Source: Thermodesulfobacteriota bacterium
GTDB lineage: Bacteria > Desulfobacterota > Desulfobacteria > Desulfobacterales > C00003060
Assembly (NCBI GenBank): GCA_034189385.1
Contig: JAXHVD010000030.1
Coordinates: 1-44,649, forward strand
Length of the DNA stretch: 44,649 bases
Direction: 5' to 3'
In this document: one piece after another, positions 1 through 44,649 of the stretch
How the letters are laid out: every line of letters starts with the position of its first letter
Position numbering within the stretch: the first letter of the stretch is position 1
Made by a program: the position numbers and the translations under genes
Notes under the pieces: generated by a model
Databases searched by the model: none
What the model was told of the DNA's origin: nothing
What the model saw: only the letters and a program-made list of their open reading frames with translations

Positions 1-115
1 GCCCGGTGACAGGTATGGCCCGGTGACAGGTATGGCCCGGTGACAGGTATGGCCCGGTGACAGGTATGGCCCGGTGACAGGTATGGCCCGGTGACAGGTA
101 TGGCCCGGTGATAGG
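1..115. repeat. 17-bp tandem repeat (GCCCGGTGACAGGTATG) x6 plus a degenerate 7th copy; runs off the window start
   Basis: Perfect units at 1, 18, 35, 52, 69 and 86; partial GCCCGGTGATAGG at 103. Confidence 0.97.
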
Positions 116-259
116 CAGGTCAGGTTTGCGCTCATGATATATAAACATGAGCCTAACCAAAACCTAACAAGGGGTCTACAGACTAATAAGGTTTGCCTTA
201 AAAAAGGAGCCTTTTCCATTGCTCGTGCCCCTTTCAACAACAGATGGGGAGAAGAACCC

Positions 260-817
260 ATGAAAAGAATAACAGCTTACTGGGTATTGCTCACGCTGTT
301 GGCCGTGGCCAATGCTTCCGCCTTGGCCCAGGGAAAGGCCTACGAGATAGGCCCTGGTGATCTCCTCGAGATTTCTGTGTGGAAAGATGAAACACTGAGC
401 CGGCAGATCATTGTCCCGCCCGATGGCATGGTCTCCTTTCCCCTGGCTGGAGACATAGACGTCACCGATCTCTCCGTGCCTGAGCTGCGAGAGGCTGTCA
501 CAAAGAAACTCTCAGAGTATGTGCCTGACGCCACGGTGACGGTAATGCTGGTAGGGGCAAACAGCCTCACCGCCCATGTCATCGGCAAGGTAAACAGGCC
601 CGGCCAGTATCCTATTACTCTGGAAACAGATGTCATGAAGATCCTTGCCATGGCCGGGGGGCTGAACCCCTATGCCTCTCCTAACAAGATCATTATCCTC
701 CGGCAGGAGGAAGGGGTCGACTATAAGATCCCCTTCAGATACGGGGAGGTGGAAAAGGGAGTCAACCTTAAGCAGAATATCCTCCTAAGGCGTGGGGACG
801 TGGTGGTGGTGCCTTAA
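260..817 (+). CDS. Polysaccharide biosynthesis/export protein (Wza-like, Poly_export + SLBB)
   Basis: Signal peptide MKRITAYWVLLTLLAVANASALA; motifs YEIGPGDLLEISVW, VPPDGMVSFPLAG and LRRGDVVVVP. ATG 260 follows a GGGGAGA RBS. Confidence 0.93.
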   Translation: MKRITAYWVLLTLLAVANASALAQGKAYEIGPGDLLEISVWKDETLSRQIIVPPDGMVSFPLAGDIDVTDLSVPELREAVTKKLSEYVPDATVTVMLVGANSLTAHVIGKVNRPGQYPITLETDVMKILAMAGGLNPYASPNKIIILRQEEGVDYKIPFRYGEVEKGVNLKQNILLRRGDVVVVP

Positions 818-1012
818 CTCCTTGGTAACGTTCAATAGTTGGTGCAAACTTTCTTGGCAGGCAGTTAAAAGGATAGGGAGGATCGCTGCACGTTACTAAG
901 CCCTTGAACCTTCTTGAACAAAGAGGACCCATTATGTTTAGTCCATGGGGGTAGTAAAGATCGGGAAGCCCTTTTCCCGCTGTGCCTCTGTGGCCTCTGT
1001 GAGAGACTGAAA

Positions 1013-2227
1013 ATGTATCAAAACCCAGAACCAACAATCTCTGTGACAAGTCTGCGTTGCTTGAAACGACTCTGGCTCTGTCTCGCCGCTGTGGTCTGCC
1101 TCTTCTACCTGCCCTGGACCGTGGCGGCGGCCGATATGAAACTCGTGCCTTCACTGAAGGTGAAAGAGACATACGACGATAACGTGACCTTTTCAAGAAC
1201 CGATAAGCAAGACGACTTTGTTACCAGCATCAATCCTGAGTTGATGTTAGAATATGCCACGGAATTGCTCTCTCTTGAATCAAGGGCCGCCTTGGACCTC
1301 CTTCGTTACGCAGATGATTCAGACCTTGACACGGAGAACTATCGCCTTGGCCTGACCGGCCGCTACGGGGTCCTGGAGCGTTTCACCTTGTCCGGAAACT
1401 TCTCTTATCTTAAGGACACCACCCTTGAATCGGAACTCGAAGAGACAGGCCTGGTAAACCTGCGCGAAGACCGGGAGCGGTACACCGGTGGCGGCGGCAT
1501 CTCTTATAAGCTATCCGAACGTTCAGATGTGGGTCTTGACTACACCTATGGCGACACCAGGTATGACTCCCAAGACCAGGTGGATTACGATTCCCACTCC
1601 CTCACCTTTTCCTACAACCGCTACTTCAATGACCAGCTTGATGTCTTTACCATCCAACCATACTACGTGGGCAGAGATTCCGATATCAGCCAAACGGACA
1701 ACTATGGCCTTTCCCTCGGCTGGGCCCATGCCTTTAGTGAGACATGGCGCATGACCTGTTTTCTGGGGGCACGGTACACGGAGATCGACTATGTCTATTC
1801 TCCGTGGTACAGGGGAAAAGAGAGCACCCGCGGTGGCGTGGCCGACATGAGTGTGGCAAAGACCGGTGAGATAACAACAGCAACGATTGGTTACAGCCGC
1901 GATCTCCATTACAGCTCCTACGGCGAACCCATAGAGACGGATAAGATATATCTTCGTGCCAACAGGATGATGACAAGACGTCTTGGCGTGGCTTTTTCCG
2001 GAAGCCTCTATTTCACGGAATCAGAGGGGGAGTTCCTGGTGGAAGATAGCAGCCATGTTGAGCTATCGCCTTCCTTGAACTACAGGCTGACAAGGCAGCA
2101 CAGTCTTCGTGCGGGGTACAGCTATTCCCGTCATTGTGACAAGACACGCTCCCGTAATGAGGATTATGATCGTCACCGGGCGTGGGTGCTGCTCGATTTC
2201 AGGTTCCCCCAAGACTGGTGGCTATAG
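1013..2227 (+). CDS. Outer-membrane beta-barrel protein associated with EPS export
   Basis: Signal-like hydrophobic stretch, PSLKVKETYDDNV motif, alternating aromatic beta strands; lies between the Wza-like and chain-length genes. Start uncertain. Confidence 0.8.
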   Translation: MYQNPEPTISVTSLRCLKRLWLCLAAVVCLFYLPWTVAAADMKLVPSLKVKETYDDNVTFSRTDKQDDFVTSINPELMLEYATELLSLESRAALDLLRYADDSDLDTENYRLGLTGRYGVLERFTLSGNFSYLKDTTLESELEETGLVNLREDRERYTGGGGISYKLSERSDVGLDYTYGDTRYDSQDQVDYDSHSLTFSYNRYFNDQLDVFTIQPYYVGRDSDISQTDNYGLSLGWAHAFSETWRMTCFLGARYTEIDYVYSPWYRGKESTRGGVADMSVAKTGEITTATIGYSRDLHYSSYGEPIETDKIYLRANRMMTRRLGVAFSGSLYFTESEGEFLVEDSSHVELSPSLNYRLTRQHSLRAGYSYSRHCDKTRSRNEDYDRHRAWVLLDFRFPQDWWL

Positions 2228-2254
2228 GGTGACAGATCCACTGACGAGTAAACC

Positions 2255-4015
2255 ATGACCATGGACGAACAAAAAGAAATAGATCTAAAGGGGCTCGTAA
2301 GAAGAAGAAAAAAGATTTTTCTGATTTCCTTTCTGGGCATATTGGTGCCGGCCGTTTTCATCGCCTTTGTGTTGCCGCCCATATACCTTTCCCAGTCCAC
2401 GATCCTCATTGAAGACCAGCAGATCCCCCGGGAGTATGTTCAGACCACCATTACCGGCTATGTGGAAGAACGCCTCCAGATCATCACCCAGCAGATCATG
2501 AGCCGCTCCAGGCTCACGGAGATCATGGATCGCTTCAATCTATACGCTGACATGCGGCAGCGACATACCACGGCGGAGATCCTCGCGAAGATGCGCGGCG
2601 ATATCAATCTTCAGACCATCAGCGCCGATGTCATGGACAAGAGGACCGGGCGCCCTACCGTGGCCACCATTGCCTTCACCCTTTCCTACGAGGGCAAGAG
2701 CCCTGCAACGGTGCAGAAAGTGGCAAATGTCCTCACCTCCTTCTATCTGGAGCAGAACTTGAAGACCAGGGAGGAGATGGCCTCTACGACCACCAGTTTC
2801 CTGCAACAGGAGCTCGATGGGCTAAAAGGCGAGATCGACGGGATTGAATTGAAGATAAGTGACTTCAAAAGGGCCCACCTGGAAGAGCTTCCCGAGCGCA
2901 ACAACCTCAACATGCAAACCATTTCACAGCTTCATCGAGACCTGGACCATATAGAGATGCAGCTGAACTCCCTTCAGGAGAGGAAGATCCTCCTTCAAGG
3001 GCAGCTTGCCAATGTGGACCCCTTAAGCGCTGCCATGACAGAAGACGGCAAGGCCGTCATGCATCCCGGGGACCGTCTTAAATACCTTCGACTGCAGCTT
3101 GTCACCCTCCAGAGCACCCTGTCGGAAAAGCACCCTGATGTCATCAAAGTCAAGAGAGAGATTGGGCAACTCGAATCGCAGGTAGGCGAATCAGACGACG
3201 TCGCGGCAAAGATCAAACGACTGGAGGCCTTAAAGGCTGAACTGGATGCCTTGAGCGCTGAATTCGGGCCAAAGCACCCTGATGTGGTCAAGCTTTCAAA
3301 AGAGGCGGAGGCCCTCGGCCAAGAGGTGGAGGCCCTTGAGTCAGACAGGGTCACCCAAGAGCTGGCAGCCCAAGAACCGGACAATCCGGCCTACATCAAC
3401 CTGAAGACCCAGCTCGATTCCATGGGACTTCAGAGCAAGAGCCTCTTGGAGGAAAGGGAGCAGATCCGAAAGGAGATAGCCAGGTATCAGCAAAGGATCG
3501 AAAACGCCCCCTTGGTGGAAAAGGAATACAACAACCTCATACGCAATTATGAAAACGCCCAGTTCAAGTACAAAGAGTTGATGAACAAGCTTATGGAAGC
3601 AAAACTCGCCCAGGGCATGGAGGAGACACAGCGGGGCGAGCGATTCACCATTATTGAGCCTGCGCAACTGCCGGAGAAACCGTATAAGCCCAACCGCATG
3701 GCCATTATGCTCATAGGCCTTGTTCTGGCCCTGGGGGCGGGCGTCGGCCTTGCCGCCGTTCGCGAAAGTCTGGACACCTCTGTCAAGACAGCCGAAGAGC
3801 TGGGCCGCATCACCGGTGTGCCCGTACTGTCTGTCATCTCGCTCATGGAGAGTGAACAAGAGGTGCGGTCTCGCCGCGTCAAGAAGGCCCTGTTGTTTCT
3901 GGGGGCCATAGTGGCCATTGTCGTGGCCTTGGTCGTGATCCATCAATTCGTCATGCCCCTGGAAGTGGTCTGGGCCAAGATCCAACGCAGGGTCACGAAG
4001 ATGGGATTGATGTGA
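2255..4015 (+). CDS. Polysaccharide chain-length determinant / co-polymerase (GumC/Wzc N-terminal part)
   Basis: N-terminal TM then LPPIYLSQSTILI, long coiled coil with two KHPDV motifs, IIEPAQLPEKPYKPNR before C-terminal TMs. Confidence 0.93.
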   Translation: MTMDEQKEIDLKGLVRRRKKIFLISFLGILVPAVFIAFVLPPIYLSQSTILIEDQQIPREYVQTTITGYVEERLQIITQQIMSRSRLTEIMDRFNLYADMRQRHTTAEILAKMRGDINLQTISADVMDKRTGRPTVATIAFTLSYEGKSPATVQKVANVLTSFYLEQNLKTREEMASTTTSFLQQELDGLKGEIDGIELKISDFKRAHLEELPERNNLNMQTISQLHRDLDHIEMQLNSLQERKILLQGQLANVDPLSAAMTEDGKAVMHPGDRLKYLRLQLVTLQSTLSEKHPDVIKVKREIGQLESQVGESDDVAAKIKRLEALKAELDALSAEFGPKHPDVVKLSKEAEALGQEVEALESDRVTQELAAQEPDNPAYINLKTQLDSMGLQSKSLLEEREQIRKEIARYQQRIENAPLVEKEYNNLIRNYENAQFKYKELMNKLMEAKLAQGMEETQRGERFTIIEPAQLPEKPYKPNRMAIMLIGLVLALGAGVGLAAVRESLDTSVKTAEELGRITGVPVLSVISLMESEQEVRSRRVKKALLFLGAIVAIVVALVVIHQFVMPLEVVWAKIQRRVTKMGLM

Positions 4016-4334
4016 AATACTCATATTCGCCGCCAAGACGCCGAGAGCGCAGAGCCTATTTTTGTCTATGTTTTCCGCTGTTAACAGGCTGTTAAGCTGA
4101 TGAGCTAATGAGCTGCTCGGCTTTGCGTTCTTCGCATCTCAAGCGACCCTGAGCACTGTCGAAGGGGAGCGGGCGGTGCGCCCAAAGGGACTCACAGGAA
4201 TCTAGTTGAATCCTAACATGGCTGCAACATGCTTGCCCGAAAGGTACATGTTTCAAGTGACCCAAGAAGACTCGTTCCTTAAGAGGCGTGTCCATCCACG
4301 AACCTCTGTTAGCTGGTACAACACAACCGAGGTT

Positions 4335-4458
4335 GTGTCCGTTCAGAAATGATAGGTTTTGTCCCAAAACAAGGCCGCACAAGGGTTTTCACCGCAGGCG
4401 CAAAGCCCGCGGAGAACGCAGTGTTGGGGCAAAAGATGCCATTTATGGATGGACACTA
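4335..4458. mobile_element. ~120-bp MITE-like element (family D) with long imperfect terminal inverted repeats
   Basis: Left end GTGTCCGTTCAGAAATGATAGGTTTTGTCCCAAAAC versus reverse complement of right end GTGTCCATCCATAAATGGCATCTTTTGCCCCAACAC. A related copy starts at 44530. Confidence 0.7.
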
Positions 4459-4479
4459 ACGCGTCACTGAAAGAAAACT

Positions 4480-5259
4480 ATGAGTAAGCTAAAAAAGGCC
4501 ATGGAAAAGGCGAAAGCGGCCAGGAAGGTGGTGGCGCATGACTTTGTGAAAGAGCCTGAGGCCGCCCCTCAAGGGCTGGTCATCACCTATTCCCAGACGG
4601 AGATCGTCCATGTCTCGGAAAGCACCCTGAAGAAGAACAAGATCATCTCCCTTTTTCACGGAAAGGCCAGGGCCGACCAGCTCAAGATATTGTGTGCCCA
4701 GGTCTTAGACAGGATGAAACAGCTGGGGGGAAACAGCCTCCTGGTCACCAGTCCCGATCCCGGGGTGGGAAAGACCCTTACGGCCATTAACCTTGCCGTG
4801 AGCATTTCACAGGAGGTGCACTATACGGTGCTCCTTGTGGATGCTGACCTGAGAGCCCCTTCCGTCCACAACTGCTTCGGCCTGGACGGAGAAAGAGGCC
4901 TTTCCGATTACTTGCTAAATAAGGCGGAACTGCCTGATCTGCTCGTCAACCCGGGCATTGAAGACCTGGTGATCCTTCCCGGTGGCAAGCCCTTGCCCAA
5001 CTCTGCAGAGCTTCTGGGGGCGTCCAGGACCGAATCCATGGTCAGGGAGATGAAGGCGCGTTACCCTGAGAGATTCATCATCTTTGACAGCCCTGCCGTG
5101 CTCCCCTGTGCCGACGCCCTGGTCTTTTCCCGGCTCATTGACGGCATCCTTCTGGTCGTGGAGGCGGAAAAGACCCCGGAAAAGGATCTCAAGCAGGCCA
5201 TGGAGCTGTTGAAAGAGAGGAACATCATCGGAACGGTGCTAAATAAGGCGAAAGGGTGA
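4480..5259 (+). CDS. CpsD/CapB-family bacterial tyrosine kinase (stand-alone Wzc kinase domain)
   Basis: Walker A SPDPGVGKT, A' LLVDADLR, B IIFDSPA, and C-terminal IIGTVLNK. Confidence 0.92.
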   Translation: MSKLKKAMEKAKAARKVVAHDFVKEPEAAPQGLVITYSQTEIVHVSESTLKKNKIISLFHGKARADQLKILCAQVLDRMKQLGGNSLLVTSPDPGVGKTLTAINLAVSISQEVHYTVLLVDADLRAPSVHNCFGLDGERGLSDYLLNKAELPDLLVNPGIEDLVILPGGKPLPNSAELLGASRTESMVREMKARYPERFIIFDSPAVLPCADALVFSRLIDGILLVVEAEKTPEKDLKQAMELLKERNIIGTVLNKAKG

Positions 5260-5277
5260 ACGATCCTTTCAGGATCG

Positions 5278-5352
5278 AGGCCCAAGGCCCAAGGCTCATG
5301 GCGCAGGCCCCGTTGTCTTTCACCTTACGCCTTATGCCGTGGGCCTTACGCC
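5278..5352. repeat. Inverted pair of degenerate heptamer tracts
   Basis: AGGCCCA-AGGCCCA-AGGCTCA-TGGCGCA-GG followed by CCTTACG-CCTTATG-CCGTGGG-CCTTACG-CC. Confidence 0.7.
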
Positions 5353-5423
5353 ACTGACCATAGGAAGGGATTTCCGAAGATGGCAACAGGCCACTTAACA
5401 CCCACGTGCGGTAAGAGGAGACC

Positions 5424-6533
5424 ATGTACGAATCGTTTTACGGACTAAAGGAAAAACCTTTTAATATCACACCCGATCCTGACTATTTCTACATGAGTCA
5501 GGTCCATGAGAATGCCTATACCCACCTCCAGTATGCCATCAAGGAGAACAAGGGCTTTGTGGTGATTACTGGAGAAATCGGCTCCGGCAAGACAACGCTC
5601 ATCAATCTGCTGCTAAAGCATATCCAGCAAGATATCCTGGTGGGTGTCATGAGCAGCGCCAGTCTCCTGCCCGAAGAGTTCGTCAAGATGGCCTGCCAGG
5701 AATTGGAGCTTGAGGTAGAGGGCAAGGACAAGGTCGAGATGATCGATGCCCTAAACGCCTTTCTGCTCAAGCAGTTTGCCGAAAAAAAACGGGTGGTCCT
5801 TATCGTTGATGAGGCCCAGAATCTCCCTTTGGAAACCATTGAAGAGATTCGGGTGCTTTCAAACCTGGATACTGAAAAAGACCATCTCATCCAGATGATC
5901 CTGGTGGGGCAGCCGGAACTGAAGGCCAAGCTGCAACAAAGGCAGCTGAAGCAGTTTGTTCAGCGCGTGACCGTCCATTGTCATCTCAGGGGGCTGAACA
6001 GGGAGGAGGCCGGCCAGTATATAGGCCACCGCCTCCACGTGGCCGGGTCGGAGAATGGTGATATTTTCGACAAAGACGCCATTGAGGCGGTCTATCAATA
6101 TTCCCGCGGCATCCCGCGGATGATCAATATCCTTTGCGATTCCGCCCTCCTCTACGGTTATGCGGACGATCTAAAGACCATCGGCAAAGAGGCCATAGAG
6201 GAGGTGGTGAAGGAACGAAAGGGGGAAGGCTTTTTTCTCGACGCCTCAGAAGAGGGCCGGGAAGCCTCCGCCTCTCTTCCTTCTGAAGGCGACCCATGGG
6301 AGACCCGTTTTCAAGCCTTAGAGAAAAAGATCAACCTCCTTGCAAAGGCCGTGGTTCATATGAATCGCACCCTGAGCGCCCTGGCCGACCAGAATGGAAA
6401 AAGGGACAGGGTTAACATCGAACTTTTCAGGATGCTCCAGCAAAACCTGAAGAGCCGCAAGGCCTTGCTCTTCAAGTACAGGCAGTTGAAAGCACAAGGG
6501 GGCACAAAGAAAGGCGTGGGGAGAAAAGGGTAA
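5424..6533 (+). CDS. ExeA-family AAA ATPase (XrtA/PEP-CTERM-locus type)
   Basis: MYESFYGLKEKPFNITPDP start, GEIGSGKTT, LIVDEAQNL, LVGQPEL and GIPRMINILCD. Confidence 0.93.
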   Translation: MYESFYGLKEKPFNITPDPDYFYMSQVHENAYTHLQYAIKENKGFVVITGEIGSGKTTLINLLLKHIQQDILVGVMSSASLLPEEFVKMACQELELEVEGKDKVEMIDALNAFLLKQFAEKKRVVLIVDEAQNLPLETIEEIRVLSNLDTEKDHLIQMILVGQPELKAKLQQRQLKQFVQRVTVHCHLRGLNREEAGQYIGHRLHVAGSENGDIFDKDAIEAVYQYSRGIPRMINILCDSALLYGYADDLKTIGKEAIEEVVKERKGEGFFLDASEEGREASASLPSEGDPWETRFQALEKKINLLAKAVVHMNRTLSALADQNGKRDRVNIELFRMLQQNLKSRKALLFKYRQLKAQGGTKKGVGRKG

Positions 6534-6740
6534 GGGCTCATCCCCAGACAGCACAGGCGACCGCAAAACGCGCAAAGACAATCCAGACATCCCCGGCCAC
6601 ACCAGATTGAACCCCCGCTGACCTTTTTTTGGGGGATGCCTGTCTTTTCAACAAACTAACTGTCTTTTCAATGAGTTGCAAAGCATCCCCGCCTGCCCTC
6701 AAGGGGGCGGAGCCTGCCCGCCGTTAATCAAAAAAAACTG

Positions 6741-6979
6741 AATGAACCGCGGACAACCGCAGACAGGCGCAGACATTTTGTCCGGTCGACGTGACCGGCC
6801 AAACCCCCTGATCGCTTCGCGAGAGTCTTGGGTTGAGACTGGACTTTGGTAACCGGCATTGATTTTGAGTGGGAACCCTGTCCCTGTTGATGGAAGGAAA
6901 TCAGGAAGAAGGCTGGTACTAAATTTGCCCGAAGGGCACGACCATAGTCTGCGTTTGTCCGCGTATGTCCGCGGTTAAT
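6741..6979. mobile_element. Family A non-coding element, copy A1 (~240 bp)
   Basis: Ends ATGAACCGCGGAC...GTCCGCGGTTAAT with 10-bp-periodic CGCAGAC/GTCYGCG subrepeats. Internal hairpins CCGGTC-GACGT-GACCGG, TCGC-TTC-GCGA and TGCCC-GAA-GGGCA. Confidence 0.85.
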
Positions 6980-7014
6980 CAAAAAAACCTGAATGAACCG
7001 CAGACAACCCATGT

Positions 7015-7293
7015 CTAAGACGTGCGCCTTTCCATTCGCTCATAGACCTCTTTGCGGTGAATAATGCCAAGGATGAGAATCTCGGTCTTGGATACCTTAA
7101 AAACGACACGATATTCTCCTACCCTTAGTTTCCAGTATCCTTTAAGGGTTCTTCGCAGGGGCTTTCCATAGACTTCAGGTCCGGTGGCAAGGCGTTCCTC
7201 CAAGGCTCTTTTGATCATGGACCTGTTTTTCTTGTCGATCTTCGGCAGATCCACCTTTTTCACATCAGGATGATAAACGAATCGAAAGGCCAT
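7015..7293 (-). CDS. RelE/ParE-family toxin (TA1)
   Basis: MAFRFVYHPDV...GKPLRRTLKGYWKLRVGEYRVVF...IIHRKEVY. Confidence 0.92.
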   Translation of the reverse strand: MAFRFVYHPDVKKVDLPKIDKKNRSMIKRALEERLATGPEVYGKPLRRTLKGYWKLRVGEYRVVFKVSKTEILILGIIHRKEVYERMERRTS

Positions 7294-7414
7294 GTTTTCG
7301 AGACCTCTATTGCACAACTCCTTCGAACGTTGATGATGGGCTTCTGCTCACGGAGCTCGGGAAATGGCTTGATGGCGCGACTCTGCTTCCTGAACGAACT
7401 TCTGATTCACCACA

Positions 7415-7642
7415 CTAGGACCACACCTCATCGTGAGCAAGCCCTTGGGATTTGTCCCACGTGCCTTCTCTTTCTTGGCCGAAAGAATTAAGAAAGATAT
7501 CTTCCTGAATTTCCATGGCTTCCTTGATCAGATCTCTGACCTTGGTGGACAGGGACACGCCGTCCTTCTCGGCCAGAAATTGGACCTGCTGATAAAGAGG
7601 AGCATCCAGCACCACATTGATCCTTGGATTCTTGGCAGGCAT
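7415..7642 (-). CDS. RHH-type antitoxin (TA1)
   Basis: MPAKNPRINVVLD...LSTKVRDLIKEAMEIQED...HDEVW; AAGGGAGG RBS; upstream of the RelE gene. Confidence 0.85.
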   Translation of the reverse strand: MPAKNPRINVVLDAPLYQQVQFLAEKDGVSLSTKVRDLIKEAMEIQEDIFLNSFGQEREGTWDKSQGLAHDEVWS

Positions 7643-7773
7643 CACCTTTATCCCTCCCTTGTAGTTCTTTGGAAAAAAGTGTAACACAAGTGACGCACCA
7701 GGTCAACCACTCAACGATTCAACCAATCGTCTGCGTATGTCCGCGAGAGTCCGCGGTTAATGAAAAAAAGCTG

Positions 7774-8156
7774 AATGAACCGCAGACAACGCAGACGGCC
7801 GCAGACATTTTGTCCGGTCGACGTGACCGGCCAAACCCCTCATCGCTTCGCGAAAGTCTTGTGAGAGGAAATGAGACTCAGTGGCATGGGACGGGTGTGA
7901 ATGTGGATGCCTGGAAAGGACTTACCAAGAGGCTGATACTAAATTTGCCCGAAGGGCACGGCGTGTATGTCGGCGACAAGCCTGCCCCGTGAAACACCTA
8001 TTTCACCGGGGCCTGCCCCGTGAAACGCCTATTTCACCGGGGCCTGCCCTGTGAAATGCAGAGCCTATTTCACTGGGGCTTGCCCCGTGAAACGCCTATT
8101 TCACTGGGGTCGTCGGCGGCATAGTCTGCGAGGGTCTGCGTCTGTCTGCGGTTAAT
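7774..8156. mobile_element. Family A element copy A2, with a nested family B array
   Basis: Same ends and internal hairpins as A1; four B hairpins inserted at 7980-8109. Confidence 0.85.
7980..8109 (+). repeat. Family B REP-like hairpin array (4 units)
   Basis: GCYTGCCCCGTGAAA-N5-9-TTTCACYGGGG units in tandem. Confidence 0.92.
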
Positions 8157-8167
8157 GAAAAGCCCTG

Positions 8168-8336
8168 AATGAACCCCTCATCGCTTCGCGAAACCCATGA
8201 GAGGAAATGAGACTCAGTGGCATGGGACGGGATGAGAATGTGGATGCCTGGAAAGGACAGATCAAGAGGCTGGTACTGAACTTGCCCGAAGGGCACGGCC
8301 ATAGTCTGCGAGAGTCTGCGAAGGTCTGCGGTTAAT
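8168..8336. mobile_element. Family A element copy A3 (internal deletion near the left end)
   Basis: AATGAAC joined directly to CCCTCATCGCTTCGCG; the remainder is near-identical to A2 and ends GCGGTTAAT. Confidence 0.8.
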
Positions 8337-8393
8337 GAAAAAAACCTCGCAACGCGTCAAGTAACCCCAAAACCCCAAAAGGGAGCGACCACA

Positions 8394-9410
8394 ATGCACA
8401 TCCTTGTTACAGGAGCAGCCGGTTTCATCGGCTTTCACGTGAGCAGACGTCTTTTGGAACAAGGCCATGAAGTCATCGGCCTGGACAGTCTGAACACCTA
8501 CTATGACGTGAGGCTAAAGGAGGCCCGCCTCAAGGAGCTGGCGCCCTTTGAGAGGTTCACCTTTACCAGACTGGATCTGGGCGACCGTGCGGGGATGGAG
8601 GCCCTTTTTGCCGACCATCATTTTGACCGGGTCATCCACCTTGCGGCCCAGGCCGGGGTAAGATACAGCCTCACCAACCCCCATGAATACGTGGAGAGCA
8701 ACGTGAAGGGGTTTCTGCACATCCTGGAAGGGTGCCGTCACTCCAAGGTGCCCCACCTGGTCTTTGCCTCCAGCAGTTCGGTCTACGGCATGAATACCAA
8801 GATGCCCTTTTCGGTGCACCACAACGTGGACCACCCCGTGAGCCTCTATGCGGCCACCAAGAAGGCCAACGAACTCATGGCCCACACATACAGCCACCTC
8901 TACGGCCTGCCCACGACGGGGCTGCGCTTTTTTACCGTATACGGACCCTGGGGCCGTCCCGACATGGCCCTATTCCTTTTCACCGAGGCCATCTTGGAGG
9001 GCCGTCCCATCAAGGTCTTTAACAAGGGCAACATGGAAAGGGACTTCACCTACATTGACGACATTGTCGAGGGCGTGGTGCGGGTCATGGACCATATTGC
9101 CCGGCCCAATGCCCAGTGGGACCCACAGGCCCCCGATCCCGGGTCCAGCCCCGGGCCCTATCGTCTTTACAACATCGGCAACAACACCCCTGTCCAACTC
9201 ATGGACTTTATCGAAGCCGTTGAGACCGCCCTGGGAAAGAAGGCAAAAAAGGAGTTCATGTCCATGCAGCCGGGAGACGTTCGTGCCACATTCGCCGATG
9301 TGGAAGACCTCAGCCAGGCCGTGGGCTTTAAGCCCCGGACCGCTCTAAGTGAAGGCATCGGCCGTTTTGTGGACTGGTACCTGGACTATTTCGGCCACCC
9401 CCGCCCCTGA
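8394..9410 (+). CDS. UDP-glucuronate 4-epimerase (NAD-dependent epimerase, CapI/Uge type)
   Basis: [33 protein letters not shown] and [14 protein letters not shown]. Confidence 0.95.
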
Positions 9411-9430
9411 TCCCGAAGAAGAAAAAGCTG

Positions 9431-9664
9431 AATGAACCGCAGACGGCCGCAGACGGCCGCAGACCGTTTGTCCGGTCGACGTGACCGGCCAAACCCCTTA
9501 TCGCTTCGCGAGAGTCTTGGGTTGAGGCTGGGTTCTATGATCCGGCATGGACTTTGGCAACCCTGCCCATGTTGATGGAAGGAAGTCGGGAAGAAGGCTG
9601 GTATTGGATTTGCCCGAAGGGCATGACCATAGTCTGCGTATGTCCGCGAGAGTCCGCGGTCAAT
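9431..9664. mobile_element. Family A element copy A4
   Basis: Same ends and hairpins; central region resembles A1. Confidence 0.85.
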
Positions 9665-9682
9665 GGAATCAATTCCTTTCTC

Positions 9683-9724
9683 TTGACGAAATAGCCTGTG
9701 TAAATTATAATGACCATTATAATT
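9683..9724 (+). promoter_or_regulatory. Sigma70 promoter with overlapping palindromic operator (TA2)
   Basis: TTGACG-17bp-TATAAT; perfect inverted repeat AATTATAATG-AC-CATTATAATT. Confidence 0.85.
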
Positions 9725-9741
9725 AGCAAGAGGGGAGGGTA

Positions 9742-10011
9742 ATGGCCGATTTTCAAGATATTCTACCTGTTACAAAGGTTAAGAGGGAGTTCCTGGATAT
9801 CCTCAGGGTCATGGAAGAGGAAGACTCCACCATCGCCCTGACCAGAAACGGGGAGGCCGTAGGGGTCATGATGACCCCGAGACGATATGAGGCCTTGCTG
9901 GAGACGATCGAGATTCTTGCCGATCAGGAGATATTGGCCACTTTGGAGAAATCTGCAAAGGACTTCGCGTCGGACAAGGTCTGCACCGATGAAGAGGTCT
10001 GGCAGGAGTAA
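9742..10011 (+). CDS. Phd/YefM-family antitoxin (TA2)
   Basis: ILPVTKVKREF...LTRNGEAVGVMM...YEALLETIEIL. Confidence 0.92.
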   Translation: MADFQDILPVTKVKREFLDILRVMEEEDSTIALTRNGEAVGVMMTPRRYEALLETIEILADQEILATLEKSAKDFASDKVCTDEEVWQE

Positions 10012-10292
10012 TGGCGTACAGACTCCTCTACTCCGAGGCTTCCCGTGAACAGATCAAAAATCTGCACCCTGAAATAAAGCCTCTTGTCAAATCCAGAGTA
10101 CAGAAACTCAAAGAGAATCCTTTTGCAGGACACAGCCTGGAAAGGGAGCTTTCAGGGTATCGGTCCCTCAGGGCCAAGCGCTTTCGGGTCATCTACAAGG
10201 TAAGGGAGCAAGATCAGGTTGTTGAGATCCACCACGTGGGCCACCGGAAAGACATCTACCAGCTATTCAAAGAGCAGGCAGAAAGGCCATAG
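10011..10292 (+). CDS. RelE/ParE-family toxin (TA2)
   Basis: LKENPFAGHSLERELSGYRSLRAKRFRVIY...VGHRKDIY; overlaps the antitoxin stop. Confidence 0.92.
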   Translation: MAYRLLYSEASREQIKNLHPEIKPLVKSRVQKLKENPFAGHSLERELSGYRSLRAKRFRVIYKVREQDQVVEIHHVGHRKDIYQLFKEQAERP

Positions 10293-10350
10293 ACCTGACT
10301 TGCCCAAAGGGGTGTGATGGTTCATTTGGCTATACTTCAACGATTAGGTC

Positions 10351-10399
10351 TTGACACAGGGGACTAGGATGGCCACAATATGTACAGGTTTACGTACAT
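10351..10399 (+). promoter_or_regulatory. Sigma70 promoter and YefM-type operator (TA3)
   Basis: TTGACA-17bp-CACAAT followed by ATGTAC-N8-GTACAT. Confidence 0.75.
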
Positions 10400-10400
10400 A

Positions 10401-10601
10401 GAGACCTTTGCACAACCCCTTCTCACTCGGTTCTGTGAGCTTTTTGACCCATCCTCGGCTTTGTTCACTAAACCGCAAAAACTCGGCTTAACAGCCTCAA
10501 ACAGTTTGCGATTTGCCCACTGAGGTGGGCCGCTCACCGCAGCTGGGTGGGTGCCCCAAAAAGCGCACAATGAGCGCTCGAAGGAGTTACGCAAAGGTCT
10601 C
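10401..10601. mobile_element. 201-bp MITE with 22-bp TIRs and 5-bp target duplication
   Basis: GAGACCTTTGCACAACCCCTTC versus reverse complement of the right end GAGACCTTTGCGTAACTCCTTC (19/22). ACATA on both sides (10396-10400 and 10602-10606). Confidence 0.92.
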
Positions 10602-10619
10602 ACATACTAGGGGGGTGCC

Positions 10620-10877
10620 ATGAATAAGTTGACGGCAACCGACGCACGACGGGACTTTTTTGAGATTGTCAAAGGTGCCGCTCAAAAGCACCAGGTATTT
10701 CGGATTCAACACCGCCATGGCTCTGTTGTTCTTCTTTCAGAAGACGAATACGATAGCCTGATTGAGACGCTGGAACTGCTTTCCATACCAGGTTTCCGGG
10801 AAAGTATGAAACGGTCAGCCGAGCAGGTCAAGAAGGGAGAAACGGTCTCTCTGGAAGACGCGCTTGGAGCTGATTGA
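10620..10877 (+). CDS. Phd/YefM-family antitoxin (TA3)
   Basis: LTATDARRDFF...VVLLSEDEYDSLIETLELLSIPG. Confidence 0.93.
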   Translation: MNKLTATDARRDFFEIVKGAAQKHQVFRIQHRHGSVVLLSEDEYDSLIETLELLSIPGFRESMKRSAEQVKKGETVSLEDALGAD

Positions 10878-11134
10878 TGGCGTTGTATGAAATCCGCTTT
10901 ACCAAAGAGGCTGTCAAAGATGTTGAAAAGCTCTCCCCGCGCCTGAAGAAGAAACTCAAAGAGATTGCCGTGAATCTGATCTCAGTAGAGCCTTATGCCG
11001 GGAAGAAGCTGGTGGGAGACCTGAAAGGTTTTTATTCGATACGGTTGACCTACAGAGATCGGATTGTCTACTCGGTTGATGAAGCCAACAAGACTGTCTA
11101 CGTCCATAGAGCCAGAACGCACTACGGTGAATAG
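10877..11134 (+). CDS. Txe/YoeB (RelE superfamily) toxin (TA3)
   Basis: YEIRFTKEAVKD...KKLVGDLKGFYSIRLTYRDRIVY...RARTHYGE. Confidence 0.9.
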   Translation: MALYEIRFTKEAVKDVEKLSPRLKKKLKEIAVNLISVEPYAGKKLVGDLKGFYSIRLTYRDRIVYSVDEANKTVYVHRARTHYGE

Positions 11135-11209
11135 TGAAAATGCCCTGGTTGTCATGGCAGCCGGAACCGGTCCGGCTTTTGTCCTTGCGCCACTGAGGAT
11201 GTAACCCTT

Positions 11210-11266
11210 TGACCAATCGACCACTTGACAACTCAACCAATCCACCAATCACCCATTTAGCCAATC
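11210..11266 (+). repeat. Degenerate octamer tract (ACCAATCA/ACCACTTG-like); other tracts at ~7702, 12701, 13365, 14430, 44410 and inverted at ~40590
   Basis: ACCAATCG ACCACTTG ACAACTCA ACCAATCC ACCAATCA CCCATTTA GCCAATCG. Confidence 0.85.
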
Positions 11267-11282
11267 GTCTGCCTTCGTCGGC

Positions 11283-11731
11283 GCCTGCCCCGTGCAATCC
11301 TATTTCACCGGGGTGTGCTTGCCCCGTGAAACGCCTATTTCACCGGGGCTTGCCCCGTGAAACGCCTATTTCACCGGGGTCTGTGTGTGTCTGTGGCTAA
11401 TCAATCTTCATTTCACTGGGGCCTGCCCCGTGAAACGTCTATTTCACCGGGGCTTGCCCCGTGAAACCCCTATTTCACTGGGGTGTGCTTGCCCCGCAGG
11501 TCCGGCAGATCCTACCGGGGCCTGCCCCGTGAAACGGCTATTTCACCGGGGTCGGTGTGTGCTTGCCCCGTGAAACGCCTATTTCACCGGGGCTTGCCCC
11601 GTGAAACGCCTATTTCACCGGGGTCGGTGTGTGCTTGCCCCGTGCAATCTTGCGCGTATCCTTTGGAGAGGTCTCCCCAGAGAGGATCATTTCACTGGGG
11701 CTTGCCCCGTGAAACGCCTATTTCACTGGGG
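11283..11731 (+). repeat. Family B REP-like hairpin array (11 units + 1 half)
   Basis: Co-oriented GCYTGCCCCGTGMAA...TTTCACYGGGG units with short GT-rich linkers. Confidence 0.93.
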
Positions 11732-11837
11732 TCTGTGGCTAAACCCAATTCTCGTCACTTGTCACTGACCAGGTCAAGGACCACAAGGAGGCCTTCGGCG
11801 ATTGAAATAGTAGTTGGCTCAGAAGAATGGTTTGCCC

Positions 11838-11884
11838 TTGACAACAAATCTATCCGGTTGCATAATGGTTTCAAATTGAAACCA
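11838..11884 (+). promoter_or_regulatory. Sigma70 promoter with palindromic operator (TA4)
   Basis: TTGACA-17bp-CATAAT; TGGTTTCAA-A-TTGAAACCA. Confidence 0.85.
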
Positions 11885-11899
11885 ACTGGAGGTATTTAT

Positions 11900-12142
11900 A
11901 TGGCAACGGTAACGGTAAAGAATATACCAAATGAGCTTTACGACCGCCTCAAGTCAGTCGCAGAAATAAATCGGCGCTCCATAAATAGCGAGATTATCAT
12001 GTGCATTGAAAATGCTGTTATAAGTCGCCGAATAAATCTCGACGAGGTGCTTGAGAATGCACGCCAGCTCCGTCAATTGACAGCCGGACATCTAATCAGT
12101 GATGATGAATTCAACAAGGCTAAAACAGAAGGTAGGCTATGA
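11900..12142 (+). CDS. Arc/FitA-like RHH antitoxin (TA4)
   Basis: MATVTVKNIPNELYDRLKSVAEINRRSINSEII; GGAGGT RBS. Confidence 0.92.
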   Translation: MATVTVKNIPNELYDRLKSVAEINRRSINSEIIMCIENAVISRRINLDEVLENARQLRQLTAGHLISDDEFNKAKTEGRL

Positions 12143-12540
12143 TTGTGGTTGATACAAATGTTATTGGCTATCTCTTCCTATCAAGCGAGCAATCCATTTT
12201 AGCCGAACGTGCCCTACAAAAGGACAAGGAATGGGCAGCACCGATGTTATGGCGTAGCGAATTTCGCAATGTCCTAACTCTTTATATAGGAAAAGATATC
12301 ATCAAGTTGGAGCAAGCTCAGCAGATAATGAATAGTGCGTTGGAATTACTAAGGGGTCGAGAATATGAGGTTCCATCATATGAAGTTTTACGGCTTGCCT
12401 CAACAAGCAATTGTTCTGCTTATGATTGTGAATTTATCGCCACGGCAAAGGACCTGAAAGTCCCTTTAGTAACTGTTGATAGGCAGTTGCTGCGTGAGTT
12501 TTCTTCAGTGGCAATATCATTAAATTCGTACAGCGAATAA
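12139..12540 (+). CDS. vapC: VapC PIN-domain toxin (TA4)
   Basis: MIVVDTNV...WRSEFRN...SAYDCEF...LVTVD, retaining the PIN acidic residues. Confidence 0.93.
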   Translation: MIVVDTNVIGYLFLSSEQSILAERALQKDKEWAAPMLWRSEFRNVLTLYIGKDIIKLEQAQQIMNSALELLRGREYEVPSYEVLRLASTSNCSAYDCEFIATAKDLKVPLVTVDRQLLREFSSVAISLNSYSE

Positions 12541-12793
12541 TTATAAGGCAGTGCACCAGCCGACCTGTCACTGTCCTTGTCCGCAAAACGCTGGCGCCTT
12601 TGCGTCAAGTGAGTTGTTCGTTCGCCCACATCGAAGAACTTGGGACTGAAAAAAGGAGGAGGTATGGCACAAGCGGCTGAGTCTGATGAATTGATCGCAA
12701 ACGATTCAACCATTTAACCACTTAACGACTCAACCAATACCCCATTCAACTATTTGACAAAACAGCCAATGATTGTATTGAGGAGGTCACTAG

Positions 12794-13057
12794 ATGCTTA
12801 TTGAATATGTTAATAAAGCTATGAGTAAGGCGGTTTACGATAAACTGGACGATGGTACTTTTTCGGGCAAGATCCCGCAGTGTCCTGGTGTCGTCGCCTT
12901 TGGAGAATCATTCTTTCAGTGCGAGCAAGCATTGAGATCCTCCCTTGAAGGATGGCTCATTGTAAAAATTAGGCATGGAGATCAATTGCCGGTCATAGGC
13001 AAGATCAATTTAAACAAAAAAATGCCTGTTCTTGAAGGCGCTACTGCCCATGGGTAA
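12794..13057 (+). CDS. hicB: HicB-family antitoxin (TA5)
   Basis: AVYDKLDDGTFSGKIPQCPGVVAFG...LRSSLEGW. Confidence 0.88.
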   Translation: MLIEYVNKAMSKAVYDKLDDGTFSGKIPQCPGVVAFGESFFQCEQALRSSLEGWLIVKIRHGDQLPVIGKINLNKKMPVLEGATAHG

Positions 13058-13190
13058 ATGGAAGCCATGCAAACGAAGAGATTTCATCAAAAAACTCAAG
13101 AATCTCGGTTTCGGATCACCTGAACCGGGCGGCCGGCATTTCTATCATGACTCGTCACTGACCATTTGTGGCTTAACACCTAAGACGTAA
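13050..13190 (+). pseudogene. hicA: Truncated HicA toxin (TA5)
   Basis: MGKWKPCKRRDFIKKLKNLGFGSPEPGGRHFY, then runs into a repeat tract at ~13150 and stops after 46 codons. Confidence 0.85.
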
Positions 13191-13202
13191 CACCTAAAAC
13201 GT
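13150..13202 (+). repeat. Heptamer composite (TCGTCAC)n-TGACCATTTGTGGC-(TAACACC/TAAGACG)n; also at ~11751, 13507, 13577, 14990, and related at 42134
   Basis: Near-identical CTCGTCACTGACCATTTGTGGCTTAACACCTAAGACGTAACAC at 13151 and 14997. Confidence 0.85.
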
Positions 13203-13226
13203 GGATCAGATTCCCAGCCCTGCCGT

Positions 13227-13339
13227 CCACTCTGTTTTACGCCATAGGCGTAGGCCGGGGCCGGTGGAATCAGGAAACCCTGATTCTTCCGGCAGTTGTT
13301 GCCGTTTGTCTGCGTGAGTCGGCGTGTGTCTGCGGTTAA
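13227..13339. repeat. Family A variant right half, duplicated at 14670-14760
   Basis: CCACTCTGTTTTACGCC-NNN-GGCGTAGG...GAATCAGGAAACCCTGATTC...GTCTGCG present in both places. Confidence 0.8.
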
Positions 13340-13412
13340 GGGAAAAGATTCCAATGTTGTTCATCCCAATCAACCATTTGACAAAACAGCCAATCATTTG
13401 GCGTTCATCCGC

Positions 13413-13477
13413 GCTTGCCCCGTGCAATCCTATTTCACCGGGGTGCGCCTGCCCCGTGAAACCCTATTTCACCGGGG
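13413..13477 (+). repeat. Family B hairpins (2 units)
   Basis: Two GCYTGCCCCGTG...TTTCACCGGGG units. Confidence 0.9.
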
Positions 13478-13628
13478 TCCGTGTGGGTCTGTGGCTAAAC
13501 CCAAATCTCGTCACTCGTCACTGACCATTTGTGGCCTAACACGTAAAACCCAAACACCTAAATCGGTTCCCGGACTGGTGACTTGTCACTGATCATTGGT
13601 AACTTAACATGTAAAACCTGTAAGAAGC

Positions 13629-13657
13629 TTGACAATTAGTAACGTAAGTGTTACCAT
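13629..13657 (+). promoter_or_regulatory. Sigma70 promoter with operator (TA6)
   Basis: TTGACA-17bp-TACCAT; GTAAC-N6-GTTAC. Confidence 0.75.
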
Positions 13658-13675
13658 CTGGCCATATGTCTCATG

Positions 13676-14005
13676 ATGATAGAGGTAAAAGAGTACGTAG
13701 ACGAGACTGGCAAATCTCCTTTTTCCATTTGGTTCAACCACTTGGAGGCAATAGCGGCTGGGAAGGTTTCAACGGCACTATATCGGATGGAGCAAGGAAA
13801 TTTTTCAAATGCAAAGGGCGTTGGTGAAGGGGTTTTAGAATACAAGATTGATTTTGGGCCTGGCTATAGACTCTATTTTGGAAAAGAGGGTGCCAACATG
13901 GTGATTATCCTGGGTGGGGGAACAAAGAAAGGCCAACAAAAGGATATCTCTACTGCAAAGGCATACTGAAAGCATTATAAGGCCCGGAAACGTCATAGCA
14001 CCTGA
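13676..14005 (+). pseudogene. RelE/HigB-like addiction-module toxin (TA6) with a probable premature TGA at 13967-13969
   Basis: KEYVDETGKSPF...GEGVLEYKIDFGPGYRLYFG...GGGTKK; reads AKAY*KHYKARKRHST* where the family has a conserved W. Confidence 0.8.
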
Positions 14006-14014
14006 GGTGTTACC

Positions 14015-14365
14015 ATGTCTTTAACAAGAGATTTTCGGGAAACGATACAGGACCGAGCCCAAAAGGACCCTGCTTTTCGTAAGGCCATGCTAGCCGAGGC
14101 GATCGACGCCTTCTTATCGGGCCATGTGGAAACGGGGAAGGCTATGTTGCGGGATTATATAAATGCTACTATTGGCTTTGAAACACTCAGCAAGAAGATC
14201 CAGAAACCGAGCAAAAGCCTTCACCGTATGCTAAGCCCTGCAGGAAATCCGAATACAAACAACTTTTTCAGGATCCTGCATTATTTGCAGAGCAATGAAG
14301 GTGTGGAACTCGTCGTCACTGCCCGTCAGGCTCAAGATACTGCCGTCCGTGACATTGCGCCCTAA
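14015..14365 (+). CDS. HTH antitoxin / transcriptional regulator (TA6)
   Basis: MSLTRDFRETI...LRDYINATIGF...KSLHRMLSPAGNP. Confidence 0.88.
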   Translation: MSLTRDFRETIQDRAQKDPAFRKAMLAEAIDAFLSGHVETGKAMLRDYINATIGFETLSKKIQKPSKSLHRMLSPAGNPNTNNFFRILHYLQSNEGVELVVTARQAQDTAVRDIAP

Positions 14366-14399
14366 AACCTGGTTGGAGATTTCATCCAAATCCGGCCAG

Positions 14400-14960
14400 G
14401 CCTGTCCAGTGAAATGCAAGGCCGATTTCACCATTCGACCACTTAACGATTCAACCAATACCCCAATCAACTATTTGACAAAACAGCCAATCATTTGCCG
14501 TTCATCCGTGCTTGCCCCGTGCAATCCTATTTCACCGGGGCCTGCCCTGTGAAATGCAGTGCGTATTGTTTGCAGATGTCACCGGTTAGAGAATTATTTC
14601 ACCGGGGTCGTCGGCGCCATAGTCTGCGTTCGTCCGCGAGAGTCTGCGGTTAATCTGTCTCTAAGGCTTCCACTCTGTTTTACGCCGAAGGCGTAGGCAG
14701 GGGCCGGTGGAATCAGGAAACCCTGATTCTTCAGGCAGTTATTGCTGTTCGTCTGCGTGTGCCTGCCCCGTGAAACCCTATTTCACCGGGGCTTGCCCCG
14801 TGCAATCTTGCGCGTATCCTTTGGAGAGGTCTCCCCAGAGAGGATCATTTCACTGGGGCTTGCCCCGTGCAATCCTATTTCACTGGGGTCTGTGTGGGTC
14901 TGTGGCTAATCAATCTTCATTTCACTGGGGCTTGCCCCGTGCAATCCTATTTCACTGGGG
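14400..14960 (+). repeat. Composite of family B hairpins (~7), an octamer tract and family A right ends
   Basis: B units at ~14400, 14510-14607 and 14761-14960; an A right end ending GCGGTTAAT at 14654. Confidence 0.88.
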
Positions 14961-15316
14961 TCCGTGTGGGTCTGTGGCTAATCAGAAATCTCGTCACTCG
15001 TCACTGACCATTTGTGGCTTAACACCTAAGACGTAACACGAATCACCCTAACCCAACCACTAAAACGGTCTATCGGTATTTGACCGACGCATCTACCCAA
15101 CACTGTCCCCATTTTGTCTCGGGAAGTGAGATTCCCAACATACTCATCAATAGTAACTTGTTATAAATGCAACTTGTCCATTTTTACCCACAAATTCGTA
15201 TGAGGATCCAATGGAGGATTTCGCAACAGGCCTTGTGACCTGACGACACTTTTGTCCAAAAGGCAATTTGGTAGGTGCCCGGAGAGGTTTCAGGAAGCAC
15301 GAAAGGAAATCTGCTG

Positions 15317-16258
15317 ATGTCCGGAAATGAGAACATATGCCGTGGTAAGACACACACGGTGTCTTGTGACCTTTGTGGTTCTTCCAGGTACCAATACTTG
15401 TTCAGTCAGCCCTACGATAGAGCGGATGACTGGGAATGGTACCGTGTAGTGAGATGTGTCGATTGCGGTTTGGCTTTCATAAACCCCCAGCCGCTTCCAG
15501 AGGAATTGGGTCGCTTCTACAACACCGGTTACTACACAAAAAGGGCAAACCCTAAATGGGAAGAAAAGTACCGGCGACGATGTGAAGTTCTGAAACGGCT
15601 ACCTGGAAGAAAGGTCATTGATCTTGGGTGTGCCCGTGGTGATTTCGTCAGGTACCTTCGTAAGGATGGGTATGAAGTGGCTGGCTATGAAGAGTTGTAT
15701 ACCCACAGCCTGGAAGATGTCACTGTATATCATGGAACGCCTCAGCACTTGATAGACAAAGGCGAGAAGTATGACATCGTTGCAGCTTGGGGTGTCCTCC
15801 CCCACCTTCCCAAACCGAGTCTATACTTTCAACTGGCCAACAACCTGTTACAAGAGGGCGGGCATTTCGTTTTCACGGCCACAAATATAGACAGTATCGC
15901 GTCAAGACACCTGTATGCGGAAGATATTCCCCGGCACTTGACATTCTTCTGTCCTGAAACAATTCAACAATACGCCCAACAACATGGTTTTCACGTTCAG
16001 CTCACCCAGCAGCGCAATGATTTGCACACCCTATCCTATTTGGACCTGTTTGGTTTCATATTTCACAGGATCGTCGGAAAGGAGTTCCGGTACGAAGACT
16101 CGATGAAGTCTCGACTGAGAAATGGCGCCCCAATAAACCCCCTATTCAGAAGGGCTTCCAAGGCTTTAGCTCCAATGGGTCGGTCATTTGACAGGCTGCG
16201 CGGAAGAAACGGGGCCTTGGTATCCGTCCTGAAGAAGCAAGGGACACCATTGGCGTAA
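15317..16258 (+). CDS. Class I SAM-dependent methyltransferase with N-terminal Zn-binding motifs
   Basis: CDLCG...RCVDCG, VIDLGCARG and PRHLTFF. Confidence 0.88.
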   Translation: MSGNENICRGKTHTVSCDLCGSSRYQYLFSQPYDRADDWEWYRVVRCVDCGLAFINPQPLPEELGRFYNTGYYTKRANPKWEEKYRRRCEVLKRLPGRKVIDLGCARGDFVRYLRKDGYEVAGYEELYTHSLEDVTVYHGTPQHLIDKGEKYDIVAAWGVLPHLPKPSLYFQLANNLLQEGGHFVFTATNIDSIASRHLYAEDIPRHLTFFCPETIQQYAQQHGFHVQLTQQRNDLHTLSYLDLFGFIFHRIVGKEFRYEDSMKSRLRNGAPINPLFRRASKALAPMGRSFDRLRGRNGALVSVLKKQGTPLA

Positions 16259-16334
16259 ATCGTTTTGCTGCTTCCTGCTCCCGATAGTCTCTGATCTTTG
16301 CAGCCGGCAAATCTTCCTTTTGACCTAACAGACA

Positions 16335-17852
16335 GTGACCGAACAGAACAAGAAACCTGTGGAAGAGTTCCTGCCAGACCTCGCCCTCAGACGAGGCCTG
16401 AAGGAAACGTCTACTCGTGGCGGATTTCACTTGTTGCTCTCCCAGGTGGGGCAAGGGGCATTGACACTCTGCTCCACCGTGGTCCTTGCCAGGTTGCTCG
16501 TGCCGGAGGATTTCGGTCTTGTCGGAATGGGAATGGTGGTGATAAATCTCTTGTTGCCCATCGTTAATCTCAACTTGTCGAAAGCCACCATACAGAGGAA
16601 GGAACTGCTGCAAAGCCAGGTGAGCAACCTCTTCTGGTTCAACACGGCTGCAGGGGCCTTTCTTGCTCTTTTGGTGGCCCTGTCCTCTGTTGGGATATCG
16701 AGTCTGTTCAACGAGATCCGGCTGGCCAGAGTCATTCCTCTTCTCTCCATTAGCCTACTTCTCCAAGGGACATTGGTACAGCATCGTGGCTTGATGGGTC
16801 GTTTCATGCGGTTTGGTCGCATCACCTGTGCAAGTCTGTTGGCCAAACTGGTCTCTACTGCGGCCGCAATCGGCCTTGCCTTGATGGGGGCTGGGTACTG
16901 GTCCTTAGTCGCCATGCAATTGATCCAAAACGGCACGCTGGTCTTGGGATTTTGGGCCCTCTGTCCATGGCGTCCTTCATTGCCCTCAAGGGGGGCCGAC
17001 ACCCGGTCATTCTTCAGGTTTGGACAAGATCTCACGCTGGGTTCCATACTGGGGACCCTGTCACTGAATCTGGATCAGGCCTTGATTGGGGGACTTTTTG
17101 GCCCATCGACGCTGGGGCTGTACCGTAAGGCCCACAATCTGATCAGAAAGGCTTTGGTGACGCTTCGAGGTCCCCTCACATCGGTCATGCTATCCGCAAT
17201 GAGCCGCCTCCAAGATCGACAACAGGAATATCGCGCCTATTTCAGCAAAGGGACAGCTTTGACTGCATTCATAGCCATGCCGCTGGTGGCATACCTCATG
17301 GTGAATGGCGACCACGTCGTTCTGTTACTACTGGGTGAAAAGTGGATGGGAACAGTCTTTTTCATTAAGGCCTTTGCTGTTGCCGGGTTTTTCGAAACGG
17401 TGATGCAGGTTGGCGGCGTCGTGTTGATGAGCCTGGGGCGGACCAGGAAGCTGTTGGCCATACGAGTCATTCGACACGCTCTGAGGCTCGCCGCTATCGT
17501 GGCAGGGCTGCACTGGGGAGCTTCGGGCGTGGCTACCGCATATTGTGTGATCACCGTTGTGTCTTTCGTGCCTGTCATGGGGAGTTCGTTTTCAAATACT
17601 CCGGTTTCAATGAGAGTATTCCTGGATGCTGTGTGGCGTCCCGCGCTTTGCAGTATAATGATGGGCACAGTAGTATTCTACTTCCGACGTTTTTTGCCGA
17701 CAATGCATGTTATACAGATTGTGTTGGTTGAAATGAGTATCAGTCTTGTCGTTTACTTCGTCCTGTGGTGTCTGTGCCCAGGAGGGCCCGGCATACTGCG
17801 GCGGTATGGATCCTACGGGAAGTTGCTCTTTGTCCGGCAGGCCTCCACATGA
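16335..17852 (+). CDS. wzx: Wzx flippase (WzxC-like)
   Basis: VLARLLVPEDFGLVGM and many TM segments; LLLGEKW. Confidence 0.93.
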   Translation: MTEQNKKPVEEFLPDLALRRGLKETSTRGGFHLLLSQVGQGALTLCSTVVLARLLVPEDFGLVGMGMVVINLLLPIVNLNLSKATIQRKELLQSQVSNLFWFNTAAGAFLALLVALSSVGISSLFNEIRLARVIPLLSISLLLQGTLVQHRGLMGRFMRFGRITCASLLAKLVSTAAAIGLALMGAGYWSLVAMQLIQNGTLVLGFWALCPWRPSLPSRGADTRSFFRFGQDLTLGSILGTLSLNLDQALIGGLFGPSTLGLYRKAHNLIRKALVTLRGPLTSVMLSAMSRLQDRQQEYRAYFSKGTALTAFIAMPLVAYLMVNGDHVVLLLLGEKWMGTVFFIKAFAVAGFFETVMQVGGVVLMSLGRTRKLLAIRVIRHALRLAAIVAGLHWGASGVATAYCVITVVSFVPVMGSSFSNTPVSMRVFLDAVWRPALCSIMMGTVVFYFRRFLPTMHVIQIVLVEMSISLVVYFVLWCLCPGGPGILRRYGSYGKLLFVRQAST

Positions 17853-18049
17853 GAAGGCCACTGCAAAGGGAGCTGTCAGCAAGATGTGTGTAACGCAAGG
17901 TGAACCGGGGCAAAACCAAGTGCCCCTGAACGACCATGGCCGACACTGGGGGCCGCCGTTCCACCTCGTCTCGAGGCCAGTAGGCTCAGAGGGGGTAGGC
18001 AACTCATGAAGTCAGGGCACGGCAGCCCCGGGACCTTTCGAACCAGAAC

Positions 18050-18934
18050 ATGACCGACAAGAATAGTCAACACAGGGGGCAGGGCGATTCAGGGATGAAG
18101 CGAACCTGTCTCAAAGCCACTGCCAGGTTGGCCGCTCTCTTCTGTCGCCTTTCCCTGTCACCGGAGCCTTATGTCGCTCAGAAGATGGACCTCTTGGTGG
18201 ATTATGCGGTACGCATACGGAAAAAGAGCGATGTGTGGATATCTTCTTACCCACGTTCGGGGAACGGATGGGTGCGGGCTATGCTCTACGAGGTCCTCAC
18301 GGGGAGTGACCCCCTGGACCGCCCCCATCAAGCGCACGGCCAGGTTCTTCCAGACATACACGGCGGATATATCGACTCAAGTCAAATCCCCGATTATCTG
18401 GATGTTCGCTTCTTTAAGAGCCATTTCCATTTCTCCAGGGTCTTTCCTCGAATCATATATCTGGTCCGAGATCCTGTTGACTCGATCTACTCCTTATACG
18501 TGAGGGCAGCCAAGAAGAGAGGACGAGAAATGGCACCGGACCGGTTTATCAGAGATTTCTATCTGAAGGGGCTCTTTCGTTATTGGGATGCCCATGTCCT
18601 TTCCTATCTGACAGCTCCTTACGACGAAAGGCGGATCATGGTGCTCCGATATGAGGATATACTAGCCGACCCGGTAAAGGCCCTGAGCGAAATCATCGCC
18701 TTTTCAGGGACAGCTCATGTGGCCAAATCTCCTCAAAAGGTAGGTCCCAGGCACATCGACAAGTTCTTACTCAAACGGGACGTGGATGTTCAAAACAGGA
18801 CATACCATGAAAAGACGGACCTGTTGCGTTCACTGCAGCTAAACAAAACACCGGATAGCTTCCTTGCCCTGCTGCGCAGAGGGACTCAGAGATCACAATT
18901 GTGGCCTCTTCGTCAATGGTTGGGCTACGGATGA
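18050..18934 (+). CDS. Sulfotransferase (PAPS-dependent)
   Basis: SSYPRSGNGW (5'-PSB), KSH, YLVRDPVDSIYS (3'-PB), LRYED. The start may be the downstream ATG. Confidence 0.88.
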   Translation: MTDKNSQHRGQGDSGMKRTCLKATARLAALFCRLSLSPEPYVAQKMDLLVDYAVRIRKKSDVWISSYPRSGNGWVRAMLYEVLTGSDPLDRPHQAHGQVLPDIHGGYIDSSQIPDYLDVRFFKSHFHFSRVFPRIIYLVRDPVDSIYSLYVRAAKKRGREMAPDRFIRDFYLKGLFRYWDAHVLSYLTAPYDERRIMVLRYEDILADPVKALSEIIAFSGTAHVAKSPQKVGPRHIDKFLLKRDVDVQNRTYHEKTDLLRSLQLNKTPDSFLALLRRGTQRSQLWPLRQWLGYG

Positions 18935-19080
18935 AAGGAAACGGGCACGGCTGAGCCACCTCGATAACATCTAATGTTTCGCCGAATGCACCATCCTCCC
19001 TGCCATTCTGCTTGGTCTCTACTGATAGTCCCCGTGCTGAGGCAGAAGATGAGATTGGCATCACCAAAGGGGGTACAGCT

Positions 19081-20403
19081 GTGACGCCCTTGAAGATCTT
19101 CGTCGTTGATCGCGTTCCATTAGCGAACAAAGGGGAGGAAGCGATCATTCGTGGTATTGAAGACCTCCTGGCAGATAAAGAGAGGCCCATTGAATTGGCG
19201 GTCTTTGACCGTACAGACAAAACATACCGTTTGGGCAACATAACGGCGTTCCCTGTCACTTGGGCCTTTTATGACTGGGGGTGGCTGTCCCGGAGAGCGA
19301 CCTCCTTTGTGACGCGATACATAAAGGCAGGAAAACGGAAGGCACTCATCTATTGGAGAAGTCTAAGGATCCGCTACGGCCTTCTCGGACCTTACGGTAG
19401 GATTGCCGCGTCAAGAGATGGGCTTCATGCTGAGATGGCCCAATTCTTCGCGGCCGCCGATTACGTTTTGGTTGGGCACGACGGTTTGTTCAATTTCGAG
19501 CATTGCGGCATACTCAGCGTTGCAAAACAGAAAGGGAAGCGAAGCGGCGTACTTGGGGCCGGCGGCAAGGGCTTCCGGCCGAGAAATGGCCTCGTTGCAG
19601 CCGTCTACCGTCAAGCTGTTCGGGAATCGGATTTCTTTGTCGTTAGGGAACGGGGCGCCTACGAAGAACTGGCCCGCATCGGATGTGATATGAATCGCGT
19701 CAGATTGGCCCCCGACCCGGCCTTTGCCATGAAACCTTCAAGTCGACAAGAGGTGGAAGCTCTCCTGTCCGAAAAACCCTGGTTCCACCGTGCCAGAGAA
19801 GAAGGAAAGCTCATCCTCGGGATAACGGTCTCACATAAGGAGATCTTACTGAAGAAGCCTTTTGCTCACGGGCAAAGCCGAGATGAGAGAATCCGATTGC
19901 ACACCGAGTACCTTGCCCAAATATACAATGATATCATGGAGAAAGGGCATGTCTTCCTGGTCTTTCTTCCCCACAGCCTGGAAGGTGGTGCCAGAAATGA
20001 TCTGGCCGCAGCAAAGGGGGTTGCTTCTCTGCTTAAGGCATCCCAGGATTCCTTTTGCGTGCTGGAAGATGATCTTCCGGCAAGGACATGGAAGGGCATT
20101 ATCGGCGAACTCGACTTTCTCGTAGGTCAGCGCGCCCACTCCTTGATCGGCAGTGCGGCTGTTGCGACGCCTTTTGTTGCCCTCACGGCCAGCAATGATC
20201 GCCGCACCCACGACATTTTGGGCGACATGTGCGGCTGTGAAGCTCAAATGGTGAATATGGACGAGTGTGACCCGGAACATGCGGCAGAACGTATCTTGCA
20301 GTCTCTAGACAATCGCAAGGCACTTCGCTCGCACTTGGCCTTGAAGATGAATGAATTCACGGAGGCTCTTGAAGAAATCAGAAGGCTGGTGAAAGGCCTG
20401 TGA
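19081..20403 (+). CDS. Polysaccharide pyruvyltransferase family protein (WcaK-like)
   Basis: NKGEEAI, VRERGAY, APDPAF and GQRAHSLIGS. Confidence 0.88.
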   Translation: MTPLKIFVVDRVPLANKGEEAIIRGIEDLLADKERPIELAVFDRTDKTYRLGNITAFPVTWAFYDWGWLSRRATSFVTRYIKAGKRKALIYWRSLRIRYGLLGPYGRIAASRDGLHAEMAQFFAAADYVLVGHDGLFNFEHCGILSVAKQKGKRSGVLGAGGKGFRPRNGLVAAVYRQAVRESDFFVVRERGAYEELARIGCDMNRVRLAPDPAFAMKPSSRQEVEALLSEKPWFHRAREEGKLILGITVSHKEILLKKPFAHGQSRDERIRLHTEYLAQIYNDIMEKGHVFLVFLPHSLEGGARNDLAAAKGVASLLKASQDSFCVLEDDLPARTWKGIIGELDFLVGQRAHSLIGSAAVATPFVALTASNDRRTHDILGDMCGCEAQMVNMDECDPEHAAERILQSLDNRKALRSHLALKMNEFTEALEEIRRLVKGL

Positions 20404-20485
20404 AAGCCTACGGTGACCGACCTGCATTGGGCTCCCGCCATAGCGCGTGCTGGCAAATGACAGTCCGTACTGCCTTGGAGCAGTC

Positions 20486-21361
20486 ATGATATCGTACAGG
20501 GACCCAATCATTGCCCCCTATACCTCCATGAAGATTGGCGGGGTGGTATCTAACCTCTATATCCCCGAAAGTGAATCAGAGCTCATTGACTTGCTTCGGT
20601 CTGAGCATACCAGCGATACGAACGTCTGTGTCCTCGGGCACGGCTCAAACACAATATTCGATGATCATTTGGATAACTACACTGTCATCAACACAAAAAA
20701 AGCGTGCCCAGCAATCGAATTGCGAGAGAGGGTGGGACCGCTATTCTTTCGAAGATATCGTGTCTATGCTGGTGCCAGCGTGCCGCTCCAAGGGCTCATT
20801 CGGTTTTGCGCTAAGAACAATCTCGAGGCGCCTGCATACCTTTATAGCGTGCCTGGAAATGTGGGTGGTTCCGTTGTCACGAACGCCGGCAAGGGAGAGA
20901 AGGATGGAAGATCGATCTCTGATTTCATTACTAGCGTGGCAGTCTTCGACGGAAATAGACTAAGGCACCTGGAGAAGAAAGAGTGCCAGTTTGCATTTCG
21001 GGACTCCATTTTTCAAAAAGAGAGGTGGGTCGTCCTTGGCGCCATGTTTGAGATGAAGTCGTCACCAGGTCGTAAGACCATGGCACAGGTGAGAGAGAGA
21101 ATGGCCTTTGTGAAGCGAACGCAGGACCGATCGCATCCCAACGCGGGCAGTGTGTTCAAGCGAGGCTTTCGCAAGATGCCAGAACTAATGGGATTTCAAA
21201 TCGGGAATGCCGCCTTTTCAAAGAAGACGCCCAATTGGATACTCAATCTGGGTGGAGCAACTGCAAGGGATGTGAAAGACCTCATAGCCCATGCCCGCCG
21301 CCTCCACGAAACAAGGGGGTACGGCCGACCAAAAGTGGAATTGCACATCAAATCAGATTAG
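20486..21361 (+). CDS. MurB-like FAD-dependent enolpyruvyl reductase
   Basis: YTSMKIGG, LGHGSN, VPGNVGGSVVTNAG, FAFRDSIF, PNAGSVFK and ILNLGGATARDV. Confidence 0.88.
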   Translation: MISYRDPIIAPYTSMKIGGVVSNLYIPESESELIDLLRSEHTSDTNVCVLGHGSNTIFDDHLDNYTVINTKKACPAIELRERVGPLFFRRYRVYAGASVPLQGLIRFCAKNNLEAPAYLYSVPGNVGGSVVTNAGKGEKDGRSISDFITSVAVFDGNRLRHLEKKECQFAFRDSIFQKERWVVLGAMFEMKSSPGRKTMAQVRERMAFVKRTQDRSHPNAGSVFKRGFRKMPELMGFQIGNAAFSKKTPNWILNLGGATARDVKDLIAHARRLHETRGYGRPKVELHIKSD

Positions 21362-21668
21362 GCGCCCTTGGAATAACACCATGAAGGCAACCAGACACTC
21401 ATTACTGGTTTTGGCCGAGGCGCTGCCCTTTCCTGCCGAATCTCCTGCGGAGACATCCCCATGTCCGCTCTCCGCATGATGAGACCCAGACGTATCATAA
21501 GAGAAGAAGAATGAATCTGTGCCTGCTCCTATCAACCGATCTTAAAAGCTTCTTCTCGAACAACCTTCTCCGGAAGCGCAAGAGATAGTGTTGCTGTGAA
21601 GTATCCTAGATGCGCCCCCCCATCGGGATAGCAAGTATGCTGAAGGCCTTCAACATGCGGGTGGAAAC

Positions 21669-22502
21669 ATGAGATTAACGGCGCTATTAGACAAAGAAAA
21701 ACAGGCCAAATATCTGTCGATCATTAAGAAGAAGATTACACACTCAACCACCCAACCCGTCCCAACAGTCCCGGTTTTTGTATTCGGACAACAACGTTCG
21801 GGTACCAGCATGTTGATGTTTTCTTTCCATTTCCATCCGGATACCGAGGTTTTTGATGAGAGCAGCAACAACAAGGCCTTCCTTGGTCACCGCATTCGGA
21901 GCTTCAAAGCTATTGAGGAACTTGTGCGACATAGCAGATTCCCCTTTGCATGCTTCAAGCCCTTAGCTGACAGCCATTTGATAAGAGAGTTCATCCTGCA
22001 ATCTCCTGAGGGCCGGTTCATTTGGATGTATAGAGATTTTCGAGACGTTGCCAACTCATATCTCAGGAGATTCACAAATCCGACCCGCGCAATAAGAATA
22101 GTGTGCAACAATCATACAGGTGGGGGATGGTTCCAGGAAGGGATTTCGATGGAGACCGCTGAAGAACTGAGGCGCTTCACTTCCCCCGGACTATCGGAAT
22201 TTGATTTCGCATGTTTGGCCTGGTGGGCGCGCAACAGGATATTTCTGGAAAACGACCTCCATTCTCAGCCAAACATAGTACTGCTCAAGTATGAAGACAT
22301 CGTGAGCAATCCAGAGGGCTCTTTCAGTTCACTATTCAGGTTTGTCGGGCTCCAACCTTTTGAGAAATGCTACAAGCATATTCATAGAAAGTCCATTGCC
22401 AAGAACAGGTATGAAGGTATTACACCAGCAGTCAGAGAGCTCTGCGAGGATCTCCTAAAGAGGCTCGATCTGCTTAGATATCAACCCGACGTCTTACGCT
22501 GA
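21669..22502 (+). CDS. Sulfotransferase family protein
   Basis: FVFGQQRSGTSML, WMYRDFRDVANS and LKYEDIV. Confidence 0.85.
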   Translation: MRLTALLDKEKQAKYLSIIKKKITHSTTQPVPTVPVFVFGQQRSGTSMLMFSFHFHPDTEVFDESSNNKAFLGHRIRSFKAIEELVRHSRFPFACFKPLADSHLIREFILQSPEGRFIWMYRDFRDVANSYLRRFTNPTRAIRIVCNNHTGGGWFQEGISMETAEELRRFTSPGLSEFDFACLAWWARNRIFLENDLHSQPNIVLLKYEDIVSNPEGSFSSLFRFVGLQPFEKCYKHIHRKSIAKNRYEGITPAVRELCEDLLKRLDLLRYQPDVLR

Positions 22503-22634
22503 TGGCGCGGGCTGGTGATGGCATGAATGCGCTTCACACATGCATCCACAGAAGCGGATATTCCATAAGAGGTGAATACTTTGTTCTGAAGTCGAAGTAA
22601 CTGGCCCGCTATAGTTCACTCTGAGAGCCTCAAA

Positions 22635-23741
22635 ATGGATTTGTCACTAATGCGCCAGAATATACGGGGTTGGCTTGAACTCCTCCATGCAGACCTGGAT
22701 AGCGGCCGGTTCCGCTTCTGTCTGAAGGGGAATCTGGTCCCAATAGAGGAGCACTCCGCACACTTCACTACCATCTTCGCCATGAGGATTGCCTGGTGTC
22801 TCGGTCTTTGGGATGAGTGGCCGAATGACCGAAAGGATGCCTGCATTGCTTTTGTGAAGTCCTTTCAGGGCTCGAAGGGGTATTTTAGCGATCCTTGGCT
22901 GCTATCAACGATTAGGCGTCCCTGGAAGAAGTATCTCGGTGCCATGCTCGGGCGGGCTAAGCTACCGCAACGGCTTTCCGTTCTCAGAGAGAATGCCCTC
23001 AAGGCAGAGACGAGGCAGTCAGCGACCACGCTGGCCATGGTCCATGAAGTGCCGAACCACAAGTTGCCAACGGAGTTGACTTCAAGGGAATCGATAGACA
23101 CCTTTTTCAGATCCAAAGACTGGACAGATCCATGGAGTAGCTGCAGTCACTTGTCCCACCAACTGACCTTTCTGGCAATAAACAGGGCTGTCTATGGCGA
23201 ATCGAGCAACTATGATAGGCTAGTGGATCACATTCTCTTCAGGCTGAACGAAATGCGGAACCCTCAAACCGGTGGCTGGTACAAGGGAAACCCCAGACCC
23301 AGTATTATTCTGAATGGCGCTATGAAGGTCTTTTCCGGCCTTCAGTGGATTGACAGGCCATACCCGGATTGCTCAAAGCTCCTTGATTTTGCCTTGGAGC
23401 AGCCATTCAATTGTCACGGCTGCGAATATCTGAACCACCTTTTTGTCCTTTTCCACTGTCTCAAAGGAACGGACGCAAATGACAGGGCTCATGACGTCCT
23501 GAAAGTGTCGGCAGAGGCCGCAAGGCTTGTCCCTCGATTCTCAAGAGATGACGGGGCATTTTCGTTTTACGCCGATAGAGCTTCCAGCAACTATTACGGA
23601 GCTAAGGTAAGCAAAGGGCTGGCCGAAAGCGATCTACACGGCACAATGATGGTGACATGGGGCTTGGCTGTGATTGAACAAATCCAAAGGCGTCTTGATG
23701 GCGGCCCGGTCAAAAACCAGTTTTCCTTGTTTCTGAATTGA
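22635..23741 (+). CDS. Hypothetical protein, possibly an alpha/alpha-toroid (prenyltransferase-repeat-like) fold
   Basis: Repeated motifs FVKSFQGSKGYF, MRNPQTGGW and FSRDDGAFSF. Confidence 0.6.
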   Translation: MDLSLMRQNIRGWLELLHADLDSGRFRFCLKGNLVPIEEHSAHFTTIFAMRIAWCLGLWDEWPNDRKDACIAFVKSFQGSKGYFSDPWLLSTIRRPWKKYLGAMLGRAKLPQRLSVLRENALKAETRQSATTLAMVHEVPNHKLPTELTSRESIDTFFRSKDWTDPWSSCSHLSHQLTFLAINRAVYGESSNYDRLVDHILFRLNEMRNPQTGGWYKGNPRPSIILNGAMKVFSGLQWIDRPYPDCSKLLDFALEQPFNCHGCEYLNHLFVLFHCLKGTDANDRAHDVLKVSAEAARLVPRFSRDDGAFSFYADRASSNYYGAKVSKGLAESDLHGTMMVTWGLAVIEQIQRRLDGGPVKNQFSLFLN

Positions 23742-23747
23742 GTCTTC

Positions 23748-24866
23748 ATGCGAATAGTATTTAACACGAAAAAACGCCATGCTCCTGCGTCGGCCTTTTA
23801 CCTCAATGCCCTCAGGAAGTTGGACAATATTCGCACCTTCGACTGGGAGGATTACAGCAGGTATGACATTGCCCTGTTCATGACCTATGAGGAAGATTTG
23901 GCTGACCTGAAGGCGGCCAAGGAGAGACATTCGGATCTGCTCGTTGGTCTTATAGACCCGAGGGGCCGTCAGACTCTCCCATACATGGAGTACGTGGATT
24001 TCCTCATCATCGACAGCATCGAGATGAAGGACTTCTTCTCCTTTCTACAGAAGCCCATGTTCATGTATCATGAGTACCCTGAAATACCTGTCGTGCAAAA
24101 GTCCCCGTCAAAGAGGGGCCGGATTGTCCTCGGGTATCATGGCAATAGAACGCATCTTCTTTCTATGTATCCAAATATCACCGGTGCCATTGACCTGTTG
24201 GGCGAGCAGTACGATATGGAGTTCTGGGCCGTTTATAATATCAAGCGGGATGGAGAATCGGCTTCTGGGCTTCCACGTAAGGTCCCCGTAAAACATATAC
24301 AATGGCATGAAGAGGTTTATCAGGACGTGCTGGCCCAAGTAGATATCGGCATTGCCCCCGGACTCGTTCCCATCGAGAGTCTTGCCGAGACAAAGAGAAG
24401 CGTCAGGAGTCCGAAGCACCTTGTTCCCGGCGAAGACGACTACCTGATAAGATTCAAGATGCCCTCTAATGCCGGCAGGCTTATTGTTTTCGGTTTACTG
24501 GGCCTTCCCGTGGTCTCTGATTTCCTCCCGTCATACATGCAGGTCATCAAAGACGGGGAAAACGGCCTCTTGGCATACAGCTCCGGTGGCTGGTACAGAG
24601 CACTTGAAGCACTGATAACCAGTGCGGATTACCGGCTCGAGCTGGGACGACGTCTCCAGGAGACCGTGGTGACGCGGTTTGGTTTTCCGCAGCAGAACAA
24701 GTCTTTTCTCGCCTTCTGTGAGGGCCTGCTTGCGGATCATAGGCCCAAAGAGAGCCTGCCATTCGGCCCTGACAGCGACGGCATGTCCCGCAGGTTGGAT
24801 AGGGGCGGGGAAAGGCTAAGGTACGCTCTGCGAAGATTCAAGAGAGCGCTTTTCAAGGTAATATGA
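23748..24866 (+). CDS. Glycosyltransferase (GT-B, GT4-like)
   Basis: LGYHGN, DIGIAP, LGLPVVSD and IKDGENGLLA. Confidence 0.8.
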   Translation: MRIVFNTKKRHAPASAFYLNALRKLDNIRTFDWEDYSRYDIALFMTYEEDLADLKAAKERHSDLLVGLIDPRGRQTLPYMEYVDFLIIDSIEMKDFFSFLQKPMFMYHEYPEIPVVQKSPSKRGRIVLGYHGNRTHLLSMYPNITGAIDLLGEQYDMEFWAVYNIKRDGESASGLPRKVPVKHIQWHEEVYQDVLAQVDIGIAPGLVPIESLAETKRSVRSPKHLVPGEDDYLIRFKMPSNAGRLIVFGLLGLPVVSDFLPSYMQVIKDGENGLLAYSSGGWYRALEALITSADYRLELGRRLQETVVTRFGFPQQNKSFLAFCEGLLADHRPKESLPFGPDSDGMSRRLDRGGERLRYALRRFKRALFKVI

Positions 24867-25870
24867 AGATCTACATTCATTACAAGATTACTGAAAGGCC
24901 ATGGGGAGGCGGCAATTCATTTCTGAAGGGGTTCAGGGACTACTGTCACGCAAACAGCATCCCCCTGGCAAAGGCCATTAACGACCCCTACGACATTCTC
25001 TTCTTTAATGGCGCTCACATGGCCCCGGGCAGGTGCCTCGATTTGACAGAGCTTATTCAGCAAAAATACCATGGTTCCTCGGGATGGGCCAGGCGTTTTC
25101 GTAGAAGAGCAGCGGCCAAATTGTTGGTCTACCGTGCAGATGGCTTTAGACACCATTACGCCCAACTGGACAGAGACAAGGCGGATTGTGTTCAACGCGC
25201 CGCTTTGCAGCTTGCAGATCATGTGGTTTTTCAGAACAGGTATACGCTCAATCTGGCCCGAAGCAAACATGTGGGGTTCCACAACGACAATTACTCCATA
25301 GTATACAATGGCGTGGATCAGAAACTCTTCAAGCTCAAGGAGGGTGCCTTCTGGGACGGGAAACGACGGCTCCGTGTCTTTTCTAGCAACTGGTCAGCGA
25401 ATCTTAACAAGGGCTTCCGCGAGTTGGCTCAGTTTTCCGAAATCGAGGAAGTGCGTGTTACGTTCTGTGGTAATTGGCCTCACGGCCAGGTTGATGAGAA
25501 GAATGTCAAGGTTCTTGGGCCCATGGCCCAGGATAGGCTGGCAGAGGAATACACAAAGCACGACGTTTTTCTGCATGTATCCAAGAACGACTCGTCGCCG
25601 AATGTATGCTTAGAGGCACTTTCGTGTGGCTTGCCTATCATATATCACGCCAGTGCAGGTATTGGCGAGGTTGCAGGTGGTTGTGGCCTCGTTTACAACG
25701 ACATGGACCACTTGAAGACCCTCCAGGATGTGTATGAAAACTACGATAGACTTGTTGAGAACATACTGGAGCGGAGAAGTAACTTTTCTATGGAAAGATG
25801 TGGTAGGGAATACGCAGAGGTCTTTCGATCCCTCCTCGTAAAACGGGGGGGAGACACTGTCTCCGCATAG
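24863..25870 (+). CDS. Glycosyltransferase family 4
   Basis: PWGGGNSF, VYNGVD and DSSPNVCLEALSCGLP. Confidence 0.88.
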   Translation: MKIYIHYKITERPWGGGNSFLKGFRDYCHANSIPLAKAINDPYDILFFNGAHMAPGRCLDLTELIQQKYHGSSGWARRFRRRAAAKLLVYRADGFRHHYAQLDRDKADCVQRAALQLADHVVFQNRYTLNLARSKHVGFHNDNYSIVYNGVDQKLFKLKEGAFWDGKRRLRVFSSNWSANLNKGFRELAQFSEIEEVRVTFCGNWPHGQVDEKNVKVLGPMAQDRLAEEYTKHDVFLHVSKNDSSPNVCLEALSCGLPIIYHASAGIGEVAGGCGLVYNDMDHLKTLQDVYENYDRLVENILERRSNFSMERCGREYAEVFRSLLVKRGGDTVSA

Positions 25871-25872
25871 GA

Positions 25873-27189
25873 GTGGGACGACTGACGACCGGAGAATACC
25901 CATCGAAAAGGTTCTATGATTTCAACACGCTGTTGTTGTGTGCCATCCTCTTCCTGGAATTTGTGCCGATTCCTAAGCTCCCGGTTATACGACTTGCCCC
26001 GAACAACATCCTCTACGCCGTTGGGATTACTGTCATAGTATTTCATCTGCATACCGTCTTACAGAACAAGTCCCTGCTCATCCTTGTTTCCATATTGATC
26101 TTCTATGCACTCCTGAAAAATGCGCTTTTCTATTTCAGAGGACAGAGCATTGAGACTTTCGGGGCCTTGATCAGATGCGTGGTCCTGGTAGAACTGATCA
26201 ATATCGCCTGCAACAGTGATGAAAGGATTCGTTTCATTCTCAAGTACTTCTTGCTTCTATGCGGGTTTTCAGTCCTTTTTGGGCTCCTCGTCTATTTCTT
26301 TGGCAGTCCCTTTGCGGATATAAGAAACGCCTTGCGAGCGACCATGGGACAGGCTGGAAAGGCCATATCAGCGGGCAGTCAACTGACGGGTCTTCACGAG
26401 ATCCCCCACATATTCGGGTATTATCTCGCCTCCACTCCCATTATGACTCTGGGTCTGCTGCTCACCTCCAGGAAGACCATATGGACGGTTCTTCTGGCAT
26501 TCCTGCTTGTAGGCCTGTTCCTGAACGCGGAACGCTCGGCCATTCTGGCCAATGTATGCGTCTTCGCCATCTGGATCTGGTTTGACCGTCGAAACAGACG
26601 AATGCTCATACGATATGGCGCCCTGACCATGTTCTTTTTGGTCCTCTTTGCTGCCGTCCATCCATATGTGGCGCCCAAGGCACCACTCACCTCGGGCTAC
26701 ACGCGGGGCACATTGACGGAAAGGCTGCAAGCCACCAGCCTGGACGAGGCCCTCGGTCGAATCATGTGGCAGCTCCACGGTATCAGGACAGTACTGAAAC
26801 ATCCCCTCAGAGGCAGCACCCACGAAGACTACATCAGAACGGTACACGACCTGCCGTCCACTAAGACAAACTTGCAGAGATACCAGAAGACACCGGCTCC
26901 GCATAATCATTACATCAACATAGGTATGCACGGGGGAGCTTTGGGATGGCTCCTGCTCTTCTTTTTTGCATGGGTGTTGGTATACAGCCTCTCCAGACGC
27001 ACAAAGGCCCTTTCAAAAGAACAAGCCGGCCTTTACATCTACCAGGGTGTCCTCTTCGGGTTCATGGCAGTGCTGATCAATGCCCTTTTTCACAATGACG
27101 GGATCTTCTTCTATAACACCATGACCTGGTTCTGTATTGCCCTCCTCTTCTCTTACCGAAACATCATGAAGACCGGTTTGAATACCTGA
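25873..27189 (+). CDS. Wzy polymerase / O-antigen ligase family membrane protein
   Basis: Multiple TMs, ERSA, large periplasmic loop, PHNHYINIGMHGG. Confidence 0.85.
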   Translation: MGRLTTGEYPSKRFYDFNTLLLCAILFLEFVPIPKLPVIRLAPNNILYAVGITVIVFHLHTVLQNKSLLILVSILIFYALLKNALFYFRGQSIETFGALIRCVVLVELINIACNSDERIRFILKYFLLLCGFSVLFGLLVYFFGSPFADIRNALRATMGQAGKAISAGSQLTGLHEIPHIFGYYLASTPIMTLGLLLTSRKTIWTVLLAFLLVGLFLNAERSAILANVCVFAIWIWFDRRNRRMLIRYGALTMFFLVLFAAVHPYVAPKAPLTSGYTRGTLTERLQATSLDEALGRIMWQLHGIRTVLKHPLRGSTHEDYIRTVHDLPSTKTNLQRYQKTPAPHNHYINIGMHGGALGWLLLFFFAWVLVYSLSRRTKALSKEQAGLYIYQGVLFGFMAVLINALFHNDGIFFYNTMTWFCIALLFSYRNIMKTGLNT

Positions 27190-28112
27190 TGGGGATAGAC
27201 CAACAGGATATTTACATTCACATCGGTTTGCACAAGACCGGCTCGACCTTTCTCCAGAGACATCTCTTCTCGAGACTTGATGTGAACAGAATCATCACGC
27301 CGAGAGTTGACTATGTTGCAGCGAGTGAGCCCTTTGACCCCCGTGTTTTTCAAGAGATCTTGGTGTCGCAAGGCAATTTTGACGGCCGCGACACCACCCT
27401 GATCAGTCAGGAGACGCTCAGCGGGCGCGGTGACGGGAATCCCGTTTGGGACCGCAATACGATAGCCCAAAGGTTGGCCCACACCTTTCCCAGGGCAAGA
27501 ATCATCCTTGTCTTGAGGAATCAGTTTGACTATATCCTTTCTCTCTATACTTTCCGCGTGATCAGGCGGGGTCTTGAGCGGCGCAGTCTCAGAAGTTATC
27601 TCCGTGATTACTGCGATTCCAGACTGAAGCCCAAGCTGAAGTATGATGAGCTCGTCCAGCGGTATGTTTCTCTCTTCGGGCAGGAGAATGTGCTCGTCCT
27701 CCCCTACGAGTTTCTCGCAAGAGACAGGGTGGCCTACATCCAGAGTATACTCTCCTTCATGTCCATCGGAAACGCCATCGATGTGCCCGATATCAGAGTG
27801 AACAGGAGCTCACGGTCCAGGACCTTGCTGTGGATGAATAGGAGCCTGAATATCCCCGTTTCGCTGTTCATGGATGCCATGGCATCTACGGGCGTGATCA
27901 GCCAGAGGCAACACACCACGCTCGCCTATCATTATTTCAGGATAAAGAGGCCCGTCAACCGGAAGCTGATGAGCTGCTTGGCGAGGGAATCGGCTCCCCT
28001 GCAGTTTGACGGGAAATGGCGGGTGCGTCTGCGTCGTGTTTTCAGGGATGGAAACAGGAGCCTGAGCCGCCTGACTGGCATAGACTTTTCCGATTACGGA
28101 GATCCTGTCTAG
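27189..28112 (+). CDS. Sulfotransferase family protein
   Basis: HIGLHKTGSTFLQ, ISQETLS and LVLRNQFDYILSLY. Confidence 0.85.
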   Translation: MGIDQQDIYIHIGLHKTGSTFLQRHLFSRLDVNRIITPRVDYVAASEPFDPRVFQEILVSQGNFDGRDTTLISQETLSGRGDGNPVWDRNTIAQRLAHTFPRARIILVLRNQFDYILSLYTFRVIRRGLERRSLRSYLRDYCDSRLKPKLKYDELVQRYVSLFGQENVLVLPYEFLARDRVAYIQSILSFMSIGNAIDVPDIRVNRSSRSRTLLWMNRSLNIPVSLFMDAMASTGVISQRQHTTLAYHYFRIKRPVNRKLMSCLARESAPLQFDGKWRVRLRRVFRDGNRSLSRLTGIDFSDYGDPV

Positions 28113-28130
28113 GATCGACTCCCTTACGAC

Positions 28131-29552
28131 ATGTTGATTCTTGTAAGCCTCTCCATCATCACTGCTGCTATTGTCATCATCCTGGTCCAAAGGTATCGGC
28201 TTTCTTTGAAGGGTCCGATCTGGGGAGATGCGTTTACCTACCTCAAGATTGCTCTGGAGATTCGAGAGCAGAAGAGACTTCCCAAGCACCTTGACTGCTA
28301 TTACACGGGCTCAGATTCGACAGAGGAGTTTACACTTCCGCCCCTCCTGATGGTTTTACTTGCGCCCTTTAGCTATTTCCCGTATGCGAGAGTCGTGTGG
28401 TTTCCTACTGCTCTTAATCTCGCACTTGTCCCTCTCATTTTCTGCTCGTGTGTGGTCCTGTTTGACGCGTCTTTTTACCAAAGTCTGACGGCAGCCCTGT
28501 TGTATCTGGTGACACCGATGAATGCAAATAATTCTAACTATTTGACGCCAAGGCCATTAGGGCTGTTCTTCTTCTTCCTTTTCAACATCTCTTTTTCACT
28601 GTATGTTTCACGCCTGGACATCGTTTATGCCATCTTGGCCACTCTCTCACTTTCCCTGGCCTTCCTTTCCCAGCGGATGGTATCGCAGATTGTCTATATC
28701 TGCACGCCTTTGCTGGCCGTTATAGGTTTTGTCCTTTATGATTCCGCAAGCTTCCTTCTTCTGCTTCCAACGCTGGTCTTGGCCCTGCTCTTGGCCATTC
28801 TACTCAGTCGCGGGCATTTCCTTTCCATCGTCAGTGACCACTTCCGACGCATATACCTCCATGTAAAACATGGGCAGCAAAGCACTTTTGAAAAACGACT
28901 GGGGAATCCGATTCAGGTACTCAAAATGAATCCGTGGGTCTTTTTCTTCATATGGTCTCTTTATATCAAGTCCTCCTTTGAAGGTGGCCATTTTCTGTTC
29001 TCGGGCTATGCCACAGGAACGATCTTGCTGGCCATTTTCTGGTACCTGGGAAATGGCATCAACCACATATACTTCACCACCCCGTTCCTCCTTCCCTTTC
29101 TGGCTGAGCATCTTTTCGTGAGGGTCGACTTCACGATTCTTATGATTTTGGGGGTAGTGTTTTCGACATGGGTCATTCTGAGGGAAGGGAGGGTATTCAG
29201 AAGGAAGTATATAAGTGAAGATTGGCTTGAGTGTTTCAAGTTCATTGCAAAAATGGATTTGCAGGGCCGGGTCCTGGTGGTGCCGATGATATCCTGTTCG
29301 CCAATACTGTACTATACGGATCTACAGCTTGTTTCTTCCGGCCATGGAAGCGGGGCCATGTCTTTCAATAGGTTGTATTTGCAGAAGAATATTTCAGACA
29401 ACGGCTTCTTGTGTCGCTTTTTGGAGGAGCATCACGTCGATTTCATACTCTTGGAAGGCGATTTCAAGCGCTCTCTGGAGTGTAGTTCTTTGCCGCTGCA
29501 GAGACTCTTCGCGAATCAGACACTCACTCTGTATCAGAATGGATCGGTTTAG
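28131..29552 (+). CDS. Polytopic membrane protein (GT-C-like architecture)
   Basis: First TM followed by a WGDAFTYL loop and PPLL; about 11 hydrophobic segments; soluble C-terminal domain ending VDFIL...LFANQTLTLY. Confidence 0.6.
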   Translation: MLILVSLSIITAAIVIILVQRYRLSLKGPIWGDAFTYLKIALEIREQKRLPKHLDCYYTGSDSTEEFTLPPLLMVLLAPFSYFPYARVVWFPTALNLALVPLIFCSCVVLFDASFYQSLTAALLYLVTPMNANNSNYLTPRPLGLFFFFLFNISFSLYVSRLDIVYAILATLSLSLAFLSQRMVSQIVYICTPLLAVIGFVLYDSASFLLLLPTLVLALLLAILLSRGHFLSIVSDHFRRIYLHVKHGQQSTFEKRLGNPIQVLKMNPWVFFFIWSLYIKSSFEGGHFLFSGYATGTILLAIFWYLGNGINHIYFTTPFLLPFLAEHLFVRVDFTILMILGVVFSTWVILREGRVFRRKYISEDWLECFKFIAKMDLQGRVLVVPMISCSPILYYTDLQLVSSGHGSGAMSFNRLYLQKNISDNGFLCRFLEEHHVDFILLEGDFKRSLECSSLPLQRLFANQTLTLYQNGSV

Positions 29553-29583
29553 TTCCCTTGGGCACCCTCGATAGTTGGCCTGC

Positions 29584-30678
29584 ATGAGAATTTGTTTTCT
29601 TGCTCAGACGGTATATCCCTTTTTCAATAGCTCGGTCCCCATGAAAACTGTTGGCGGTGCAGAGCTCCAGCAGTATTTGATAGGAAGGGGGCTCCGAGAA
29701 GCAGGGCATGAGGTCTGCTACCTAACACTCGACTACGGCCAACCAAGAATCCAGACAATTGATGGAGTGGGCTTTATAAAGACGTATGCTTCGAACGACG
29801 GCATCCCCGTTTTGCGATATTTCTACCCTAGGCTATATGCCATCTGGCGGGGGTTGCGGCAAGCGGACGCTGACATCTACTATTTAAGAGGCGCCTCCTT
29901 CTTGACGAGCGTACTTTTCCTGTTCTGCCGTCTGACTAACAAAAGGTTTGTGTTTGCTGCTGCCCATGACACAGATTTCATACCCAAACAAGCCCTCATC
30001 AGCAACCCTCGTGACCGCATTCTGTATCGGTGTGGCCTGCCCAAGGCGGACGCAATCATCGTCCAGTCACAGGCGCAGCAACGGCTTTCGGAGCGGACCA
30101 TGTCTAGGAAGGGAGTCCTAATACGAAGCATGTATGCATGCGGATCCCGGAGTGCAATCGAGAGAAAGCACGTGCTCTGGGTCTCAACGCTTCGGCACTG
30201 GAAGCGCCCTGGACTGTTCCTTGATCTGGCTACCCTGCACCCGGATGAGGAATTCGTGATGATCGGGGGCCGGGGACACGACAGGGTATTGTATGACCGG
30301 ATCAGAACGCGAGCGTCCAGCATTTCCAATGTACGGTTCCTTGGTTTTCGGCCCTTTGAGGAAACAGAAGCCTTTTTCGATCGGGCCAAGATTTTCGTGA
30401 ACACCTCAGAACATGAGGGTTTCCCTAATACCTTCCTCCAAGCATGGAGTCGGGGCGTTCCGGTACTTTCCTTCGTGGACCCAGACGATGTCATCGCCAC
30501 ACATGGACTGGGAGAGGTAGTCACCTCACAGGATGAGCTTGATGGGGCTTTCAGGAAATTGATCAGAGAACACGCTTCGTATGCGGCACGAATTTCAAAT
30601 TATTTTGAGGAAAATCATTCCCTTGCCGCCATTCGGCAATATGAGAAGCTCTTTCATGACCTGCTCCGCGCCCCGTAG
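29584..30678 (+). CDS. Glycosyltransferase family 4
   Basis: GGAELQQ, WKRP and EGFPNTFLQAWSRGVP. Confidence 0.92.
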   Translation: MRICFLAQTVYPFFNSSVPMKTVGGAELQQYLIGRGLREAGHEVCYLTLDYGQPRIQTIDGVGFIKTYASNDGIPVLRYFYPRLYAIWRGLRQADADIYYLRGASFLTSVLFLFCRLTNKRFVFAAAHDTDFIPKQALISNPRDRILYRCGLPKADAIIVQSQAQQRLSERTMSRKGVLIRSMYACGSRSAIERKHVLWVSTLRHWKRPGLFLDLATLHPDEEFVMIGGRGHDRVLYDRIRTRASSISNVRFLGFRPFEETEAFFDRAKIFVNTSEHEGFPNTFLQAWSRGVPVLSFVDPDDVIATHGLGEVVTSQDELDGAFRKLIREHASYAARISNYFEENHSLAAIRQYEKLFHDLLRAP

Positions 30679-31807
30679 ACGGGTACTCATCCTGATTAGC
30701 TCGTTGGTGCATGGGGGCGCCGAAAAGCAAACAATCGATTTGATCAATAACATCCAGGATAGGAGCCTGGAGCTTGGTCTCTGCTTTTTCGGGAGAAACG
30801 ACGACCTCGTAGGCTTTCTGGCAAGAGACAGGCTTTCCGAGTTCAAATGCCTTGATAAGAAGGCGTTTTTCGATTTTCGTATGTTGAGGAAACTGTTGGC
30901 TGTTATTCGTAGGTTTCAGCCAGATGTCATTTTGTGCGTGAATCCCTATCCGGGATTGTATGCCAGAGCCGCCAGGATCTTGTCAGGCAAGAACTACAAG
31001 ATTGTTCAATCCATACACTCAACCTTTAGTGAAAACCAAAAACATGACTTATGTGTTCGGGTTTTATACCGATATACTATTAACAGTAGTGATGTTGTTG
31101 TTTTTGTGAGTCAGAACCAGAAGAGACACTGGGTTGACCATTATCGGGTTTCTGATACAAAGAGCACGCACATCTATAATGGCGTCGATCTCGAGGCTTA
31201 TAAAAGCAATTTTAGTGGCCGAGACAGGCAGCGGCTGCTTTCCCAGATTGGGTTCTCCTCAAGGCATATTGTCCTTGGGCTCTGCGCCACGCTCCGGGCG
31301 CTCAAGAGACACACCGATCTCATTGGCGCAGGGAAAATTCTCCGTGATAGGGGCTATGACGTGAAGCTTCTGTTTATTGGCGACGGCGAGGAACGGCAGC
31401 GGATTGAACAATACGCCCGTGACAAGGGTATGGGACATCATCTTGCCATGACCGGGTTCCAAAAAGACGTCCGCCCATATGTCGAGCTGGCGGACATCAT
31501 GGTCTTGCCGTCACGGACCGAGGCGTTTCCCATGTCCATCATTGAGTCTATGGCCCTTGGAAAGCCCATAGTCGCCACGAATGTTGGAGGCATTCCTGAG
31601 CAGGTGGTTCACGGCGAAAACGGGTACTTATACCCTCCTGGTGACGTTTATGCCCTCGCGAAATATCTGGAAATGATAATCCGGGAAGACACGGCTGAGC
31701 CCATGGGAGAGCGGTCGCGTAGACTGGCGGAAAAGAACTTCTCTATGGAAGGTATGGTTTTTGCATATAAACAGTTGTTGCACAATCAACTTACAGACAA
31801 GGGGTGA
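30656..31807 (+). CDS. Glycosyltransferase family 4
   Basis: GGAEKQ, IYNGVD and EAFPMSIIESMALGKP. Confidence 0.93.
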   Translation: MTCSAPRRRVLILISSLVHGGAEKQTIDLINNIQDRSLELGLCFFGRNDDLVGFLARDRLSEFKCLDKKAFFDFRMLRKLLAVIRRFQPDVILCVNPYPGLYARAARILSGKNYKIVQSIHSTFSENQKHDLCVRVLYRYTINSSDVVVFVSQNQKRHWVDHYRVSDTKSTHIYNGVDLEAYKSNFSGRDRQRLLSQIGFSSRHIVLGLCATLRALKRHTDLIGAGKILRDRGYDVKLLFIGDGEERQRIEQYARDKGMGHHLAMTGFQKDVRPYVELADIMVLPSRTEAFPMSIIESMALGKPIVATNVGGIPEQVVHGENGYLYPPGDVYALAKYLEMIIREDTAEPMGERSRRLAEKNFSMEGMVFAYKQLLHNQLTDKG

Positions 31808-33351
31808 TAATCGTGAGGACACACCTTTGGTTCCTGTCTTTTTCGCTGGTGATATTCACTTTTTCGTCACTAAGAGATGGCCTTTCTGCAACCTACTATG
31901 TGAAAAACGGGGGTCATGACACGGCTACCGGCTTGAGCGATGCAGAAGCGTGGCAGACAATCCAAAAGGTGAACGAATTTGCCTTCTCCGATGGGGATGT
32001 GCTTTGTCTAAAAAGAGGAAGCGTCTTCAGCGACACATTCCTGAACAGCCCCCAAGTGGACCATTTCACCTTTAGGGCCTATGGGACCGGCCCCCTTCCG
32101 CACATTGACGGAAGCAAAACAGCCTCTATACGGATCAAGCAGAGCCACACGATCCAGAACCTTATCATACGAGACATTGATATAAGCGGTATGGATTGGA
32201 AGAAGGACAAGGCATCGAATGCAGTCATTGAAAGGGTCCACAACCTTGCACTCCATAGCCTTGTCTTTGACGGCCATCGGAATTCAGTTTCTTCAGAGGG
32301 GAAGACCGCCATCACGATCGAAAACTGCAGTGGAAACATTACTATCAAGAACTGCCAATTGTCCAATTTCGGGCCAATAGGGCTTCCTGTGATGGGACGG
32401 GATTTCATGGGACTTGCCTTGATCGGTATCGAAAGTGGCTCCTATGAGATCAGGGACAACACCATACATGATGGCAACGCGGACTGCATCCATTTGTATC
32501 ATTGCTCCGCAACGGGGTCGGTTTTCAACAACATACTCTTCAATGCAGGTGAGAACTGTATCGACATCAAGGGGAGCTCAAACGTACACGTGTACGACAA
32601 TGAGTTATATAGAACGCCCGACTTCCTGGCACTTGGAGGAAGCGGAAGTGCGGGAGGGCTGATAGTGGCCCATGCAACTGGTGAACAGGCCTGTTCCAAA
32701 CTTGAAATCAACGGAAACGTCTTCAAAACAAGCAATACACCGGGTCTGATCACTGGAAACGCAAAGAATATAGACGTTTACGACAATACCTTCGACGAAA
32801 TGATGGGCGCCATTCGGATAGGCAATCATACTGAAGGAATCCATATACATCATAATCTGTTCCTTAATCCGAAGTCCCTAATGCACGATAACGGCATGGA
32901 CGTTGGATGTATCTATGTGAACAACTCCCGTTCCGGGACGCAGATATACAACAACACAGTTTATAACGAACGGGGGGACTGCCTTGCCCTGTTGGCAATC
33001 GGCTACTCAAATAGGAACAAGGTGTTCCGCAACATTTTCTATCAGTCAAAGCCCAATGGATTGTGTCTGGTGTACACAGGACACGGCTTGGATCCGGTCA
33101 TTTATGAAAACTGCTGGTTTAGTGGCGCAAATGAGAAACTGATAAAATATAGAGGCAAGGTCTACACGCAGGCAGAGGAGAATGAATGGAACACCATTGC
33201 TTCGAATGATAGATTCGCCGACCCGCTGTTCGTTGACCCGGCGAACAAGAACTTTGAAACAAAAGATGCCACCCCCTGCAAGACCGGTGGCGCGGTGTGG
33301 GGTAACACTGGCAGTGCGCTATCCCCCCCCAAAAACATGACCATTCACTAA
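31804..33351 (+). CDS. Secreted right-handed parallel beta-helix protein (polysaccharide lyase/modifier-like)
   Basis: Signal peptide, TYYVKNGG...AWQTI, many N/I-rich PbH1-like repeats, DPLFVD. Confidence 0.85.
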   Translation: MIIVRTHLWFLSFSLVIFTFSSLRDGLSATYYVKNGGHDTATGLSDAEAWQTIQKVNEFAFSDGDVLCLKRGSVFSDTFLNSPQVDHFTFRAYGTGPLPHIDGSKTASIRIKQSHTIQNLIIRDIDISGMDWKKDKASNAVIERVHNLALHSLVFDGHRNSVSSEGKTAITIENCSGNITIKNCQLSNFGPIGLPVMGRDFMGLALIGIESGSYEIRDNTIHDGNADCIHLYHCSATGSVFNNILFNAGENCIDIKGSSNVHVYDNELYRTPDFLALGGSGSAGGLIVAHATGEQACSKLEINGNVFKTSNTPGLITGNAKNIDVYDNTFDEMMGAIRIGNHTEGIHIHHNLFLNPKSLMHDNGMDVGCIYVNNSRSGTQIYNNTVYNERGDCLALLAIGYSNRNKVFRNIFYQSKPNGLCLVYTGHGLDPVIYENCWFSGANEKLIKYRGKVYTQAEENEWNTIASNDRFADPLFVDPANKNFETKDATPCKTGGAVWGNTGSALSPPKNMTIH

Positions 33352-33638
33352 AGATTCCGTTTTCCCTCCCCTGCTGTGCAAATACAGGAAGTTAGGTATT
33401 GCCCTGGGGCGCACCCATACAGGCATAAGCCCCTCGCCTTTTGAAACCTGTGTTTAGCAGACAGACCGATGCTCCTGTATTCTCCTCCATAAGACACGGC
33501 CGCAACTTCCACATTTCGTTGTGCTAATGTGTCTTCAACAAAAAACCGGAGTCTAGAGCCACGGTCAACGAATTCAGTCGAAACCCCCATGGAGCGCCCA
33601 TCCGAGCGGCTCTCCTTGAGTCCTGAACAGGCCTGTTG

Positions 33639-34757
33639 ATGAAAGTCATCGTTACTGTACCTTATTTGTATCGTTTGGGTGGTGTGGCAAATTTCTTTGA
33701 AGTAATGGCGGGCCATTTCGGTGCTGACGACACCTACTTTGAAATCGGTTCAGTCAGGGCGGCGGAGAACCTCCTGCGAAGGACTGCTCATCTCCTTGGC
33801 GACTGGGCGGGCTTCACCAGGCACTTGCGAAACCGAAAAGGGGAATATGACATCGCGCATATTAATCCGTCCTTTGGCCATGCAGCACTGATTAGAGATG
33901 GCGGGTTGATTGGGATAGCAAAGAGCCATGGTTTGAAGACCGTGGTCTTCTTCCACGGCTGGAATGATTCCACTTTCCAGACGGTCAGGAAGTATTTTGG
34001 ATATCTGTTCTATTCCACATTCAACAAGGCAGACGCCTTTGTGGTACTGGCCAAAGAATTCGGTGAGCGGTTGCGCGATTGTGGATTCACCCAACCCATC
34101 TGGATACTCTCAACACCCGTGTCCGATGAGCTTCTGGATGGCTTTTCCATTGACGATCATCTGAAGCGAATAGAGCGGGATGGCATGACAACCCTGCTAT
34201 TTCTATCAAGGATTGAACTGGTCAAGGGCATTGCAGAGACCGTGAAGGCCTTTGACCTGGCCAAGAAGAAGTATCCGCAATTGCGCTTGCTTATTGCTGG
34301 CTCAGGTCATTACAGCGGTAAGTTGAAAGAGGAGATAGAGCGGATGGAATCAAGGGATTCCATTCAGATCCTGGGCTATGTCTCGGGCCAGGAAAAGAGG
34401 CGTGCCTTTGAGGAGGCGGATGCTTATGTCTTTCCCACCTATCATCATGAAGGGATGCCGACTTCTGTTTTGGAGGCTATGGCTTTTGGGCTGCCCGTGA
34501 TCACGCGGCCTGTTGGAGGGATCAGGGATTTCTTCGTCAACGAGGAGCACGGTTACGTGACAGAGAGTAAGAATCCTACGGTCATCGCTTCCCTCATAGA
34601 GCGGATGCTCGTTGACAGGGGATTGACGGTGAGAATGAGCCGATCGGTTCACGAATACGCCAAAGAGCGATTCATGGCATCTGTTGTTGCAGGCAGGCTG
34701 ACAGATATTTATGAGAAGACTCTGGCGGGAGATGAGGCAGCATCTGCCAGGCAGTGA
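33639..34757 (+). CDS. Glycosyltransferase family 4
   Basis: GGVANF, LSRIELVKG and EGMPTSVLEAMAFGLP. Confidence 0.93.
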   Translation: MKVIVTVPYLYRLGGVANFFEVMAGHFGADDTYFEIGSVRAAENLLRRTAHLLGDWAGFTRHLRNRKGEYDIAHINPSFGHAALIRDGGLIGIAKSHGLKTVVFFHGWNDSTFQTVRKYFGYLFYSTFNKADAFVVLAKEFGERLRDCGFTQPIWILSTPVSDELLDGFSIDDHLKRIERDGMTTLLFLSRIELVKGIAETVKAFDLAKKKYPQLRLLIAGSGHYSGKLKEEIERMESRDSIQILGYVSGQEKRRAFEEADAYVFPTYHHEGMPTSVLEAMAFGLPVITRPVGGIRDFFVNEEHGYVTESKNPTVIASLIERMLVDRGLTVRMSRSVHEYAKERFMASVVAGRLTDIYEKTLAGDEAASARQ

Positions 34758-34758
34758 A

Positions 34759-36072
34759 ATGAAAGAGCCAGCAAAGCAGTTCCCGAACATTTCAGTCGTC
34801 GTGTCGGACAGCCTATGTACGGGGTGTGGAATATGCTCTGGAATTTGTCCAGCGTCCGCGATTAGCATTGATTCAGATCACAAAACTGGCTTGAACCGGC
34901 CACTGATTGACGTAGACAAGTGCACTGAATGTGGCCTCTGCCTGAGAGTCTGCCCTCCCCTGAACTGGAATAAGATTTGTACCATGGAATACAACAACGG
35001 CGCATTCTTATTGCTTTCAGAGGGTGAGTCGGAGACCTGGGCGGCCCATGCCGTGGACGATGACATCCGAGACAGGGGAGCTTCTGGTGGATTTGTGACA
35101 GCTTTCCTGCTGGAACTACTACAAAAGGGCGAGATCACAGGCGCCGTCCTAGTCAGAAGAAATGCCGATGCCCCTCTTGAAGCAGAAGCATTCATTGCTC
35201 GCAGTAGTTCCGAGATCGTGGAAGCGGCTGCTTCCAAATACTGCCCCGTTTCTTATGACAAGCTATTCGCACGTCTCAGAGTGCTTAAGCCAGACGATGA
35301 ACGTCTTGCAGTTGTGGGCCTGCCATGCCATATCGCCGGACTCTCTAGGGCAGAATCAGTATATCCGCGCCTGACTAAGATGACAGCCTTGAGAATTGGA
35401 ATCGTCTGCGGTGGCATTTCATCACGATTGGCATATGACTATATCCTTAAGAAGCTAGGAATAGACTCACAGAATGTGACTGCATTTTCAAATCGCGGTG
35501 GAGGCTGGCCGGGATATATGTCCTTCCATCTAAAGAGCGGCGAAGTGGTCAGGATTCCATATCAGCATTGGCTTTCAATGGGAACGGTATTGAGTTCACC
35601 CCTTTGCCGTCCGGCAGCATGTCTTTTGTGCCGGGACCCTCTTGGTTTTCAAGCAGATATTTCCGTTTCAGACGCATGGCTGCCTCGATATTCTGAGAAT
35701 AAAAGAGGCGTATCTCTTGTTTTGGCAAAGACTGAAGTTGGCAAAAGGATGCTCCACAATTGCCAACACAGCTTACGGCACGAGCCCTGTACCTTTGCTG
35801 ATTTTGTGAATGCCAATCGAAGGGTCTTTATTTCAAAGATAAGACATGCGGAGTACGGTATTAAATGGTTTGTGGCCTCAAACTGCCGAAGTCGATATGT
35901 CCCGACGAGTGTTTCAGATGTCGACTACACCCTTTGGACCAAGATTATTCTATGGTCCTACTACCAACATTTGCGGATCATCTGGAAATGGCTGCCTTCG
36001 GCTCATTTCAACATGATGTGTCGTCCGTTGTTAGTTTATCTCAAGATCCTGACCTACTTAAAGAACCGATGA
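34759..36072 (+). CDS. FrhB/FdhB-like (F420 hydrogenase beta subunit family) oxidoreductase with N-terminal 2x[4Fe-4S]
   Basis: CTGCGICSGICP, CTECGLCLRVCP, ASGGFVT, SKY, VGLPCHI and ADISVSDAW. Confidence 0.9.
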   Translation: MKEPAKQFPNISVVVSDSLCTGCGICSGICPASAISIDSDHKTGLNRPLIDVDKCTECGLCLRVCPPLNWNKICTMEYNNGAFLLLSEGESETWAAHAVDDDIRDRGASGGFVTAFLLELLQKGEITGAVLVRRNADAPLEAEAFIARSSSEIVEAAASKYCPVSYDKLFARLRVLKPDDERLAVVGLPCHIAGLSRAESVYPRLTKMTALRIGIVCGGISSRLAYDYILKKLGIDSQNVTAFSNRGGGWPGYMSFHLKSGEVVRIPYQHWLSMGTVLSSPLCRPAACLLCRDPLGFQADISVSDAWLPRYSENKRGVSLVLAKTEVGKRMLHNCQHSLRHEPCTFADFVNANRRVFISKIRHAEYGIKWFVASNCRSRYVPTSVSDVDYTLWTKIILWSYYQHLRIIWKWLPSAHFNMMCRPLLVYLKILTYLKNR

Positions 36073-36081
36073 GTTGAAAAG

Positions 36082-37362
36082 ATGGCAAAGATGGCTCGCA
36101 TCTTAGTCTCCCAACATTACAGCAGGAATATGGGTAACGTTTCACTGCTTTACACATTAGTGGAGGCCCTAAAAGAGGAACTTCCTGAGGCGAAAATCAC
36201 TGTGGGCTCGTTCGAGCCTGATGAAACCCGGAAACTTTTTGATTACGACTGCTGTGAGTGGCCCTTTGTAACCCGACACCTCGTCGACCGCAAAGGGGCG
36301 AAAAGGGTCCTCGCCGGGCTCGTTGAACTGTCACTTATTGTTATGCAGATTATGGCCGCTGTTGCAGTAAGGCTTCGGTTCGCGAAGGTGGAACAATTGA
36401 GGGGGCGCTTACGGCCTCTTGGAATAATTTGCGAAAGTGATGTGGTGATTTCACCAGGCGGTCATCTCTTCACAAGTTTCAATCCTTTCATCGGAGTCTG
36501 TGCGCACTTTTTCCCGTGTTTCTTAGCCTGGATCGTCGAGACTCCGTATGTGGTTATCGGACAGACCCTCGGTCCCTTTTTCGGATTGTGGAGGCATCCA
36601 GACGCCATGATCACCTCTTTTCTCTTGAGGAAAGCGAGTTATGTATCAACACGAGAGTACAGTTCCTTTGAGAATCTGGGTGAATATGGAATTCCAACGG
36701 AGAAGATTAAGAAGACAAGTGAACTGGTCTTCCTTTACCCTGAAGAGCCTAAGGACGGCGAGAAAGCTGTGGCTAACGACCAAGCAGAAGTCCTGGGCAT
36801 TACCTTTCACCACATATACTATAAATACTGGATGACCACAGAAGACTATGTTCAGCGTATGTCGGACTTTCTTCGCCGGGTTACGGACAGGTTTGATTTT
36901 TCGGTAAAATTCATTTCGATGGAAAAATCCTACAAAGGGCGGGGCGACGGTTCGCTGTTAAAGCTGATTAAGAGCCGTCTTCCCGAGGAGCTTGACATTG
37001 AGCTCGTCAATGTTGACATGGGCGCAAAGAAAGTGCTTGATATCTTCGGGGGCCTCGATTTCCTCTGCGCCACCAAGACACACTCTGTGGTCTACGGACT
37101 CAGGAAGGCAGTCCCGACTTTGGCCGTTGCATATGACCCCAAAACGCTGGAGTTTATGAAGGAGTTCCACGTGGAGAGGTATAGCATACCTCTAAAAGAT
37201 TTTGACAGCGAAGAAGCCTATAAGCGGTTTAGTGAACTGGTGATGAACAAGAATCGAGTGAAAAGGGAACTCGCTTCGGCCTTGCCACGAGTTCAGATGG
37301 AAGCGTTAGCCAATATTCATGCCATCAACGCCACTCTGGAAAGACAAACATCAACTCCTTGA
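36082..37362 (+). CDS. Polysaccharide pyruvyltransferase family protein (WcaK-like)
   Basis: NMGN, PGG, GQTLGPF, TREYSS, TKTHS and AYDPK. Confidence 0.88.
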   Translation: MAKMARILVSQHYSRNMGNVSLLYTLVEALKEELPEAKITVGSFEPDETRKLFDYDCCEWPFVTRHLVDRKGAKRVLAGLVELSLIVMQIMAAVAVRLRFAKVEQLRGRLRPLGIICESDVVISPGGHLFTSFNPFIGVCAHFFPCFLAWIVETPYVVIGQTLGPFFGLWRHPDAMITSFLLRKASYVSTREYSSFENLGEYGIPTEKIKKTSELVFLYPEEPKDGEKAVANDQAEVLGITFHHIYYKYWMTTEDYVQRMSDFLRRVTDRFDFSVKFISMEKSYKGRGDGSLLKLIKSRLPEELDIELVNVDMGAKKVLDIFGGLDFLCATKTHSVVYGLRKAVPTLAVAYDPKTLEFMKEFHVERYSIPLKDFDSEEAYKRFSELVMNKNRVKRELASALPRVQMEALANIHAINATLERQTSTP

Positions 37363-38524
37363 TGTCGTGGACGACTGCCTGAAAAGGATTGTACGTAGGC
37401 GGTATATGGGAGTTGACCCTGCCGACCTGATGCACTCGAAAGCGGGGTTTGTGCGGCGACAAGGCAGCCGGGTCCTTCGTTTCCTGACGGTTGTCAACTT
37501 CTATTCCCCCATCAATCTTAGACCATTCCTGAGGATTGAAGAGGCAGAGAATAGTAGCGCCATGGTTGTGCTGGGCTCGGTGTTTCTTAAAATGTATACT
37601 CTGACAGGAGATGAGGAATGGCTGAACAAGGTATCCTTTATAGTTGGGTGGCTGGAAAGCCGCGCGAAGGTAGTTGATGGCACGATGGGTTGGGCTAGAA
37701 CGATCGATTATCAGGCAGGCAGACGCTGCACCCACGGGGAGACCTCGACGCTGACTTTCATCAATGCCAAGGCGGCAGAGCTGTTTCTGGAGCATTATGA
37801 ACTGACGGGGGACCAGCATTCCCTGGAGCTTTTAGCCTCTGTGTGCAGGCACCTGACCCGTTATACGAAGCGCATATCTAGAGGAAGTGGGATCTGCCTC
37901 AGCTACGCGGCGGCCGATGAGATAGAGATCTACAATGCGTCAATTCTTGCCGGTCAAGTGCTTAATCGCTACTCGGTTATTCGTGAAGACAGGGAGTGTA
38001 TGGACCTGTCAATGCGTATTCTTGAATATGCTCTTGATCGACAACACCGGGACGGTTCTTGGTATTATAGCATCAAGAAAGACGGAAGCGAGAAGAAACA
38101 GATAGACTTTCACCAGGTTTACATGCTTGATGGAATAAGGAAATATAGCCGTGTTGAGGAGGGGAAACTGAGAGAGAGGGCCTTTGAAGCCTTCAGCATT
38201 GGGACACGGTTTTACATTGAGAGGTTGTTTGACAAAAGAATGTATCCTTACTGGCGGTACCCATTGAAATTCCCGATAGACATTCATAACGTGTCCCATG
38301 GGGTGTACTTCCTTTCCAGGTATTTGCCAGAGTTCCCCGAGTACAGAGAGAAGCTTTTGCGTCTTGTCGAGATTTGCATAACAGGGTTCTATGATCGGGA
38401 GCGTAACTTCTTTTATTATCAAAAATATCCATTTCTAACTGTTAAGCATGATTTTTTAAGATGGAATACGGCCTGGGCGTTGTATGGCCTTGTGGAGTAT
38501 CTCCAGCGCGTTGAGAACTGTTAG
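37319..38524 (+). CDS. Hypothetical alpha/alpha-toroid protein common in capsule loci (glycosidase/epimerase-like fold)
   Basis: SPINLRPFL, IYNASIL, QHRDGSWYY, IDFH, PIDIHN, FYYQK and RWNTAW. Confidence 0.7.
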   Translation: MPSTPLWKDKHQLLDVVDDCLKRIVRRRYMGVDPADLMHSKAGFVRRQGSRVLRFLTVVNFYSPINLRPFLRIEEAENSSAMVVLGSVFLKMYTLTGDEEWLNKVSFIVGWLESRAKVVDGTMGWARTIDYQAGRRCTHGETSTLTFINAKAAELFLEHYELTGDQHSLELLASVCRHLTRYTKRISRGSGICLSYAAADEIEIYNASILAGQVLNRYSVIREDRECMDLSMRILEYALDRQHRDGSWYYSIKKDGSEKKQIDFHQVYMLDGIRKYSRVEEGKLRERAFEAFSIGTRFYIERLFDKRMYPYWRYPLKFPIDIHNVSHGVYFLSRYLPEFPEYREKLLRLVEICITGFYDRERNFFYYQKYPFLTVKHDFLRWNTAWALYGLVEYLQRVENC

Positions 38525-38549
38525 CCCTTGAAATGATAATAGGAAGGCT

Positions 38550-39317
38550 TTGACAGATAGGCTCAAGATACTGGATTTCTGGGCAGACCCCCTGACCAGG
38601 GCCGAATGCCTGGAAAAGGTGAGCGGCTATCTCGAGGAGGACGGGGGGGTTCATACCATTTTTGCCGTTAATCCGGAGAAGAACTTCGCGGCCCGCAAAG
38701 ATGGGGCCTTGCAACATACACTGGAATCGGCGGACCTTCTGATACCCGATGGAATCGGGGTGGTGCTGGCTGCGAGAATACTTTACGGCGCAAGGCTGTC
38801 CCGCGTCCCGGGCGTAGAGTTTATGGAAGCCATCTGTGCCCTGGCTGCAAAGGGGGGGTACAAGGTCTTTTTCTATGGCGCAAGGGAAGAGGTGAACAAG
38901 CAGGCCGTGGAGATACTGAGGGGCCGTTATCCTGGTTTAAATATTGTGGGCAGGTCAAACGGGTATGTGAAAGAAGAAGAGATGGCGTCTCTTGTAAAAA
39001 AGATCAATGCCTCCGGGGCCGAGGTCCTTTTTTTAGCCCTGGGATCGCCCAAGCAGGAGAATTGGATTTCCGCCTACAAGGATGCCCTCAAGACCGTGAG
39101 GGTGTGTCAGGGCATAGGGGGCACACTGGATACGATCGCAGGCCGTGTGAAACGGGCGCCAAAGATCTGGTGCCGGTTGTCAGCCGAATGGCTGTACCGA
39201 CTCCTCTCAGAGCCCAGAAGGATCAAACGTCAGAAGGTGCTGCCAATCTTTGCGGTGATGGTTGTCCTCGCAAAGCTCAGACAAGGGGCAACAAGAACAA
39301 CCCTAGAAAACCGTTGA
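38550..39317 (+). CDS. WecG/TagA/CpsF-family glycosyltransferase (GT26)
   Basis: VNPEK, PDGIGVV, RVPG, LGSPKQE and EWLYRL. Confidence 0.94.
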   Translation: MTDRLKILDFWADPLTRAECLEKVSGYLEEDGGVHTIFAVNPEKNFAARKDGALQHTLESADLLIPDGIGVVLAARILYGARLSRVPGVEFMEAICALAAKGGYKVFFYGAREEVNKQAVEILRGRYPGLNIVGRSNGYVKEEEMASLVKKINASGAEVLFLALGSPKQENWISAYKDALKTVRVCQGIGGTLDTIAGRVKRAPKIWCRLSAEWLYRLLSEPRRIKRQKVLPIFAVMVVLAKLRQGATRTTLENR

Positions 39318-39348
39318 ACCGCAGACGAACGCAGACAACCGCAGACAC

Positions 39349-39791
39349 TTTTTACCCAATTCAGCTCAAGGCACTTTTGGGTAAAAAACGAACAAGGTGG
39401 CATCCACGAACCCAATAGGCCGCCCCGAGCCGCCTGACACTTTTTACCCATTTCAGCTCAAAGCACTTTTGGGTAAAAAACGAACAAGGTGGCATCCACG
39501 AACCTAATTGGCCGTCCCGAGCCGCCCATAGACTTTTACCCAAATCAGCTCAAGGCAGTTTTGGGTAAAAACAGCCTTGTTTGGCCGCACGTCCCAACCA
39601 GTAGGATCATTTTCTGACCCAGACCGCGGAGCGGAACGAAAGACGGTACTGTTATGAAACAACTCACGCAGAAGCTAAAAACCGGCAATATGCGCGTCCT
39701 TGAAGTTCCCATTCCCAAACCGACCCCGAAGGGCATGAGCCTCCAACCATCACTTTTACCCAAATCAGCTCAAGGCACTTTTGGGTAAAAA
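39349..39791 (+). repeat. Family C hairpin direct repeats C1-C4
   Basis: TTTTACCCAWWTCAGCTCAARGCASTTTTGGGTAAAA at ~39349, 39441, 39534 and 39754. Confidence 0.95.
39654..39788 (+). pseudogene. N-terminal fragment of a polysaccharide-locus bi-domain oxidoreductase (Zn-ADH + Gfo/Idh/MocA type)
   Basis: MKQLTQKLKTGNMRVLEVPIP, then runs into repeat C4 and stops; recognised from memory of the family N-terminus. Confidence 0.65.
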
Positions 39792-39841
39792 GATGGTGGT
39801 TCAATGGCTGATTTCGCGGACCCAAGATGACATTAGGCTGC

Positions 39842-40186
39842 TCAGGATGGCTTTTGGGGCGACCTCCTTGTGGCATGGCCTTTCTTTATTTCTCTTAGAT
39901 CGGTGACATCGAACGTATATGCTCTTCCGATTTTGTAACCGGGAACTCGGCCGTCTTTCACCCATCGTCTCAAGGTTACAGATGACACGCCGAGATACTC
40001 GGACGCCTCTTTTAGGTTGAAAGGCTTTGCTGCAATTTCATTTTGCCAAGCTTCTATGTCCAGGATCTCAGGGGCGTCCTTGGCGTGGCCCTTTATCCCA
40101 AAGTCCACAATATGGCGAGCAACCTTTTCTCTTTCTTCTATTGGAAGAAGGTACATGTCTCTGATGACCTTTTCTGCCGTTAGCAT
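39842..40186 (-). CDS. Excisionase-like HTH DNA-binding protein, putative antitoxin (TA7)
   Basis: FNLKEASEYLGVSSVTLRRWVKDGRVPGYKIGRAYTF. Confidence 0.85.
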   Translation of the reverse strand: MLTAEKVIRDMYLLPIEEREKVARHIVDFGIKGHAKDAPEILDIEAWQNEIAAKPFNLKEASEYLGVSSVTLRRWVKDGRVPGYKIGRAYTFDVTDLREIKKGHATRRSPQKPS

Positions 40187-40187
40187 T

Positions 40188-40466
40188 TCAGCCTCCGATT
40201 TCCCGCAGGTATCGTCAGATTCTTGTAAAAGTTCTCATGTGGGCCAACCTGATAAAGGACGAGAGCATCGTCTTCGATTCTATAAGCCATCAACGTCAAT
40301 TGGCGGCCCATTGTAAACTTGTGAACCCTTCCAGGTCCCCTGCTTTGTGCTCACCGACTCCGGGGTCTGCGAGAACGTCTTCCACCGCATCTAAGATAAC
40401 CTGCTGAAACTGTCGTGGAAGCTTCTTTACGTACCTTTTGAACCGTGGCATCTGAAAGAGTTTCAC
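40188..40466 (-). pseudogene. Frameshifted RelE/ParE-like toxin (TA7)
   Basis: Three frames give MKLFQMPRFKRYVKKL...DPGVGEHKAGDLEGF / HKFTMGRQLTLMAY...VGPHENFYKNL / RYLREIGG*. Confidence 0.85.
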
Positions 40467-40716
40467 AATCCATTCTTATCATACCTTGTCAAATATAGGG
40501 CTCTTTTTTTCGAATCCCAGGCTCCTAGTACGCAAACCGAGCGGGGCAGTGATGATTGTCTTGGAAAAGCTAAGGGAGTGGTGGATTCGTCAAACAGTTG
40601 ATTGGTTAATTGGTCAAATGGTGGTGGTGGGTTGATTAGTCAAATGGCTGAATCGCTAAAGGAGTGACCTGACAGCCGCAGCCAGAAGACATTTTCGAAA
40701 CGCACCCCCCCGGTAC

Positions 40717-40930
40717 TTTTTACCCAAATCAGCTCAAGGCACTTTTGGGTAAAAAGTGAGAAGCCCACGGCCTCATCCCGTCGCCGACAGCCCTTGGACG
40801 CCCCACACTTTTTACCCAAATCAGCTCAAAGCACTTTTGGGTAAAAAAAGAGGAAGCATACAGCCACATATCCACCCGGCCCCACAGAGACTTTTTACCC
40901 ATTTCAGCTCAAGGCTGTTTTGGGTAAAAA
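40717..40930 (+). repeat. Family C hairpin direct repeats C5-C7
   Basis: Copies at ~40717, 40809 and 40892, separated by unique spacers. Confidence 0.95.
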
Positions 40931-40962
40931 GGTATAGTCGCATCTAGGTTTCTGCCGCCACC

Positions 40963-41886
40963 ATGGACCCCATAGACCTAATCAGAGACGGCAAGATCCG
41001 TCGATACTTCCGGGCGACAAAGAAGTTCAACGTCCCTAACCTGGTATCTCACATCACCCAGAGGGCAGCCGGGAAAGAACCATCGTTTTTGGAAGACAGT
41101 GATTATCTGACCATGTTGGGGCTCCTGAAAGAAATCGCCGAGAATTACTCGCTAAGAATGTTTGCCTTTTGTCTCATGCCAAACCATGTTCATTTGTTGT
41201 TTAGCCCAACGGAAGCGAACCTTTACGATGCCATGCGGGACTTATTTTCGAGATATGCCACGCGATTCAACAGGAAATACGAGAGAAAAGGCCATCTGTT
41301 TGGCGGGCCGTACAGACAAGCCGTATGTCTCGACGACAGCTATCTTCTGGCCGCTTCACTCTATATCCACCAGAATCCAGTGAGGGCGGGGCTGGCGAGA
41401 GACCCTTTGAAGTACCGGTGGTCGACATGCAGATTGTTTTGTGAACCTGGTGCTCCCAAGTCTTTTGTAGATTCTCATTTCATTTTGAGATTGCTTTCCA
41501 AGGGAGAGGTTTCAAGAGAAGAAGAATACCGGCGGCTCCTGAAACAGGGGGGCGAGTTGGAAACAGGGCATGTCATCGAACAGGAAGATGCCATAGAACG
41601 TTTCCGCTCAAAGCTTACAACCATGTTTCCTTCGGTTTTTAAGCGAATTGCTAATAAAAGGCAGATTGCCGCATTTTCGGCCATAGACTTACTCGACATA
41701 GGAGAATTGGAAAAGCAGCTTGAAGCAATGAGGACGGCCAAATTTCCCAACAAACCAGAGAGCAGAAAAGCCAAAAAGCATCTCATCGAACAGCTTATTG
41801 CCCGTGGCTACAATCGTGGCGAGATTGCGGAACGACTCTGCATTTCCAGGAAAAGCGTTTACAACATCCTGAATTCCCCCATGTGA
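40963..41886 (+). CDS. REP-associated tyrosine transposase (RAYT, Y1 HUH) with C-terminal HTH extension
   Basis: HITQR, FCLMPNHVHLL (HUH), GHLFGGPY, YIHQNPVRAG (catalytic Tyr), YRWST; C-terminal GEIAERLCISRKSVYNIL. Confidence 0.92.
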   Translation: MDPIDLIRDGKIRRYFRATKKFNVPNLVSHITQRAAGKEPSFLEDSDYLTMLGLLKEIAENYSLRMFAFCLMPNHVHLLFSPTEANLYDAMRDLFSRYATRFNRKYERKGHLFGGPYRQAVCLDDSYLLAASLYIHQNPVRAGLARDPLKYRWSTCRLFCEPGAPKSFVDSHFILRLLSKGEVSREEEYRRLLKQGGELETGHVIEQEDAIERFRSKLTTMFPSVFKRIANKRQIAAFSAIDLLDIGELEKQLEAMRTAKFPNKPESRKAKKHLIEQLIARGYNRGEIAERLCISRKSVYNILNSPM

Positions 41887-41901
41887 ACAGCACATCCGGA
41901 C

Positions 41902-42034
41902 TTACCCAATTCAGCTCAAAGCACTTTTGGGTAAAAAACGTTGAAGTTGAATTCCCGCTTGCACGGGCAGAGAGTCAGCCAGACCCTGGACAGACGTTTT
42001 ACCCAAATGAGCTCAAGGCTGTTTTGGGTAAAAA
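41902..42034 (+). repeat. Family C hairpin direct repeats C8-C9
   Basis: Copies at ~41902 and 41997. Confidence 0.95.
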
Positions 42035-42187
42035 CATGGTGGCTCAGCGGCTGATTTCACGGACCTTGGGTACCACCTCAGGGCCCCGAGTATTGGCACA
42101 AGGTTGTGCATGATTCACGCCCCTGTGAAGTCCCTAAAACGTGAAACTTGACCCCCAACACTTAAAACCTAACACCAGGTGAAAAAC

Positions 42188-43279
42188 ATGAAAGCATTTC
42201 TTGTGGCGGGCGCCAGGCCCAATTTTATGAAGATCGCGCCGGTGTACCGGGAGGCCCTGAAGCATGAGCAGGTGCAGTGCAAGATCGTGCACACGGGTCA
42301 ACACTACGACTATGAAATGTCAGAGGCCTTTTTTAAGGACCTCGACATTCCGGAGCCCGACTTTTTCTTAAACGCCGGCTCAGGGTCCCATGCCGTCCAG
42401 ACTGCCAAGATCATGGTGGCCTTTGAAGAGCTCTGCGACAAGGAAAGGCCCGATGTGGTCATTGTGGTGGGCGACGTGAACTCCACTTTGGCATGCAGTG
42501 TGGTGGCCAAGAAGTCGCTCATTAAAGTGGCCCATGTAGAGGCGGGCCTAAGAAGCTTTGATCTTGCCATGCCCGAAGAGATCAATCGGATGGTGACAGA
42601 TGTGCTTTCAGACTATTTTTTCGTCACCGAAGAAAGTGGTAAAGAGAATCTCCTCAAAGAGGGTAAGGGCAAAGAGAGGATCCATTTTGTAGGCCATGTG
42701 ATGATCGACAACTTGCTCCACCAGGCCAAGAGGCTTGATGAGAAGACGATTAAAGAATTTGCTACCTACCATCTCAAGAAAGAACACAATGGCTTCGCTT
42801 TTCTGACCCTGCACCGTCCTTCAAACGTAGACACAAAAGCCGCCTTTTCCGAGATTGCAGGGGCCTTGAATGAGATTGCCGAAGAAAGAGCAATCTTTTT
42901 TCCGGTCCATCCGAGAACTGCGAAGATGATGAAGCAATTTGAAATCAAGCTTTCAGAAGACATCGTACTCCTTTCTCCCCTGGGCTTTAAGGAGTCGCTC
43001 TTTTTATGGAAAGACGCCGCCGTGGTCCTGACCGATAGCGGCGGATTGCAGGAGGAGACGACGGCCCTGGGCGTGCCCTGCGTGACGCTCAGGGAGAACA
43101 CGGAACGGCCCATCACCATTGAGATGGGAACCAATGTCTTGGGGGGTACCAAAAAGGGGTCTATTCTCAAGGCCTACAGAGAGAGTATGGCAAGAGACCG
43201 GACAAAGTGTACAGTGCCCCCCAAGTGGGATGGCAGGGCGGCCGAGCGTATATGGAAAGTTTTACTCGATAAAGCGTGA
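42188..43279 (+). CDS. wecB: UDP-N-acetylglucosamine 2-epimerase (non-hydrolysing)
   Basis: GARPNFMK, HTGQHYD, HVEAGLRS, TDSGGLQEE and TERP. Confidence 0.96.
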   Translation: MKAFLVAGARPNFMKIAPVYREALKHEQVQCKIVHTGQHYDYEMSEAFFKDLDIPEPDFFLNAGSGSHAVQTAKIMVAFEELCDKERPDVVIVVGDVNSTLACSVVAKKSLIKVAHVEAGLRSFDLAMPEEINRMVTDVLSDYFFVTEESGKENLLKEGKGKERIHFVGHVMIDNLLHQAKRLDEKTIKEFATYHLKKEHNGFAFLTLHRPSNVDTKAAFSEIAGALNEIAEERAIFFPVHPRTAKMMKQFEIKLSEDIVLLSPLGFKESLFLWKDAAVVLTDSGGLQEETTALGVPCVTLRENTERPITIEMGTNVLGGTKKGSILKAYRESMARDRTKCTVPPKWDGRAAERIWKVLLDKA

Positions 43280-43283
43280 GGAT

Positions 43284-43660
43284 TGGCCACAGACCCACAC
43301 AGACAGCCGCAGACAGTTTGCCCGGTCGACATGACCGGCCAAAACATGCCATCGCTTCGCGGATCCCATGAGAGGGGGGAATACCCGTGGCATTACTAGA
43401 CGGGTGAATGTGACTGGGCGGGGTGAGGAATCAAGAGGCCGGTACTAATTTGCCCGAAGGGCTCGAGTTTAATGGCGGCGACAAGCCTGCCCCGTGAAAC
43501 GGCTATTTCACCGGGCCTGCCCCGTGAAACGGCTATTTCACCGGGCCTGCCCCGTGAAACGCAGTGCCTATTTGAGAGGGAAAAGCGCGTCTACGGGGGT
43601 TGTTTCACTGGGGTCGTCGGCGCCATGGTCAGCGTGAGTCGGCGTAGGTCCGCGGTTAAT
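43284..43660. mobile_element. Family A element copy A5 with three nested B hairpins (43485-43613)
   Basis: CCGGTCGACATGACCGG, ATCGCTTCGCG and TGCCCGAAGGGC; ends CGCGGTTAAT. Confidence 0.85.
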
Positions 43661-43671
43661 GGAAAGACCTG

Positions 43672-43748
43672 AATGAACCACAGACCCACACAGACAGCCG
43701 CAGACAGTTTGCCCGGTCGACATGACCGGCCAAAACATGCCATCGCGA
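43672..43748. mobile_element. Family A left half (A6), truncated next to TA8
   Basis: AATGAACCACAGACCCACACAGACAGCCGCAGAC...CCGGTCGACATGACCGG. Confidence 0.8.
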
Positions 43749-43782
43749 ATCCAACGAGAGGAAGAAAGGCCCTTGCTTGTCG

Positions 43783-44049
43783 TCAGCCTCTGCCAAGTGC
43801 GGCCTTTTCTTGTGAGACTCTTTCGTGGAGCCAGACCTTGATCAAGGCCCCACGGTCAACGCCAATTCTTGTCCTTATGCGGTCAATCTCTTTGACAAGC
43901 TCTTCTGCTACGTCAAGGGTAATGCGGACCTTCTTCCCATGCCGCACGACCTTAGCTTTGGAGAGGTCAATTAGGTCGTGGATGTCCTCGCCATTGTCGA
44001 ACCGCCGATCAAACTCCTTAGTATTCTTAGCTAGTTTCTTTTTGGCCAT
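43783..44049 (-). CDS. BrnA-like CopG/RHH antitoxin (TA8)
   Basis: KEFDRRFDNGEDI...RITLDV...GVDRGALIKVWLHER. Confidence 0.85.
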   Translation of the reverse strand: MAKKKLAKNTKEFDRRFDNGEDIHDLIDLSKAKVVRHGKKVRITLDVAEELVKEIDRIRTRIGVDRGALIKVWLHERVSQEKAALGRG

Positions 44050-44299
44050 AGAGCCCCCTTTCACGTTTTCTGGCGCGTCTTACAGATATGATACGGGTAG
44101 TTTCTCCGCGCATGGTGAAGATGGCTGTCCACAACTTTTTGCCGATTTCTCCTATCATGATTCCCCTGTCTTCAAGGGGATAAGAAGCATGTACCGCAAC
44201 CCTGTTGCCCTCTTTCCACAAATCCGTAGCTGTCTCAAAATCGATTCCGTGCTTTGCTTTGTTACGGAGGCTTTTGGTCTCACCTCACTCAAATTTCAT
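44027..44299 (-). pseudogene. brnT: BrnT toxin with a nonsense codon at position 5 (TA8)
   Basis: MKFE*GETKSLRNKAKHGIDF...RIISVRRARKRE; the family consensus start is FEWD. Confidence 0.88.
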
Positions 44300-44529
44300 C
44301 GGTAAATTGTACAGATATTTTACAAAATTGCAACAAAAAAACCAAAGGAAAGTCGCTTCACAGAAAGGCACCATTGAGTACCTTCGAAGGGAGAGGCGGG
44401 CTACCCCTTAACGATTGAACCATTTTATCCACGTGCTACTTGACCAATGAACCGCCTGAAGGACACCGGTACTCCGATTTCCCATTTTACCATTCAACCA
44501 CTTAATCGGAACATCACTGAATCCCTATC

Positions 44530-44649
44530 TAGTGTCCATCCATAAATGGCTCTTTTTTCGATGAGCGGCGTTGTCCGCGGGTTCTCGGCTGCGATCCGCC
44601 TCAGGCGGACCTCGCCGGAAACCCTTGTGCCGCCTTGCTCATCAAAAAA
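44530..44649. mobile_element. Family D MITE-like copy (runs off the window end)
   Basis: TAGTGTCCATCCATAAATGGC is the exact reverse complement of 4438-4458; internal TCCGCGGG and AAACCCTTGTGC also shared. Confidence 0.75.

Follow-up and report, generated by a model that had tools for sequence, protein, structure and literature searches.

Head-to-tail repeat units in a bacterial polysaccharide locus resemble gene-less copies of a GxxExxY inverted-repeat element

Introduction

MITEs are short, non-coding, intergenic sequences bounded by inverted repeats, which derive by internal deletion from longer gene-bearing elements and occur as dispersed copies. Among insertion sequences, the dimers and circle junctions of IS3, IS21, IS30 and IS256 have spacers of only a few bases, nearly fixed in length, and require a DDE transposase; IS30, IS21 and IS911 use a circle junction or target their insertion beside a resident end. 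For integron cassette arrays, the part of PMC3053210 describing attC sites gives a size of 57-141 bp and the cores RYYYAAC and GTTRRRY. PF13366 (PDDEXK_3 / GxxExxY) is a protein family of unknown function with multiple horizontal transfers, and the portion of PMC3424549 treating it mentions neither flanking repeats nor element-like mobility. A search of the literature on GxxExxY, the family accessions and MITEs, with most subscription papers and supplements outside its range, found no description of a GxxExxY element.

Here we analysed a window of 44,649 nucleotides, the whole of contig C24 (JAXHVD010000030.1), in which short repeat units, termed family A, stand in a polysaccharide locus. The initial annotation had read them as an integron-like cassette array. 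We find them better explained, with a probability of roughly 0.7, as internally deleted, gene-less copies of a GxxExxY inverted-repeat element, in an array that probably grew as units were duplicated and their arms recombined unequally.

Results

The junction between units was recovered at every place where it had been claimed. The pattern GCGGTTAAT-N12-13-ATGAACC has four copies in the window, all on the plus strand, namely J2 (6971..7001), J3 (7753..7783), J4 (8148..8175) and J5 (43652..43681), with none in 100 shuffles and none elsewhere in the 4.13-Mb assembly. A fifth junction, J1 (6720..6750, +; annotated at about 6722), combines a decayed right tip reading GCCGTTAAT, one mismatch from the pattern, with a 13-nt A-rich core and the left tip of U1. 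Two half junctions complete the set (both +): the right tip followed by the A-run GAAAAAAACCT at 8328..8349, and an A-run, CTGA and a left tip at 9419..9440. Each junction is the right tip of one copy, an A-rich tail and the left tip of the next copy. The flanking arms, CGCAGAC / GTCYGCG with a period of 9-10 bp, are present as described, and so is the inverted repeat around the core; the supposedly fixed core length is not, the cores (CAAAAAAAACTGA, CAAAAAAACCTGA, GAAAAAAAGCTGA, GAAAAGCCCTGA and GGAAAGACCTGA) measuring 12 nt (as in J4 and J5) or 13 nt. Across genomes, the tip-to-tip distance ranges from 16 to 23 bp, indicative of a junction without fixed geometry.

Family A units, each built of a left arm, a decayed body of about 110-125 bp and a right arm, and 168-382 bp long overall, do follow one another head to tail, as mobile-type DNA. 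Four of the five retain, at their end, the final 12-21 codons of a GxxExxY (PF13366) gene; units that had been called empty are therefore gene-less but not empty. U1 (6742..6979, +) comprises a left arm, two hairpins, the decayed body, a gene 3' remnant at 6907-6942, a GAA-loop hairpin and the right arm; in a DNA fold its arms pair end to end, and stable GAA-loop hairpins lie in the arms, on opposite strands. U2 (7775..8156, +) has its remnant at 7894-7962 and an insert of a 31-bp palindromic repeat family (B) at 7978-8116. U3 (8169..8336, +) lacks the left arm by deletion and holds the best-kept remnant (8237-8299), while U4 (9432..9664, +) has a body 85% identical to that of U1 and a remnant at 9589-9627. 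U5 (43283..43660, +) again carries a B insert, and its gene remnant, by eye, is frameshifted. It is followed by the left arm of a sixth unit, U6 (43673..43750, +), and a minus-strand BrnT-type TA pair; 69 bp of this arm (43678-43746) are identical to the arm of U5 (43287-43355). The five unit bodies are all 110-125 bp long and 66-91% alike.

With a family-A protein profile, four of the five units matched the gene end on the expected strand and at the expected place (13.5, 6.5, 5.4 and 5.1 bits), U5 giving no match. Of 500 random genome pieces used as controls, the top three scored 93.8, 8.7 and 4.3 bits, the first being probably a real GxxExxY gene, so that on protein score only U3 (13.5 bits, profile columns 104-124) stands clearly above the random controls. 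An Rfam gathering scan of the window returned no match. Isolated pieces of the arms are also present, all on the plus strand: stray right arms at 13305..13340, among TA genes, and at 14617..14654, after B repeats, and a stray left arm at 39314..39347, just 3' of a WecG-family gene.

TA1 lies, as stated before, between a left-arm and a right-arm stub. The left stub (6993..7013, +), compared in sequence with U3 and U5, was likely shortened via a deletion between two AACC words; the right stub (7729..7761, +) lies upstream of the TA1 promoter-like site (7706-7678, -). TA1 itself consists of a ParE/RelE-family toxin (7015..7293, -; PF05016, E=8.6e-9) and a ribbon-helix-helix (RHH) antitoxin (7415..7645, -; PF07878, E=7.3e-6), and between the two is the end fragment of an unrelated dispersed repeat (7345..7421, +), which ends in CACTAG and has 17 more blastn matches in the genome. 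The NAD-dependent sugar epimerase (8394..9410, +; PF01370) is indeed placed between the two half junctions, and the half core on each side resembles an insertion scar. We regard the epimerase as a probable resident gene of the locus with element copies on both sides, rather than as demonstrated cargo. Arms boxed none of 22 loci with TA1 homologues elsewhere (one had a tip 1.2 kb off and another one hairpin) and none of 13 with epimerase homologues, which speaks against an array that shuffles TA and sugar-modification genes; the natural cargo of the arms is the GxxExxY gene.

The complete form of the element consists of a left arm with hairpins and a triple repeat of the ATTAACCGCAGAC type, a whole GxxExxY gene and a right arm. 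In the relatives G009 (with one in-frame TAG), G112, G197, G340, G034, G040 and G208 the element is complete or nearly so and has these arms, and the left arm of G034 matches those of U1, U2 and U5 with 80-81% identity over 80-83 bp. The elements sit in gaps between operon genes, directly 3' of a stop codon. Four PF13366 genes are intact in the source genome; periodic inverted repeats enclose each of them, and one has the window's arm type. Family-A arms associate with one well-supported GxxExxY clade (97/93; its rows partly chosen by similarity). The parent protein, of 120-130 amino acids, is a predicted PD-(D/E)XK nuclease in which both the fold and the catalytic E...D...ExK residues are present: E37, D66, E76 and K78 are invariant in 33 GxxExxY proteins, and the predicted structure (pLDDT 92) matches Cas4, lambda/LHK exonuclease, Hjc and restriction folds. 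Its structure matches included no DDE or other transposase fold, and a PDB sequence search found no relative.

Gene-less copies are not confined to the window. Lone units with other deletion ends (169-257 bp) occur at unrelated sites in relatives, and G100 has three near-identical ones at unlinked loci, the right end of which includes TAATAAAAAT in all three. The parent gene is accompanied by tandem empty copies in G040, G621 and G046, and in the first two a similar A-rich junction recurs beside it, so this junction is not a pure local accident. That of G040 is much like the window's (AAAAAAAGCAGG compared with GAAAAAAAGCTGA, 22 and 23 bp tip to tip), a likeness that plain duplication can explain only through the frequency of A-rich tails there: 6 of 21 right ends have at least five A. 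The distances in G621 are 16-17 bp and, over 21 right and 28 left ends, conservation fades 4-5 bp past the tips.

Strict patterns of the junction itself found three matches each in the GTDB and JGI collections (about 3.3 expected in GTDB), none with arms; since such patterns miss G040 and G621, they show only that the exact core is private. Across 401 genomes from the order, a relaxed pattern matched 18 times outside the source genome and its reversed control 19 times; arms stood on both sides only in G040, and more weakly, with another arm variant, in G254. In a phylum sample of 401 genomes there were two matches, both in G621 with real arms (control, two), and none of five matches in viral contigs had arms.

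Sites with and without elements were found in relatives. The lipB-lipA gap holds a gene-bearing element in 3 of 16 genomes and measures 19 and 32 bp in two others; a second operon gap is filled in 3 of 31 (those three being found through the element) and at most 25 bp long in 13 of 31. Different element types replace or abut one another at one site in G009 and G020, and a search for empty sites near G112 and G127 found no close empty allele. Target duplication was seen neither in the three G100 copies nor in a set of 16 elements, whose longest flank repeat measured 4.12 nt, as against 4.21 nt when the pairs were shuffled. Inspection by eye shows ATATGA flanking the G040 array at either end, with a single copy at the empty site, a pattern that selection on stop and start codons could also yield.

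Within the source genome, C24 differs from the C12 locus by exactly one unit of 391 bp (U5 + J5), which C12 lacks. The two are paralogues (83-91% identical), not alleles, and their breakpoints lie inside the 69-bp identical arm, not at the core. Between related strains the block is polymorphic: in the strain of run X3 the epimerase is in the same position, and 603 other bases replace the U1-TA1-U2-U3 block (6726-8362), the left break, at 6725, being the J1 tip. Of the two X3 breaks, one falls at the junction; those of C24/C12 do not. Circle or skip joints at the junction were absent from the X1 contig matches listed, a weak test because Logan contigs drop rare variants. Runs X2 and X4, with only short or distant pieces, were excluded from strain claims.

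Discussion

The family A units are likely MITE-like remnants lined up head to tail within a polysaccharide locus, a product of local duplication rather than a cassette system. Like MITEs with their autonomous IS partners, they are short, non-coding and flanked by terminal inverted repeats, share their ends with a gene-bearing element, and show presence and absence at orthologous sites, here the lipB-lipA and second operon gaps. The initial annotation had named ordinary MITEs with variable target duplications as its counter-explanation, and this came close to right in the MITE-like part, while no target duplication was found. They differ in several respects: the parent encodes a 120-130-residue PD-(D/E)XK-fold protein instead of a known transposase, the arms consist of periodic triple repeats and hairpins, 16 elements lack target duplication, and the copies form head-to-tail stacks.

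As judged from the similar length and likeness of the bodies, one deleted ancestor may have been amplified locally, each duplication carrying along the same 12-13 bp, for which reason the core looks conserved. TA1 and other mobile debris would then have landed in a tolerant gap and broken some units into stubs. As a candidate step only, the GxxExxY protein could act in trans, cutting the arm cruciform or the hairpins and so starting copying; the arms might in addition provide the homology by which TA and sugar genes are passively exchanged from locus to locus. In several lineages gene-less copies have accumulated beside the parent gene without duplicating the target, which points to cut-and-copy growth and not to ordinary transposition. 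More tentatively, and with odds that we put against it, GxxExxY genes and periodic arms might constitute a class of mobile DNA in which a tiny PD-(D/E)XK nuclease replaces the transposase. In such a scheme the nuclease would cut the cruciform formed by the arms of its own element, and repair would then place a copy of the unit beside an end already present, leaving no target duplication. Round after round, head-to-tail arrays would arise in the gaps of operons, and these arrays would take up TA modules and rearrange them within polysaccharide loci.

The false "integrase-less integron" is hereby removed, and the repeats are tied to the very common PF13366 family, whose function is unknown. The arms are a concrete candidate substrate for its protein, which makes that function directly testable. 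If they also drive exchange between polysaccharide loci, they would give these bacteria a means of varying their surface.

Rather unlikely is that the element's own reaction joins right to left end, through a circle junction or insertion beside a resident end, in which case any stretch enclosed by two ends, TA1 for example, could be mobile as a composite. The A-run junctions in three genomes of different families, the 22-23 bp distances in G040 and the source genome, TAATAAAAAT within the right end of all three G100 copies, the replacing or abutting element types in G009 and G020, and the X3 break at the J1 tip are consistent with such joining. In dimers of IS3, IS21, IS30 and IS256 the right end likewise abuts the left end across a short spacer; here, however, 16-23 bp lie between the tips and no DDE gene or other transposase fold is present. 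The 16-17 bp distances in G621, the fading of conservation 4-5 bp beyond the tips, the C24/C12 breakpoints in the arm and, as a weak test, the lack of a circle joint in the X1 contigs also argue against it.

The integron-like array is largely refuted and very improbable. In that reading a site-specific recombinase acting in trans would cross over at the junction, thereby inserting, removing and rearranging TA and sugar-modification genes. Integron cassette arrays do share the tandem order, the palindromic repeats lying between small genes and the many TA pairs; the inverted repeat around the core, the TA cargo and the half cores flanking the epimerase fit as well, and the genome has four resolvase-family genes elsewhere and an integron integrase on contig C42, with family-A right stubs upstream of it, among TA genes. 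Yet GTTRRRY / RYYYAAC are absent from the tips (0 of 7 right and 0 of 8 left-pattern matches in the window), and GTT is kept in only 4 of 21 right tips of relatives. The units (168-382 bp) differ in size from attC (57-141 bp), and the junction palindrome alone, at about 30-80 bp, has its tips in the opposite order. Moreover, the spacer length varies, the exact unit gain or loss breaks within the arm, the strict junction scans stay at chance level with no arms, the cargo is unboxed elsewhere and hence not tied to the repeat, and TA1 has its own promoter-like site. That no integrase is visible holds for the 44.6 kb of C24, but the genome does have one, the lone IntI on C42 with its own attC-like sites; these, picked by eye and then folded, form ordinary hairpins unlike family A. 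An automatic attC finder was dropped because it came back empty even on the genome's own integron. A tyrosine or serine recombinase site was likewise rejected, given a core of 12 or 13 nt, 16-23 bp tip to tip across genomes and the C24/C12 breakpoints in the arm.

Still less probable is a REPIN-like origin, with hairpin-bearing units copied by a Y1 HUH transposase of the RAYT type, such as that encoded at 40963-41886, one of seven Y1_Tnp genes in the genome. REP/REPIN-RAYT systems likewise have a nuclease gene between paired hairpins, doublets without the gene elsewhere, clusters in tandem, an intergenic location and no clear target duplication, and the opposite-strand GAA-loop hairpins fit. 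But the Y1 gene of the window has palindromes of its own on its flanks, 38 bp long and unrelated (family D4), while family-A arms bracket GxxExxY genes of one clade; the boxed gene is PD-(D/E)XK and not HUH Y1, a piece of it remains in the units, and copy number is low. Finally, collapsed or mis-joined repeats in a metagenome bin, to which the 69 bp of identity between the U5 and U6 arms and the want of a single Logan contig across the whole stretch might point, have a negligible chance of explaining the array, since its units differ by 9-34% and mismatch-free X1 pieces cover both J2 with unique flanks (6778-7389) and the 8328 half junction (8202-8650).

Family-A units carry the end of a GxxExxY gene

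Translation of the family-A inverted-repeat units (U1–U5) revealed GxxExxY (PF13366, predicted PD-(D/E)XK nuclease) C-terminal text just before each right arm. The assembly (4.13 Mb, 90% complete) holds four intact PF13366 genes. Inverted repeats with a 9-10-bp period enclose every one of them, and for one gene, on contig C12, these are a CACAGAC version of the family-A arms. A related genome, G009, carries a 0.6-kb element in which the same left and right arms enclose a whole gene; this gene has one in-frame TAG and ends in the family C-terminal motif. With the G009 element as query, 16 of 401 genomes of the order were matched, and in G112, G197, G340, G034, G040 and G208 intact genes end in the motif, followed by a hairpin and the right arm. 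A protein profile built from 11 family-A GxxExxY proteins matched through its last columns four of five window units on the expected strand and at the expected place (13.5, 6.5, 5.4 and 5.1 bits), versus 93.8, 8.7 and 4.3 bits for the best of 500 random genome pieces, where the 93.8-bit piece is probably a true GxxExxY gene. The protein score is decisive for U3 only; at the DNA level, the match is plain for both arms and the last 30 coding bases.

Single gene-less units in relatives have different deletion ends, that of G288 being cut after codon 31, and in G100 three such copies, nearly identical to one another, occupy unlinked places. The five window unit bodies measure 110-125 bp and are 66-91% alike (closest U1 with U4 and U2 with U3), suggesting that one deleted ancestor was amplified locally. 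A separate 31-bp palindromic repeat family (B) forms dense tandem clusters at 7978-8116, 11270-11740, 13400-13480, 14497-14960 and 43483-43553, and is also inserted within family-A units and other GxxExxY arms of relatives.

The parent protein keeps E37, D66, E76 and K78 in 33 proteins. Its predicted model (pLDDT 92) matches Cas4 SSO0001, AdnA, LHK and lambda exonucleases, Hjc and restriction enzymes with Z up to 8.6, a generic PD-(D/E)XK fold; among the structural matches listed for it, there was no recombinase or DDE fold. Starting the duplication events would be a candidate role of the nuclease. Family-A arms accompany one clade (support 97/93, 18 rows; the arm pattern missed five, in four of which arms are visible by eye), and since the rows were partly picked by similarity, this association shows co-inheritance only. 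A table in PMC3424549 gives PF13366 as of unknown function with many transfers, and an excerpt of a bioRxiv RT paper mentions the domain by name and no more. Our literature search found no description of a GxxExxY element.

Elements occupy gaps between operon genes

The window, which is all of contig C24, encodes a locus for polysaccharide synthesis and export, with an export protein, chain-length proteins, an AAA ATPase and glycosyl-, sulfo- and pyruvyl-transferases; no fewer than seven TA-type pairs and one Y1 transposase accompany them. At the contig start (1-119), upstream of the export gene, a 17-bp repeat is present in six tandem copies.

Elements sit between operon genes, right after the stop codon. 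The gap between two genes that we take to be lipB and lipA holds a gene-bearing element in 3 of the 16 genus genomes with both genes and an empty unit in one; in others the gap measures 19-32 bp or contains repeat remnants of a different kind. A second operon gap, whose label, like the name wecB below, reflects our own recognition of the sequences, is filled in 3 of 31 cases (found through the element) and is ≤25 bp in 13 of 31. One site carries different element types in G009 and G020. Flank repeats gave no sign of target duplication, the longest measuring 4.12 nt versus 4.21 nt in shuffled pairs (16 elements, two with a common flank), but ATATGA stands at either side of the G040 array versus one copy at an empty site, which counts against an absent duplication. 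The element works like a MITE/partner pair but probably falls outside that class, as the flanks show no target duplication across the 16 elements and the partner is a predicted PD-(D/E)XK protein in place of a known transposase. In two conserved operon gaps (L155-L184 and L135-L152), numerous remnants of unrelated periodic repeats (7-10 bp) have collected across different genomes, as though several element types used the gaps as common landing sites.

Junctions and growth of the array

The recurrence of the junction (right tip, A-rich core, left tip) is well founded: four exact matches occur in the window versus none in 100 shuffles, with a fifth at 6720 carrying one mismatch, and within the assembly it is restricted to this contig. 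The array reads J1-U1-J2-left stub-TA1-right stub-J3-U2-J4-U3, followed by half junction-epimerase-half junction-U4, where TA1 is a ParE/RelE-type toxin with its antitoxin (7015-7645) and the epimerase lies at 8394-9410. A second pair, U5-J5-U6, occupies 43283-43750, and stray arms lie at 13305, 14617 and 39314. Conservation stops 4-5 bp outside the element tips and gives way to A/T-rich sequence, with at least five consecutive A at 6 of 21 right ends.

An exact-pattern scan of collections, too strict a pattern, gave no core matches above chance. Looser scans turned up genuine head-to-tail junctions in G040, where two empty units accompany the parent gene and the core is AAAAAAAGCAGG, and in G621 of another order, where empty units with A-run cores lie beside a parent gene; in G046 an empty unit directly follows the parent gene; tandem gene-less copies are thus a recurring habit of the element. 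The initial annotation's fixed-length core does not hold: cores are 12 or 13 nt, and tip-to-tip distances of 22-23 bp here, 22 in G040 and 16-17 in G621 leave the junction without the fixed spacing that a recombinase site needs. The junction is made from the ends' own tails.

The block wecB-left arm-BrnT TA is present twice in the genome, and the window copy is 391 bases longer than that on C12. This is the exact distance between its two left arms, and those arms share 69 identical bp; C12 has no core. Exchange within the arm therefore caused the gain or loss between the two blocks, which are paralogues. The C12 copy belongs to a second, reduced polysaccharide locus (C12:154800-157250), ordered export-gene piece directly before wecB, left arm, BrnT pair and exosortase-like genes. 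A contig of 1972 bp in run X3, which comes from a different study, represents a related strain (about 91-94% identity); in it, 6300-6725 and 8363-8882 are connected by 603 bases of other sequence, and a second X3 contig spans the epimerase end and U4; the U1-TA1-U2-U3 block is therefore variable while the epimerase stays. Of the two breaks, one is at the J1 tip, in line with the expectation that strains break at the junction, and the second lies some 14 bp beyond the half core.

At a probability of roughly 0.7, we favour a GxxExxY element that would have settled in gaps of the polysaccharide locus and lost its gene; exchange between arms would have duplicated the gene-less unit, carrying 12-13 flanking bases along, and TA modules and other repeats would have accumulated later, cutting units into stubs. 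A doubtful alternative is that a reaction of the element itself joins the ends, favoured mainly by the resemblance between the G040 core and that of this genome (G000); among the joints listed for X1, the likely source run, there was no skip or circle joint at a junction, a weak negative.

TA and sugar genes are not family-A cassettes

Integron-like recombination, proposed to shuffle TA and sugar genes, is very unlikely. Homologues lack family-A boxing at all 22 TA1 loci (one tip 1.2 kb off, one lone hairpin) and all 13 epimerase loci, as does the paralogue on C3, and family A fails the attC cores and size set out in PMC3053210. By contrast, a true integron at C42:2882-6700 (IntI, TIGR02249, 420 bits, then small genes) has three attC-like hairpins, picked by eye, near 4801, 5394 and 6303. 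Upstream of its integrase lie HEPN/nucleotidyltransferase-like and HicAB-like pairs, and between them a 250-bp composite of repeat remnants ending in a family-A right arm; we read the family-A right stubs among these TA genes as probably the same debris. Some form of periodic repeat occurs close to 7 of 22 TA1 and 4 of 13 epimerase loci versus 14 of 200 random windows of G000, a control that is rough because a single genome supplied it. Repeat-rich neighbourhoods are thus where TA and sugar genes sit. TA1 has its own promoter-like site, and its genes are separated by the end of an unrelated repeat (7345-7421, ending CACTAG) at the antitoxin stop codon; this repeat is dispersed, roughly 250 bp, with 17 more matches in the genome. 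The cassette claim falls, but neither the element class nor its tandem growth appears to have been described before, and both are testable.

A RAYT origin is more improbable still: the Y1 (RAYT-like) gene with C-terminal HTH (40963-41886) and nine copies of a 38-bp palindrome around it (39349-42046) are a separate REP-like system. That the array is an assembly artefact has negligible probability.

At C42:1330-1465, C42:2520-2655, C7:85880-86020 and C19:56490-56640, family-A right stubs are followed by a recurring promoter-plus-leader (TTGACAAAA ... CCAACGAAGAGG.TGCC ... long hairpin and T run), possibly a regulatory RNA or island end; one copy comes after a tRNA-like sequence and another precedes a restriction-like gene. 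A GTCACT-type periodic repeat truncates a short ORF at 13033-13160 that comes after the HicB-like gene at 12794-13057; the ORF had no Pfam match, and we take it to be a broken HicA. The genome has ten four-helix-bundle (PF05635) genes, one of which, on C1, adjoins a family-A-like right tip, and the window's CAACCAAT- and GTCACT-type periodic repeats may, we presume, be remnants of PF05635 elements.

Follow-up and report, generated by a model that had tools for sequence, protein, structure and literature searches.

Subclass 2.1 of the TnpA-Y1 transposases, which corresponds to group 1 RAYTs, is the largest RAYT group and is found in 14.9% of the species of one survey (Quentin et al. 2018). In that survey, no REP-like sequences were found near the genes and no hairpin substrate was identified (PMC6006769). 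In the E. coli REPtron, TnpA-REP nicks at C^T sites that can lie as much as 400 nt or more away from a REP, and its authors predicted the capture of flanking genes or gene fragments (PMC3333891).

The window analysed here is contig JAXHVD010000030.1 (assembly GCA_034189385.1), a stretch of 44,649 nt from a Thermodesulfobacteriota bacterium. It contains a Y1 HUH transposase gene set within an array of nine hairpins (Table 1). The element is probably a variant of the REPtron/TIRtron type, with a GTAG-less, strand-polar hairpin that is likely copied locally with variable flanks. The locus and its homologues combine gene-hairpin pairing, a polarity of the hairpin, linkers that recur, and intervals composed of pieces of local genes and of toxin-antitoxin (TA) genes.

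Table 1. Features of the hairpin array and its host flanks (window coordinates).
Feature	Position	Strand	Basis or remark
wecG/tagA glycosyltransferase, left host flank	38550..39317	+	domain match
Hairpin C1	39350..39386	+	pattern match
Two copies of type A linker (55 bp, 87% identical) flanking C2	39387..39533	+	sequence comparison
Hairpin C2	39442..39478	+	pattern match
Hairpin C3	39534..39570	+	pattern match
C3-C4 interval: start of a bi-domain oxidoreductase gene (~30 codons, from 39654) with the region upstream of it	39571..39753	+	
Hairpin C4	39754..39790	+	pattern match
32-bp copy (84%) of the C9 3' flank (42034-42065), here 3' of C4	39791..39822	+	
HTH_17/excisionase-like protein, probable antitoxin	39842..40186	-	domain match
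ParE-like toxin gene, frameshifted (pieces 40296-40466 and 40180-40311)	40180..40482	-	domain match
Hairpin C5	40718..40754	+	pattern match
Linkers C5-C6 (55 bp) and C6-C7 (46 bp)	40755..40892	+	sequence comparison
Hairpin C6	40810..40846	+	pattern match
Hairpin C7	40893..40929	+	33 bp 5' of start codon; position kept in homologues
Y1 HUH transposase (RAYT/TnpA-Y1), 307 aa	40963..41886	+	Y1_Tnp PF01797, E 2e-10
Hairpin C8	41900..41936	+	13 bp 3' of stop codon; position kept in homologues
Type B linker, 60 bp (C8-C9)	41937..41996	+	sequence comparison
Hairpin C9	41997..42033	+	pattern match
UDP-GlcNAc 2-epimerase, right host flank	42179..43279	+	domain match

The transposase presents NHVH at residues 74-77 (H75, H77) and YIHQNP at residues 134-139 (Y134), followed by W153 and S154; the family consensus reads YIHLNP with WSS after the core. 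H75, H77, Y134, N138 and P139 are invariant in 22/22 aligned homologues, and the spacing from the HuH motif to the tyrosine is 59 aa, as in subclass 2.1. An HTH at residues 268-304 scored slightly under the Pfam cut-offs (HTH_7, E 8e-5; HTH_23, E 4e-4), and PF13384/PF02796 are precomputed for most homologues. Judged by motif against Table 1 of PMC6006769, the protein would belong to TnpA-Y1 subclass 2.1 (group 1 RAYT/TIRYT): it shares the HuH motif (NHVH/NH[YF]H), the catalytic Y-x-x-x-NP, a serine motif after the core and a C-terminal HTH (HTH_23/HTH_28/Bac_DnaA_C-like), as well as the prevalence in deltaproteobacteria and the one or two divergent copies per genome. The HTH tail, which an earlier note on this DNA counted among the features of a possibly distinct array, is a described mark of subclass 2.1 (PMC6006769) and does not set the protein apart. 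The clade comprises 1293 proteins at E 1e-20 or better, a count that possibly includes distant members. A structure model was poor (pLDDT 63.5) and a Foldseek search returned nothing under E 0.001, while a sequence search of solved structures gave only weak matches to the ISDra2 transposase. The Y1 HUH core is shared with IS200/IS605 elements (IS608, ISDra2), as is a possible lagging-strand-template bias. Unlike those elements, the present family has the class 2 motif Y-x-x-x-NP rather than Y-x-x-x-Q, the same hairpin at both ends, and one to two divergent transposase copies per genome with no near-identical copies in the 61 genomes searched.

The nine hairpins of the window are each 37 bp long (~38 bp in the earlier note), lie on the plus strand with a CAA loop, and have folding energies of -6.7 to -13.2 kcal/mol (DNA parameters); the short repeat units have a period of 83-97 bp. 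Neither the hairpin profile, run on 457,607 shuffled bases, nor the reversed pattern, run on 61 genomes, had a single match; a chance origin is excluded. That all nine face the same way, in a direct layout unlike the inverted pairs of REPINs, was correctly described in the earlier note: copies run head-to-tail in the window and are mostly co-oriented in homologues. Two of its other descriptions hold inside the window but not beyond it. The T-run directly follows AC in 8/9 window hairpins (C9 has ACG) but in only 39/317 hairpins across homologous loci, so this is not a family-wide feature. Hairpins are confined to within 1.6 kb of the RAYT in the window, but the rest of the genome has three further intact single copies (genomic sites C5, C19 and C26, all outside the array), one degenerate copy (site C12) and another split by an insertion (site C56). 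Covariation among the nine window hairpins is nil. Compensatory pairs occur only across homologues (hairpin positions 8/30; CG 231, GC 93) and do not tell recognition of a hairpin from that of a palindromic duplex. An Rfam search identified no family, with one miRNA match at E 0.08 taken as chance, and no sigma-70 promoter was found within the array.

A comparison of 87 non-redundant homologous loci (identity 48% or more) identified the hairpin at 84, within 100 bp upstream of the gene in 59/78 and within 60 bp downstream in 62/78. The hairpin consensus tracks the protein tree (Spearman 0.38, with 0/300 permutations as high; kin share labels). Homologues at 40-53% identity have their own diverged palindromes in the same positions, and in genome G034, which encodes two homologues, each is accompanied by a different hairpin. 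The homologues are therefore flanked by cognate, mostly co-oriented hairpin clusters, as the earlier note had proposed to check. Adjacent hairpins share loop direction in 205 pairs and oppose in 49 (254 scored, a further 13 unclear). The copies that flank the gene are direct in the window, and a near-perfect inverted flanking pair is present at four homologous loci (L029, L037, L038 and L205); the self-complementarity of the repeats blurs this distinction. Matches to the hairpin pattern number 0-46 per genome, and hairpins are also present in 25/50 searched genomes without a close homologue (incomplete assemblies). As in a REP family, copies are thus present away from the gene too, in low number.

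Relative to the subclass 2.1 report (PMC6006769), the conserved hairpin of the present clade is a new feature; the window repeat was not found in two text supplements of that paper. Searches of literature outside subscription journals turned up neither this repeat nor any co-oriented array beside a subclass 2.1 gene, and a related repeat could be listed in PMC3733652, of which part was available. Cognate palindromes flanking a low-copy Y1 gene and present elsewhere agree with a REPtron/TIRtron in the broad sense. The GT[AG]G of canonical REPtrons (RAYT groups 2 and 3) is absent from the hairpin foot, and the 12 bases on either side show no consensus of this kind. As far as the available part of the TIRtron/TIRYT report goes (Di Nocera et al. 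2013, PMC3733652), the likeness lies in a tyrosine transposase gene with GTAG-less repeats close by, some of them self-complementary, in moderately abundant families and in dimers or clusters; the differences are that copies in the window and at most loci are direct and polar, and that the GGGGWSAS motif is missing. The E. coli REPtron (TnpA-REP, subclass 2.2) and its BIMEs (PMC3333891, PMC8266576) resemble the present system in a long imperfect hairpin with a stem mismatch zone, reiterated linkers, local amplification and predicted capture of flanking gene fragments, and Marinomonas REPs likewise cluster next to their gene (PMC3333891, PMC8266576). Unlike the E. coli system, there are neither GTAG feet nor alternating inverted REPIN/BIME pairs at high copy, genomes hold at most tens of matches rather than hundreds, and the transposase has an extra ~150-aa tail with the HTH.

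A T/T internal loop, located on the coding strand of the gene, gives the hairpin its polarity: among 351 hairpins, the 3x3 stem zone of that strand is T/T in 227, paired in 109 and A/A in 3. Multi-copy regions on contigs without the gene have a single polarity in 15/15 cases. The T/T strand is the G-rich strand in 16/19 gene-free regions, a bias that is confounded with gene direction, and the outlying copies of the window's own genome give mixed signs. A C precedes the 5' T-run in 156/317 hairpins, compared to 68/317 at the other foot and 268/917 controls. Among 424 hairpins, flanks are shared within a locus in 74 cases on the 5' side and 67 on the 3' side, compared to 0 and 3 of 1500 cross-locus pairs. 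In L060, L061 and L169, the 3' end of the upstream gene has been duplicated and is among these shared flanks. The single copies at genomic sites C5 and C19 are missing from the orthologous place in 3/3 and 15/15 relatives; since these relatives are only 70-84% identical, there is no exact empty-site alignment. No clean target consensus was evident at the junctions. A fixed TTAC target, suggested by the locus pair L009/L134, failed in the other flank homologues among the matches listed.

The spacers, which the earlier note read as mostly unique, are reiterated. In the window, where short spacers measure 46-60 bp, C1-C2 and C2-C3 are 87% identical and the 3' flanks of C4 and C9 are copies; both linker types recur in relatives. 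Type A stands 3' of the transposase gene in L059, where it takes the place of type B, and elsewhere within the array in L060, an orthologous array with four related copies of type B. The C6-C7 unit is found instead 3' of the transposase gene in a contig of run X5. Spacer matches elsewhere in the window's own genome are short, lie inside genes and were taken as chance. The longer intervals hold fragments of local polysaccharide genes and TA genes, and the contents listed by the earlier note were confirmed: a gene fragment (C3-C4), a TA module (C4-C5), its ParE-like toxin gene being frameshifted, however, and the RAYT (C7-C8). The oxidoreductase fragment breaks off near the foot of C4, and a 30-aa query identified no intact gene in the genome. 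A relic similar to this piece stands 3' of a hairpin in genome G008, and a possible wecG 3' relic in C4-C5 is based on matches of 29-34 bp.

With these features in mind, the subclass 2.1-like enzyme likely binds its own low-copy hairpin as folded single-stranded DNA. Nicking and rejoining by the enzyme would then copy hairpins, for the most part to nearby places, along with stretches of flanking DNA that vary in length. The active strand would be that of the T/T internal loop, probably exposed as the lagging-strand template, and nicking may take place at sites of low specificity, with C^T at the 5' foot as a possible one. Whole linkers could later be gained, lost or swapped when the 37-bp direct repeats recombine, through either the enzyme or host recombination. 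On this view, the array may have arisen as a side effect of local amplification within a polysaccharide locus rich in TA genes, and would not be a memory of foreign DNA. Counting against this reading are the missing target consensus at junctions, the lack of a breakpoint excess at hairpins (figures below), the 49 opposed adjacent pairs, the confounding of the G-rich-strand bias with gene direction, the mixed signs of the outlying copies, and the hairpins in genomes without a close homologue.

A doubtful alternative is that the hairpin serves as a site-specific recombination site, made strand-selective by the T/T loop, at which the HUH enzyme cuts out and inserts segments running exactly from hairpin to hairpin and collects TA and defence genes. 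Strand selectivity of integron attC sites is achieved through unpaired bases. Integron cassette arrays (attC/IntI) resemble the present arrays in their co-oriented, strand-asymmetric folded sites, with TA genes between the sites in some relatives of the window; their enzyme is a tyrosine recombinase as opposed to an HUH enzyme. Between the window and L059 (96% protein identity), homology ends at the 5' foot of C7 and the 3' foot of C8 and picks up again at C9, the whole linker in the gap being a different one, and the run X5 contig has a third linker in the post-gene position. In G034 (L169), a TA pair occupies 5/5 long non-transposase intervals, and a fixed 60-bp hairpin doublet reappears between these. 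In L172, YhcG, Fic and AbiEii genes are each followed by a ~145-bp hairpin unit. By hand count, TA modules are ~2.3x denser between hairpins (20 in 56.4 kb) than otherwise (~19 in 125.7 kb). Against this, in a sampling of distant relatives, those of the 177 intervals that were found with a hairpin on each side in a second locus were all short linkers of 135 bp or less, TA cargo is present without hairpin borders at 84-98% identity (an 84% copy of the ParE-like toxin in L059 has no hairpin within ~900 bp on its right), and a larger TA cluster at 7-13 kb of the window is without such hairpins. Intervals often contain truncated or whole polysaccharide genes, including pieces of host operons. Non-homologous junctions were not enriched at hairpin feet (14/96) relative to random sites (19/194, p 0.24), and breaks between close loci fell at hairpins in 27/48 pairs, no excess over a crude, conservative expectation of 25.2. 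No excision joint was found among the contigs of the run holding the window; repeat-to-repeat joints in contigs of four DNA runs were rejected as excision evidence, their short side being 27-36 letters. [quoted passage not shown] It retains some weight because short spacers are exchanged at the position that follows the gene and because hairpins separate five TA pairs in one relative. If only tentatively, a group 1 RAYT and its T/T-polarised hairpin might form an HUH-driven counterpart of the integron that excises, reorders and stockpiles TA/defence modules and polysaccharide-gene pieces in the surface-polysaccharide loci of sulfate-reducer-like bacteria, with G034 as the mature form.

It is less probable still that the hairpins act chiefly in double-stranded form, as operators or structural sites (bound by the HTH in autoregulation, for instance), with arrays arising through replication slippage and RecA recombination and no nuclease activity. 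A palindromic site and an HTH in the protein suit such a role, position varies least among the copies closest to the gene, and the tandem linkers and T/T-to-paired variants would be compatible with slippage and template switching. The catalytic HUH and tyrosine residues are nevertheless invariant, single copies lie at unrelated, lineage-specific sites, and an operator would not be expected to keep one uniform polarity in clusters that lack the gene. A CRISPR-like array, to use the earlier note's term, with units transcribed and processed into guides from captured foreign DNA, can hardly be upheld and is largely refuted: a 37-bp repeat with dyad symmetry and a regular period in short units recall one, but the spacers are linkers reiterated within and between loci or local host DNA, genes interrupt the array, phage and plasmid matches to 39387-40965 in blastn did not go beyond E 0.4-0.5 (for C1-C7, the ParE gene at E 0.4), the exact hairpin has 0 matches in 2.9 million viral contigs, and neither cas1 in the window's own genome (G000, 90% complete) nor any cas gene among the window ORFs scanned was found.

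Read as a REPtron/TIRtron-type variant, the clade offers natural pairs of protein and hairpin, the hairpin being a defined candidate substrate whose active strand is predicted (T/T) and for which C^T at the 5' foot is a candidate nick. Because it supplies these, the role of the enzyme and the purpose of its HTH tail are directly testable. If exact hairpin-to-hairpin exchange were true, cassette arrays would be seen to form by a new route, and a small tool for editing single-strand DNA would be at hand.

A scan of the window for open reading frames and domains identified a polysaccharide locus at its end, where nine hairpins (C1 to C9) surround a transposase gene. An earlier note had described the hairpins as co-oriented and mostly following AC, which was borne out: the T-run is preceded by AC in 8/9 copies and by ACG in C9. 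Its statement that the longer intervals hold a gene fragment, a toxin-antitoxin (TA) module and the RAYT was equally accurate. The C3-C4 interval contains the opening ~30 codons of a gene for a bi-domain oxidoreductase, which was identified via a relic in the related genome G008, and C4-C5 contains an HTH_17 gene and a ParE-like gene with a frameshift. The latter interval showed zero differences from a contig of the sequencing run that holds the stretch. Beyond the array, the genome contains three intact single hairpins, one degenerate copy and one split copy.

Features of the hairpin array and its borders in the window
Feature	Position	Remarks
wecG	38550-39317	left of hairpin array
Nine 37-bp hairpins	between wecG and UDP-GlcNAc epimerase	all + strand
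Y1 HUH transposase gene, 307 aa	40963-41886	between C7 and C8
UDP-GlcNAc epimerase	42179-43279	right of hairpin array

Several other repeats were observed in the window. A TGAACCGCAGAC-type repeat lies 3' of polysaccharide genes (6743, 6994, 7776, 9433, 39315 and 43674), with 6/7 genome matches falling in the window. Degenerate 8-mer tandem repeats (ATTGGTTA-like) occupy 40575-40660 in C4-C5 and are also present in the homologous locus L059. A BrnT/CopG-type TA pair (43783-44221) is downstream of a 69-bp exact duplication (copies at 43287 and 43678) and of palindromic 30-bp units in tandem.

The pairing of gene and hairpin is family-wide. From 131 homologous loci, the named ones mostly from Desulfobacterota/Deltaproteobacteria assemblies, 112 were at ≥48% identity and 87 were left after collapse at 95% DNA identity. 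A profile search found the hairpin in 84/87 loci (351 copies) and gave 0 matches in shuffled loci; the profile was refined on the same loci, and a window-only profile had already detected most genome loci. The cognate hairpins that the earlier note proposed looking for beside homologues are thus present, with adjacent pairs, judged by loop, being 205 same, 49 opposed and 13 unclear. Where there was enough flank (78 loci), a hairpin lies ≤100 bp upstream of the gene in 59 and ≤60 bp downstream in 62. The hairpin pattern occurs in 36/61 related genomes, including every one of the 11 that have a close homologue. Among genomes from outside the genus, the two that bear the gene contain 9 and 11 copies, compared with 0-2 in the other 22. 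Hairpin sequence tracks the protein tree (Spearman 0.38, 0/300 permutations, 72 loci), a correlation that is not proof of co-evolution since kin share labels.

More distant loci matched the profile in 2/19 cases. Four loci at 40-44% identity, plus L029 and L205, show diverged palindromes of their own at the equivalent places; L063 has none there. The two copies that flank the gene in L029, L037, L038 and L205 form near-perfect inverted repeats, which is the arrangement of a TIRtron in PMC3733652. A second long Y1 transposase of the window's own genome (L006, contig C46, 779-2164; open frame of 362 aa) is bounded by perfect terminal inverted repeats of 21 bp, of which the right-hand one occurs in three tandem units of 119 bp; it is a classical TIRtron with local amplification.

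The window transposase contains NHVH (74-77), YIHQNP (134-139) and WS motifs and an HTH (268-304), and its catalytic residues are unchanged in 22/22 aligned homologues. These features match subclass 2.1 as defined in PMC6006769. The HTH noted earlier is real but does not set the protein apart, as an HTH_23/HTH_28-like tail is expected in that subclass. The same paper reports no REP-like sequences with subclass 2.1, which its authors tentatively equate with TIRYTs and group 1 RAYTs. Across the 61 related genomes the transposase, where present, has one or two divergent copies, which differs from an insertion sequence.

Of the 351 copies, read on the gene coding strand, 227 have T/T at the three mid-stem positions, 109 are paired there and 3 have A/A. 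The central 13 bp flips independently of the mid-stem (the loop is reversed in 33 T/T copies). Polarity is single in 15/15 multi-copy regions on gene-free contigs. In 16/19 gene-free regions the T/T strand coincides with the G-rich one, a figure confounded with gene direction, and outlying copies in the window's own genome are mixed in this respect. A G-rich T/T strand would be the lagging-strand template, which IS608-type enzymes use according to PMC3333891. No GTAG foot was found at the hairpin in the 351-copy set. A C lies directly 5' of the T-run in 156/317 copies, compared with 68/317 at the other foot and 268/917 in controls, a sequence hint of the C^T site cut by E. coli TnpA-REP.

Two other small palindrome families, of CCCCGT[GT]AAA and CCGCC...GGCGG types, repeatedly interrupt the hairpin at its centre, immediately 3' of the CAA loop (L062, L061, L077, L091, L115, L014, L017, L048, L081, L085, L180 and contig C56:3928-3992 of the window's own genome); this point is a nested-insertion hot spot.

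Between hairpins, flanks are shared with another hairpin of the same locus in 74/424 (5') and 67/424 (3') cases, versus 0/1500 and 3/1500 for cross-locus control pairs. Among the shared flanks are duplicated 3' ends of the upstream gene, which is wecG in L060 and a glycosyltransferase gene in both L061 and L169; in L192 the start of the transposase has been copied. In the orthologous array L060, seven hairpins lie upstream of the gene, and their linkers differ from those of the window. L059 (96% protein identity) has one such hairpin, carries a 55-bp linker like C1-C2 at the place of the 60-bp C8-C9 linker, and loses homology at the feet of C7 and C8; in a contig from run X5, the C6-C7 unit occupies that place. 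Comparing relatives, as the earlier note had asked, thus shows that entire short units come and go and are exchanged.

Long intervals contain TA genes or whole or fragmentary polysaccharide genes. By hand count over 24 loci, with ORFs of at most 260 aa considered outside the intervals, TA modules are ~2.3x denser inside intervals (20 in 56.4 kb vs about 19 in 125.7 kb); given those outside, the loci are TA-rich throughout. A larger TA cluster in the window, at 7-13 kb, has no array hairpin; the stretch 7000-15050 comprises ParE x2, Phd x2, FitA/PIN, UPF0150 and small uncharacterised genes amid CCCCGT[GT]AAA palindromes, a motif with 41/77 genome matches in the window and none near a Y1 locus of this genome.

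The earlier proposal that hairpin-to-hairpin segments act as cassettes, which would amount to an integron-like HUH system, is an unlikely alternative. Its best case is the genome G034, with a TA pair in 5/5 long non-transposase intervals; however, among 177 intervals none >135 bp was seen to recur between two hairpins elsewhere, and TA cargo with 84-98% identity was found without hairpin borders. The CRISPR-like reading was rejected, since short spacers, earlier called mostly unique, are not: C1-C2 shares 87% identity with C2-C3, and the 32 bp 3' of C4 copies that 3' of C9.

In G034, a composite unit of ~145 bp, in which the hairpin has about 65 bp of flank before it and about 43 bp after it, recurs on contigs without a transposase, where it separates single defence or TA genes (L171, L172, L187, L188). 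In the window's own genome, a single hairpin on contig C26 near 27362 lies, by eye, between two diverged ~110-bp segment copies, and a ~225-bp repeat whose ends are long inverted arms (L230:470-705, contig C5) lies beside that contig's hairpin, with at least 14 further copies in the genome and many in the genus.

Hairpins appear to be mobile because lineage-specific single copies are absent at orthologous places (3/3 and 15/15). Some results weigh against the reading set out below. Non-homologous junctions showed no significant excess at hairpin feet (14/96 vs 19/194 at random sites, p 0.24), and no target consensus emerged at junctions. When close loci were compared, 27/48 non-independent pairs had their break at a hairpin vs 25.2 expected, the expectation being crude and biased upward.

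The system is of the REPtron/TIRtron kind and is predicted to work like a REPtron, differing from canonical REPs by having neither GTAG nor inverted doublets. We infer every catalytic step. The enzyme probably binds the T/T strand in its folded form; it would nick at sites of low specificity, some at or close to the foot and others farther away, and strand rejoining would move hairpins together with flanks of variable length, mostly in cis. Specificity for one strand would keep them co-oriented, and recombination between direct repeats may later edit the array. This corresponds to the BIME diversification/amplification model put forward in PMC3333891, where the capture of flanking genes or gene fragments had already been predicted. 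PMC8266576 describes clustering of Marinomonas REPs next to their gene and a mismatch in the stem that group 2 activity requires. In the sections available, PMC5581495 treats a CRISPR-like role for RAYTs as speculation only, and bioRxiv 10.1101/2020.03.09.984088 proposes, then qualifies, a diversifying role for cyanobacterial subclass 2.1 enzymes. No description of this hairpin repeat was found in the literature or the searched supplements. The value of the system is that it provides a predicted substrate, both defined and polar, for the largest RAYT subclass.
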